A DNA stretch of 64,000 bases from the NCBI GenBank assembly GCA_024137785.1, contig JAHRHZ010000283.1, positions 16,097,451 to 16,161,450 on the forward strand. The letters run 5' to 3'. The notes beneath the pieces were generated by a model. That model did no database searches, had not been told where the DNA came from, and saw only the letters and a list, made by a program, of their open reading frames with translations. Both the position numbers and the translations under genes were made by a program. This document shows, piece by piece, positions 1-64,000 of the stretch (position 1 is its first letter; the number at the start of each line of letters is the position of its first letter). The DNA is from Ginglymostoma cirratum (taxonomy: Eukaryota).

Positions 1-559
1 CCTTGCCAGTGTCACCAACACACTGGGTCCAAATGCCTTTAAAATGACCCCATCATTTCATCAGCAAATGCATCTTTTAATGATTATCTCATCAATTTGC
101 TCATATGTTCCTGATATGTATGGTGTAAACCTTTCGGCAATATTTGATCTACTGACGTTAACTGTTTTCCTTTGTCTTTTTGTAGTGAAGCTTGCGGGCT
201 GTGATGCTTTTCGTGTTTTGCCTACCTCTTTGCATTGACTGTGGGTTGCTATGGCTATTGCCAGGGAAGATCTGCACGGTAAAGCAGTTCTAGTATCAGA
301 GGCAGGTGAGAATGTATGATCGGCTGGTAGTCTTAGCATCAAACTGTGAGTCCATACTTGTGTTCGACTTTAAATCCTAAAATGTTTGCCAGTTAACTTT
401 AGGGTTTCCTTGAATGTTTTTCTGATAACCATAAAGGAATGTCATAAATTCAGTCTCTCTTTCCAGGACTGAGGTTACAACAATTCAGATTTACATGTAA
501 AATAAATTACCGTCAAATGCAAAAAATGTGAAAACAGAAATATTTTTAGTTTCACAGTA

Positions 560-763
560 TATAATTATATTGTCAAGATACAAAAGTGAAGGGTATTGCA
601 TGATTAAGTACCTCGAACACTATTAAAGAGAGGCTGCTGGGACACTGAGTTCGTACGTGTGAAGCAGATGTATGAATTCTGTTTGCTGTAAATAAACCTA
701 CTTTAAATAAAAGTGTTTGCATCTAGTTTCATGCTTCAACACCTACTTTGGAATCAAACTAAC
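560..763 (+). mobile_element. Possible solo LTR
   Basis: TATA-like TATTAAA, two downstream AATAAA and an end in ...AACA, the usual layout of a short LTR. No partner LTR or TSD was found. Confidence 0.3.
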
Positions 764-784
764 ATAGCAGACATAAGCAGGATG

Positions 785-1555
785 CATAAAAACATATGAA
801 TTCAGAACAGGGCAGGCTATTTGTCGCTGTAAACCTGATGCCTAATCTAACTCAGAGATAGTGAGAACTGCCGGTGCTGGAGTCATGGATAACACAGTGT
901 GAAGCTGGAGGAACACAGCAGGCCAGGCAGCATCAGGGGAGCAGGAAAGCTGACGTTTCAGGTCGGGGCCCTAACGGACTTCAATTCCACTTTCCTGCCT
1001 ATCCCTTATATGGATTGACTTAGTTGTTCATTAAGAATCTGCCTTGAAAACATATGATGACACTATTTCTGGGCAAGAGAGTTCAATAGGCTCACAATCC
1101 TCTGAAAGAAGATAAAGTTCTCCTTGTGTCCATCTTAAATGCAAACATACCTAATTTTTAAATTATATCCCCGTGTTCTACTCCTTGCCACCAAAGGGAA
1201 GATCCTTTCAGCATTCATCCTGCCAAGTCTCCTCAGAATCTCATACTTCAATAAGGTCACCCCTCATTCCTTTAAACTCCAATGGATACAGAACAGCTTG
1301 TCCAATTTTTCTCATGTGATAACATTTCCATCCCAGCAATCAGTTAGAGAGAACTGTCTCTGAACTGCTCCTAAAGCAATAACATCCTTTTTAAGTAAGG
1401 AGGGAAAACTGTAGACAATTTTTCTGATGTGATCTTGCCAATGCACAGTACAACTGTAATTTTTGTATTCCATTTTCCACGCAATAAACACCAACAATCT
1501 AGTTGCATCCCTAATCACTTTTGCATCTGCATAACAATATTTTGTGATTCACCAT
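785..1555 (-). mobile_element. CR1-type LINE 3' fragment, interrupted by a Penelope-derived insert
   Basis: The reverse complement resembles the CR1 ORF2 C-terminus and 3' UTR of the better preserved copy at 19.0-19.5 kb. Confidence 0.7.
855..972 (-). mobile_element. Penelope-derived short insert with a truncated hammerhead
   Basis: GCTGGAGGAACACAGCAGGCCAGGCAGCATC...GAAAGCTGACGTTTC is homologous to the termini of the Penelope copy at 57938-58518. Confidence 0.75.
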
Positions 1556-2827
1556 GACTGGTGAGCTGTAAATTGAAAAGCAACTGGACATGACCAGCAA
1601 ATCTTTGGGATTCATGCAAGATTGAATGTTGTTTGTCCATCCTTAAAGCAGTAAGACCCAGCATCAGCAATCCTCTATCAATTCATATAATAAAAGGCTA
1701 TATAATTTAAATTAAGAATGAAACCAAAGATCACATGGGTTAGTATAGATGGAAGCTGTTTTCACATTGTAGTGTATATGTCACTCCCTAACAAAACAGA
1801 TGGATGTTGTCAGTGGACATGCGAGAAATGCAAGTTGTGAAGGCCTTGAACCAAGAACCCTCAAAAGTAAAATAAAAGGCTTGCTAGAGTTGAACAATAA
1901 TGATGCATTATTGCAGGTGCTGTATCTCATAAAACAGCTGGGTTGAGTTCAGTTATTTAGCTTGTAGATTAAAATTGATAATTCCAGATTTCTACTCCAA
2001 AATCTTCACACAGGGAGGGGTTTCAAGCAGTAATTTTGCAGAACCTTGCAAAGTTCCAAGTCAGGATAGTGTGGGGTTTGGAGGAGAACTTGTAGGTCAT
2101 CGATTCTCATTACTGTGCTGCCCCTCTCCTTTTAGATGGTTGAGAGCATGAGTTTTGAAGCTGCTGTTGGAGAATCCTTGGTGAGTTACTGCAGTGCACA
2201 CTCTAGATGATCCACACAGTGCCAATGTGCATCAAAAGGAGTCAATATAGAAGATGGTTGATGTGGTGATAATCAAGTAGTCTGTTTTGTCCTGGACGGT
2301 GTCAAACTTCTTCAGTGTTATTGGAGTTGCATTCATCCAGGAAAGTGGAAGGCATTACATCGCGCTCCTGACTTGTGCTTTGTCGATGGTGGACAGGCTC
2401 TGAGGAGTCAGGAGGTGAGCTACTTGCTACTTGTTACCAGCCTCTGATCTGCTCTTGTAGCCATAATATTTTTATAGCCGAACTGGTTTACCTTCTGGTC
2501 AACAGTAACTTCCAGCATGTTGGTCGTGGGAGACTCAGTGATAGGAATATCATCAAGAGCAATGGTTAGATTCTCTCCAGTTGGAGGTGGTCATTGTCTG
2601 GCAGTTGTAGAATGATAGTTGCTTATCATTTTGTAATCTAAGCTTGGATGTAGTCCAGGTCTTGAAGCATATAGATATGGACTGCTTCTGCAGTTGAGGA
2701 GCTTAGAATGCTGCTGAACATGGTGCAATCATCAGCGAACATCCCCACTTCTGACCCTATGGTGGATGGAAGGTCATTGAAACAGCTGAAAACGGTTATG
2801 CCTAGGATGCAACTCTGAAGAACTGGG

Positions 2828-2937
2828 GTCGTTGTGGTGCAGTGGTAGTGTCCTTACCTCTGAGGCTGGAGCCTAAATTCAAGTTCCCAGGGCTCTAAAG
2901 GTGTCCTAACATCTCTGAACAAGTTGGTCAGAAAATA
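2828..2937 (+). mobile_element. Short (~110 bp) tRNA-derived SINE
   Basis: TGGTGCAGTGGTAGTGTCC (A-box-like)...TTCAAGT...AACATCTCTGAACAAGTTG; related copies lie at 11000, 32895 and 38750. Confidence 0.75.
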
Positions 2938-4321
2938 CCTATCCTGAGGAACTCCTGCCGAACTAGCCTAGGGCTCAGATGATTGACTTACAATGACCAC
3001 AACTATCTTACAAATGTAGGTAAGAGTTTTCCAATTCATTCTCTTCTGTGACTCCAGTTTTATAAGGATCCTTGATACCACACTTGTTTGAATGCTGCCT
3101 TGAAGTCAAGGGCAGTCACTCTCACCTTCCATCGGAAATTCAGCTGTTTTGTCCATGTTTTGACAACAGTAATAATGAGGTCAAAACCAAACTGAGCATC
3201 AATGAACAGATAATTCCTTTCCAAGTGCCACTAAATACCAGTGTGGACAATCCCTTCCATTACTTTGCTGATTATCAAGAGTAGACCGATGGGGCAGCAT
3301 TTGGCTGGATTGGGTATGTCTTGCTTTTTGTGACTAGGACATACTTCAACAATTGTCCACATTGTCAGTAGATGCCAGTGTTGGAAGTGAACTGGAACAG
3401 CTTGGCTAGTGCACAGCAGGTTCTGGAGCACAAGTCTTCGATACTATTACCAGAATCTTGTCAGAGACGATAGCTTTTGCAGTATCCAGTGTTTTCAATC
3501 TTTTCTTGCTGCCACGCAGAGTGAATCAAATTGGATGTGGACTAGCATCTGCAATGTTGCCAATCTCAGGAGAGGGTCTGGATGAATCATTTACTTTGCA
3601 CTTCTGACTGAAGACTGTTGCAAATCCTTCAGCCTTTTCTTTGGAACAAATGTGCTGGGCTGTTCCATCATTGAGAATGGGGATATTTGTGGAGCCTCTG
3701 CTCCAGTGAGTTTTAATTGTTCACCACCATTCACAACCAGATGAGGCAGGACTACAGAGCTTAGGTCTGATTCAGTGGTTGTAGAATCACTTATCCCTGT
3801 ATAGTGCACGTTGCTTATGCTGCTTGGCACACAAGTAGTCCTGTTACTGGCTCTCCAGGCTGACACGTCATTTTTAAGAATGCCTAATTCTGTTCCTGGC
3901 ATTCTCTCCTGCACTGTTCATTGATCTAGGCTAGATCTTTTGACTTAATAGCAATGGGCAGAGTGGGAGTTATTGCCAGGCTATGAAGTTACAGATTGGG
4001 TCAAATACAATTTTGCTGCTAATGGCCCACAGTGTCTCCTGGACTTTGAGTTGCTACATCTGCCTGAAGTTGGTCCAATTTAGCATGGTGTCAGTGCCAC
4101 ACAACACTATGGCGGATATTCTCAATATGAACATGAGTCTTAGTCACCGAAAGGACTGATGCAACTGTGAAAGTTCAGCGAGTGAGGTCAAGATCAAATA
4201 AGTTTTCTCTGTTGTTAGTTCTTTCACCAGCTGCAGCAGCAGACCCAGTCCAACAGCTATGTCCTCTAGAACTCTGCCAGGTCACTCAATAGTGCTGCTC
4301 CTAAGCCACTCTTCAGGATCC

Positions 4322-4679
4322 TAGAATCATAGAATTCCTGTGGAAATGTGGAAGCAGGCACATAGCCCATCAAGTGCACACTGACCCTCTAAAGAGCATC
4401 CCACCCAGACTCATCCCTCTACCTTATCCCTAGAACCCTGCATTTCCCATTGCTAATTCATCTAACCTACACATCCCTGGACAGTATGGGCAATTTAGCA
4501 TGGCCAATTCACTTAACGTTCACATCTTTGGACTGTGAAAGGAAGCCGCAGCACCTGGAGGAAACCCACGCAGACACAGGGGAGAGCGTGCAAAACTCCA
4601 TACAGACAGTCATCAGAGGATGGAATCGAACTTGGGCACTGTGAGGCAGCAGTGCTAGCCACTGAGCAACAGTGTCACC
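4322..4679 (-). mobile_element. HE1-type V-SINE
   Basis: Reverse complement has a tRNA head CAGTGGCTAGCACTGCTGCCTCACAG and V-domain GGGTTTCCTCCAGGTGC; six copies occur in the window. Confidence 0.9.
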
Positions 4680-5499
4680 TCGAATGGGTATTAAAGTACA
4701 TTCTGTGCCCTTGCTACCTTCTGTTTCCAAGTGTTGTTCAACTGATTCATCTGCAAAAAGGGGATCTTAATAGTAATCAGCAGGTTTTCTTGGCCATGTT
4801 TGACCCTGATGCCATGAGATTTCATGTGGTCTGGAGATGATGTTGAATAATCCTTCGAGAGACTCCCTTCTGACTGTACACCACTGACTATCTGGTGGGT
4901 CTGTCCAGTCGTTAGGACAGGACATGCTCAGGAATGGTGATGATGGTATCTGTGACTTAACTTACAAAGATTCTGTGAATACAGCTATGTCAGGCTAATA
5001 TTTGACTAGTGTGTGGAGCAACTCTCTCTCAAATTTGGCAGAAGATCAAATGGCATGTTCAGAAGGAGGACTTTGCAGAGTTGACAGTGCCGTGTTTGCC
5101 ATTTCAATTTGAAAGCCTGGGTGGATGCCAGCTCGTCAATCTAGTTTTATCCCCATGTGGCATTTGATTAATTTCAGTGGACAGCTGAGAGAGAACCAGG
5201 TGGCTGTATTCACAAATAGGTCACATCAGGTAAGGATAACAGACTTCCTTCCCTGAAGGGAATTAGAGAAACAGATGTTTCTTTTTCTCTCACGATAACC
5301 AACAGTGGCTACCTGGCCATTATGAGGCTAGCTTTAAATTCCAGAGTTTATTGAATTCAAATTTCACCATATGCCATGGCATGCTATGAACCAATGCCCC
5401 CAAAACATTAGAGCCTGGGATTCTGCATTACTAATCCAGTGACATTACCATTACATCCAACTTTATGTTCACCTTTCACGAATAATTTGGTTGCGCTTA

Positions 5500-6012
5500 G
5501 CTGCGATTAGCTGCGATATTACAGCCAGTTCTGGGTCCCACACTTTTAGGAAGGATATTAGTGCCTTGGAAAGAACACAGTGAGCTATGTGAAGAAATTA
5601 GAGAACATGAGTTGTTCGCTTTCAAGCAGTTTATCTGAAGGGAAAACTTTATAGGGGCATTGAAAGTTATGATGAGTTTTGATACAAGTGCATAGGAAGA
5701 ATTGCTTCCATTAGGAGGGTCAGTATGCAAAAAAAAAGTTAAAATAACCAACTAAAGAACCAGAGAGGATATGAAGAGATTATTATCATATTACACAGCA
5801 GGATGTTATGAACTGGAATGCAGCACCTCGGTGATTGAAGGAGATTCAATAGTAACTTTTAAAAAGGGAATTTAAGAACTACTTCGGAATGGAAATTAAT
5901 TGCAAGGATGTGGGAAAGAGCAGAGAATGGGCCGAACTGAATAGCTCTAATAAGGAGCGAGCACCGACGTAATGAGTCAATAGTCTCCTTCTGCGCTGCA
6001 TGAGTCTATGAA
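5500..6012 (+). mobile_element. Old CR1 LINE 3' fragment
   Basis: CAGTTCTGGGTCCCACAC (QFWSP-like) through a typical tail ...CCTTCTGCGCTGCATGAGTCTATGA. Confidence 0.7.
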
Positions 6013-6554
6013 ATTCCATTATATTACAGGCAAATTATGACACACTCAGTGCTTCACATATCTGTGTGTGGAGAATGTCACGGACATGTGGTTCTGAGAG
6101 ATCAGGACCCATGTTTGAGGATAATGATGTCTTCATGAAACTCATATCTGCTTCACTCAATGAGCTTTCCACATGCCCTCAATCAAGCAAAGCTCCTACT
6201 GATAGGTCACACAACATTAACCCTACATGGTCGTACTTACAAACAGTGAACAATACAGAGAACATACTAACACCATATTAAAGTGAGGAAACCAAGCACC
6301 TGCCTCTGAAATTACACTGTATACACTTGAGACAAAGGAAGCCATAACATGTTCTTTTTGTCAGGGGAGTGAGGTGTTAGGAAATAAAGTGCTATCTTTC
6401 ACAATGTTACCACCGAGGCAAAAAGTAAAAACAGATCCTTGGAAAATCATGAGGTGTAAACAGAAGGGTATGACCACTGAAATTGGTCATAAAATGCATA
6501 TCCTGTGTCAAACCAGAATGTAAACACAATCATAAAATGTTTAGAGGTATGCAA

Positions 6555-7317
6555 AAAAATTACTAGGAGATTTTATTTCAATATAATGTAGTCGTCATTG
6601 GCACCAAAAGAAACAACTTATCTAGAGCTTGACAAGATCTTGATTTTCATTCCATAATTTTTAATTGTGCAATTTCCAAATACCCTCTATAAACTGAGGT
6701 AAAAGTAGGTAAACTTAAAGAAACTATAATAAAGAAAGTACTATAAATTAAAACAGCAATAAATCCAGATATGAAATCTTTCCCCACTCTAAGTGGCTAT
6801 TTTTGACTATTTTTGTTAAAAAAAATTCAAAAAATGTAAATAACGCTGGAGTTTGAAGCAGTTATAATTAACTTGCATTTATCAGTCAATAAGTTTCATT
6901 ATAGTTGAATGCAAAAACATTTTCTCCACAAGCGAAAGTAATTTGATTTAACAAGTGTAGTGGAAGAAGCTGGTGCACACTATTATTACGGAAGCAATGT
7001 CATACTTGGTTTGATATTTGACTTTCATAGGGACAGCACTTGGAAAATTTCTTTTGGAACTCAATTTTACCCATTGGTTCTGATTTGCAAAACAGATCAG
7101 CAATCTCACTTGTCAATCCCTTCACTTAAAAGCTGAGAGAGTGGGACATCACTACAGTCATTTCCAGTGGTGAAACACAGAGATTTCCAAAAGCACCATA
7201 AACAGGTTGCTACTATGTACATCAGCTGCTCACTCAAGTGCTTTTCTACTGCCTCAGTTTGGAGGTGTGCCACAAACATGTTCAGCTCACTCTCGACCTT
7301 GAATTACGGGGAAGTTT
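6555..7317 (-). other. Candidate 3'-terminal exon of a minus-strand transcript
   Basis: Acceptor TTCTGCCTTTTTCTTTCATGCAG| at 7318/7317, early stops in all three frames, a non-repetitive AT-rich body and AATAAA at 6572-6577 (minus). Confidence 0.3.
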
Positions 7318-8639
7318 CTGCATGAAAGAAAAAGGCAGAAGTACTTCCCTCTTTATAAAAATTAAGAATATTTTATGAATGTGAACACTTTCCCATGCTT
7401 TAGTTAGTTCTGAGGCCAGAAAACAATAGCTTCTCTATGCATGAATTTACCAGCAAGTCTGTGAAAATGATAAACTGCTTTCCCAACAGTATGTTCACCA
7501 CAGACATCTCAGGACATGATCACATGAATAGCACTGTCCTCATCACACCAGGTGTGAATATTTCCTAGCTGGCAAAAGTAAGGTAAGAAATTCCCAGGGC
7601 TCCTTGTCATAGTGAAGACCTCTGCAAAGTCCACTTCACTGATCCCATCACCAACAGCCCGACTCCTGTGACTTTTAAACTTAAAATCACCTCGCGTCTT
7701 TTTAAAAATATAACGCTTCAACGTAACTAAGACTTGAACCAGTTTTTCACAAAATTGATCCAGGATTTTGTTATGTTGAAGCGTGTTTTTCAGGAAACTG
7801 GTCAAAGAAAACTTGAAGTGAGACAGGCATACAAGCTAACTTAGTTGTATCTAAATGCTTTGGCATGTCACAGTTGCATTATTCTCTGCCTCATATTTCT
7901 AAATGAACAGTTGTCGCCAACTTGATAAGGTGCTGACACTATATTAAGTGGCAGATGGTGCGAGTTTGCCTCCAGGGTGTTTTACCTGATGTGGCAATTC
8001 TTATATTATTCCCTGTAACATAAACTAGCTGTGGATGTCATTGGATTTTTTCAAAACAACAGACATTTTATTCGTGCTCACTATTATGCACTAACATTAT
8101 ATTCCTCAGACGCCGAAGTGCCTATGCTAATAGTGGGCTGACAGATTACAAAAAAGGAACATGTTTTCAATAATGTGTCATGCTTAAAGCAATGCCTGTG
8201 CAGGATGGAGTATGATACTCTCAGGTCATACATTATGATACAAGAATGATATTAGCATGTCCCTATAATGTATACTAACAAACTGACCATGAGATACAAC
8301 ATGTGTTTTCTCAAACATTAAACATTTCTTTCAAACAGATAGGTATGGTTTTACAAAGCCATGTAATACCAATTGAATGATTCAAACAACAGGTAAAGAG
8401 CTTACAATACTGACATTTCAGAGTTCATTGTAATTCTTCAGGAGTCTGCCAACTTCTCCTAATCTGGTGACCAGCTATATCTCTGAAAAGGTACAGATGG
8501 TTCACTATAACAATTTGTTTTCTATTTATCAATTTGGTTGTCTTTCTCCTGATTGCTGTCACTTAAAAGACACAATCAATGTTGGAGTGTTCTTCCTCAG
8601 TCTCTTTGGTCTGAGTTTGCTTCGGTTCCTTTACAATCT

Positions 8640-9870
8640 AGAACAATAATTAGCAATTACTTTGTATGATCTGGGTTGGTTGTCCATTTGAGAAACTTGT
8701 GTTGGTATTCAAGTATTGTATTGTTACTGGCATTCCTAACTTGCACACATGATCAGGTTTAGCAATTGTCTACCCCCTCACTTGTTGAATACCTCTTACG
8801 TTCTCCTCTGTCTTCAAAGAAGAATATCCTGTGTCTTGGAATAGTGAGAAAACGGATTCTGGGCAAGATCAGCCGCATTTGCCTTCTGAGCAGAAGTTGT
8901 GCTGGGGATGGTAATCTCTTCTCCATTGGTGTTGCGCACAAGTATTGAAATGGAATGGTGAAAATCTTGCTTTATTGTTCAACATTTAATGATCACTGAT
9001 TCAACAATAATATACCGTTAGTTCTACTTGCCTGCTTAAACATAGTAGAGGGATGACTGTGGATATGTTGTGGATTGCTCTCTACTTAGCATACATACCT
9101 TTACACAGCTTGCCAGTGCCCTGCGATCTGTTGTCAGACACTGTCATATTTGGTACGCTGAATAAACTGAAAGTAGTGCTGATTAGGTCACTGAGTGTTG
9201 TGATCGCTGTGTGGCTAAGTCATTGAACATTGGGAAATTTAGAGAAGTAATCAATTAGCAGGAATGTAGCTTTCCCTATGCACTGTGTTCGGGTTTGTTG
9301 CGATTTTGATCCAAGGAATGCATTGAACATTGTGTGGGTTCAGAGTTGCCTCCACTGCTAGAGTTAATACATTTGGCATAGCTGACATGCATTTAAGAAT
9401 CATGAAATATTCTGATTCATTCCTGGTTAGTACATGTGCTAACCATCTTGTGCATTCAACACTCTTATGTCCCTGGTATAACATGGACATGATATCTCGA
9501 CATAATGCGCACAGCATCAGGATTTGCTTCTGCTCGAAAATGATTGAGACATTGCAAGTTCATCTCCATCTTCTCAGGTATTTTAGCACTGTGAGGCTAT
9601 TCCCGGATAATGAACTTCTGTGATTCTGGTTCTTATTCGTCTTTAATGGTTGATGATTGCAACTGTTCATATTGGGTCTGGCCAAACCGACCAACCTTAA
9701 AGGCCTTTGGAAGTCAAGAACATTGAGGTGTCGATGAAGAGGAATATCTCGGTCTTTGTGTGGATTGGGTAATCTGCTCAGAGTACTGGTTTGGTGTCCG
9801 GTTTATACCGCATTTCAAAGTCTCATCCTAGGAGACTGTCAGCTGGCTTAATTGTGTCATGCGTGGCCAG
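8640..9870 (-). mobile_element. Decayed Ty3/Gypsy pol fragment (RNase H end to integrase)
   Basis: Minus-strand translations include DFEMRYKP..LSRLPNP, DIMSMLYQGHKSVECTRWLA (integrase Zn-finger region), PHNVQCIPWIKIA, DYFSKFP, VSDN and ATPMEKRLPSPAQLLLRRQMR, with many stops and frameshifts. Confidence 0.85.
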
Positions 9871-9989
9871 TTCTGGCAGTGGCTGAGGTTGGAATCTCAT
9901 GAATTGCGACTGGACGGAGGTCTGGGCACACATGCAGTCTGCCACCACCAAACTATTGGTATTTGGCAGGTGGAAGACTTTAGGAAGTC

Positions 9990-10160
9990 ACTGCTATTTT
10001 ACCTGATGTTATCTCCCATAGTCAAGGCCGAGGTAGACAGAATTTTAATCTAAAAGGGGATCAAGCGTTTTAGGGGAAAAGGCAGGAAAGTGGAGTTGAG
10101 ATGATCTCATTGACCATGATGGGCTGAATGGTCTCCTTCTGCTCCGATGTCTTATCATAA
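9990..10160 (+). mobile_element. CR1 3' tail fragment
   Basis: TCAAGGCCGAGGTAGACAG...GGCAGGAAAGTGGAGTTGAG...CCTTCTGCTCC matches the tail at 19370-19518. Confidence 0.75.
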
Positions 10161-10999
10161 TGAGCTAGAAACCTTAATTTTTCTGGACACCTGCAACTCT
10201 TAAATGCATTCTCAAAATATTTGAACAAAATGCGTTTGGATAGCTCCATTAATGCATAAAAGCTTCCCAGGAAGATACAGTCAATCAGACAAGTATTATG
10301 ATCGAGTGGCTTTAATTGTTATCAGGCAATGTCCAGCTAGTTTGATCATATTTTTTAAAGTTTGTTGGTGAAGTAATCTTTCACTAAAACATACGCACAG
10401 ATTGCTATAGTCTTTGCTTTATCAATTATAAAAAACAGAAGATCATTAACAACAGAAATGAAGACAAACAAGGAACAAAAGAACACTTTATTCCCTTAGA
10501 ACACGGATTCAAAGATTTTTTTTCCCCAAGTACTCTTTATATAGCGAGCAGAAACAACAGCTTTGTATTGGAATCGGGACACCCTGGTACAATGTTTACA
10601 AACATTGTTGCAATTCTAAGAACATCTACTACTGTAGCTCATGCAAAATCTAGTCCACTCCAAGGGAGGGAGACTTTTTAAAAATATTTTGATGGGCTTG
10701 AAGTAATTAAAATTTCAACTAATTTGCTGGAACTGTAGATTACGGTCCCCTAATTATTATTAACACTCCTGACTCAGCTTCCTTCCAGCATTATACTGTC
10801 CCTGATGGAGCTTTAATTCCTTTTCTCTCTCTTTATTTTAAACTTTACTTCTTTTCTACAAAGATAACAAAGGCTGTGGCATCTCTCTCATTCTCAGGCC
10901 TTCACTTAGGCTGAGTCCAGCAACTACAGTAGGGTCGGTCAGGATTTCAGTCAAATCATTATCCATCCTCTTTCTCTCCAGGATTTCATTAAATGGCTC

Positions 11000-11110
11000 T
11001 CTCGTAGCACAGTGTTAGTGCCCCTACCCCTGAACTGGGAGGCCTGGGTTCAAGTCCCACCTGCTCCAGAAGCATGTCATAACATCTCTGAACAGGTTGA
11101 TTAGAAAAAT
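11000..11110 (+). mobile_element. Short tRNA-derived SINE
   Basis: GGGTTCAAGTCCCACCTGCTCCAGA...AACATCTCTGAACAGGTTGATTAGAAAA with a B-box-like GGTTCAAGTCC. Confidence 0.8.
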
Positions 11111-11191
11111 AGGCTAATGACAAAAAAAAAGTCTAGCCCTGTATTATCCAGGAAAGGTAAGTACTAAGCTTGATGAGAACTGCAGACTCAC

Positions 11192-11229
11192 TTCTTCCAA
11201 AATCCTGATCCACTCTACATGAAGATATA
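11192..11229 (-). other. Candidate 38-nt exon
   Basis: TTATTTTGTTCAG|TATATC...GGAAGAA|GTGAGT; two frames are open. Confidence 0.3.
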
Positions 11230-11989
11230 CTGAACAAAATAAGTCAGTTGGTTGGCAAGACATTTGAAAATCAGATAAGAAAGTAAAGTACACAGAGCTG
11301 GATAACTAAAACAAGCAGAGAAGTGCAAATGTGAGTTAAGATAAGTGATATTCTTATAGATCGAAAGAATGCCCGCTGGCAGGCTGCAATCTAAAATACT
11401 TGAAAATATTTTCCGACATTTTGTTTTTTTCTATTAAAAATATCACAAACACACAACATGCTGAGTTATTCAACTGAACGTTAATTAGCAGTCAGCCTGA
11501 AGTCATGTTATTTCTGGAGGGTTTTTCTTTCGCTCAACAAAACCTCACAGACGTTCCTGTCATCCTCCACTCTCAATTTTTCAAAAGTACTAATTGCATT
11601 TAAAATGTGGAATAATGGTGCAGGGAGCGAGGTGACGGACTGATTCCCACGGAAACTGTCATAATAACACCTCTTGTAAGGTAATACTCTAATTAATATT
11701 TAGCTGAAAAATAACAGTGCTAGTTTATCATTAGTTTGCCAGTGACAACAGCTGCAGTTGTCACTTGTTCCGAGCTGGGACAGATTATTTGCGGCAATTT
11801 ATTTTTTTCCTTTGGGATATTCACATCACTAGTAAGGCCAGCATTTGTTGCCCATCCCTAATGGCCCTGTAGAAGTTAGTGTTGAGTTGCCTTCTTGAAC
11901 CTTCAGTGTAGTTAAGAGCAATTTCACAGATGTGGGACTTTGGTTGGCTGTTCTTACCATTTTTGCCTTATCCAACTTGGTAAATGAGT

Positions 11990-13460
11990 TTCTTGCAATG
12001 GCTTCTCCCTACTTCAAAATACTTATTTCGGGAGTCTCTAAAGGGCCTACCTGTGGCCTCCTCCTATTTCTTAACTCCATGCTGCTGCCTCTCTGCAACA
12101 TCATCCAAAGGCCCAAAGTCAGGTTTGACTGCTACATCTTACTTCAATGATGATCTCTAGATCACCTCATTACTCAGACCTCATTGATGATGGCTAGATT
12201 ACATCACCACGCAAAACTCATTAATGACTCTTAGATGACCTCACCATTCAGAGGTCATTGATGGCCCCTAGATTAGCTCATCACTTGGATCTTATTGATG
12301 ACCTCTAGATCGCCTCAACATACGTATCTCTTTGATAACCTCTAGATCACCTAACTCCTCTGATCTCCCATGGATTATCCACTGCCTCAGTCATAGACAG
12401 TTCTTGATGATCCACAATGTCATCTAATTAATGCCTGGGAGATATGAAGCCATTGCTTTCAGCCCTGCCACAAAGTTTTTTTCCCAGACACTGATTTTAC
12501 TCCCATCTCGGGCCCCGATTTCAAGTTGACCAGGTCTGCTCACAATCACAATGACTTGGTTCACAACACAATTTCCTTCGGAGCCCATATCCTCAGCGAT
12601 CACCAAAGCTGCCTTTTTTTCCATTTTTTTTTCTGCCACTGCTTCAGTTTTTCTGTGCTGTAACCCTCACCATATGTTACTTGCCTCCAGACATCCAGAT
12701 GTTCTTCTGGCTGGCATGCCATTACTCTATTAACTTCAGTTCATACAAAACTCTGCTGCCCATGTAACCACACTATCCCCAAACCATAATGTGATGTTGT
12801 CTGATCTACACTGGCACCTGGCTAATGCCTTGACTTTAAAAAATTTCATCTCCTATTCAAGGCCCCTTCTTCCGGTCTTCTGTTTCACCCCTACAGCTTT
12901 GCAGGAATTCTCCATTCCTCCAATGCTGACGTGGTGTATATCTCTACTTCCTTTATTGCATCACCAGAGGCCATGTCTGATGCCATAATAGCATGTCTGA
13001 GCATTGTCTTGCTCAGAATAAGTATCAGAAAATCTATTCATAGAGCAACTAAATGTGTTATAACACTATGCCAGGCATTGGTACAGTTTGAGCTCAAGCT
13101 GGTTGACCGACTGACTTTTCTGATGGATTACCATTTACAGCAGGAGCTACTCGAGATGGGACTGATACCTTCACACAATAATATCACATGGCATGATATC
13201 ATCATAACTCTCTTAAAAGGTACATGCTTGCTTAGCCATGGAGACAGACATATCACAACAGTCCTCTGCTCTTGAATTTCTAGACTTCATCTCTCTTTCT
13301 CTTTCTTTAAGACCCTCCTTAAAATCTACCTCTTTGACCATATTTTAAGGCCCTGCCCTCCTATTATCTCCTTCCGTGGTGCAATGCCAATTTATTGGCA
13401 TCACTCCTGCAAAATACCTTGGCACATCTTATGATGCTAAAGATGCCGTAAAAAGACAAA
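11990..13460 (+). mobile_element. Decayed L2 LINE (RT to 3' end) with internal insertions
   Basis: GVSKGPTCGLLLFLNSMLLPLCNIIQ resembles L2 GVPQGSxLGPLLFxIYMLPLGDII. Later CTTCAGTTCATACAAAACTCTGCTGCC and the L2 3' motif CTCCTTAAAATCTACCTCTTTGACC are present. Confidence 0.75.
12148..12352 (+). repeat. 37-bp minisatellite, about 5.5 copies
   Basis: Units start at 12148, 12185, 12222, 12259, 12296 and 12333; consensus approximately TGATGACCTCTAGATCACCTCAcCActCAGAtCTCAT. Confidence 0.9.
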
Positions 13461-13544
13461 TCATTCTTTTTGTTGGCTACACAAAACACAATTGCATTCA
13501 GGCTCCTTAAGATGCTGTGACAGCTTTAAAAAAAATATCACTCA

Positions 13545-14040
13545 TAAAATGAAAAGTACTGCCGATGCTGAAAACCTGACAAAAAAAACACAGAGTGCTG
13601 AAAATATGAAGCAGGTCAGGCATCATCTGGGAAGTAGGGAGCACAGATAACATTCCAGTTCAATGATCCTTTATCAGAACAGAGGAAATTTGGTTCAGAA
13701 CAAGATAGTTTCATGGTACAAAAGAAAAGCAAATGTTAATGGGTAAAATAAACAAAAAGACATATTTCGATAAAGCATGGATTGCAGGATAGCAACCATT
13801 CAAATGAAAACTAAGAAAGCAGAAATGAGAAACAAACTGAGTTGGAAAATATAAAATCAACTCCATTGAATATCCATTCCATTCTCTCACCTTCATATGG
13901 TCTTTCATGGACTCTTTCCTTCCCTTACTTCAATTCTTTACCTCTATTTCTGTGGAAATCTTTCAGTTAATTGCCACTCCCTGCCCTCAATCCTAATATC
14001 TATCTCTCTTCACTTCTGAAGAAGGGTCATTGACCAGGGA
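13545..14040. mobile_element. Old Penelope-derived insert with oppositely oriented terminal remnants
   Basis: 13545-13680 resembles the 61950-62092 unit, and 14010-14036 CTTCTGAAGAAGGGTCATTGACC is the start of that unit in the opposite orientation. Confidence 0.55.
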
Positions 14041-14489
14041 AAAAAAAAAAATTGAGCAAATTGTCTGCTCAGCTTGAATTTCGACAAAAATTTGTTTAGA
14101 TTATTGATTTTAATCCTTGAATGTTTTCTGTATTGATTGAAGACATTTCCAGAATCTGGAGACTTTACTGAATGCAGTTTAAGTTAGCCACATGGGTCTA
14201 ATTGGACTACACTTGATTCAATCCAATATGACTCTAAAAAGCTAAGAAATTAAAGGGTGGCAAGAACAGAATTACCTGCCAAGACTGCTATTCAAATTCA
14301 ATAGGATCATGGTTGATCTTCTTCCTCAACTATACTTTCCCATCTGCTGTCCATATCTCTATTTCCTGAGAGAGCAAAAACTCATTTATTTCATGGGCAA
14401 TACAATGCTGGCCAGCCAGTAATGCCCACATTCACAAATGAATAAATAAATGTTTTAAAATGTTAAACAGCAACATTACGATGTGACCC

Positions 14490-16160
14490 CTGTGGGAAAG
14501 TGAGCGCAGGAGTTGATCACTCAGCCTTTCAAGCTTGGTCTATGATTCTAGATCATGGCTGATCATTTACCTCAGTACTAAATTCCTCCACTATCCCCAT
14601 ATCCATTAATGCGGTTAGAAACCGGAACTATATCAATCACTGTTGAGCTTCAACAGCCCTCTTGGGTAGAGAATTCCAAAGATGCACCACTCTCAATGAC
14701 GACGTTCCTCCTTTTTACAGTCATAAATGGTTTGCCATTTAATTTAAGGCTGTGTCCTTAGATCTAGGCCCACAGCCAGGATAAACATTCTTTTCACAAC
14801 CACTCTGTTTAATCCTTAAAGAATGTTGTAAGTTTCTATGAGATTGCTCTTATTCTTCTAAACTCCAGAGAATACTGGCCAAGTTTCCTCATTCTCTCCT
14901 TGGAGGACAGACATACCATCCTAGGAAACCATCTGCTGAACCTTCTCTGCACTCCCTCTACTGTAAGTATAAGCCTTCTCCAGCAAAAGGGACCAGAACT
15001 GCACACAATAGTCCATATGTGGTCTCACCATTGTTCTGTACAATTGAAGCAAGATTTCTCTGCTCCTGTACTCAAATTCTTTCACAAAGTTGAGCAAATC
15101 ATTTGATTTTGAATTACTTTCTGCATCTGCATAACTAGTGCTCAGTGACTTATGAACATGAACACCTGGACCCCTATGGATATCAAAACTTACCTATCAC
15201 TTATGAGCAATTTACACAATCATTCCTCCAACCAATGAGGATAACTTTTTACTTAACCACAATATATTCCTACTGCCATGCTTTTGTCCACTGACTCAGC
15301 TATCAGGTTCATGATGTCCCTTCGTAAATCCACACTGACTCTGCCCAATCAGGCAACTATTTTTGAAATACCCAGTAATCACATCCTTTATAATAGTTGC
15401 TAATATTTCCCCTACTTATGACATTAAGCTAAGATCTGTAGTTTCTTGTTTTCTCTCTCCCTCCTTTCTTAAAGAGTTACATTTTCAACCTTCCAATCTG
15501 CAAGCTACATTGTAGAATTAATACAGTTTTAGAAAATGCATCTCTATCTCTGTGGTCATCTCAATCAATATTCTAGAAAGAAAGTCATCAGACCCTGGGG
15601 ATACGTCAACTTTCAGACCCATTAATTTTTCCTTTACAACTTTTTTTGTTTTTACAAATACTGATTTCTTTCAAATCTATGTTGGTCACGAGACTCTTAT
15701 GACATAATTATTTCATTGTATCTCAATTTGTGAAGACAAACACAATGTGCATATTTTGCTTCTCTACCATTTCTTTATTTCCTATTATAAATTCTCCTGT
15801 CCCTGCCTGTAATGGACCAATAGGGGTCTTTCGTAATCTTTTTCTTTTTACATATTGTTTATCATCTGTTTTTAAGTTCATTGCTTTTGTTGCATTCTAC
15901 TTACTTTTTAAATTAATTTCTTTATTCTGTCGATGACTTTTAAAATTCTACCAATCCTCAGGGTTAAAATGCCTTTCAGCAATTTTATAAGTTTTCTTCC
16001 TTAATTGTTAAATCCCCTTGTAAGCCATGGCTCCCAATTTTCCCATTTTCCTTTAAAGGTTTGCATGTTTGTTTTGAAATCCAGGCAATACTTCTTGAAA
16101 TACTGACCAGTACCTAACCACCATTGAAATATTATTCCAATTCACCACAGCCAACTTTCT
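14490..16160 (-). mobile_element. Decayed, internally deleted CR1 LINE
   Basis: Reverse complement gives the CR1 tail, GTGGTGCATCTTTGGAATTCTCTACCC, VQFWS-type codons near 14990-15030 and a CCCCAGGGTCTGATG (SPGxDG) motif near 15590. Confidence 0.75.
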
Positions 16161-16440
16161 CCTCATACATTAATATGTGCATGTCTCACTGTCTTCATGC
16201 GGCAGGAGTGGTCTGCAGCAAGTTCATGGTAAAGAATAACATGTGTCAGCTTCCCGGTGTGCAGAATACAGATAGTAGGAATTAATAGGTCATTCTCATG
16301 CTTGCAGGCTGAGAATTGTGGGGTACTGCCAGAGTCAATACACAATTATTTTAATGTAGGGACCAAATGCATGGAGCTGAGTCCATGAAAAGATCATACA
16401 TGATCATGGACCAGGCGGCCTATTCCTGCTCCTATTTCTT

Positions 16441-16752
16441 GGCGGCTCAGTGGTTAGCACTGCTGCCTCACAGTGCCAGGGACCTGGGTCCAATTCCAGC
16501 TTCCGGTGACTGTCTATGTGGAGTTTGCACATTCTCCCATGTGTGCATGGGTTTCCTCCGGGTGCTCCGGTTTCCTCCCACAGTCCAAAGATGTGCAGGC
16601 TAGGTGGATTGGCCATGCTAAATTGCCTGTAGTGTTCAGGGATGTGTAGATTTGGTGGGTTATAGGGGGATGGGTCTGGATGGGATGCTCCAAGAGACGG
16701 CCGAGACTTGTTGGGCCGAGAAGGGCCTGTTTCCACACTGTAGGGGATTTTA
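16441..16752 (+). mobile_element. HE1-type V-SINE
   Basis: GGCTCAGTGGTTAGCACTGCTGCCTCACAG...GGGTTTCCTCCGGGTGCTCCGGTTTCCTCCCACAGTCCAAAGATGTGCAGG. Confidence 0.92.
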
Positions 16753-16809
16753 TGTTCCATGTTCACATTACACTAAATGAGACGGGAATGTATACTGTAA
16801 GCAGCTTTA

Positions 16810-17289
16810 AGTCATTGGACAGGCTGAGTGAGTGGGCAAGGAACTGGCAGGTGGAATATAATGTGGAAAAATGATAGATTATCCACTTTGATAGATGGAA
16901 CAGATGTGTGGATTTTTTCTTAAATTGGCCAAGATTAGAAAGTGCAGATGTACAAAAGGACTTGGGTGTTGTCAATCATTCAGTGAAGGCGAACATGCAG
17001 GTGCAACAGACAATTAGAAAGGCAAATGAAACATTAGTCTTTACTGCATCAGGATTTGAGTATATGAGTAACAAAATCTTGTTTCAATTGTATCAGAGCT
17101 TGGTTAGACCGTACCTGCAGTTGTGGTCCCCTGGCCTTAGGAGGGATACTAGGAAGGCCATGGAGGGAGTACAACCAAGGCTCAACAGACTTGTTCCCGG
17201 GATGGCAAGACTATCCTATGAAGGGGATTAAGAAAAATGGGCTCGACACCTACTTTTGAAGAATGAGGTGTCATCTCACTGAAACCTAC
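16810..17289 (+). mobile_element. Older CR1 ORF2 C-terminal fragment (5' part, split by a nested CR1)
   Basis: LDRLSEWARNWQVEYNVEK, QKDLGV and LYQSLVRPYLQLWSP. Confidence 0.85.
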
Positions 17290-19518
17290 GAAATACTCAA
17301 AGGGATACAAACAAATGGGTATGATTTAGTGGCCATTACAGAGACATGGTTACAGGATGGTCATGACTGGGAGTTAAATATCCCGGGGTATCAAACTGTT
17401 CGGAAGGACAGACAGGAAGGTAAGGGAGGTGGTGTTGCTCTGATTTTTAAGGAGGATATCAGGCCAGTAGTGAGAGATGATATAGGTTCTACTGGACAAA
17501 ACGTTGAATTCACTTGGGTGGAAATTAGGAATAGCAGGGAGAAGAAGTCACTGATAGGTGTGATCTATAGGCCACCAAATAATGACATCACGGTGGGGCA
17601 GGCAATAAACATAGAAATAGCTAATGCATGTAAAAATGGTACAACAATTATCTGGGGGATTTTAATCTACATATCGATTGGTCAAACCAGGTCGGTCATG
17701 GTAGCCTTGAGGAGGGGTTCATAGAATGCATCTGCGATAATTTCCTTGAACAATATGTAATGGAACCTACGAGGGAGCAAGCTATCCTAGATCTAGTCCT
17801 GTGTAATGAGACAGGAATAATTAATGATCTCACAGTTAGGGATCCTCTCGGAAGGAGCAATCACAGTGTGGTCGAATTTAAAATACAGATGGAGCGTGAG
17901 AAGGTTAAATCCAGTACCAAATGTCCTGTGCTTAAACAAAGGAGACTATGAAGGAATGAGGGAGGAGTTAGCTAAGGTAGACTGCGAGTAAAAACTTTAT
18001 GGATTGAGGAACAGTGGAGGACTTTCAAAATGATTTTTCACAGTGCTCAGCAGAAGTATATTCCAGTAATAAGGAAGAACTGTAGGAAAAGAGATAGTCA
18101 GCCATGGATGTCTAAGGAAATAAAGGAAAGTATCAGATTGAAAAGAAACACGTCCAAAAAAGCAAAGGAGTAGTGGGAAACTAGTAGACTGGGAAATATT
18201 TAAAGGCCAACAGAAAGCTACAAAAAAGTCATAAACTGTCCTATTGGGAACACCCAGCGTGGGGCCATGAAGGATAGGTCATGTTTAACTAATTTGGTGG
18301 AATTCTTTGAGGACATTACTTGCATGGTGGACAATGGGGAACCTGTGGATGTGGTGTATCTGGATTTCCAGAAGGCATTTGACAAGGTGCCACACCAAAG
18401 GCTGCTACATAAGATAAAATTCCACGGTATTACAGGTAATGTATTGGCATGGATAGAGGATTGGGGAACAAGTAGAAAACAAAGAGTAGGGGTAAATGGG
18501 TGTTTTTCTGGTTGCGGTCAGTGGCTAGTGGTGTGCCTCAGGGATCAGTGTTGGGACCGTAATTGTTTACAATTTACATAGATGATTTGGAGTTGGGGAC
18601 TAAGTATGGTGTGTCAAAATTTGCAGATGACACTAAGGTGAGTGGAAGAGCAAAGTGTGCAGAAGACACTGAAAATCTACAGAAGGATATAGATAGTCTA
18701 AGCGAGTGGGAAAAGGTCTGGCAGATGGAGTACAATGTTGATAAGTGTGAGGTCATTCATTTTGGTAGGAATAACAGCAAAATGGACTATGTTTTAAATG
18801 GTAAAAAATTGCAGCACGCTGCTGTGCAGAGGGACTTGGGTGTCCTTGTGCATGAATCGCTAAAAGTAGGATTGCAGGTGCAGCAGGTAATTAAAAAGGC
18901 AACTGGAATTTTGTCTGCCATTGCTAGAGGGATGGAATTTAAAAACAGGGAGGCTATGCTACAGCTGTATAGGGTCCTGGTGAGGCCACATCTGGAGTAC
19001 TGTGTGCAGTTTTGGTCTCCTTACTTGGAGAAGGGATACTCTAGCGCTGGAGGGGGTGCAGAAGAGATTCACTCGGTTGATTCCAGATTTGAGAGGGTTG
19101 GATTATGAGAAGAGACTGAGTAAACTGGGATTATACCATTGGAGTTCAGAAGAATGAGGGGAGATCTTATAGAAACATAACGTTATGAAGGGAATAGATA
19201 AAGTGGAGGCAGGGAGGTTGTTTCCGCTAGCAGATGAAAGTAGGACTAGGCCTCAAAATAAAGGGAAGCAGATGTAGGAATGAGGTCAGGAGGAACTTCT
19301 TCACCCAAAGGGTTGTGAATCTGTGGAATTCCCTGCCCAGTGAAGCAGTTGAAGCTACCTCGCTGAATGTTTTTAAGGCAAGGCTAGATAAATTTTTGAA
19401 CAGTAAACGAATTAAGGGTTATGGAGAGTGGGCGGGTAGGTGGAGCTGAGTCTCAAAGAGATCAGCCATGATTTTATTAAATGGCGGGTCAGGATCGAGG
19501 GGCCGGATGGCCTACACC
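17290..19518 (+). mobile_element. Younger CR1 LINE ORF2 (APE endonuclease + RT), 5'-truncated, internally deleted and pseudogenised
   Basis: APE motifs YDLVAITETWL, DRQEGKGGGVAL, GVIYRPP and PTREQAILDLVL. RT motifs SCLTNLVEFFE, VYLDFQKAFDKVPH, QGSVLGP and FADDTK. The tail ends TTCTTATGTTCTT. There are frameshifts, and the segment between tether and RT is missing near 18235-18255. Confidence 0.95.
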
Positions 19519-19850
19519 TGCTCCTAGTTCTTATGTTCTTATAGTGAGGGTAGATGCAGGTCAGGTTTTGTTTCCCCTGGTTCAGGAGGCTAGAACCACG
19601 GAACACAATTTCAAAATGAGAATGAATCCGCTTAGGGTTGAGATGAGGAGAAATTTCTTTACTCAAAGGGTTGTGAATCTTTGGAATTCTCTGCCCTCGA
19701 GAGCTCAGTGGAAGCTCAGTCTTTTGAGGATGTTTAACGTCAAGACTGACAGATTTCTGATTCCCAATTATGTAAAGGGGAACGGGGAATAAAGGCATTT
19801 GTGGATGATCAGCCTTGATTAGACTGAACAGCAGACCTGACCTGCTGAAT
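19519..19850 (+). mobile_element. Older CR1 fragment (3' part, continuation of 16810-17289)
   Basis: Resumes with GAGGGTAGATGCAGG and encodes EMRRNFFTQRVVNLWNSLP. Confidence 0.85.
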
Positions 19851-22141
19851 GACGACTCAAACTCAAACTCAAACCATCTCCTTTCAAACCTGGGGCTCGG
19901 CACAACCTGCAGACTAACTTTCAATTAATTTCAGTGCAGGAGATGCCTGGCATCAAAGATTTCCATGCTTGAATATTGTGTTAATGGATAGTCATTTGGT
20001 AGGTGATGCTACAAATATAGTAGCAGAATGGGAGCTTGTATCCATAAAGAGCATTGGTTCTGTATCACAAGGGGACTTCTCTAAACCAAAAGCTTCTAAA
20101 AGGGTGAATTTGATTTATTCTGTGATAAATGTGACACAAAAACTCTGCTCATTGTTTCTTACAATCTTCAATTATGTATAATGAAGAATTTAAAATGAAT
20201 TATTTACAAAATATCCCAATCTGAAGGTTGTATATTGAATAAACTATATACTAATCCTTGGAATCAAACAGATTTGAGTTTGCTACAAATAGACCAAAAT
20301 CTATATTTAATAACTGGAATTGTTTTAACTCATTTATTTTAACTAAGTTAACACTGACAGTAAAATATTAAATTCACATTTTTTGAATAGCAATCATCCT
20401 TGGTAAACAAATGGTTTCATTGCGACTTTACCTATTTAAAATGTGCTCATTTCACTTGTTCTGAAAACACAAAAAGGTATTTGAAGTCAGATTCTGGGTT
20501 CTATGAACCTTACTGTAATTGTCAATTTTATCTGAGAATTTCATTCTAACGTTCTTGATCACTGGGGAATTGTTTGAATGTTAGCTCCTTACCGAGGTGG
20601 AGAGCTATTTGGCAGGTCAGAAATTCCTATTCCATTGACAGAGAAATGCATCTCCAGCACACAGATTCTCAACCTTGCTACAAGTTTAGCTTTGGGACTG
20701 ACTGGGGTCTTTTGTTGCTTTGTGAATGAAAGAGTTGAAAATTAAATATTGCAACAAAGGCAATTGGCAATGCTGCTACTTAATTACTCCTTTTAATAAG
20801 CCTGGATTCTCGATTGCAGACTGTGACCAGGCAATCTCAAGGAGACACTAGGAGAAGATGAAAGCGAGATGCTTATGGTACAGGAGAGGTATGTTCAAAT
20901 CTTGCTAGCATTACGTTATCTCATATTGCACATAAATGTCAATCTCTCGCAAGTGGGGGGATAATCCCTGGTGTTTAGTTCCAGAGAGTTATTTCAAAGC
21001 GAGCTTTACAATTTTAAACAAACAGTAGTTAAATAACAACATTTATCACAACAAATCAGGAAATATCCATAAGATTGAATCATGAATTTAACTATAGCCA
21101 ATAAAAATATTTGCAGTAAAGTCCTATAATTTATCGACAGTTGTATTGAACTTTCACCTTTATTTGTGGACTGCAGATCTAATTTTTTTATGTAATTTGA
21201 AGAATAAGAACAATATTTGTGGAAAGATGAGCAATGCATTGGAATCATTCCAAATCAATATTCAAGTTAACAAAATTGCAGTTGATCATAATATCCTGCC
21301 CTTCTTGCTTAGTTGTCAAGTAACTGATCAATACAAATCAGAACATTAAAGGTTGGATTTAGTCAGTGCCACTTCTTTCAGAGACACAGCAGAGAAACTG
21401 CATGTAGCCTCAGTAGCCTCAGAATTAGGTGGCAAGGACTGGGGAAAATAATCGTCTAAGGTACTCCTGGTCACTGTCAAGTGGCCCCTGCCAGAATGTG
21501 CACATGTGCTCTGTGGCCAATCTTTGGCACAACGACCCAATACTGTCCAATTCTGCCACCCTGGTCTCCATCAAAACACAGAATGGTTACTGAGCAGAAG
21601 GACCCCATTCAATCATTCCCTGTCTTTGACAGTAACTCCAACAATAAATGAAGCAATACTGAGCACACATCACCAAATCAAAGATCTTGGCAAAGCTAAA
21701 TGCTCAAATCTATTGGATTAAAAAAAAAAATCAGTATATCAGCACATACGGGAAAGTAGGGAAGGGACAATGTGAATTGGATTGAAAAAGGGGAAGCAGA
21801 GGGCGTGAAGGTGAGAGAAGAATGACAGGGAAGGGGAATGCGAGGTAATAAAATAGTGCCAGAATTAGTGCGAAACACACACCGAGAGTCTACTCATGAT
21901 CGATGACTGAGGAAGATGGATCTCTTGGAAAATTCAGTTAGCCATAAAACTAGAGATCTCGGAGTTTCAGGAAATGCAGCTAATTAGAATATGTCCTGGT
22001 TCTAGTAAGGAAGAAATATGTGACTGACGTTAGTAATTAAAACAGACGCCTTGCCTATATTTAAAAACAATGAGAGGCTGAAGGAAAGAAGACAAAGAAA
22101 AGTACGCACAGCAGGCTCTTGAAATTAGACCTACAGCTTAC

Positions 22142-22378
22142 GTACAGCATAAGAACCAGGACAGACTGTTTGAAGTGAATGGCATGTTTTCACGATGGAT
22201 TATGATGGTAATTTTTATGAATGGAAGTCTGAGTGGGAAAATAGTTGCAACTGGGAAATGGTGGAAAGAGGATGAGTTGAGATTGGAATTGTGACAACGG
22301 GTGGAGAAGCATGGCTGGCAAAATTCTTCGATGATAAGTGCAGCCTTGGGAGGTTTACAAAAGGCCAGAGGAACAACG
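22142..22378 (-). other. Candidate 237-nt exon (phase 2-2 open)
   Basis: GCTTATGCTCTGTAG|...TGTAC|GTAAGC; one frame is open but no protein family is recognised. Confidence 0.2.
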
Positions 22379-22944
22379 CTACAGAGCATAAGCAAATTCA
22401 GCAGAATCTACAGCATGTTTCTGAGGCTGCATTTCATCAATTCTGCTCTGATTTGTAACTCCATGACAGCCGCAAGGGTCAGAAATTCACCCGTGCAGAA
22501 TACAGTAAAGCTTAGATAGAATAAGGACTGAATATTAATGATGATTTGCAGATTATGTACATTTATTCAAAGAGGTGAAAGGTTTTCAACTCTTCTGCTC
22601 CACACTGTAGTATACAATAGAAACAAACAGCAAAGTCTTTTGCTTTCCACTCAAAATCAGTCAGAATTTTTTATTATTCTCTTCATTGGATGCAGGTGTC
22701 ACTGGCAATATGTTGCCTATTACTAAATGCCCCTTGAGGGCAGTAAAGAGTCAGGTACGTTACTGTGGGTCCAGAATCACGTGCAGGCCGGAACAGATAA
22801 GTTTAACAAATTTCTTTGTAGGAGACTCACTTATAGGAGACAAGATTTGAGGCAAATGGGTTCCTAATAGTATCTGTAATAATGAAAGACATTTTCACTT
22901 ACTTTTTTCCATTCATTCAGAGGTTTGGAGCTTTGTTGGCTGGG

Positions 22945-23635
22945 CCATTTATTTACTATCCATCCATAATTTGGATGAAATGCTAGTGAGAAGTTTCTTT
23001 GAACTGAATGGAGTCCATTTGATGTAGGTACACAGTAGTGATAGGGAGGGGGTTCCAGGATCTTGACTCATCGGCGCTAAAAGAATACATTTCCAAGTCA
23101 GGATGGCAAGTGCCTTTGAGTGGAACTTGCAGGTAGTGATGTTTCCATACATCCTCTAGCTGGAAGTGGTCATGCATTTGGAAGGTGCTGTCCAAGGAGC
23201 TTTGGTAAATTTCTGTGCATTTTATAGATGGCACACACTGCCACTGAGCATTGGTCATGGTGAAGGAATTGAATATCGAAGACAGTGGATATGGTGCTCA
23301 TCCAGTAGGCTGCATCGTCCTGGATGGTGTCAATCTTCGCTTGTTCTAAGAGCTGCACTCTTTGGAGAGTATGCCACTACATCCTGACTTGTGAATGTAA
23401 AGTTATCACACTCCCAGAGAACCACAGAGCTGCTCTCTCGTTAGAGAGAGAAGACTGATGACGAGTTTAACCTGAGGGTTATCGTGCTTCAGGCAAGGGG
23501 TAACGTTGAGAAGGCGGGACCTTCATGGTAATAATCGGCCAGTGTGGGAATGGAACCCATCCTGTTGGCATCACTCTACATCTCAAACCAGCCATCCAGC
23601 ATTGTGCCTTGCAGATGATAGACAGGCTTTGGAAG
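22945..23635 (-). mobile_element. CR1-like LINE 3' fragment of the 2040-5455 family, with a nested SINE
   Basis: Similar to 2040-2400 (GGAACTTGCAGGTAGTGATG...CCTGACTTGTG); resumes TTGTGCCTTGCAGATG after the insert. Confidence 0.7.
23396..23601 (-). mobile_element. tRNA-derived SINE (distinct family)
   Basis: Reverse complement starts GCTGGATGGCTGGTTTG...GGGTTCCATTCCC (B-box-like); TTGTG occurs on both sides within the host LINE. Confidence 0.6.
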
Positions 23636-24109
23636 ATATTTTTAAATTTTAGTCAATTAGAGTTGTTGCAGGAAACATTATAAATGTTTTGGCAGCTGGA
23701 TTTGGGATGCTGTAGCTTATACGTTATGTGTGTTTATGAACTCCGTTAGTTATAAGTTTCCAAATACCTGGCATCGGTGTTGAAAACACAATCTCAATTT
23801 GAAATAGAACTGATGACACTTAAAAGCCAAAATCCCCCAGAGTGTTCCTCACTCTGCCCGAACTCATTCCACAGCACATCACACTGATCACATATAGTAC
23901 GAGGTTGCTGTGAAGTAGTTTGTACCCAGCTAAGACGTAAACGAGTGTTACGACACAATAAATAACAATGAAAAACTAATTATCTGGACCACTGAAATCC
24001 CTGGAACCGTTATATTAGTCAAAGCTGATCCAGCAGTGAATTGCAAACTGCAGATGTGGGCTCCTGTCATTCCACATTTATAAACATTTTATTCAATAAC
24101 AGTCAATTA

Positions 24110-24500
24110 ATATACCACTTTTAAAGTACCAAACTATCCCAGGAGCATTATCAGACATGGAGATACATAAAGAGATATTAGGACTGGTGACCAAGAGCAT
24201 TTGAGAAAAAGTTGGTTTTAAGGAATGGTTTGAAGTCAGAGGGAGAGGTGAAGGGGCTATAAGTGTTTAGAGAGGGAATTCCACAACTTAGGACAGAAGT
24301 AGCTGAGAGCACAGACACCAAAAGATTTTAAAAACAAGGAAATTGTGGATAATCAAGAGTCTAGAACTAGCAAAATGCAGAGATCTTAGCAGATTGTAGG
24401 GTGGGTTGAGGTTAGAGAGAATGGGGAATGAAAGGTAATGGAGCAATTTGAACTGGACCAAGAGTCAATGTAGACACGGGGCTGATAAGTGAATATCAGC
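24110..24500 (-). mobile_element. L2 3' fragment
   Basis: GAGAGGGAATTCCACAACTTAGG...GCTGA and GGTGACCAAGAGC motifs are shared with other L2 tails in the window. Confidence 0.6.
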
Positions 24501-25962
24501 TCCACCATCTTCTTTTGCCTTTCTATTTACTTGTTTCTGGGACAATTCCTCATGTTTCTTATATTCCAAGTAGATCAGCAGTAACATGCTCCTTGCATTA
24601 TTTACAAGCAGACCGGATATTCACTCAGCACAGTTGCTTGTTTTGTTAACAAGTTTGGTTTAGAGGATGAATTGACCCTGTAAGGATCACTGAAGTTTAT
24701 TGCATTGAATGGTCTCTTCTCTACCCTAATCAACAGCCACATCTGAGTAGCCTGCAGTTAAACACAGTAATTGTTAAGACCAACACCACAACAAACATGA
24801 CATTGGTGCTTGAGATGTTATAGGGGCTGGTCTCATGATCTTTCAGGCCTGACTAAACACATTCTGTGTGCTTATCATCACTATCATAGTTATGACAAGC
24901 AACATCTCAATTGGAATAAAGGGCAGAGTGACATTTTGTGGCTTTTTTGATTCACAATATAAACCAAAACAATTAAATAAACATGTTCCAGCAACTGGGC
25001 ATCTAGAGAAGTCTTCATTATTCACAAGTGAGTTCAGAATGCCTAATTTACAAATCCTTTCGTGCATTAATTCTTACAATGTTTCATATCCGATAGACAA
25101 GCATTATAGGTTAAATGTTCTGTAAGCTACTCATCTAATGATTATAATTAGTCAATATGACCAAGTATGACCTGTGAACATTGACAATAACTCAACAAGG
25201 GAACTACATGGTTGAAAGACTGAAACATGGTCCAATGAGCAGGCTAAAAGCACCAAGGTGACCCAAGTCATTTGTGTTTGCAATCTTGTTAACAAGTTGG
25301 TTAAATTTTAACCAAGCTTGGGCATTCTGCATTCTAATGAATTCCTTTTCTTCCCCTTTTCATTGCATTTTGAAATACACGAGAGCAATTTGCCAGCCCA
25401 GATTCTATAACTTGATCAACCATCAGCACAACCGGTCACCCAGTGTGTCTGTAAACCAGTAACAAGTATTTCTTTAGTTTATCACTGAATACCAGCGTTA
25501 CACCTTTCTTATGAAATTAATAACATTGTAAATGATACTTTACAAAAACATATGTACACTCAAATCTTGAGCTCCTGTAATCTCCCAACATCATTGTTTT
25601 AATGTTAAGCCTTGTGAAAATGCTTGTAAGATTTTTTGAAATCTTATTTAATACTCAAGTTATATTTTGTGTCAAAATAAAGCATGAATTTCTAAAAGCC
25701 TGTTAATGCTGATTAAAGTGACTGAAGAAATGCGGTGCAACAGACAACCAAGTACACTCTAAGCCCAGGTCAAGGCAGCTTGCTATGAAATGTCATTAAT
25801 GGTTTTCTTCAAAACAACTTCAATACATATCTGTGTATATATTTACTGATGACTTACAAGCAAATTAAACAGCCCAACAAAATGGTTGCTATAATCTGGT
25901 GACTGGACATAGCAATAATCTTCCAGAGGCTTCTCAGAAGCCTAAAGCAGTCATACACTCAC

Positions 25963-26023
25963 CATCTTATGTAATGTACTGATGGGACTGGAATGCTAAT
26001 GAGCCATCGAGACAAAGGGAACC
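25963..26023 (-). other. Candidate 61-nt exon
   Basis: GTTTTCCTTAG|GG...AGATG|GTGAGT; one open frame, FPLSRWLISIPVPSVHYIR. Confidence 0.25.
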
Positions 26024-26062
26024 CTAAGGAAAACTCCAGTACAGTAGAACTGCAGGTTACAA

Positions 26063-26157
26063 TCCACAGATGCTGCCAAACCTGCTGAGCTTTTCTAGCA
26101 ATTTCTGTTTTTGTTTCTGATTTCCAACATCCACAGTTGTTTTGGTTTTTATTTTGC
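26063..26157 (+). mobile_element. Penelope-derived short unit, 3' part
   Basis: TCCACAGATGCTGCCAAACCTGCTGAGCTTTTCTAGC... is the reverse complement of about 61950-62041. Confidence 0.75.
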
Positions 26158-26459
26158 AAGTTAAACCTACTTTAAAAGATGTGTTAATGACTTTTCATTT
26201 AACATCTGAGATGGGACCATAACAGTTCATCTTCTGTAATGCAAAACTTTGTCTTGATGGTCGCATTCAAGGAAGCTTGGTTGCATGTCTCCGACAGGAT
26301 TGAACCCAAATGTTTTTTTGACCACAGAGGTTTGAAACAGCAGATAGTTACAGGATCAACTCTATTCCATGCAAAAATTACTCATGATAACAAAACCTCT
26401 GACTCTGGGCTATAAAGGAAATGTCTCTCACCTGCAAAATGTAGCCAACATTCTGTGAT

Positions 26460-26625
26460 TAGAGTCATAGAGTTGTACAGCACAGAAACAGACCAGTCGA
26501 TCCAACTTTTCCATGCGAACCAGATACCGTAAATTAATCTAGTCCCATTTACCAGCATTTGGGCATATCCCTCTAAATCCTTCCTAATCATGTACCCATA
26601 CAGATGCCTTTTAGATGTTGTATTG
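26460..26625 (-). mobile_element. CR1 3' tail
   Basis: AGAGTCATAGAGTTGTACAGCACAGAAACAGACC...GGCATATCCCTCTAAATCC. Confidence 0.75.
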
Positions 26626-27649
26626 TGCTCTCTAAGTTCTTAACTTTTGTTCAGCAAAAACAGTGACACAGGAGTTCAATTTCAGCAAAACAAAATCCAA
26701 AGACCACCCTCAAATAATTTTGTAAAGAGAAAAAAAAGCTGCCTACAACTTCTCAACTGCAGGCAAGCACTCCTACTAAAGAACTGTAGACTGCTAATTC
26801 CAGTTTTTGGACTTTTAGACCCCATTTTAAAAGCAAGGACAATGATAAACTGATGCCCCTTAGTTATTCTTCTATTTAAGTTGTTGGTAATTGAATAATA
26901 TCCTTATCTTTCTGATTTGATGTCTCCTTCTATGTTTGCAAATGTGTCCGTGCTGAGCAGTATTCATTTACATCTAAGAGTGTGTACAAGACCCTCCTTC
27001 TAATTTAACAGTGTTGTTGCAATGATTCTAAAATTAGGGTCCACACACAGAGGGAGTACAGAAGTTACGTTCCCACTGTACTTTTTTTAAACAAGAGAAA
27101 AGTTGAATCACTGTCTACATCTGGTGAGGACAGACAAAGACATTTGCTGTAAAACTCACAACTTATCCATAGCAACAGCTTCAGTGTTGTACTTCAACTT
27201 AAAAATCTAAGGATTTGGCCATGACTTCTTTTTCTCAATATATCTGTGCAACGTCGCCTTGAAAGGTGTGTAAAGCCTCAAGCGTCAAATGAATAGCAAA
27301 ATTGGTTCATCTTTTGCTATTCTTCAACCCTGTCTACTCCTTTCAGTCTTAAAGACAGTGACTGCACAATCTCATAGGGAGATTGAAGCTAGCTCCGACG
27401 CTGAGCAACTCTTTGTGAGCTCTCTACAGCTCTCATGTTTCTTCTAACTGTTCCACACTTTTAAACCTGATTTCTAAGAATCTTGCTTTGTGCACTTCCT
27501 ATGCAGCCATAACCTTGTATGCCTCGCTCTAAGCACCCTATGATCTAATTGTCCTAGTTTGTTATGATCTGCCTGTACTGCTCGCAAAACAAAGCTCTTC
27601 ATTGTACTTAGGTACATGTGACTACAGTGAATCAAACAAACAAACAAAC

Positions 27650-27788
27650 AAAAACTGAAAGAACTGGGGATGCTGGAAATCAAAAACAAAAACAGAAATT
27701 GCTGGAAAAGCTCAAATAGGTCTGGCAACATCTGTGGAGAGAAATCAGAGTTAATGGTTCAGATCTAGGGACGCTTACTCAGAACTGC
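27650..27788 (-). mobile_element. Penelope-derived ~140-bp unit with a degenerate hammerhead
   Basis: Collinear with 61950-62092 and ends at ...TCAGAACTG; preceded by a different LINE-like tail ending in (CAAA)n. Confidence 0.8.
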
Positions 27789-28202
27789 TCATGAGTGAGC
27801 CTAGGTTACTGAAGCTGACACACTTTGCCCCACTGAAAAGGCAAGTCCTAATCTGTGCTCCCACAACATCTCCACATGTACATTGCTCAGCAGTGGTTGC
27901 AAGACAGAGATCAAGAGAAGGAACCCTGCTCATTTTTCTTCTCTCCTCCCAGAAACATTTGAGTAAGTTGTTAAATTACCACTGCCACCTCAGTCAAGAT
28001 CAATTCACTCAGACATTAGACCAAATCCGGGCCTATTTATTTGTCCGGTGAAGCTTCAATCTTTGAATTTGATTCCCAATTAAACTGGCCAAGGCACCCA
28101 CACACAAAAGCTCAAAGAGGTTTCTGTCTTTCATCCCTGGATTTGGTCACACTCTGTTCTTCAGGTAAAAAGCAAGGATGAAGTATTGATCTGCCTTTTC
28201 AG

Positions 28203-28419
28203 ATTCAATTTCAACCTTGCCAGATTGAATCCACTGCCCCAAATTCTCGTTCACTGCTTTGTGCTCACTTTGTACGCTGTTACCGATTTGTCAGATCCAA
28301 CATGCATGCTGCAGCGAACAGGACTGCTTCTGATGACGTGTTCCTTCAAGTGGTGCATTGTAATTTTGAAAAGAATAACTTGCAGTACAGTTCAAATCCA
28401 ACAAGTTGCCACCCACCAG
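28203..28419 (+). other. Candidate 217-nt exon on the plus strand
   Basis: CTGCCTTTTCAG|...CACCAG|GTAAGA; two frames are open and no family is recognised. Confidence 0.2.
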
Positions 28420-29419
28420 GTAAGAACCCTGCTAATCTGCCCGAATTTCTTCTGCCTTTTCAAGCAATTCTTTCAGCTCCAATTCATTCAGATACAGAAA
28501 TAACAGCTCCGACATTGTGAAGGCTCAGGTTTAGAAGAGACTACAAAGTTCTATGGTGGTACACTTCAAATTGGAACTTCATTGTGTTAGGATGTAGGCC
28601 TGCAGCTGTGGGGGTGATTAGCTCCCTCTCTGGGCAGAGTGAGGAATGTTCTGGAAAAGGCCATTAAGTGGGTGAGTCATCTCCAGAGAGGTACTTGCCC
28701 CCTTCTTGCCGAAATGGCAATTACATTCTGGGCATGAATTAACTTATTGACCCCATCACTAATTTAAGGCCTTACGTCATCAATTAACAACCAATTCGAG
28801 CCCTCAAGTTCAGGCCCTCAAGTTGCCAATGGCTTTATCACCTACATTCACAGCAGGGAAGAGCAACGGCCTGCCTGCTAGGTTTGAGGGTAGGGGGCCC
28901 TCCATTTGCTCCAGTCTGGGGCATTCAGGAACAGGAATGGAGGCCTGGCCCACTGACCACCCACTCACTCTCCTGTGGCCTCCATCGCACGGGCACCTGT
29001 AAAAAGACACAAACTGCTCACCAGCGCAGTTCCTTATTCGCTGCTGGCCTCTGATTGGCTGGCCATCTCAGGCAGTGTCAACAATCTTGATTGGACAAGC
29101 AGCTCGCTGGTCAGCAGTCGGGTATCTAATTGTAGCTAGCTCCAGCAGGCTTTCTCACGGATGGAAGTAAGGAGCTAACAGGCCCTGATAATCGCCCATC
29201 CCAACATTTTGTGTATGGAACACAGGTCATAGGAATGGAGGCCACAGGCCATTCTCTCCAAAATAGATTTTAAACTCACTACACTATCCTGCTGAGGAAG
29301 TACTGAACTGGGAAGAGATTTCGTGTCATAGGGAGAAGACACAGATCAAATTGGGCATTCATAATCATGTTCAATTCATTGGTCAATTTATACCACAATT
29401 TTGTACGTTTATGGGAGAG

Positions 29420-30140
29420 ACTGCGGTGTAATGATTATGTCACTGGGCTAGTAATCTAAATCCCCAAGCTAACGTTCCGAGGTCAGGGTTTTGAATCCAA
29501 TATGACTGGTAGTGAAATTGGAACTGAATAAAAAAGCTAGCTTAATTTTGACCGTAAAATCAAAGTCAAAGTCAATTGTTATAAAAACCCATCTGGTTCA
29601 CTAATGTCCTTAAGTAAAGGAAATCCTTCATCCTTACCATTTTTTTCCCTTTAATCATTCACAGGATAAGGGCATCACTGGCTAAGCCAGCATTTATTTC
29701 CCATCCCTAATTGCCCAAAGGGCAGTTATGAGTCAACCACATTGCTGTGGGTCTGGAGTCACATGTAAGCCAGACCAGATAAGGGTGGCAGTTTCCTTCC
29801 CCATTAGTGAACCAGATGGGATTTCCCAACAATCGGCAATGGATTCATGGTCATCATTAGACTCTTAATTCCAGATATTTATTGAATTCAAATTCCACCA
29901 GCTGCTGTGGCAGGATTTGAACCCAGGTCCCCAGAGCATTACCTGGGTCTCTGCATTAACAGTCCAACAATAATACCACTAGGTCATTGCCTCCCCCAAA
30001 TAGACCTGAACTGGTCTATATTTGATTCCACGTTCACAGCAACATGGTTGACTCTTAACTGGCCCTCTGGGCAATTAGGGATTGGCAATAAATGCTGGTC
30101 TAGCCAGTGACACCGAATCACACAAATGAATTTTAAAAAA
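29420..30140 (+). mobile_element. tRNA-headed SINE interrupted by an opposite-strand copy of the same family
   Basis: The head GTCACTGGGCTAGTAATC...GGGTTTTGAATCC runs to ~29639 and resumes ~30002, ending in the tail GGGCAATTAGGGATTGGCAATAAATGCTGG. Confidence 0.8.
29640..30000 (-). mobile_element. tRNA-headed SINE, full-length younger copy
   Basis: Reverse complement has B-box GGGTTCAAATCC, body GGAATTTGAATTCAATAAA and tail GGGCAATTAGGGATGGG...GCTGGCTTAGCCAGTGATGCCC with an A-rich end. Confidence 0.85.
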
Positions 30141-30679
30141 TTGTGAATTTGAGTAGCAGCACAGACGAATAAATAACAAATTCACTAATACAATGTAAAT
30201 GCTGCCAAATGTTGGAAATCAAAAGCAGCAAATATGGGAGGTGTGGGTAAACAGTACAAATCTATTAATAACTGATACAAAATGCTGCTATATATAAAAC
30301 AAATCAGTACAACTTGAAATTATATTGCACCTTTTACTGGGACACTGTCTCAGGCATTTTGTAGGAGTATTTTCAAAGAAAATTTGACACTTTGCTACAT
30401 AAACAGATGTTACAGTAGATAGCAAAAAGAAATGGTCACAAGGAGCATTTAAAAGGAGGAGAGAGAGCTGGCGATGTTATGAATGTTTAGGAAGCCTCAA
30501 GGCCAGAATTGGAAGAACACGGGGGTTGAAGGGCTGCAAGGCTGAAAGACATGGCAGATGCAATGATGGGGCTGGGGTGGGGGGGTGAATTTTACAAACT
30601 TCCATGATGGAATGTGAGCATCGGTAGCAAGGCAAGCATTTTTGGTCAAAACCTAATTCCCTTTGCACTGAGTGTCTTA

Positions 30680-30870
30680 GACCATAGATCAGTACAGCAT
30701 AAGAACAGGTGCTTCAGCCCACCATGTCTGTGCCGACCATGATGTCATTCTAAACTAATCCAATTTGGCTGCACACGGTCTGTATCCCTCTCCTCCCTGC
30801 CTGTTTACGTATCTGTCTTAATGCCTCTTAAATGTTCTGTCATATCTGCTTCGACCGCCTCCCCTCACAC
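30680..30870 (-). mobile_element. CR1 3' tail
   Basis: CATAGATCAGTACAGCATAAGAACAGG...TCAGCCCACCATGTCTGTGCCGACC. Confidence 0.7.
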
Positions 30871-30894
30871 AAACATTTTTGACAGTTGTTAAGT

Positions 30895-31130
30895 GCTAAC
30901 ATTGTTGTGAGTCTCGAGTCACATGTAAGCCAGATTTAGAAAGGATGACTGATTTCATTTCTGAACAGAATTACGGATGAGTCTGGAAGACTGTTGTCAA
31001 GGTTATTTTATATTCCAAATTTGTGAACTGATTTTACATTCCGCAATGGGATTTGAACATGTCCTCAGAACATGACCTTGGGTCTCAGGATTACTAGTCC
31101 AGTGATCTCCCCATTACACCACTGTTTCCT
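30895..31130 (-). mobile_element. tRNA-headed SINE (29.6 kb family), old copy
   Basis: GAGTCACATGTAAGCCAGA...GGATTTGAAC...GGATTACTAGTCCAGTGA. Confidence 0.65.
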
Positions 31131-31399
31131 CTAGAGAACACGGAGATGAGATTTTAAATTTGGGGTTTTCTGGACCTGGCCTCAATGTAGGTCAATGAGT
31201 TCAAAGGCAGTGACTGAATGGTGTTACACTTTAAAAATCACCATCCAAGAAATGACACAACTAGAATGCCAACTCTACATACTGGCAAGCTTTTACTTAG
31301 AGAAGCACATATGATAAATGTGTGTCATTAAATTCAATCCACACAGTGGCCATCTGTTCCTATTAATAGGGGCACAAGTGAATCCCCAGCTCATCAACT

Positions 31400-31850
31400 G
31401 ACTTCATTGAAATGTTCAATTGATATGCAAATAGCAAAGGGGACTTGTTACCAGTGATGACATCAGCAACAAATGTTTAGCTGAGCTAAGGTTTAGACAA
31501 AGATAGAGGATGGGATGCCAGCCAGGAGTGCGATATAATATCTGCATAGGGAGGGAACAACACCAAGGATAACGGTTTCAGCGGCAAATAGAACAAACTG
31601 AATTAGTTTTATTGTCACAAATGAGGTGAAGGCAGGCAATATTACCAAGGTGAGAGCAGGAAGTCTTGCTGCTGACCAAAATATGGGGTTGGAAGCTCAG
31701 GTCAACTAGGGCTGCAAATTGTCTGGTTGAGCTTGAGACACGGGTTAGTGTCAAGGAAGGGAGATGGAGTTGATGGATAGGAAGCAAAGATTGTGGCATG
31801 GCCTGGGCACGATGGCACCCGATATGAGGGGATCAGCTCATATTCTTATA
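31400..31850 (-). mobile_element. L2 RT fragment
   Basis: CATCAGCAAC on the plus strand (ADD-like codons on minus) and HLGNIACL, resembling L2 FHLRNIARL. Confidence 0.5.
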
Positions 31851-32752
31851 GCGGAGTGAAAATATATAACTTACCACTTCATCATGTCTGTCCACATCTC
31901 ACATATTCAGTGGAACATTTCCCTCTTGAGAAAGGGGCAGGAAAGGTGGTGAGAGGGGGCAAATGATTGGGTGAGGGACATACCTGCAGTCATTCCACCA
32001 CCATTCGAAATAAGCTCTGCACAACAAAGTCCAAGCTTCTGTATCATTGACAATTGAGACCCCAAAGTCCACGGTAGTGTCCACTTAAAGACCACTTCCC
32101 ACGATTGCCATGATTAACTCAGCAATCTTCCTAATTGGTAACACAGAGTACTTTGCCTTCCAGGATGTGGTGAAGGGAGGGGAGGGAGCCCGCTCTGGGC
32201 CAATCAGGAATGATCAGGGGTTAGCTAGTGAAAGACACACCCTCCAACTCACCTGAACCTCCTCTGCTCATTAGCTCCAATTCCATGATTCTCTCCCTCC
32301 GTCCCCCCGCCTGCATGTTCCACTGTAAAGTGACTGACCTCAACCACTGCCCTTGCCTTTGACATTGTTCACAGCATTTTATTGTGTGGCAACCTCCATC
32401 AAGGTGAAATATTATTGTCCCAGGAAATGATGTTCCAAAGAGCCCAGTGAGGGACCACTTAAGAGTTTGACAGGCATCAGACCCAGTGGGCTTTTCAGCT
32501 CAAAGTGGTGAGGTTGTCCTGCATTATCACACTCACTGCCACAACTGGAAAAATAGTCAGGAAAATTCCAGCCATTAACTTTGCCAATGAAATAAATGTA
32601 TGAATTTAGTCCTCCTCCTATGTTACTCGAATCATCCATTGGCAATGTATCAGAAAAGTCCAGTACAAACCTCCCCACATCTCCCCACACCAACACATCG
32701 TGAAAATTTTCTGGCCTGGCTTATTCAGTATTGCTATCAGTGGCAGATCTAA

Positions 32753-32851
32753 GAGTTTTCCAAAGAAGGGTCCAGACCCAAAACGTCAGCTTTCCTGCTC
32801 CTCTGATGCTGCTTGGCCTGCTGTGTTCATCCAGCTCTACACTTTGTTATC
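32753..32851 (+). mobile_element. Penelope-derived short insert with TSD
   Basis: AAGAAGGGTCCAGACCCAAAACGTCAGC (mutated hammerhead), flanked by TCAGTGGCAGATCTAA (32737-32752) and TCAGTGTTAGATCTAA (32852-32867). Confidence 0.8.
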
Positions 32852-32894
32852 TCAGTGTTAGATCTAATCTATGTAGCTACGCACAGGAATACTG

Positions 32895-33003
32895 AGGAGC
32901 GGTGGTAGCATCCCTACCTCTGAGTCATGAGGTCTGGGTTCAAGTCCCACCTTCGTCCAGAGCTATGTAATATCATTTCTGAACAGGTTGATTAGAAAAT
33001 ATC
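32895..33003 (+). mobile_element. Short tRNA-derived SINE
   Basis: GGTGGTAGCATCCCTACCTCTGAG...GGGTTCAAGTCCCACC...CTGAACAGGTTGATTAGAAAAT. Confidence 0.8.
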
Positions 33004-33027
33004 TAAAATCATTGACTCTCTCTGTGG

Positions 33028-33157
33028 AAAAAGGAACTGTGGATGCTGGAAATTTGAAACAAAAGCATAAATTGGTGTAAAATCTCAGCAGGTCTGGCAG
33101 CATCTGTGGAGAGAAATCAGCGTTAATGTTTCAGGTCCAGTGACAATTCTTCAGAAT
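33028..33157 (-). mobile_element. Penelope-derived ~130-bp unit
   Basis: Collinear with 61950-62092 and ends TTCTTCAGAAT. Confidence 0.75.
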
Positions 33158-34084
33158 GAATTGCTACTGTACACTACTACCATTCCTACTACTGATAAAT
33201 AATTACCCCTTTAACTGTTAATTGCTACTAATCAAACTCTTTTTAAAAGAAAGCAAATATTTTAAAACAAGTGCCACATGCGTTTAGGTAGTAAATTGTT
33301 AGCGATTTAAAAAATAAAATTTTACATTTTTTAGTTTGGCACTGTCACATTTTTCCTTTCTGTTACTCTAATTGTGATTTTCTCTCATTATTTCTCTTTC
33401 AGCACCTGATTCACCCACCTTCTTAATCATTTCCTAGTTTATTTTGTCTATCATTGAATCTCATGAAAGGTGACACACTTTTGATCCCACTGCTCACTAA
33501 GATGCCTCCGCCAGGAAACTTTGGCCCATCACCTTTTCTTGATTAGATACTATGGTGAGTAAAATTGACCAGTTACAAAGTCTCCAGAGTCTAATCAGTA
33601 GCAATGTCCATTGCTGTTCTTGCCAGCAGATACACATCATTTTTCAATTGTTTCCCTGCCCACGTCAACTGAGACAAAAGCAACTATCATTTTCTCTTTC
33701 TCACTTTGACATGAAACGTCTGCCAAGGGATTTCATTGCCCACACTACCAGATTATCATTTTTCTCTTTTCCTAACAGAAGTATCCATCAGCCCTTTGCG
33801 GTTTTGCTTTCTCACAGTAGACTAGAACATGATGTAATTCTCTGAATAAGCTCACAATCGATTTGACTCAAACCTTATCCTTATCCCTTCCCATGCATAC
33901 TTTGACATTTCACATGGTGTACGCTGATGATAAACATTCTGAGCACCATAAAATAACACCATTAAAATGCTGAACAGCGGTTAAGCTTTGAAGTCATCAC
34001 TGGTTATCACACACTTAATAAACAATAATCAAATTGACCATGTCACAACTGCTTGTACCAACTAAGTTTAAAATGTAAGATGAC

Positions 34085-35350
34085 AAACTTGAGCTTCTGC
34101 TTTACGGAAGGGCATCAGGTTTCTTTACTTGGTCTGGCTCATATGTGAATGATTTTCACACGTCCTCTGGAGGGGCCTAACAACCAACTCGGTTGTACTA
34201 AACTGATAGATGGAACATTAAAGACAATACAGGTTGAACCCCTCAGCATGGATCTGGGCATTGGAAATGCGAAAGGCAACACCAAACTGAATTAACCTTG
34301 CAATGTTCTCCTCAGTAACGTCTGGGGACGTGTCAAAATTGTGAGAACTCACCCATAGTCTGGTCAGCTCAGCCTGGCTTCATCTTGGTCACGTGGACAT
34401 AACCTTCACTCAAAATCCCAAAACTTCTCTATCAATATCCTGGATATTAGTCTAATCCATCTTTACTGATGCAATCCTTAGCTGATTAGTCCTCGCGGGA
34501 TGGTTAAGCTTCCATGAGGTTTGGGACTCTGTTTTATCCTGCTCTGCTGAAAAATTACTTCCTTAGACTATACTGCCTTCGCTCATAGTGTGCTGTCAAC
34601 ATCTCCGTCTTACCTAACAGTGGCTATCGTTGGACTCTCAGAAGCTCCTGCAAACTCGTAATTACACAGAATTACACACAATCCCCAGCTCTGCAATACT
34701 GCTGTCTCAAACAGGAAACTCCATCCTCATTTCTCACAGTCTCGATAACAAGTAACAGCTGATGTCAGCATTACATCATGAACATACATCATTAATATAT
34801 GCATTTCCTTTATACTTTGAATCTATCCTTTACCAGAAACAGGACATACCCAGAGGTGATAGTACCATTGAATGCAGTCAAGAAAGGGACAGTTTGATTA
34901 TCACTTACATCTTCCCTCAGCTGGCAAATCAGTAATTCTCCATTGTGAAGAAGCACTGAAGGGAACAAGGGCAGAGAATACAATATGAGCGAGTGGCTTT
35001 AATGTGGCTCACTAACACCACAAATTGTCTGTTTCCTGAAGAACACAGGTGTCAGACTGATCTGCAGCAGGTAGTGAACAAAACAACCCAGAGGAAAATC
35101 CAATTTGACTATGTTGAAACCAATTTGCCTGTCATGGCTACATGTCTTTGCATTATTGGTAGGAGTGATCACGACATAGTTCTTGTGGAAACAGAGTCCT
35201 GACTTCTTACTCAGGGCATTCTCTGGTTTCTGCCACTAGAATTGTGTTAAATGGATAGATTCATAACAGATCTTGTAGCTCAAAACTGGACGTCCATGAG
35301 GTGACATGAGCCATCAGCAGCAGCTGAAAGTGTATTCCACCACAATGTGG
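34085..35350 (+). mobile_element. Fragments of the 5' region and APE region of the CR1-like LINE family at 49.2 kb
   Basis: 34085-34450 and 34920-35350 align by eye with 49230-49630 and 49850-50240 (QQVVNKTTQ..., GRSDHDIVLVET). Confidence 0.6.
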
Positions 35351-35715
35351 ATTTGTTAAGGTTGACCATAGTTGGTAGTTGGGTTCAAGCCTCCATGTTT
35401 CTGCTGATGAACCTTGCATCATGTCTACGATCTATGCAAACTAGCAATGGCAAAAGACATTTGCATTAGTGGTCAGAAAAATGATGTTATGTGGCATACC
35501 AAAAGAAGAAAATATACAGCAACATCTCTACTTACGGTATGCTTGTTCATGGTTAACAGTTGTGTAACCTATTATTGTGGAGGGTTCGGCAGGGATGTGG
35601 GTGAAGGAACCACCTAAGAAATCACTCTGTGTTACCAAGATTAATGGTAGAAATTTATTTAATTAGATAATTACACCTGAATGTTGTAAGATTGTATGGT
35701 CAGTGTGGAGAAATT

Positions 35716-36048
35716 ATAGAATCCCGACACTGTGGAAGCAGGTCATTGAGTCCAAACCCCTGAACAGCATCCCACCCAGATCCACTCAATCCCTGTAACC
35801 CTATATATCCCATGGCTAATCCACCTAACCTACACATTCCTGGACACTCTGGCCAATCTATCATGGCCAATCCACCCAACCTGCACATCTTTGGACTATG
35901 AGGGGAAACCGGAGCATCTGGAGGAAACCCACGCAGACACTGGTAGAATATACAAACTCCACACAGACAGTCAACCAAGGCTGGAACTGATCCTGAGTCC
36001 TTGGCGTTGTGAGGCAGCAGTGCTAACCACTGAGCCACCATACCACCG
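35716..36048 (-). mobile_element. HE1-type V-SINE
   Basis: GAGGCAGCAGTGCTAACCACTGAGCCACC head and GGAGGAAACCCACGCAGACAC V-domain. Confidence 0.92.
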
Positions 36049-36743
36049 ACAATAAACGGTCAACGTTTCACAAAGGAGATTGAGTGGTGTCATGCTTTAG
36101 CATGCTATCTCTTTCTTAAAGCCTTTGCAAGATCTGTTTCCTTCAGTTATGGCTTATGAAATGAACTTTCTTTCTCCATTGTCACTTATGAGAGCAAAGG
36201 TGAGATTAATTTAGGCAGCATGAAGCCAGATCCTAGTCAGTGTGAGTTTCTTGCACAGAAAAGAACTCAGTCTACAATTTGGCACTAAACTAACAGCAAT
36301 GCAGAAATGGAAGAACTGCACTGTTCCAGCATGGAGTGTTATGCAACGTTGTTAAGGTGCAATGCCAGTCCAGAAAAGAGGAAACATAATTTTGTCCTAC
36401 TGGCCCATATTAAACCAAACTATAAACAAAGACTTCAACGGATGTAAAAATAGATTGGAAGACAGAAGAAAAGTTACCTCATTTTTGGAAATTCCAAATT
36501 CATGAAAGTCACTCTGTAAATACAGGTCTTTTTTAAAAAAATTAGTTGCATTCGAATTTGTGATAACCACAAACTCAATTAATTTTCAGAGGATTTAGGA
36601 GACTATTTAACTCTCCTATTGGAAAATAAGTCTAACCACTTTGAAGGAAACATTTAACTTTTAGCATGTACATCTTTCTTTTCTGTTTTATATTGTCTGG
36701 ACACTCGTCCGCTTATTGAACACATGCATTTTTAAGATCATAC

Positions 36744-36952
36744 TTTCAAAGATGATTTTGGAAAATCTCCAACATTCATCCTTCTCGGCTTGTGAATGAT
36801 ACAATGATGAGGAACTGAGCAGAAGTTAGCGGAGAAAGCTTTGTTGAAGACAACATAACGATAAATTGGCTGAGGTGTATAATGGGTAGCCAAAATCCCA
36901 TCCACCTGTCTTCTGTCCAAAGTGAAAATTACCACCAGAGAGAATACAGCGG
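36744..36952 (-). other. Candidate 209-nt coding exon (phase 1 to 0)
   Basis: CCTTCCAATTTTTAG|CC GCT GTA...TTG AAA|GTATGA; open frame AVFSLVVIFTLDRRQVDGILATHY...KSSLK in non-repetitive sequence. Confidence 0.3.
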
Positions 36953-37444
36953 CTAAAAATTGGAAGGCTGGTAGAACAAAGAGAGGCAGATCTAAACAAA
37001 AAGGTTCAAGTCATTAATATAATAAATCCTTTAATGTGTACACAGAGAACTAGACAGTTTGCTGAGACTGCTGAGCAAGAATGTCAGCTTCTCAAAACTG
37101 TTCCTGCATTAAGAAGAGTATCAACAGTAGAACTCAAGACAAAATGCAACTTGCAGAGCAAAAGCAGCATGGAAAATAAACAGGTTAGACATTCAGCAAC
37201 TCAAATGGGAGACCTGTGTTTCCCTTCAAGTGATAGTTTTGCACAATATTGCTTTCCAGTAAGACAGATGGCATCTATGTTGGCTAATTCACAATTAAGA
37301 GTATTGAGTTTGACTACTGTATAATTGTTATAAAGGCAAATGTGGTAGTCGCTCTACGCATAGCATGATTCTAATGATGACACTGGGAGAATCATTAATA
37401 TTTCAAGCAAATGTGTTTTTTTTTTGTCATTGTTAGCTAAGAAT

Positions 37445-37790
37445 AAAGAGGAATTTGCATGTTCATAGAGCTTTACATTGCTTCAGGGTGCCCCAAAGCA
37501 CATGCCATGAAATTAACTACATTTCTGCATCATCACCAGCTGGAAGACATGGCAGGCAGTGTGTGCAAAGTGATATCCCTCAAAGATCAAAGACACAACA
37601 GTCAATAATTGTTTTTCATGACTTGGTCAAGAGATAAACATTGATCAGGACACTGGGTAGTATGGTCTTGCTCTTTGTCAAAGTCGTGCCATAGGATCTT
37701 GTACAACTATCAGACCAGACTTTAACATCTTATACCAACGAAAACAACAGAGTGTACCACCATCTGTCCTAGATTATGTTTTCAGCCCCG
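37445..37790 (-). mobile_element. DeuSINE/SacSINE-like element
   Basis: Reverse complement CCAGTGTCCTGATCAATGTTTATCTCTTGACC... with tail GCTTTGGGGCACCCTGAAG...ATGCAAATTC; homologous to 52600-52940. Confidence 0.6.
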
Positions 37791-37823
37791 TTGGTTGAGC
37801 ATCAGTAGGGGCAGGCACTTGAG

Positions 37824-38180
37824 TTAGAATCATAGTATCCCTACACTGTGGAAGCAGGCCATTCAGCCCATCGATTCCATACCGACCAAGGAACATCCCA
37901 CCCAGATCCACCCCGACACTGTCCCTGAAATCCTGCATTTCCCATGGCTAATCCACCTAGCCTACAAATCCCAGGACACTATGGGAAATTGAGTTTGACA
38001 CATTCACCTAACCTGCACATCTTTGGACTGTGGGAGGAAACCGGATCACCCAGAGGAAACCCCTGCAGATACGGGGAGAACATGCAAACTCACACAGACA
38101 GTCACTCGCGGCTGGAACCAAACCTGGGTCCCTGGCACTGTGAGGCAGCAGTGCTAGCCACTGATCCACCATATCAACCC
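37824..38180 (-). mobile_element. HE1-type V-SINE
   Basis: CTGCACATCTTTGGACTGTGGGAGGAAACCGG...GAGGCAGCAGTGCTAGCCACTG. Confidence 0.92.
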
Positions 38181-38749
38181 TATAATCTAATTGGCAGGAT
38201 GTAACTATTGGTATCCCAGTGGCAACTCGGTGCTCACTGTATTAACCAATGTTTGAGCTTACAGCTTAAAGGGCCACATCTCCAGCATAAGCGAGTGTGT
38301 AATCATTCACTTTCGACCAGAAAGTAAGAGGTCTGAGTTATTTCTAAATTGTGAAAAAGTTGGAAGCAGAAAAAGTCCAAAGAAATTAAGGATATGTGTA
38401 ATTGGCTTATTAAAATGCAATTAAAAAAGGAGTAATCAAAAAGGAGAAATTTAAATTTTTCTTTTTTTGCACCATATTGCTTTCCCATAAACTAAGTTAC
38501 CAGAATATCATACCCCTCAGAAAGGTCTGAATGTGCTGAAGCAATATTGTACTGTAGTGACATGTAATAAATTGTTGGCTTTTTTCCTAGAGGACTACAA
38601 TACAAGCTTTTTATGAAATCAACTGTTCAGACTGTCCCCTGGAGCAGGTCGTTTTTGAATCATTAACACATTGTTAAGGTTCGTTAATGTAATTATTATG
38701 TTAGGGAAAAAAAAAGATGGTGGATATTAAATTCCTTCGCGCACGCAAA

Positions 38750-38868
38750 TAGGGAGCGCCAGTGGTGCAGTGGTAAAGTCCATATCTCCAAGTCAGGAGG
38801 CCAGGGTTCAGGTCCCACCTGCTCCAGAGGTCTGTCATAACAACTCTGAACAGGTTGATTAAAAATAT
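38750..38868 (+). mobile_element. Short tRNA-derived SINE
   Basis: TGGTGCAGTGGTAAAG...GGGTTCAGGTCCCACCTGCTCCAGAGG...CTGAACAGGTTGATT. Confidence 0.8.
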
Positions 38869-39203
38869 TTACACACAAATAGGAAACAATTGTAACACTG
38901 GGTGTGGTATGAGAGGTGTGAGACCCAAGGATGTCAATAAACTTTCTCCACAAAGAAAAACTAGTTGACTTGGTTTTTATCTCACCAGCTAGCTTCAATT
39001 CAATTAACATGAATGTCATGCTCCAAACAAAGCCATGGGTAATGCACATTTGAATATCAGAAGAAGTTCTAGGCATCACACCTTTGGAAGGATAATACGG
39101 CCCTTGGAAAGTAGTGTCTCCAAAGTTTTATCAGTTTGACATTCTGTCCTCCAATTCTTAAATTAAGATACATTATGCAACCTGTAACAAATAAAAACAT
39201 ATC

Positions 39204-39436
39204 TGAAATAACTCACAGAGGCCAGTGGAGACATGGAGAGCCCTTGCCCTTGCCCTTGCCCTTGCCCTTGACCCTGATCCAGCTCCCTCCGAGCCAGCTC
39301 TCAGAGTGAACAAGATGTCTGACACTCTTATTTTTAATCTGTCAGCCAGGGCTCCCTGATTGGTCCAGATTAACAGGCCCAATCAGGGAACTCCTATTCT
39401 ATGGGTCCATCTGGCTGACCTCAATGCAATCACTAT
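39204..39436 (-). mobile_element. Probable solo LTR with an internal (CCCTTG)5 microsatellite
   Basis: Inverted CCAAT pair CCCTGATTGG..CCAATCAGGG, an AT-rich TATA-like stretch and a minus-strand end ...GTTATTTCA; (CCCTTG)5 at 39241-39270. Confidence 0.55.
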
Positions 39437-39984
39437 CTTTATGCAGCTCTTTAAAAGGAGTATTATAAAACAAAATATGGCATAAAGACAAGGGGAATTT
39501 AAGGGCAGCTAACCAAAAAAATGATTAAAGAGGTAAAAGTTTTAAGGATGTCTTACAGCAGGCATGAGAAACAGCTGGAGAGGTTACTCTAGAGATTAGC
39601 AGTTGGGTGACTGAAGGCTGTACAATTAGGATTATGCCTCCTGGAATTCAAAATGTTAACAAGTGATTGGCAGGAAGTTATCAAGACGTTAAGGGGAAGT
39701 GATCGGGTAGAGGTGGTTGGGGAGGGCTAGAATATGAGGACACAACCTAAAACTCAGGGACAGGACTGTCTAGAGAGAATTCTAGAAACACTTGCACACG
39801 TCAAGTGTGTTGCAAGTTTCAAATTCTGTTTACAGAATCTCCTTTCATTGTATTCATTGATGTTATCACATTAATGGTGCTAGGATCAGGGGTATGACTA
39901 AACACTGTGCCCCTGCATCCATTTATGACAAGTAGGGGTAATTAGAGGGAAGCTTCCACAAAATGGCTCAGCCAACAAATAATA

Positions 39985-40185
39985 CACAAACAGAATTTGC
40001 TGAAGAAACCCAGTTAGTGTGGCACCATCCGTGTAGAACGGGCAAAATTAATGTTGTGTTCTTCTTCAGAACAGGACCAAAAACATTAATTCTGTTTTCT
40101 GTCCACAGATGCTGTAGACCTGCTGAGTTTTTCCAGCTATTTCTATTTGCATTTCTGATTTCCAGCATCCACAGTCTTTGGGGTT
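39985..40185. mobile_element. Penelope-derived insert of two units in inverted orientation
   Basis: 39985-40072 and 40080-40185 are opposite-orientation copies of the 61950-62092 unit. Confidence 0.7.
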
Positions 40186-40569
40186 TTTTGTGGGAAGAAT
40201 GATCCCTGCTATGCTGAGACTGGTAACAGAGAATTACGATATAGTTCCAAATCCAAAAGATGTGTATTTTGGAAGGGGACTGACTTGCAGGTGGTGGTGC
40301 TCTCAACTGTCGATGTGTCCTTCCAGCAGGGCATGGGTTTGGAAGCTGCCTTCAAAAGGGACTTGGCGAGTTGCTTGTATGTTTCATATTCAAGGACTTT
40401 TTCCTGGTACTAATCTGCTACGTGAATCTTAACTGGTATCTCAAAATAAACTCCAAATTCTTTTTAACCAGCTCACTTCCTCTGTTTTGCCTCTCTTATT
40501 AGTTCAAGCTTCAGTTTATCAGGAGCTATTAAGCCTCCAGAAGCAATGTGGACTTCAATTTCTCAAAGT

Positions 40570-40878
40570 GTAGAAACAGGCCATTTAGCCCAAACCGACC
40601 CTCTGAAGCACAAGTCACCACATCCATCCCCTAACCCTGCATTTCCCATGGCTAATGCACCTAACCTACACATTTCTGAACACTATGGGTAATTTAGCAT
40701 GACCAACCCACCTAACGTGCACATCTTTGGGCTGTGGAAGGAAACCAGAGCACCCAGAGGAAACCCACACAGACAAAGGGAGAACATGCAAACTCCACAC
40801 AGTTAACCAAGGCTGGAATCAAACCCAGGTCCATGGAGCTGCAAGGCAGCAATGCTAACCACTGGGCCACCATGCCAC
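40570..40878 (-). mobile_element. HE1-type V-SINE
   Basis: GGAAACCAGAGCACCCAGAGGAAACCCAC...GCAGCAATGCTAACCACTGGGCCACC. Confidence 0.9.
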
Positions 40879-40879
40879 T

Positions 40880-43800
40880 TTAGTATTTATTTCTAGTTCT
40901 GCACCTGATTGTCGAGGCAATGATTGCGAAACCTGCCTCACACTATCAAAGGTCTTTTTCTCCGGTATGTCATCATTTTCCCGAGCATCCACTGCGTAGG
41001 GAGGATAAGGTCATTGACCTGTGAATGTGTATTAATGATCACTCACATCAGCAATAACCAGCTCTTGATCTACATATTATGTTCCTAACAACAAAAGGAC
41101 AAGTCTATGAGGTATAACGTACCTTGTCGATTTTTATCATTTGGTCGAAATCAAAGATTTTGTAATTAGTTTCAAATAATAGTGAGGACGATGAGTAGTT
41201 TGGTTCCCAAGCTTAATGCGTATCGTCTTACCATCATGAGCTGTTACCTAGTCAGGGCCTTTCTAGTCCCTGTAACATTCTTTTTTCTAATGTATTAAAT
41301 CTCATGAATTGGAGTTTCTCGAGGATAGTTTTGCATGATGCCCTCCAAATTCTCTCTGAGGCCTCCGTCTGACAAAAGACCATGTCCCTGCATGCAAAGT
41401 GTTCAAATAAGCAGTAAAATATTGAACTAATTTTCATACCTTCTGGTCCAGGAGGACTATGGCATAATACAGAGGGTAATTTGAGATTTTGCCCATAGAC
41501 TAATTGAAACCTAATCTTCTGATCATCTGGACTGAATTCTTTGCATGGGCAGCCCATGTCAAGGCAGCTGCTACAATCTGGCTGATGAGCTGAAATTTTA
41601 CGCTGCAATTCATCAATCACCATATGATTTCCTTTCACAAAGTTCATTACTCAAAAGACTGCCAAGTGCATTATTCATGATCACGAATGTCTGTATTTTC
41701 AATATTAACTCATTATTTACAAATTGGCCACCATCATCATTAAGAAACTCCACTGGTGGCCCATGTTGGATTTCCATCCATTTCTCTACGCTATTACCTA
41801 AAATCCATTCATCCTTACTATATATTATTGTAGAAAAACTAGCTCACCAGCTCTATAGAATATGAAAATAGTTCAGTATCTGCCCTGTATGCATAAAGCA
41901 ATGGCAAATACTTTGCTGAATGACATGTTAACAGAAGGCTTACAAATGACTTCTATAGGTGTTGTGTTCTCATCAACTACACATTTTCAAAGATTTTAAA
42001 CCTTTGACAAGTATGATGAGCAAATTATTGATTTAACGTTCAGATAATTTGTTTGTTTTACTCTGATTCTTGTCACCTGATGCTATTAATACTTGTTTCA
42101 CACTCCAATGAGAAACATCAATTCGTGTCAAGAGAGCACAATGTCTATTGGAGGCCAGATGTACAACCAGAAGAACATGGTGGAATCCTATATAAGTCCC
42201 AGAATGCTGCCTCCATGGGAATTTCCCAGGAAGTTTGAATTTCCACTGGGCAACTCCCCTTCTCCTTACGACCTTCCAGAAAAGGCTACAACAATCAGAG
42301 ACTTTTGATGCTTCAAACGCACTTATTTGGATAATTATCCAGGAAAATTCTAGTCTACCTCCTGGGTCATTATATGAGTGAACTCCTGCACTTACCAATC
42401 TCTCACTCTGAGTATGTCAATGGATTTTCTAACAATCATGTTCATTTCCAAGTTTCTTTTGTGCCTTTTTCATACGAACAGATTAGTATCTTGCCAGAAA
42501 CTAAGTCTGTATTTGTCTAGTGACCACAATGTACTGTTATCATCAAACCGAGTGCAAATAGACTTTTATATTCCTCATTCATGTATTTAATGTCACTACT
42601 TAGAGAAACAAGATACAGTAGCATCTTAAACACACATGATGGCCCAGATCTTCCAGTCTCCAGACAGTTATATCATGAATGATATACATCAAGATCTCTC
42701 AGAAGTCACAAAACACTAACTGCAGGTGGGACTGCTGAGGAAGTTCAATCTTCTCATGGGCAAGCACCTGAAGCCCTCAACTCGGAGTTCAAGTTGCAGA
42801 CTTCAGAGGGTTCCAACTTTTGAACCTGAATATTTATCCAGGAAAAGTCAGTGGTATTAACATCCATGCTAACTGCTGGCTAATTATAAAATGAAGACCT
42901 CATCCCCACCCCAATCATTGACACTGAACTTCAAAACACAGGGAATGGAGGTAAGAAAGGCTGGATAGGCTGGGGCCTTTTTCACTGAATGGTAGGAGGT
43001 TGAGGGATGACCTTAAAGAGATTTATAAAATCTTGAGGAGCATAGGGATGGTTAACAGCAAAGGTCTTGTCCCGAAGGTGGGGGGAGTTCAAATCTAGGG
43101 GACATATTTTTAAGGTGAGACCAGAAAGATTTAAAAGGGACCTGAGGGATACACAGAGGGTGGTTCCTATGTGGAATGAACTGCCAGAGGAAGTGGTAGA
43201 TGTAGGTATAGTTACAACGTTTAAAAGAAATTTTGGATAGACACGTGAACAGTAAAGGTTTAAAGGGATATGGGCTAAACGCAGGCAAGTGGGGCTGGTT
43301 TAGTTTGAGAAACTTGGTCGGCATGGGCAAGTTGGACTGAAGGATCTGTTTCTGTGCTGATTGACTCTATATACTCATATCTGCGCCCACCCCCCCCCAT
43401 AATGGACACCAGCCGATGGTCCCTCACACTGTCTGTGGACATCTAACTGACTGAAATTCCATTCCACATAGACACATGACATCATCCCCAATCCTCAAAT
43501 ACCCGACCCAACCCTCGCACATCCCAGACAGATGACCCACTCTACCCTCTCATTCACTTCACCGCCTCCTGTATCTCCTCACCCACCCGGCATTCTACCC
43601 CTTCATCTATGTGGCACCCTGCGCACCAAATCCTGCCCCCCTGGCACCTTACACCTGGCCGGTTAACTGCACTGCTCACCAACCTGGCAGCTGATCCCGT
43701 CACCCATCTGGAAACCGGTCATCTACCCACCTACCACTCACTTACTTCAGACATGTAGCTTCTCTCAGTAGTTGTCAAAGTGGCTTGGGAACCTGGAATA

Positions 43801-45300
43801 GATCCTGCTGCCACAAAAAGGCATCCCTTCTGTGGCAATTTATTTGGCTGCTACTTGTGGAGCTTGCTGGATTGCTTTGGTTATGATGGTTTCTGTATCA
43901 GAGGTTCAGCTAAAAAATTCCTGAAAACGTCAGCATTGTTTTGTCCGATTTGAGATGGAAAAAGGGATTCCAAGCTCCATTGAGAGATTTGGACCATTTT
44001 AAAATACAAATACTATCCAGTACTGTACAGTGAAAAGAACCCACAATTAACACATTAACCACTGGACTAAAGGCTCTTGTGACCAGTGAAACTTGTTTGG
44101 ATTCATCATTATCTTTCTCCTTCAGAATCTCTTCATCACGTTATTTTGAGCACTCTGCTTCTTCAATTTGCTCATTTCACCACATAATGATCCTCAGAAG
44201 ACACACTTAAAGCATCTCCTAACTGTTCTTCAAGAATCCTGGAATCCATTTGCCTGTGATTTTTGTTCCAATTTTTTTGTCACAATAATCAAATCTGTTA
44301 ACGTGCTTTTACCCTCATTGTCTGCCTTTCATTCTTCCATTGGATTGCCACCGACACCTGATAGTGGAATATTTGAAATGTGGAGATTATTGAATCTGCT
44401 ATCATTTATAATCATCATGGAATGATTCATTTGTTCCATAAAGACTGTTGGAAATGACAGTTTTCCAGTGAATTTTTATTAAGGTTTCTGATCCAACAAG
44501 ATGCCCTTTCCCAAACACCCAGCACAAGTTTGACGCAATCACGTGTCCTTTGCACAATCCAGTAATCTAAATGTTAATTCCGATCCACAGATCACCCAAG
44601 TTGAATTTCATCAGCTTTTTGTACAAAGTCCACCATATACTTTCCATTGTATGACCAGCTGTTTTCCATCATTTATCAAAAGCTGACCGCACCTCACAGG
44701 CATTTAATGCATCACCTTTCTTGTAGATTACATTAAGGAAATCTAACCCAAGGTCCAATCCTTCAATATTATCCACTGACTGGTGGTCATCTTAGAAAAT
44801 ACACCTGATCCTTCTTTTTGTAGGATGCAACCATAACAAAGCCATACCTTGTATTTTCTTTGGTAGGGCCATATCCCACGTGTATGCACCCACTTAATTC
44901 TTCCATTGGTTAGATCATTCAGACTCCAAAAACAGCAGAGGATGACCACACCCTGGTAATTTATACTTGTTTTCAATCATTGTCCAAATGGCTATTAACA
45001 TTCTAATTTTCTGGTCGAAGAGTTTTTCTTCTTAGTTTCCAATCGTCATCTTTAAACAACCATTCAAATCTAGCATGTTATTTTCCAGTAAAGGACAGAA
45101 CTAAAGGCAGTATTCACATGTATTCCTCGTCTTTCATTTAGGATATGCAAATGACAAATCTACACCTTCTATCCCAGCCACCACAGTTTCAGCCTGTTCC
45201 TATTTACCCTTCTCCTCAAAGGCCTCTGGTACAGTGTCCAACAAACTTGGAGCTTGCTATCACCTATGCTCAACTATTTATTCCCATTTCCCAGAATAGA
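40880..45300 (-). mobile_element. Decayed Ty1/Copia LTR retrotransposon (gag, zinc knuckle, protease, integrase; GalEa-like), RT missing
   Basis: Minus strand: gag LPKKIQGMAL...LDFLNVIYKKGD...TFRLLDCA (44.5-44.95 kb); zinc knuckle RCFKC-/-SEDHYVVK (44171-44217); CTVLDS protease-like site (~44010-44030); then integrase GPPVEFLNDDGGQF, CERNH, LTWAAHAKNS, FQLVYGQNLKLPSVL, ASERIWRA and KGPDxVTAHDGKT (41.2-41.8 kb). Integrase follows protease with no RT between them. Confidence 0.8.
42950..43372 (+). mobile_element. CR1 3' fragment inserted in the Copia fossil
   Basis: GGAGGTTGAGGGATGACCTT...TGGAATGAACTGCCAGAGG (WNELP) and tail TCTGTGCTGATTGACTCTAT. Confidence 0.85.
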
Positions 45301-45480
45301 TTCACTTCCAACAGACTCCCAACACCTGCTTCCCTCTGAGAGGTGCATTTGAGCTATAAGTACCCATTCTTATCACAACTTTGCCCAATATCTCACATTT
45401 GCTCATCAACCATGTGGTCAGATTTGACTTCACACTGACATAAATGACATGAACATGCAGCACAAAATCAATCAGGAGAT

Positions 45481-46840
45481 ACAGTTTGCACCTTTTCATC
45501 TTGTATGAATATTTTGTAGGAATCATATAACAATTCAGTTTGCTTGTATGCAGGGTATTCTAACTAATGTTTGCTGCTAGCTTTGACAAATTATACTGGA
45601 TGGAATCATCTAAATGGTCATCCAGTACACAAGTCTGGAGTCAAAAAAACAGTTTTGAGCATCGATCAGCTTGGTTAAAGATGCAGCACGATCCCATTTC
45701 AGGGGCTATCCAATTCAGTCCCTAACATTCCTAAATAGTAGTAATGATCGATCCCATCAATATCATTGGCATAGAGTTTCCTGCAGTTTCCACCATAAGA
45801 GGCACGAGCTCCAGCTCTTGCAAACAAATCCAATGAGAGGAACATTGATTAACTGCACTTAATGGAACAGTCCTTTTTTAAAAAAAAAATCCAATATTTT
45901 TATCCTCCACAGAAGTATGTTCCTTTTGCTGATTAGCACTATCGGATTCCCTGCAGCTAATTTTTCAAAGCCACAATTATTTTCAAAGGATAAAATGCAG
46001 ATAGAGAACATAATCAGAAAAGTTTATCTTATATTATGTGCCATATCCCACTGATTACAACATTGCAATCTTATCCAAGTTAGTTTGAGAAAAATTTTAA
46101 CCACTCCTTTCTCTTGGTAGATACTGATAACCTTATGTGGCTTTTCCCTGTATGTGAACATGAGCAGGAAATAAATTCCCTTGAACTTGTGCCATTGTTA
46201 AATTAGATCATAGATAATTAGTGTGTTCAGCCTATTTACCCACCCTTTGCTTCATATCCCTTGCTACCCTAACAAAATCTTTTAAAACGAAAATCTATCA
46301 AGGGCAGATTTCCAATGCTTTGTGTGCAAAAGCAATAATCACTGAACAGTTTTGCTCTTGTTTTAATGTTAATTCTTATTATTTTTGGAATTCCACTATA
46401 GAGAAGACTGCTTTTCTGTATCTAGCCTAGTGAACTCCTGGATCATTTAAATACCTCAATTGGAACATCCTTCAACCTTCTAACCACCTGGAAACATAAA
46501 CCAATTGTTTTTCGCCCCACCCCTCTACTCATCATAGCTCTTTGGTGAACTTGAGTTATTCTTCTTCAAAGGACTGTATATATATTGCCAAAGATTGAGT
46601 ATCCAAAGTGAAACACAATGTTCCAAATGGGAACGGACCAAGGCTGTATGCTAAGTATTTTTCATTTTTAATTTCAGATGTGTGTACTGCTTGATCATTA
46701 AATGACTTCTTCCAGTATAATTTATCAATTAGCAATGCCAGCAGCAAACATTCATTAGAATACTCCAACAACAAGCAAACTAAATTTTTATTTGATTCCT
46801 GCAAAATCTTCAAGTAAGATTTTTAAAAATGTGCAAACAG
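45481..46840. repeat. Imperfect inverted repeat with ~150-bp arms (45481-45631 / 46681-46840)
   Basis: The reverse complement of the left arm, GTGTACTGGATGACCATTTAGATGATTCCATCCAGTATAATTTGTCAA...AGCAGCAAACATTAGTTAGAATAC, matches the right arm, GTGTACTGCTTGATCATTAAATGACTTCTTCCAGTATAATTTATCAA...AGCAGCAAACATTCATTAGAATAC. Confidence 0.8.
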
Positions 46841-47008
46841 ATTAACAGTTTCCCTGGTAACTGATGTGACGCAATTCAGTGATGGGTACTTCAAGTGAGT
46901 TTTGAACAGCAGCTTGCCGTCAGCATCTTGAACATTTTATCAAGAATGTATGTGGTTAATGTACACAATATATACAAACACAATGGATCAAGACTCAGTG
47001 TAACATTT

Positions 47009-47012
<4 letters not shown>

Positions 47013-47048
<36 letters not shown>
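47013..47048 (+). repeat. (AC)18 microsatellite
   Basis: Read directly from the sequence. Confidence 0.98.
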
Positions 47049-47051
<3 letters not shown>

Positions 47052-49184
47052 TGCACGCGCAAGTGGATGAACATACCCACACCATGCTATTGTATTGAAA
47101 TGTCTAAAATTGGAATCATCCATCATATTATCTTCTCTGTCTTTGAAAAATATACTGATATGCTGCAATTTACACAGTTCCAATGCTCTCCTACAAATTT
47201 GTCTCAAGTATATCCGACATCATTCGATTTCCATCTCAGGGGAGAATGTATGGATTGAAATCCAGCAGTGTAGCCTGTCAGCAGTGGTATAGAGGATGCC
47301 TACTGTTACTTCCTGGGAAGTGATGGGCTCCCAGCCAATTCCCAGATAGACCGGAATGGTGCTAGGGAAGGTGAAGAGTGGGTGCAGGTCGATTTCAAGT
47401 AGTTTTGGAAGGTTTTTAAATCTAGGCTACTCTGATACCATGCAGCCAAAGAGCTGATGTGATACTAGGTTTCCAATCTTGGACCATGCTCGACATGGGA
47501 ACATATTTGCTTATCACTCTTGAAAGGTCCACTTGCATTGATAGCCCTGCACTAGTCCTACTTAAAGGGCGAACGCTTGATTTGCAAGCAAGGGAGTTCC
47601 TGGAGCTTTTTCTAATGGTCAGTCTCTGAAGACTTTCTGGAGGTATTTAGTGCTGAATTTGCTGCAGAATATTGCTGCATCCTCACAGGACGGACAGAGG
47701 ATTGGGTCACCTGTCCATTGTCATGCCTCATTGGGGTACAGTGCTGGAAATTAACCCCCGCTATTCCTGGAGTCACCACAAAAGTTAAAAGATTTTGAAA
47801 TAAATGCACAAAATTCCCTTAATTACTTGATTTGAAATCTCAGGTTTCTAGAAAGCACAGATCAAGTTTCTATACTTAACAAGTATTGCTATTTGTTGCA
47901 AATAATTAGACTCTGGCTACAGTTAAATCATTGGCATATAAGACTACAACTGAAATTCTAATCCCCTCATAAACTGATCCTAACACACACAGACACTCAC
48001 AGACACACACAATAGATTATGGCAGAGGAAATGCAGTTCAGTGGCTCCTATTCACAGATTGCTGAGAACATCCTTTAGATTCTTACAAAAGGTCAGAATG
48101 TTGCTCTTCAGTCATCTTTCTCCAGATGCTGAGAAACACACCTTGCGGGTTTGCTTATAAAAGGTCTTTGCGTTATCCATTAAGCCACAGCTTACAACAA
48201 CTGCTGAAGAAAAGATAAACTCAGTTTCTTCAGGTTTAAAAAGGATTTTGACTGCAGAAAAAAAAGAGACAGCTCCTGATGTGGAGGCATCCAAAACATT
48301 TCTCTCTATCTTGTTCTCAGCCACAAGCAGTTCAGTTACCCAAGAATCAATCATCCGGTTTTTGGCAGGTGAAAGCACTTTGTGATCAATAACTGGTCAC
48401 TAGTCCATTGACTAAATCAAACCTCTTGTTGCCAACCAGAGCTGCCCCTTACACAACCTCTCCTCTCCAGTTTGTCTGCAACCACTTCGATTTCTGCTTG
48501 TTCAAACAGTTGTTTACACGATGCTGCCATGAAAGTCAGGTCACTTGCTTTTGAAACCATGCAGCAATCCTTTAAAACATTGGTTTTAACATAGTTCTTT
48601 CTCATTTCAGCCAACAAAAAAACACGAACATAAAAAGACTCGGTCTTTACATCATATGAAGACTGAAATGGGTATAGTGGCAGGAAGATGGCAGTGTCTC
48701 TGGGTAAGAGAAAAATGGAGCACAGGTTATGGAGAGGGGAACCTCTGCGCCACACCTTCTGCCAATTCGGAGCCAGCATCCTCCAAGTGTCTTAACAGTG
48801 ACAGGAGGCTGTCAGGCAGAGCAGCCAATGTATCCAGGATCTGTGTGCGTACACCCATCCACGGTCTCCCACATGATCTGAGTATGTTTCAGGAAAACTT
48901 GTCAGTGACCACACCCTTTGGAGGAGCTGACAAAACAAAAACACATCGTTTATCCTTGGCCTAGTTACAGCCCACTCACATCTCACTGTCTCACAACTAG
49001 GGTACACACAGTGCCAGTATCTGAACTGATGGCTGCGAGTGTTAGATCAAAAGTTGGGGGCCTTGTCAACCACACTGTGGTGTTGCTCTCTCCCTCTTTC
49101 CTTCTTTAGATTGACGGAGCCGAACTGGTAGTTGTTCTTTGTGATTAAAAGCAGGAACTTAAAAGGCGAAGCTTGATACAAGGG

Positions 49185-50815
49185 AAATGGACACAAAGTA
49201 ACAAATCTATGACCAAACCCACCAGGTTCCCTCACATCCTCCAGGAAAGGAAATGGCTATCCTTATCTGGTCTGGCACAGTGTGACTTTAGACCCACAGA
49301 AAGGTAGTTGGCTCTTAAATGCCCTCTCAAAAAGGTCCTAGTAAACCATTCAGTAATGTAATCGATCATTCCAATTTTAAACATTTCAGAATAAAAGGAA
49401 TAAAACCGGACAGACTATCTGGCATTAACTAAGGCACCAGGAACATCAACAGCAAAGAACAGCCCTGTCGACCCTGCAAAATCCCCCTTATTGACAGACG
49501 GCTAGTGTGAAAATTGGGAGAGCTGTCTCACTGACTAGTCAAGCAACAGGCTGACATAGTCATACTCATGGAATCATACCGTATAGACAATGTCTCAGAC
49601 ACCGCCATCACGATCCCTGGATATGTCCTGTCTCAACCAGTAAAAGAAGCAACACCATAGTGTACAGTTGAAAGGCAGATGACTTCGGACTCCTTGACAA
49701 TGGCTCTGGACCTCAGGAGGTCTCATGGCTTCCAGTTAAACATGGACAAGGAAACCCCATGCTGTTTTCCATATACTGTCTGCTCTCAGCTGATGACTCA
49801 ATGCTCTTCTGTGTTGAGCAGCACTTGGACAAAGCACTGAAGGTGGCAAGGGCACAAAATGCACTCTGATTGAGGGACTTCAATGTCCGCCACTAAGCGT
49901 GGCTTGGCACTGATCAAGCTGGTTAAGTCTTTAAGGACGTAGCTGCTAGACTGGGTCTGTGGCAGGTTGTGAGGAAACCAACAAGAGGGACAAACTTACT
50001 TGACCTCATCCTTACCAATCTGCCTGCCACAGATCCATCTGTCCATGACAGTATCAGTAAGAGTGACCACTACCCAGTCCTTGTGACCTCCTTTACACTG
50101 AGAATAACCTCCAAGATGTTGTGTGGTACTATCACCGTGCTAAATGGGACGGACTTCAAACAGATCTAGCAACTCAAGACTGAGCATCCATGAAGCTTTG
50201 TGGGCATCAGCAGCAGAATCATACTCTAAAACAATCTGCAACCTCATGGCCCAGCATTTCCTCACTCCACCATTACCATCAAGCCAGGGCATCAATCCTG
50301 GTTCAATACAGAGTACAAGAGGGCATCCAGGAACAGCACCAGGCATACCTAAAACTTAGGTGTCACCCTGGTGAATCTCCAAAACAGGACTACTAATATC
50401 CCAAACAGCATGAAGCAGCAAACGACTGACAGAGCTAAGCGACTGCACAACTAATGGATCAGATCCAAGCTCGACACATCTGCCACATCTAGTCGTTAAT
50501 AGTGGTGGACAACTAAGAATTCACAAGAATCCCCAGTGATGGAACAGCCAAGCACATCAGGGCAAAAGATAAGGCTGAAGCATTCGTAACAGTCTTCAGC
50601 CAGAAGTGCTGAGTGGATGATCCATCTCGGCCTCCTCCAGAGGTCCCCGGCATCAAAGATGCCAGCCTTGAGCCAATTTAATTCACTCCGCTCTATCAAG
50701 AAAACATTGGAGGTGTTGGATACTGCAAAGGCTAGCGGACCTGACAACATTCAGCAATAGTACTGGAGCTGTTCCAGTACGGCTACAACACTGGCTTCTA
50801 CCAGACAATTGCCTA
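49185..50815 (+). mobile_element. CR1-like LINE 5' half (SINE-like 5' region, APE endonuclease, tether), decayed
   Basis: KQQADIVILMESY, ITIPGYVL, RDFNV and RKPTRGTNLLDLILTNLP...SKSDHYPVLV (APE motifs), plus KASGPDNI; truncated at an HE1 SINE. Confidence 0.85.
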
Positions 50816-50816
50816 G

Positions 50817-51056
50817 GGGGTGGCACGGTGGCTCAGTGGTTAGCACCAGTGCCTCACAGTGCCAGGGACCCGTGTTCGATTCTAGCCTCGGGTGACTGTC
50901 TGTGTGGAGCTTGCACATTCTCCCAACGTCTGTGTTGGTTTTGTCCGGGTGTTCTGGTTTCCTCCCACAGATGTGCAAATTAGGTGGATTGGCCATGCTA
51001 AATTGCCTATAGTGTCTAGGGTAGGGTGTGCTTCCACACTTTAGAGATTCTATGTA
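50817..51056 (+). mobile_element. HE1-type V-SINE
   Basis: GGGGTGGCACGGTGGCTCAGTGGTTAGCAC...GTTCGATTC...GGTTTCCTCCCACAG. Confidence 0.92.
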
Positions 51057-51959
51057 TGTCTTTGAACAAAAAGCAGGACAAATCCAACCCAGCCAATTTC
51101 TGTCTACTGATTATCCTTACACATTCATTTTATGTCTGTTTTGTATAATTATTATGTATAAAGTAACTTTGTGCTACATTCTATATACTTTTGTACGAAT
51201 GTTAGGTTTGGTCAGAGATCAAAAGGTGAAGACTGTGCCTCATTATACCTTGTAGCTTATTTCCAAGCAAGAACAATCAGAACAAAACGTACGTAAACAA
51301 GATATTGATAAGCCCTTGTCTTTGGATGGTTTTTCTACAGGCTACTTGTGTCTCATTGGGGATTTGGGACAATATGCCCAAAGATATTGAAGAAATTACA
51401 TTTCATGCATTAGTATCTCAAATGAGTAGATACCAAAAATAATGCAGTGCACCTTGTTATGCAAGAAGAAAATCATAAAACTATAATGAGAGGGATAATC
51501 CCTGGGATAATTAATGTCTTAGGGAAGTGATCAGGAGATAACTGGTATTGGCATCAGCAACTCAGCATTAAAAGGAATCATACACTAATTCTGCATTACT
51601 CAAACCATTCAGAGCCCAAGAACACCAATGATCATACACACAGACTGCATTTTGACAATGTTGATAAGCACCAACTTTAACAGCACGGTGTCTTGTTTGA
51701 GAAAAAAAAGCAAGTGAATGATGGACTGGTCAAGAGAACACAGCAACAGACAAAGAACCACAGTTAGCCGGAAGCCGAGAGCCGGTTCTCCAAAATGAAC
51801 TTACAAATTCCACTGCCATGAGCTCTGTGGAACTGACACATATTTTCAGAATAAACCATGCGCCATGATGCTCTGGAAACATCCAATATCAGGGCATCAG
51901 CATCAAATGGATCTGGTCATCACCAGACATGACTCCCTGAACAGCATTTTCAACACATG

Positions 51960-52505
51960 CAGTGCAGATTGTGATATAGATCACTTCCTGATATGCATCA
52001 GTATTACAATTCTACCTTGCTACTAACTCCACCTTTCTACCTGCTAACTGCCCTTGTTTGAACCAGCCAGTTCACAAATGTGGTATATATAACCACGTCG
52101 CTGTGTCATCAACAAGACCCGCTCTCTCCATATCTGTAATGTCACCTAAACCTACCCCCTATCTCAGTTGATCTCTGCTGAAGACCTCATTCATGGATTT
52201 GTAATTTCCAGACTTGACTGTTCCAAGGCCCCATAAATAAATAAACTTTCCATCAATTTAAGTTCATTAAAAGCTATGTAGCCCATATCTTAACTTGCGC
52301 CAAGTACCGTTTAGCCATCACCCTTGTGCTTGTTGGCCTACATTTGCTCTGTGTTAGGCAATGCCTCAATTTTATCAATCTTCGCCGCCTCCTCCAACCC
52401 CTGCCAAACAGTTCAGTGCAAATTTTGTTCAATAAAGCTCCTGTGAAGTGAGCTCGGATGTTTTACGAAATTGAACATTACACTATATAAATGCAAGTTG
52501 ATGTT
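51960..52505 (+). mobile_element. L2 3' fragment
   Basis: GACCTCATTCATGGATTTGTAATTTCCAGACTTGACTGTTCCAA (LIHxFVxSRLDxSN-like) and tail CTATATAAATGCAAGTTG. Confidence 0.7.
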
Positions 52506-52599
52506 GTTGAAACGTTCTGAAATATTCCAAAGACTATAAAAGAAGAAAAATTCCACAAAGTCTAGCCATCAATCAGCCCAGACCCAGTTTCCATGGCTC

Positions 52600-52942
52600 C
52601 CCCATTAAATAATGGGATGATCAGGGGTTCAAGTCCCACATCAATATCTTGATCCCATCATTTACAGCTGATGTGAAACCATGATCCCACTCCTCCTCAG
52701 ATGGATGTCATTCATAGTAGAATTTCTAGAAAATCACCCCCCATGTCCTGGCCAAGATTTTTTCCCTCACAGCGCATTATTTGGCTATACTTGTTTATGG
52801 GAGCTCTGCGCAAAATTAGCTTGCTACACTTAACTATATAATTGCAGTGCAGCACATTTAAAACAGTGCTTCATTGACTGCAAAGTGCTTTGGGATATCT
52901 TAAAGACACGAAAAGCCCCTTTATATCCAAGTTCTTCCTTTT
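52600..52942 (+). mobile_element. DeuSINE/SacSINE-like element
   Basis: tRNA B-box GGGTTCAAGTCCC, Deu-domain-like GTCCTGGCCAAGATTTTTTCCCTC...TTGTTTATGGGAGCTCTGCGCAAAATTAGC and an L2-type tail GTGCTTTGGGATATC. Confidence 0.7.
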
Positions 52943-53466
52943 ACACAATATATTTGATCCTCCCCAGCGCAGATTTTCACATCTTCCAATAAATATTTAA
53001 TTAACTCTGACTATACTCATCTCAATAACCTTCAATCTCATTCGTGCCGAGATATACGTCCAGCATTTTTAATTGTCATGGCATCAGTACTTTCACACAC
53101 AGGTATTTGTCTCTGGGTGCAGATCATTCTGTACATTTGCAACACTTAACATATAATGTTAATACCCTCCTCTTTCCCATTGCTGTATAATACATTATGG
53201 TGCTGTTATTTTTGACTTTCCTGTTCAAAAACCACTTCAGCTCAAACATGATTCCATTGACCTGCCAATCAAGTAGCCAATCTCTATCTCCAGTTACACC
53301 AACAGAGGCCAATAATCAGATCTAAGTGTTTGTTGGCTTAACTGGCTCCATCACACAAAATGTACAGCATATTTTGTCCAGTTAACTAACAGAGCAATTA
53401 ATCTGCCAATGTATTAAAAAAAACTTACAGAATGATGATAGACAATAGAAACAAAGTCAAAAAGTA

Positions 53467-53562
53467 TAATTCTGATGAAGCATCACCGGAGTTGAGACAT
53501 TAACTCTGCTTTCTCTCCACAGACCTGCTGAGTTTCTCCAGCAATTCCACAGTTCTTGGTTT
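53467..53562 (+). mobile_element. Penelope-derived unit with a degenerate hammerhead
   Basis: TTCTGATGAAG...GAGACATTAACTCTGCTTTCTCTCCACAGACCTGCTGAG. Confidence 0.7.
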
Positions 53563-54039
53563 AATCAAAAACTATAGTAACATTTGTATGTGATACAAGT
53601 GCCATGGTTTAGTGCTATGTAATTTTGATTACCCTGTGGCACGTGATTGCGGTCAGTCGCATTGGGCAAACTGAGGTTAGCTGCTTTTCCACAGCAGCGC
53701 CAGATAAAAGCAACACTTGTAGAGTTCTGAACCATTTCCCAGCTTATGGAAGAATCTGCAGGCCTTCCACCCATTCACTCCCACCTCACGCTTGGTCACA
53801 TTGCCTTCATTAACTCACTAACACTCTTGTTCAAAACTAATCAATAACTACCCCCTACCTCTGATAAATGAATTGTGGTAGGTCATTAAACACCAAGCTG
53901 TGCAGGTTTTGTTGGTGAGCCAGATCAGGACTCATGGTGTAGGCAGTGGAACCAAGATGGACTCTCTTTCAATGAAATCTTTTTAGTCTTAAACCATTCA
54001 AGATTGCGCTGGATTGTAGTGTCAGTTGAAGCTTTTCAC

Positions 54040-54245
54040 TGTATTTTACTGCTGCAGAAGGCTTGAGGCCAAGTCATTGAGTGTATTTAAGACAGAGGTT
54101 CTGGATTCGTAAGAGAATCAAGAATTACAGGGAAAAAAAATCAGGAGAATTGGATTGAGAAGCAGATAAGCCATGACTGAACGGCGAAGGAGGCTCAATG
54201 ATCCAAATTGCCCAATTCTGCTCCTATATTTTATGGTCTATGGTA
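54040..54245 (+). mobile_element. CR1 3' tail
   Basis: GAGGCCAAGTCATTGAGTGTATTTAAGACAGAG...TTCTGCTCCTATATTTTATGGTCTATGG. Confidence 0.75.
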
Positions 54246-55504
54246 GCCAAACTTCAAATTCAAATAATAATTAGGCGTTTAATTTTTATGGACTGTTATA
54301 AAGTGGAGGTTGACACTACAAACCACTCCCCCCACCCAGAACTAAAACCAATTCACCCAAAGAGGAGTACCTCGCCCTATAATCTGCACAAGGAGTATGA
54401 AAAGTGGTGTAACCTGCCTTTCAGCAACTTTGAGTGGTTAAATAAAACAAATCCCTGACACTCACTTTACAATCAACAAGTAATGATCTATTTATCCAAC
54501 TCTAACAGTGAACAAATTAATTAAAATATTAACAAACTGAATAAATCATTTCTAACTGCTAACTATTCCCAAATAAAAAAATTCTAATGGTATGCTGTTC
54601 CAATAAATACAAGTCCCACTTGTATAAAAGAAAACAACTTAGAATTTAGTCTTTCACAATTATAGCCAGGTTGCATGTCTTCTGGAATGTTCTGGGCCTT
54701 CTCTGTCAAGTGTTCTATCAGGAACACCTTCTTCGTTGATTCTTCTGTGAGGAATATTAACTAGTTGTGCTGTACCTACCTCTAATATTTAGATGGTACT
54801 TTCTCTCAGACCTAAGGGAGCCAGCAATTCTCTCTTGACAGCGAAAAGCTGTTAACTCTGGCAAATGGCAGTTAGCTCTCCTGTCTTTGTCCAACTGCCT
54901 ACTTCTTTTACACCCTTGACGACATATCATTTTCTTACACTAGGATTGGTCCTATGTTGTCAAAACCTTCAGATTTAAATTTAATTGGTTTTTAGTATCG
55001 AAGTGCCAGGTTCAAACTGATTGGCTAAATTCAAAACTTGTAGTCTTGGTAAAACTGCTGTTTGGCCTGCAAACTGTACAGCATTTTGATACACATATTT
55101 CAATTCGGCTGCACTCTGTGTACTTGCAAATTTTTTCAAGCTGCTGCTCACAGACATCTATTTTGAATCTCTAAGCATAGGAATGGCACATCATCTTTTA
55201 AAGGGATCACGCAATGATTTTCCTGCTCTCCCACCTACCCCAGCATTTTACAAACACCAAATTCTAACTTCCTACCTCCCAATCCACAAGCACGCTACCC
55301 AACTTCGCAACAAGCGTTAACATGATGGTTACTTTAACTTTATGTATTAGTCCTGTTTTGGTGCTTGACATATACATCCAACTGTATCAGGCATGAATAA
55401 CCTTCAACTGCTTCTGAACAGTCAATGCCCTTTGAGGAGATCAAAAGCAAACCTTCAAGATAACATTGCTTTGAGAGAGTTAAGGTTCTCAGATAAGGCC
55501 CCCT

Positions 55505-57707
55505 TATGGGGTATACTATCTGACTAACTATGCTTTTAGTGGGCTTTTCTACATAAAACACATTGAAAGAAGTGAATTTGTTATAATGGCAGGTACCTCC
55601 ATCAGTCAAAGCCTGGTGTAGACTTGAGACCAGGTACCACCTTGGATGGGATTGGAAGGATTGTTATTCTGAACTTTGTATTTCTTTATTTTTCAAATTT
55701 TTCCCCCCCAAGAATTTGTACTTAAAAATCTGTACCCAGGTACCTTTGTACCTAAAATAGCACTTTAAGTGGCGATTTGTAAACTTTTCACTGTGCTCAT
55801 TTGAGTCCAAGTGACAATAACGCTAATTCTAATTTGCCTCAACTGTAGAACTAGGAAAGAAAAAAAAAGCTGCTCCATGAAGGATTGCTTGAAAACCAAA
55901 ATCTAACCCTTCCCCCATAGCTTGAGGGCAATGTTTGCAACTAGGAAGTGCCAAAAACAGTTCTGTGGGTTGCTCCTCAGATGGTGGAAAGAAAGGGAAT
56001 CATCCCAGTTGCTCTTGGAATCGAGAGTGGGAAAATGTCAGTCACTGCAATGTGGTGCAATTTGTAGGGGGAGGGGAGAGAAGGCATTGGAAGCAATAAT
56101 GGAGGTCAGTTGCTAGGAAGGCAGCAAGACGAGATGTTGTAATCGGCAACAGGAGCCCAGTTCATATTAACACTCAGAACCAAATCAGTCCATCAACAGG
56201 CAACTATTCTGTGGGACAACATTTCAACTCGGTGAGTGGAACCTGACACTTCCTGAACCTCTAATAGATTCATTCTGAGTGTTAACATGAACTCCACCAT
56301 TTTTCTCAGTATAAACCAACTACAAGTCATTGTATGGAAGTGAATTATACTTTAAAAAGTCAAAGTGAAGAAGATAACTCTCTGATAGCTGCATTCCAAT
56401 GCGTGAAAATTCAAATCTGATTCCGCAAAAAAAAAAAAAATCAACTTTCCATTTGGGTATGTTTAAAATTGAAGTGATTCTGTGAAAGTAATAAACTGCA
56501 TCAGCTGTCAATTTAAAATAAATTATCAATTAGAAATTATAAATGAGGAAAACCATTTTTGCTGATTGATAAATCCTAAATTATTCATGACAAATTTAGA
56601 CGATGCTACATGACAATCTTCGTTGTGTTCAGTAGAAACAGCGTCCTATTTAAAATTAATCATTTAATACTTGTCAGAAACATTGGACAGAGCAATGTCA
56701 TGTAATTGTGTTAAGTGTCCATCCACTTAATAACAAATTATTCTTGACAAGTTAATTGTGGAGCTCCAACATGAAGAAGTCAAACTAACTCAGCATTTTT
56801 GTTCATCATACCTTTCGCGGCTCAGCATGGCAGTCTCTTGGCCTAACATGGCGTCTCAGAGTAGCTAAGCGTGAAAGTCTCTTGGCAGCCCAGCATAGCG
56901 GTTTCTCGGCCTACTGTGGCCTCAGCATGGACTTCTGGCCGTGGGATGATTTCAGAGTGGTCTCCTGGCCTCAAGGTGGAGCATGGTCTGGAGTCAAGGC
57001 CAGGCACAGACTAGAGGCTAGGTGCCATCATGGACTGTTATTCTGAACGTTTTATTTCTTCATTTTCAATATCTTCCCCCCATAAGAATTTATACTTAAG
57101 AGTCTGTACCTAAGTGGCACCATAAATTGCACTTTGTAAACTTTTCACTGTACTCATTCAAGTACACGTGACAATAGAGGTAATTCCAATATGCCTCAAC
57201 TGTAGAAGTGGGAAGGAAACAAAAGCTGCTCCATCAGTATTGTTTGAAAGCCAAAATCTAAACCCTCGTCCATAGCTGGAGGACAATGTTTGTAACTAGG
57301 AAGAGCCCAAAACAGTGCTGTCAGTTGTTCCTCGGACGGGGGGAAGAAAGGGAGTCATCCCGGCTGATCTTGAAATTGTGAGTGGGAAACCTCAGTCACT
57401 GCAATGGAGTGTACTTTATTGGGGGAGAGGAGAGGAGGCATTGAAAGCTGTAACAGAGGTCAGCTGCTCAGAGGACAGCAGGAAGAGACATTGTAACAGG
57501 CAATAGGAGTCCAGTTCATATTCATGCTCAGAACTAACGTATTAGAGGATTAGAAAGTGTCAGGTTACATTCAAAATGTTAAATTGTTGTTCTATGAAAC
57601 ATTTGCCCATCGAGTGACTATTGATGGAGGTACCTGCCATTAAACAAAGCCCCTTCTTTTGCTGTGTTTTGTATAGAAAAGCCGACTAAAAGCATCTTTG
57701 GTCAGAA
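55505..57707. repeat. Composite local duplication (direct ~550 bp plus inverted ~180 bp)
   Basis: 55608-56183 matches 56993-57535 directly; 55505-55607 and 56184-56270 match 57539-57707 in inverted orientation. Confidence 0.8.
56480..56790. promoter_or_regulatory. Enhancer-like non-repetitive block with PBX-HOX and MEIS motifs
   Basis: CTGTCA at 56505-56510, TGATTGAT at 56563-56570, several further TGACA/TGTCA and TAAT motifs. Confidence 0.35.
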
Positions 57708-57937
57708 AGCCTTGATGGACTGGGAGGTGGAGGGGTGGGGAGGTGGAGGTGGAGTGTTGCTGTAAAAGGCAAATTGCAGATCTCAACTAAGTCTCACTGC
57801 TGGGCTCCCTGAGTCACAGATGGCCTCAGAACAGGAGTGAGCTGTAAATTGTCTTGTAAAAGAGGTAAGTCTGACTGTGTGATGTGCAAATGAGACACAG
57901 AAAGCAATATCACAGGAAGTGACACAATGGTGAACAA

Positions 57938-58518
57938 GAGATAAAAGGTACTGCAGATGCTGGAGAATCCAAGATAACAAGCATGGGGCTGGATGAACAC
58001 AGCAGGTCAAGCAGCATCATAGGAGCAGGAAAACTTGACGTTTCGGGCCTAAACCCCTCATCAGAAATGGGGGAGGGGAAGAGGGTTCTGAAATAAATAG
58101 GGAGAGAGGGGGAGGTGGATAGAGGATGGATAGAGGAGAGGATAGGTGGAGAGGAGGCAGACAAGTAGAAGAGGCGGGGATGGAGCCAGTAAAGGTGAGT
58201 GTAGGTAGGGGGGTAGGGAGGAGATAGGTCAGTCCAGGGAGGACGGACAAGTCAAGGGGGCGGGATGATGTTAGTAGATAGGAGATGGGGGTGTGGCTTG
58301 AGGTGAGAGGAAAAACAGGTTAGGGAGGTGGGGATGAGCTGGGCTGGTTTTGGGATGCAGTTGGGGGAGGGGAGATTTTGAAGCTTGTGAAATCCACATT
58401 GATGCCATTGGGCTGCAGGGTTCCCAGGCTGAATATGATTTGCTGTTCCTGCAGCCTTCGGGATCCTGCTCCTATGATGCTGTTTGACCTGCTGTGTTCA
58501 TCCAGCCCCATGCTTGTT
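57938..58518 (-). mobile_element. Penelope-like element 3' fragment (GIY-YIG C-terminus) with inverted termini and a 14-bp TSD
   Basis: RRLQEQQIIFSLGTLQPNGINVDF (PLE endonuclease C-terminal motif); ~56-bp inverted repeat 57975-58030 / 58464-58519 with one mismatch; TSD ACAATGGTGAACAA at 57924-57937 and 58519-58532. Confidence 0.9.
58033..58068 (-). ncRNA. Minimal type-I hammerhead ribozyme motif (PLE-associated)
   Basis: AUUU-CUGAUGA-G-GGGU(UUAG)GCCC-GAA-ACGU-C-AAGU: intact core, stem II, palindromic stem III, GUC cleavage triplet and stem I AUUU/AAGU. Confidence 0.7.
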
Positions 58519-58779
58519 ACAATGGTGAACAATCTTGCTGTCTCTTGCAGATGTGTGGTAAGATGAAGCCACAGTTGAACATTTCGTGCATACAGTTAAT
58601 ATTGTTGGAAAAAGTCACGCTTTGTCAAAGTCTTTTGTCTTGCACTCATCACAGAACGTTTGCAAGAACACTAGTGTAATTGAGCTAGAGTGTGTGGTGA
58701 TTATAGCTGGAATCAGTAAGGGACATGGACAGTCTTAGGCAACTAGAATTGAAAATGGAGTACGAAAATCATCCATTTT

Positions 58780-59470
58780 GGATCCAGGAAAGACAAACCT
58801 TAATGTTTCCTTATTAGTAACAGACTGGCAGCAAGGAGATTGAGGTATTTATGCAGAGAAATCACCAAAATCTCGCTCACAGACTAGAGATTAATGGAAT
58901 GCCATCCTTCATTTCAAGATGGAATACACAAGTGAGGAAATGATGCTGCAGTTAACCAGTTAGTTCAACTCCACCTTGAGACCCTGCATTCAGCTTTGAG
59001 TGCCAATGGTTAAGAAATATACATTAAACTTGAAGGAGCACAGTGCAGATTCACCAGGGTTTAAAGAGTTAAATTGCAAATTTTGGCATTTTGCACAATC
59101 TTGCTTTTTTTGTTCCATTTTCACTTACAAAATTGTGGAGTGGTTTTCTGGAGGTCTTAACATGGTCAAGGGAGCCAATAGGGTTGACGGAGATAAACAA
59201 ACAATCTTCTTTGGTGCATTATATTGGAGAGAAATCAAAAAAAGACTTTTTTTACACAATGCATGTTGAGAAATCCGATTTCTTCTTCCCTTATGGCTGT
59301 AAATGTTAAACTAACTGACATTTTGAACACAGATTGTTATTAAACAAAGTATCAGGGATATTGAACAAAAATAAGCAAATCACACTGAGATTCAAATCAA
59401 CCTTGATCTAATTAAATCGGGAACAAACTCAAGGATCTCGAAGACCTCCTACTGTTCCTGTCTGTCCTCT
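58780..59470 (+). mobile_element. Old CR1 3' fragment
   Basis: GATGCTGCAGTT...CCACCTTGAG...GGAGCACAGTGCAGATTCACCAG and tail CCTCCTACTGTTCCTG. Confidence 0.6.
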
Positions 59471-59831
59471 TTCATGGCTGTGAATAATACAGTAATTTGA
59501 AAAGGACTGGTAACTTGACAAGAAAGTTTTATTGATTTTCATAAACACTCATCAGACCTTGAATTTTTTTCACACAAATAGGTAAAGATTCTATATTCAC
59601 TGATGCAGTAAATTATAACCACTCAATGCAAGATAATTGCGATATGTGATTTGGTTAAAAATTGCAACATCCAAACATGAACTCATTGTATCTGCATCCA
59701 AATTTCACTCAGCACATCAAAACAAAGTTACAATGTTAAGGCAGGAAGCACTGTTCTACAGGCACCAACTACCTATTGATGTTTCAATTAAGTGGCAATT
59801 CTCCATTTCAAACCTAAGTGTTCAATGTTGA

Positions 59832-60012
59832 CAAACAGGAGGCTGTAAGAACACAGCAGGCCAGGCAGCATCTCGAGGAAAGGAGCAGTCAGCATTTTGG
59901 GTATTACCCTCCTTTCCTCCAGACGTTGCCTGGCTTGTTGTGTTCTTCCAGCCTCCTGTTTGTCCACCTTGGATTCCAGCATCTACAGGTTTTTTTTTTC
60001 GGTCTCTAAATC
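59832..60012. mobile_element. Penelope-derived fold-back insert with a 13-bp TSD
   Basis: Arms ~59827-59885 and 59909-59968 are inverted; TGTTCAATGTTGA occurs at 59819-59831 and 60013-60025. Confidence 0.85.
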
Positions 60013-60499
60013 TGTTCAATGTTGAGTCATGCAAACCCGAGAGAGTACTGCGCGTCAATCCCATTGTGTCTGCCTGTTTGAGGTCAGGCTCTCCATCCAG
60101 CAGATTTCAGGTGGAAATGAGAAGCAGGAAACCCGGTGTACTTCCCCACTTCTCTCCACGAGGAATCCAGAATTCGAAGGCAAATTCCAATATTCCAATA
60201 TGCTGCACTGATAGAGATTCATTAACTCAGCATAAACTGGGTCAAACTTCTTGCTTATGGACTGTTAGAACACTATATACAGCATTGACTCATAAACAAA
60301 TAGTCAATTATTCTATAATATTTGAAAATTATGGGTGGGTTCCTATATGAAACAGTCAAACAACAGATGCTTACATCTGTTTCCTGTAGCTTGCTTTGTC
60401 CAGAAGAGTTCATTTGCCTAAAAATGGAGGCTTGAGGAGGGGCCACTCCACAAGAAGCATGGCTGTACCCATCATCCAAAGCACATTGCAAGGATTTGC

Positions 60500-60613
60500 A
60501 GACTAGTACTCAACCCGCTGGTCAATGTTATGCATCTTCCTTGGCAATCAGGCTGGGACTTGAACCGGGGGCTCCAAGCTCAAAGATGGGGATGCCACCC
60601 ATTTTACCACAAG
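60500..60613 (-). mobile_element. Short tRNA-derived SINE variant
   Basis: Reverse complement GTGGTAAAATGGGTGGCATCCCC...CCGGTTCAAGTCCC...CATAAC...GGGTTGA. Confidence 0.55.
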
Positions 60614-61949
60614 AACTCCCAATATTTAAAAGGCTACATTTACATTTAAATATGTTTCTGTTTAAACATTTTTAAAATAGATTCAGTCCAATTTCAGCCC
60701 AAATGACCCAAGAGGAAATAAAACTCATTTGTCATGCTGAGTAACACAAACCAGAAAGATCCAGGTTTAATCCCTATCTTCTTTTCAATAACTGTTCCAC
60801 GTCTACATTATGATGGAATAATCAAGTAGGTTCAGCATTCTCAAATCAAAGAAGAGGAAAATCAGCATGAGCTCCTGCTCATAAATAATATCCAATCTCC
60901 TTACTGAAAAGCCTGTTTGCTTGAATGTAAGTCTATATGTTTTGCATATACCGACAGACACAATGCAAAGTTGTGATTGGGCTACTTACAATGTTCAGAA
61001 CCTGTTGACACTCACTGTCAAAGCTCATGCGTGCAAAACTCAAGAAATTGCCTCCAGACCGCACAGAACTATATCTACACTGAAGCAGAGCTCAGAGTAA
61101 CTTTAATGGTTAGGAATCCATGGGATCAAACAAAATGTTCTTATAAATCTTATCCAATATTATTTTCCAAAGAGGAAAATGGAGAGTAAAACTAGGCAGG
61201 CAGTAAAAGCCAGAATTGTACCCGAGACTGTATCAATCTCAGCAAGGTCAGCTTCTGGCCTTCAGGAAAATAAGGGGAAAAGCAAGCTATTTTTCTCTAA
61301 CAATTGCCAATATCTCCAGTAGCACTGCACCAGTGTCTGCTTGACAAAGACTTACTTTGGATTTTATGATTCTTGCTCCGTACTGATGCTGTAATATCTA
61401 CCTTGTGCCAATAGACTCCTGCGTCATTCCAATTGCTATAATGAATCTCAGGAGGAATACGAATTTGTGAATGAGATCATTCATCAATAGGGTTGAGTCT
61501 CATTATAAAGGATGACAGCTCAGAGGCAGTAGGCGGTGAGTCAGCCCTGGTGTTGACTTCCTAAAGTCAGTATCAGTGCAGCATCTCCCTGACAAAACAC
61601 AAGAAGCTGAATCTTGGATGATGAATGCAGAAACAGGAATGCAGTGTAGTCAATCCTTTAGGGTGAAGCAGCACCTATTGAATCCATAGACAACCTGCAC
61701 GTAAAAGGGCTGAACTGACAAGGATGGCGAGAAGCCTGATGTGCATCACTAGAATATATGACCACTCCTAGCTCTAGGACCACCTCTAGCTAGTGAGAAA
61801 TCTGCAGAGTGGGGCTCCCAACTTTATCTGTTACATTTCTCTCAATAGGGCAGAAAGTTCACCCCTCCCACCAACAAGCGTCTGTTCCAACCTGCCTGAG
61901 TCAAGTGACCCCTTCTACACTCCCTGTAGGCAGATATCTTGAGCTTCTC

Positions 61950-62092
61950 AAATAAAAACCAAAAGAACTGCGGATGCTGTAAATCAGGAACAAAAACAAA
62001 GTTGCTGGAAAAGCTCAGCAGGTCTGGCAGAATCTGTGGAGGAGAAAACAGAGTTAACGTTTCGGGTCCGGCGACCCTTCCTCAGAACTGAC
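61950..62092 (-). mobile_element. Penelope-derived 143-bp unit with TSD
   Basis: Flanked by TCTTGAGCTTCTC (61937-61949) and TCTTAAGCTTCTC (62093-62105); the best-preserved copy of the family. Confidence 0.88.
62052..62089 (-). ncRNA. Minimal type-I hammerhead ribozyme motif
   Basis: AGUU-CUGAGGA-A-GGGUC(GCCG)GACCC-GAA-ACGU-U-AACU: perfect 4-bp stem I, 5-bp stem II, CUGANGA/GAAA core and palindromic ACGU stem III. Confidence 0.8.
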
Positions 62093-62264
62093 TCTTAAGC
62101 TTCTCTGAGAGTCATACAGCACATAAAGCCCTCACGTTGAACACACTCAGGACAGGCACTAGCTGAGTGTTCAGAACTGGTATAAAAAGCACAGCTGCAG
62201 AGCTGAGAGCTGCCAGTGTAAAAGATGAAATGAAGACCACAGTTAAAACACTACTTCACAGAAA

Positions 62265-64000
62265 ATGGCGACAGCTTTACCCCCAAGAGCTCCTGTTCAA
62301 ATTACTGGAGATATATGAGTCAGGACTGGTCACTCATCCATGAACAATGGCAGAGTTATGCAATTGTTATGGAGTTGTTGAGCAAACTAGAACAATTATT
62401 ACACTGTTGAGAAGAGAATCTTTGAAAATATATTCCAACTTAAATCTCCCTGAGCAGCAGAAACAGCACATGGCAAAAAAATTAAAAGCTTTGAAGCCAA
62501 GTTTGATCCCCAAATTGACGTTAGACATGCACAGTAAGTTTTCAACACCAGGCAAAGTAAGATAAAATCCATGAGTATTTATGTAACATCACAGATACAG
62601 CTTGTAGAAACATATGAATTTTTACAATTAAAAGATGAGCAATTAAAGACAGGATTATATTAGGAATAAGGGATCCAAAAGTGAAAGTACGTCTACTAAG
62701 AGAAGACAAAACTATACTCAGAAGAGCAATGGATCCGTGCAGAACTGCTGAGACTGCAGATCAACTTCTTGAGCAGATTCATGGTAGAAAAGACCAGGTC
62801 TTGTTTAAGCTGACAGATACACTAGACACAGAAAGAACAGCAATCACAGACGTAGGGCAGGATGCAAATACTGTCAAACACATCATAGGAAAAAGAAGGC
62901 AAGTCCAGAATGTTGAAACCAGTGTTCTCACTGCACAATTTTGCACATAAGTATATTGCAGAAAAGAAGCTGACTTTGCCAAGTGAACCTGAAGTAGGAC
63001 AAGAAAAGGTAATAATTATAGATTCCTGAATGCCTGATGTAATGTCCATAGGCCATGCATTGAAAGTAAAACATTTTGCTTAGATCCCAAAAAGGTGAGA
63101 ACTGTAGCATCAATGCAGTGGCCGACACAAGTAAAAGGAATGCAGTGATTTATTAGGTTCATTGACTGTTTGGCAACATTCTTGATCAATTGATCAGTGG
63201 GGTGTGAACGATTATGGCAATTCATGGGAGAGGATGTGCAGTGTTTTGGGGCATAGAACAAAAGCAGAAATAATTAAAATCAAGCAACTAGTGACAAAAA
63301 CATCATTGCTTGAAAACTGCAATGTAAATAATGAAATAGCAGCAAGGCATGACTTGGAACTACCCTAATGCAGCAAGGTCAATTGTTTGCATTTTCATCC
63401 AGGGCACCAACCCATACAGAAAGATATTATACCCAAATCCAGCAAGTGTACGTTCCCATTGTCTTTACTTATGAATATTTCAAACAATACTTACTTCAAA
63501 GAGATAAAATGATAGTCGAGTCTGACCACGAACCACTCCATTTTCCTCAAGCCATTACTATCTCCTCCGAAGTGTCTGCAATGAATGCGATTTTGGTTAC
63601 TGAGATATCATCTGGATGTGGCATAGCAAGCAGACATATATTGCAGACATGCTATTGAAAGCAGTCCTCCTGGTGAAGAAAAAGTAGAAGATGCTACGAC
63701 AGCACATGCAATCTCCCAGATTCTGGTCAAGCAGTGGAAGTCATCAAACCAAGCAAAAGACAACCAATGTAACAGACAAGCAACTTGCTCAAAACTACCC
63801 AACAAATGCAATTCACCCAGTGTGGCAGGAAGCCATGGTGAAAGAATGGCCAGAGAGTATCAAGGACATGCCTGTTGCTTTAGGAGCATACTGGACATCG
63901 AGAGACAAATTGACAGGCCAAGATGGCATATTGTACAAAAGGAAACAGAGTAATTATCCTGAAACAGTTGAGAGGAGAGAAAATAAAATTGTATCCAAGC
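62265..64000 (+). mobile_element. Decayed, internally deleted Ty3/Gypsy gag-pol running off the window end
   Basis: Gag KDRIILGIRDPKVKVRLLRED...AMDPCRTAE; RT thumb DPKKVRTVASMQWPT; RNase H QQGQLFAFSSRAPTHTERYYTQI...VESDHEPL; then AYWTSRDKLTGQDGILYK. Confidence 0.88.

Follow-up and report, generated by a model that had tools for sequence, protein, structure and literature searches.

Minimal hammerhead ribozymes in the pseudo-LTRs (pLTRs) of metazoan Penelope-like elements (PLEs) are among the closest described counterparts of the locus reported here (Cervera and De la Pena 2014, PMC4209133). In the part of that report covered here, which does not extend to cartilaginous fishes, these motifs lack helix III, are palindromic at 15.2-16.2, carry an extra residue that separates position 9 from 10.1, and have a G10.1-C11.1 pair and a 4-bp helix I. 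The same part describes solitary motifs scattered by the thousand and associated with truncated PLEs, as well as pairs on opposite strands, and all of this recurs at our locus and in its family. Single motifs are there called truncated PLEs, with their ends unmapped, whereas here the ends are fixed at the front edge of the hammerhead.

Endonuclease-bearing PLEs of the Neptune clade, as described in the portions consulted of two further reports (PMC8557442, PMC3846280), share with the present element a reverse transcriptase (RT) followed by a GIY-YIG endonuclease, a CX2-5CxxC linker, a partial-tandem pLTR, an inverted adjacent copy, a 30-40-bp tail, target-site duplications (TSDs) of ~10-16 bp, and solo pLTRs; the second of these notes a pair of TATA and initiator-like (Inr-like) motifs in a rotifer pLTR, resembling the layout described below. 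In contrast to those elements, most copies here are no more than a module of 100-140 nt and lack the portion of the pLTR that derives from the 3′ UTR. The role of the hammerhead in endonuclease-bearing PLEs is called unclear in the sections of PMC8557442 that we cover.

Two other systems invite comparison. For the Anolis Poseidon element PAc, the main text of an in vitro study (PMC11167929) describes two internal RT starts near the RNA 5′ end that define the tail, extension of both target strands, and unprocessed, uncleaved RNA as the main substrate and template, while presenting the steps of PLE insertion as only partly shown and drawing no link between genomic 5′ ends and a start site. PAc belongs to the Poseidon clade, and the start of its ORF is within the hammerhead; in the present element no plausible ATG occurs until ~170 nt after the core residue C3. 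Animal non-LTR retrozymes, as far as the covered parts of two accounts go (PMC7229834; 10.64898/2026.07.22.740005), likewise have a type I hammerhead, are non-coding, are linked to PLE pLTRs, and also exist as solo monomers. They are, however, defined as tandem arrays in which every unit has its own, mostly canonical, hammerhead, and they give circular RNA, whereas the unit here is solo, minimal, and part of a parent element.

The unit lies in the window, by which we mean the whole 64,000-nucleotide stretch of Ginglymostoma cirratum DNA analyzed, and offsets are numbered from hammerhead core C3 (62085, minus strand). The ribozyme motif is composed as follows.

62052..62089, minus strand: minimal type I hammerhead with its core intact (stem I of 4 bp and stem II of 5 bp, together with the extra A, loop-less ACGU and GUU triplet)
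62089-62086, minus strand: stem I 5′ arm, AGUU
62085-62079, minus strand: core CUGAGGA
62078, minus strand: extra A between core and stem II
62077-62073 with 62068-62064, minus strand: stem II, GGGUC/GACCC, loop GCCG
62063-62060, minus strand: GAAA
62060-62057, minus strand: loop-less palindrome ACGU
62056, minus strand: H17 = U, triplet GUU, with the predicted cut between 62056 and 62055
62055-62052, minus strand: stem I 3′ arm, AACU

The type I motif reads as the initial annotation had described it, including the loop-less ACGU in place of stem III and the extra A between A9 and stem II. The core requirement of CUGANGA, GAAA and NUH is found in full, and the complete set of PLE minimal-hammerhead features—no helix III, a palindromic 15.2-16.2, the nucleotide between 9 and 10.1, and G10.1-C11.1—bears out the Penelope-type assignment made at that stage. 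The extra nucleotide is present in 142 of 142 descriptor matches, though the descriptor allowed none. An Rfam search, which the initial annotation had proposed as a check, returned no hammerhead family between 61000 and 63000 at E up to 10, only five weak unrelated matches, and comparison of folding energy with shuffles (z -0.46 to 0.33 for the motif, -0.89 for the unit) lends the fold no thermodynamic support. Because neither supports the motif, the hammerhead call rests on the exact core and the PLE minimal-hammerhead features (covered part of PMC4209133). Across families, stems I and II of seven hand-picked copies are paired in 90% of cells with one two-sided change (stem I G-C to U-G), a score reached by 138 of 500 shuffles. 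The motif is nevertheless not a chance match, since a 34-nt hammerhead pattern has 2,782 exact matches in the genome and its reversed control none. Nor is it rare: the genome-wide copy count also proposed at the outset gave 8,145 places for a pattern requiring intact core, stem II and palindrome (reversed control 0).

The hammerhead sits within a discrete insertion in an older repeat.

61950..62092, minus strand: inserted unit, positions -6 to +135 of a Neptune-type PLE terminal module, plus an extra G at 62092
62093..62105, strand not applicable: TSD copy at the element 5′ end, matching the ancestral target of empty paralogues
61937..61949, strand not applicable: TSD copy at the element 3′ end, with one substitution at 61941
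61900..64000, plus strand: host sequence outside the element, an old decayed LTR-retrotransposon-like repeat, ~70% identical to paralogues

The 143 bp are enclosed by a 13-bp direct repeat identical at 12 positions, as first annotated, and the duplication is real because paralogous empty sites hold the target once. Host-repeat paralogues were found with a right-flank query; the left flank alone found none. In 11 of 14 the left flank aligns (shuffle p <= 0.025) and is followed by right-flank-like sequence with a single target, and these 11 are 139-190 nt shorter than the window across the insertion site; one of the remaining paralogues is borderline and two have no left-flank alignment. The substitution at 61941 would postdate the insertion. 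TSDs of at least 10 nt with at most one mismatch flank 46 of 75 non-inverted short copies of the family, against 1.5% of shuffled flank pairs. With its TSD and with ends typical of this PLE family, the unit is thus an independent insertion, as had been proposed, although its edge needed adjustment: the hammerhead lies near the end of the unit but not at the very end, since the unit starts 3 nt earlier, with the extra G followed by positions -6 and -5.

The search for empty sites succeeded in the paralogous repeats just described, but none was seen in another organism among the joints listed. Both junctions of the window copy are present in contigs of a diverged individual or relative, where the flanks differ at 27/776 and 36/837 letters (~3.5-4%), and the copy is therefore not brand new; within the unit these matches extend for 26 and 29 letters, short of the 31 that the bridging rule demands. 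As for the host repeat, positions 62170-64000 resemble the internal region of a decayed LTR retrotransposon and include, at 63353-63655, what remains of an RT RNase H (RT_RNaseH PF17917, E 5.7e-9, Pfam search). The stub lies antisense, near the apparent 3′ end of the host LTR. Among the host-repeat paralogues, L207 holds an independent stub of the same kind (1258-1385) ~30 nt from the same target, which may be chance at such copy density, and L209 also has PLE pieces nearby.

Judged from sequence features, the 143-bp unit is the terminal module of a 3.1-3.2-kb PLE of Neptune type with predicted RT and GIY-YIG domains. Sequence upstream of the module is common to 7 of 29 other top loci and continues into an ORF that combines RT motifs with a C-x4-C-x2-C linker and a GIY-YIG-type end. 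Two natural frames free of stops, 515 and 479 aa long, match RVT_1 (E 1.9e-5) and GIY-YIG (E 0.0019) at scores that fall short of the curated Pfam cut-offs. Among their homologues are shark and ray proteins, which points to a cartilaginous fish as the likely host, and several proteins of 800-900 aa with both domains; a Pfam search with six short ORF pieces and a PDB sequence search with the 515-aa frame each gave no matches. The Neptune assignment follows from the linker, which excludes Poseidon, together with vertebrate distribution, rather than from an RT tree: CX2-5CxxC between RT and endonuclease is a Neptune feature, common to Nematis (covered part of PMC8557442), and only Neptune and Poseidon have been found in vertebrates according to the part seen of 10.64898/2026.07.22.740005.

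The module terminates 28 of 30 endonuclease-anchored loci and stands at both ends of three near-full copies (L101, L112 and L098), two of which were measured and repeat every 3.14-3.18 kb. The three copies start at -226, at -2 (where stubs begin) and at +9, respectively. An adjacent inverted piece accompanies 47 of 122 short copies, and a partial-tandem pLTR with hammerhead, an inverted adjacent copy, a 30-40-bp tail and a TSD were all found for the parent element. The module thus forms the end of an insertion as well as the foremost part of the 5′ UTR of the element, much as in the PLE pLTRs of the passages we cover (PMC8557442, PMC3846280). In L101 and L112, the first plausible ATG comes straight after a pyrimidine tract that closes with CAG, ~140-170 nt past the first C3; the tract resembles a 5′ UTR splice acceptor as in Penelope, where an intron lies between start and hammerhead (parts of PMC2377424 and PMC4209133), and no donor was identified.

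The initial annotation had gone further and treated the unit as non-autonomous and retrozyme-like. Stubs outnumber long copies by ~4:1 (exact-match counts combined with per-base conservation) and have fixed ends and TSDs of their own, and animal retrozymes have been argued to derive from PLE pLTRs (10.64898/2026.07.22.740005, in part), all of which might be expected of a distinct non-autonomous family of ~140 nt, akin to retrozymes or SINEs, with its own master copies and PLE proteins acting in trans. Three columns even distinguish short from long copies in a pooled, biased sample (p 0.001-0.002). In two samples anchored on neither the window nor the ORF, however, all 15 variable columns gave p > 0.2, and short-long identity (86.1%) is not below short-short identity (85.4%), these comparisons resting on allele counts and identities within a 96-nt region. 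Tandem arrays are lacking, with a same-strand pair within 1 kb in 3 of 97 loci and the window copy itself solo; stubs have no TATA box; and their ends precede the ribozyme instead of coinciding with the cut site, as the ends of a retrozyme monomer would. Tandem hammerhead repeats, a cut-site-bounded unit and a separate lineage were each looked for and none was found. With short and long copies inseparable and the module ending nearly all endonuclease-anchored copies, we have abandoned the retrozyme-like label and consider a separate family distinctly unlikely.

The ends of family copies are more informative. Copies were sampled through exact matches (8,949 genome-wide) to a word of 38 nt that lies downstream of the ribozyme, taking the first places in contigs C1-C3; 95 anchored segments gave 93 distinct ones, of which nine with masked flanks were excluded to leave 84 for the 5′ count. 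The 3′ ends (n=93) form two clusters ~37 nt apart, 40 at +93..105 and 46 at +126..140 with seven elsewhere, a spacing that equals the PLE tail (30-40 bp).

61950..61988, minus strand: PLE tail, the stretch between the two 3′-end clusters, carried by the window copy

At the other side, 37 of 84 5′ ends fall within 0..-7, a density of 4.6 per nt against 0.2-0.4 per nt in the flanking positions (binomial p 4e-25), with ends beyond about -460 censored by the search window. The mode is -3 and the spread 0 to -7. There is no excess around the cut site, where +27..33 holds 3 of 23 internal 5′ ends (p 0.54). A hammerhead-anchored sample places 22 of 30 5′ ends at -1..-7, exact genome matches number 26,976 reaching -3 and 4,412 extending to -9, and of the 10 inverted joints listed in DNA contigs of the diverged individual or relative, 7 end at -3..-6.

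An extra G next to the 5′ end is the expected trace of a copied cap. It adjoins 19 of 39 copies ending at -3, and G-rich stretches that were copied again from the element occur at many junctions. At the 5′ junctions of L153, L154, L084 and L196, short pieces re-copied from the element's first dozen bases stand between TSD and 5′ end, as if the RT had jumped back at the template end. At the inverted junctions of L124, L130 and L137, the inverted arm extends as far as -3/-4, and the direct one picks up again at ~+30..36; the microhomology that joins them may be the two stem I arms. A splice-acceptor origin of the 5′ end, suggested by AG at -4/-3, was rejected, as TSDs abut the unit and a second family has no AG there.

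Upstream of the preferred 5′ end, long copies have a promoter-like layout. TATAAA, which is intact in 55 of 75, begins at -33 and precedes the A at -4 by 29 nt; no TATA-like motif precedes the window copy.

62085..62091, minus strand: initiator-like TCAGTTC, with its A at 62089 (position -4) being the first base of stem I

We take TCAGTTC to be initiator-like from its agreement with the YYANWYY consensus and from TATA-initiator spacing. The layout recurs in a second family, whose hammerhead and spacer differ and whose copies were selected by match from C3 onward: TATTTAT stands at -35 in 15 of 17 long copies, an A lies at -4, and all 19 short copies end at 0..-4 with a mode of -3. The window contains an intact minimal hammerhead of this second family at 58038-58064 (minus strand), differing at N7, stem II, H17 and stem I and retaining the upstream TATTTAT region.

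We think it probable that the stubs are run-off cDNAs, primed at the tail site and ending where the uncleaved RNA of the element starts. This account brings together the identity of the module, the fixed 5′ and 3′ ends, the real TSD, the lack of a cut-site excess, and the TATA plus initiator-like layout in two families. Element RNA would start at -4 (or -3), the first base of stem I, from a promoter within the 3′ UTR of a tandem copy lying upstream. The element's own enzyme would then prime at the tail site, ~135 nt into the RNA for the window unit. By analogy with the anole Poseidon element in vitro, where RT starts internally at two sites (PMC11167929, in the part covered), target-primed reverse transcription would begin at +95-100 or +133; those priming data are for a Poseidon element, whereas the parent here is of Neptune type. 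The RT would likely run off the uncleaved RNA 5′ end just ahead of the hammerhead, and the resulting stub, having lost the TATA box, would be a dead end.

Some observations sit less easily with a start site. The modal end is -3, whereas the initiator-like A is at -4; the extra G next to 5′ ends is not a clean signal; and the only mapped Penelope promoter, that of Drosophila, is internal and TATA-less (PMC2377424, seen in part). A weak hairpin also covers -7..-1 in the fold of a long copy, where -29..-24 can pair with -6..-1. Such structure is what one would look for if the 5′ ends marked a truncation hot spot, with RT on tandem or read-through RNA stalling or switching template at the hammerhead front, through RNA structure or bound protein, on an RNA that does not end there. 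PLE insertions are often 5′-truncated (PMC8557442, PMC4209133, in the parts covered), and the predicted pairing of positions -4..+6 with upstream sequence averages 6.5 nt. That pairing is, however, no greater than in shuffles, 27% and 45% of which reach the observed median in the two families; the stronger stem II gives no peak (0.42 ends per nt at +1..26); and the mode stays at -3 in both families despite different upstream sequence. Stalling at the hammerhead front thus seems unlikely. An upstream hairpin silencing the ribozyme in read-through RNA was also considered and rejected, the pairing not exceeding that of shuffles.

Returning to run-off from a transcription start, on balance we favor a broader model in which Neptune RNA comes from a TATA/initiator promoter with +1 at the first base of stem I and is primed 95-135 nt in, so that most insertions would be short run-offs, read-through would make full copies, and the ribozyme would set no template end. 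If the start-site reading is true, tens of thousands of stubs amount to a genomic run-off assay. PLE start sites would be readable from genome sequence alone, dispersed solo minimal hammerheads would be by-products of priming near the RNA 5′ end, and ribozyme cleavage would not shape the template in vivo, all of which counsels caution against counting such monomers as retrozymes. We found no paper on this family, or on solo PLE hammerhead ends as a start site, in a search that left subscription journals, Repbase reports and supplements outside its scope.

The window copy itself is ordinary; it is the family pattern that offers the testable part. The core and stems of this copy are intact and, as both junctions in the diverged individual or relative indicate, it is not brand new, which might suggest a working and possibly co-opted ribozyme that cleaves a host transcript. 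Its preservation is not unusual, however: over 96 columns it departs from the family majority 3 times, against a median of 5, and 33 of 109 copies, part of them chosen by exact hammerhead match, are as close or closer, while core CpG positions decay freely among copies (G12 changed in 11 of 60). Single minimal hammerheads show no cleavage in vitro and dimers cleave weakly (covered part of PMC4209133), and the anole hammerhead tested with protein needed that of the element (PMC11167929, likewise in part). The window copy has no tandem partner, its active dimer fold (-18.1 kcal/mol) is less stable than the best dimer (-26.0) and than two monomers (-20.0), and in the fold of the whole unit GAAAC is taken up by an alternative pairing. 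A solo hammerhead with neither partner, protein nor promoter would be expected to stay silent. We therefore judge from these predictions that cleavage by this solo, promoterless copy, which had been thought possibly competent, is unlikely, and co-option highly improbable.

The window also illustrates the density of these families, with nine other pieces of the same or sister PLE families (E < 1e-4). Decayed stubs lie at 904-967, 13546-13683, 26063-26154, 27645-27787, 32750-32835, 33030-33156, 40074-40197 and 53470-53544, and a ~150-bp self-complementary stretch (59823-59971, 78% identity) includes a piece like the second PLE family.
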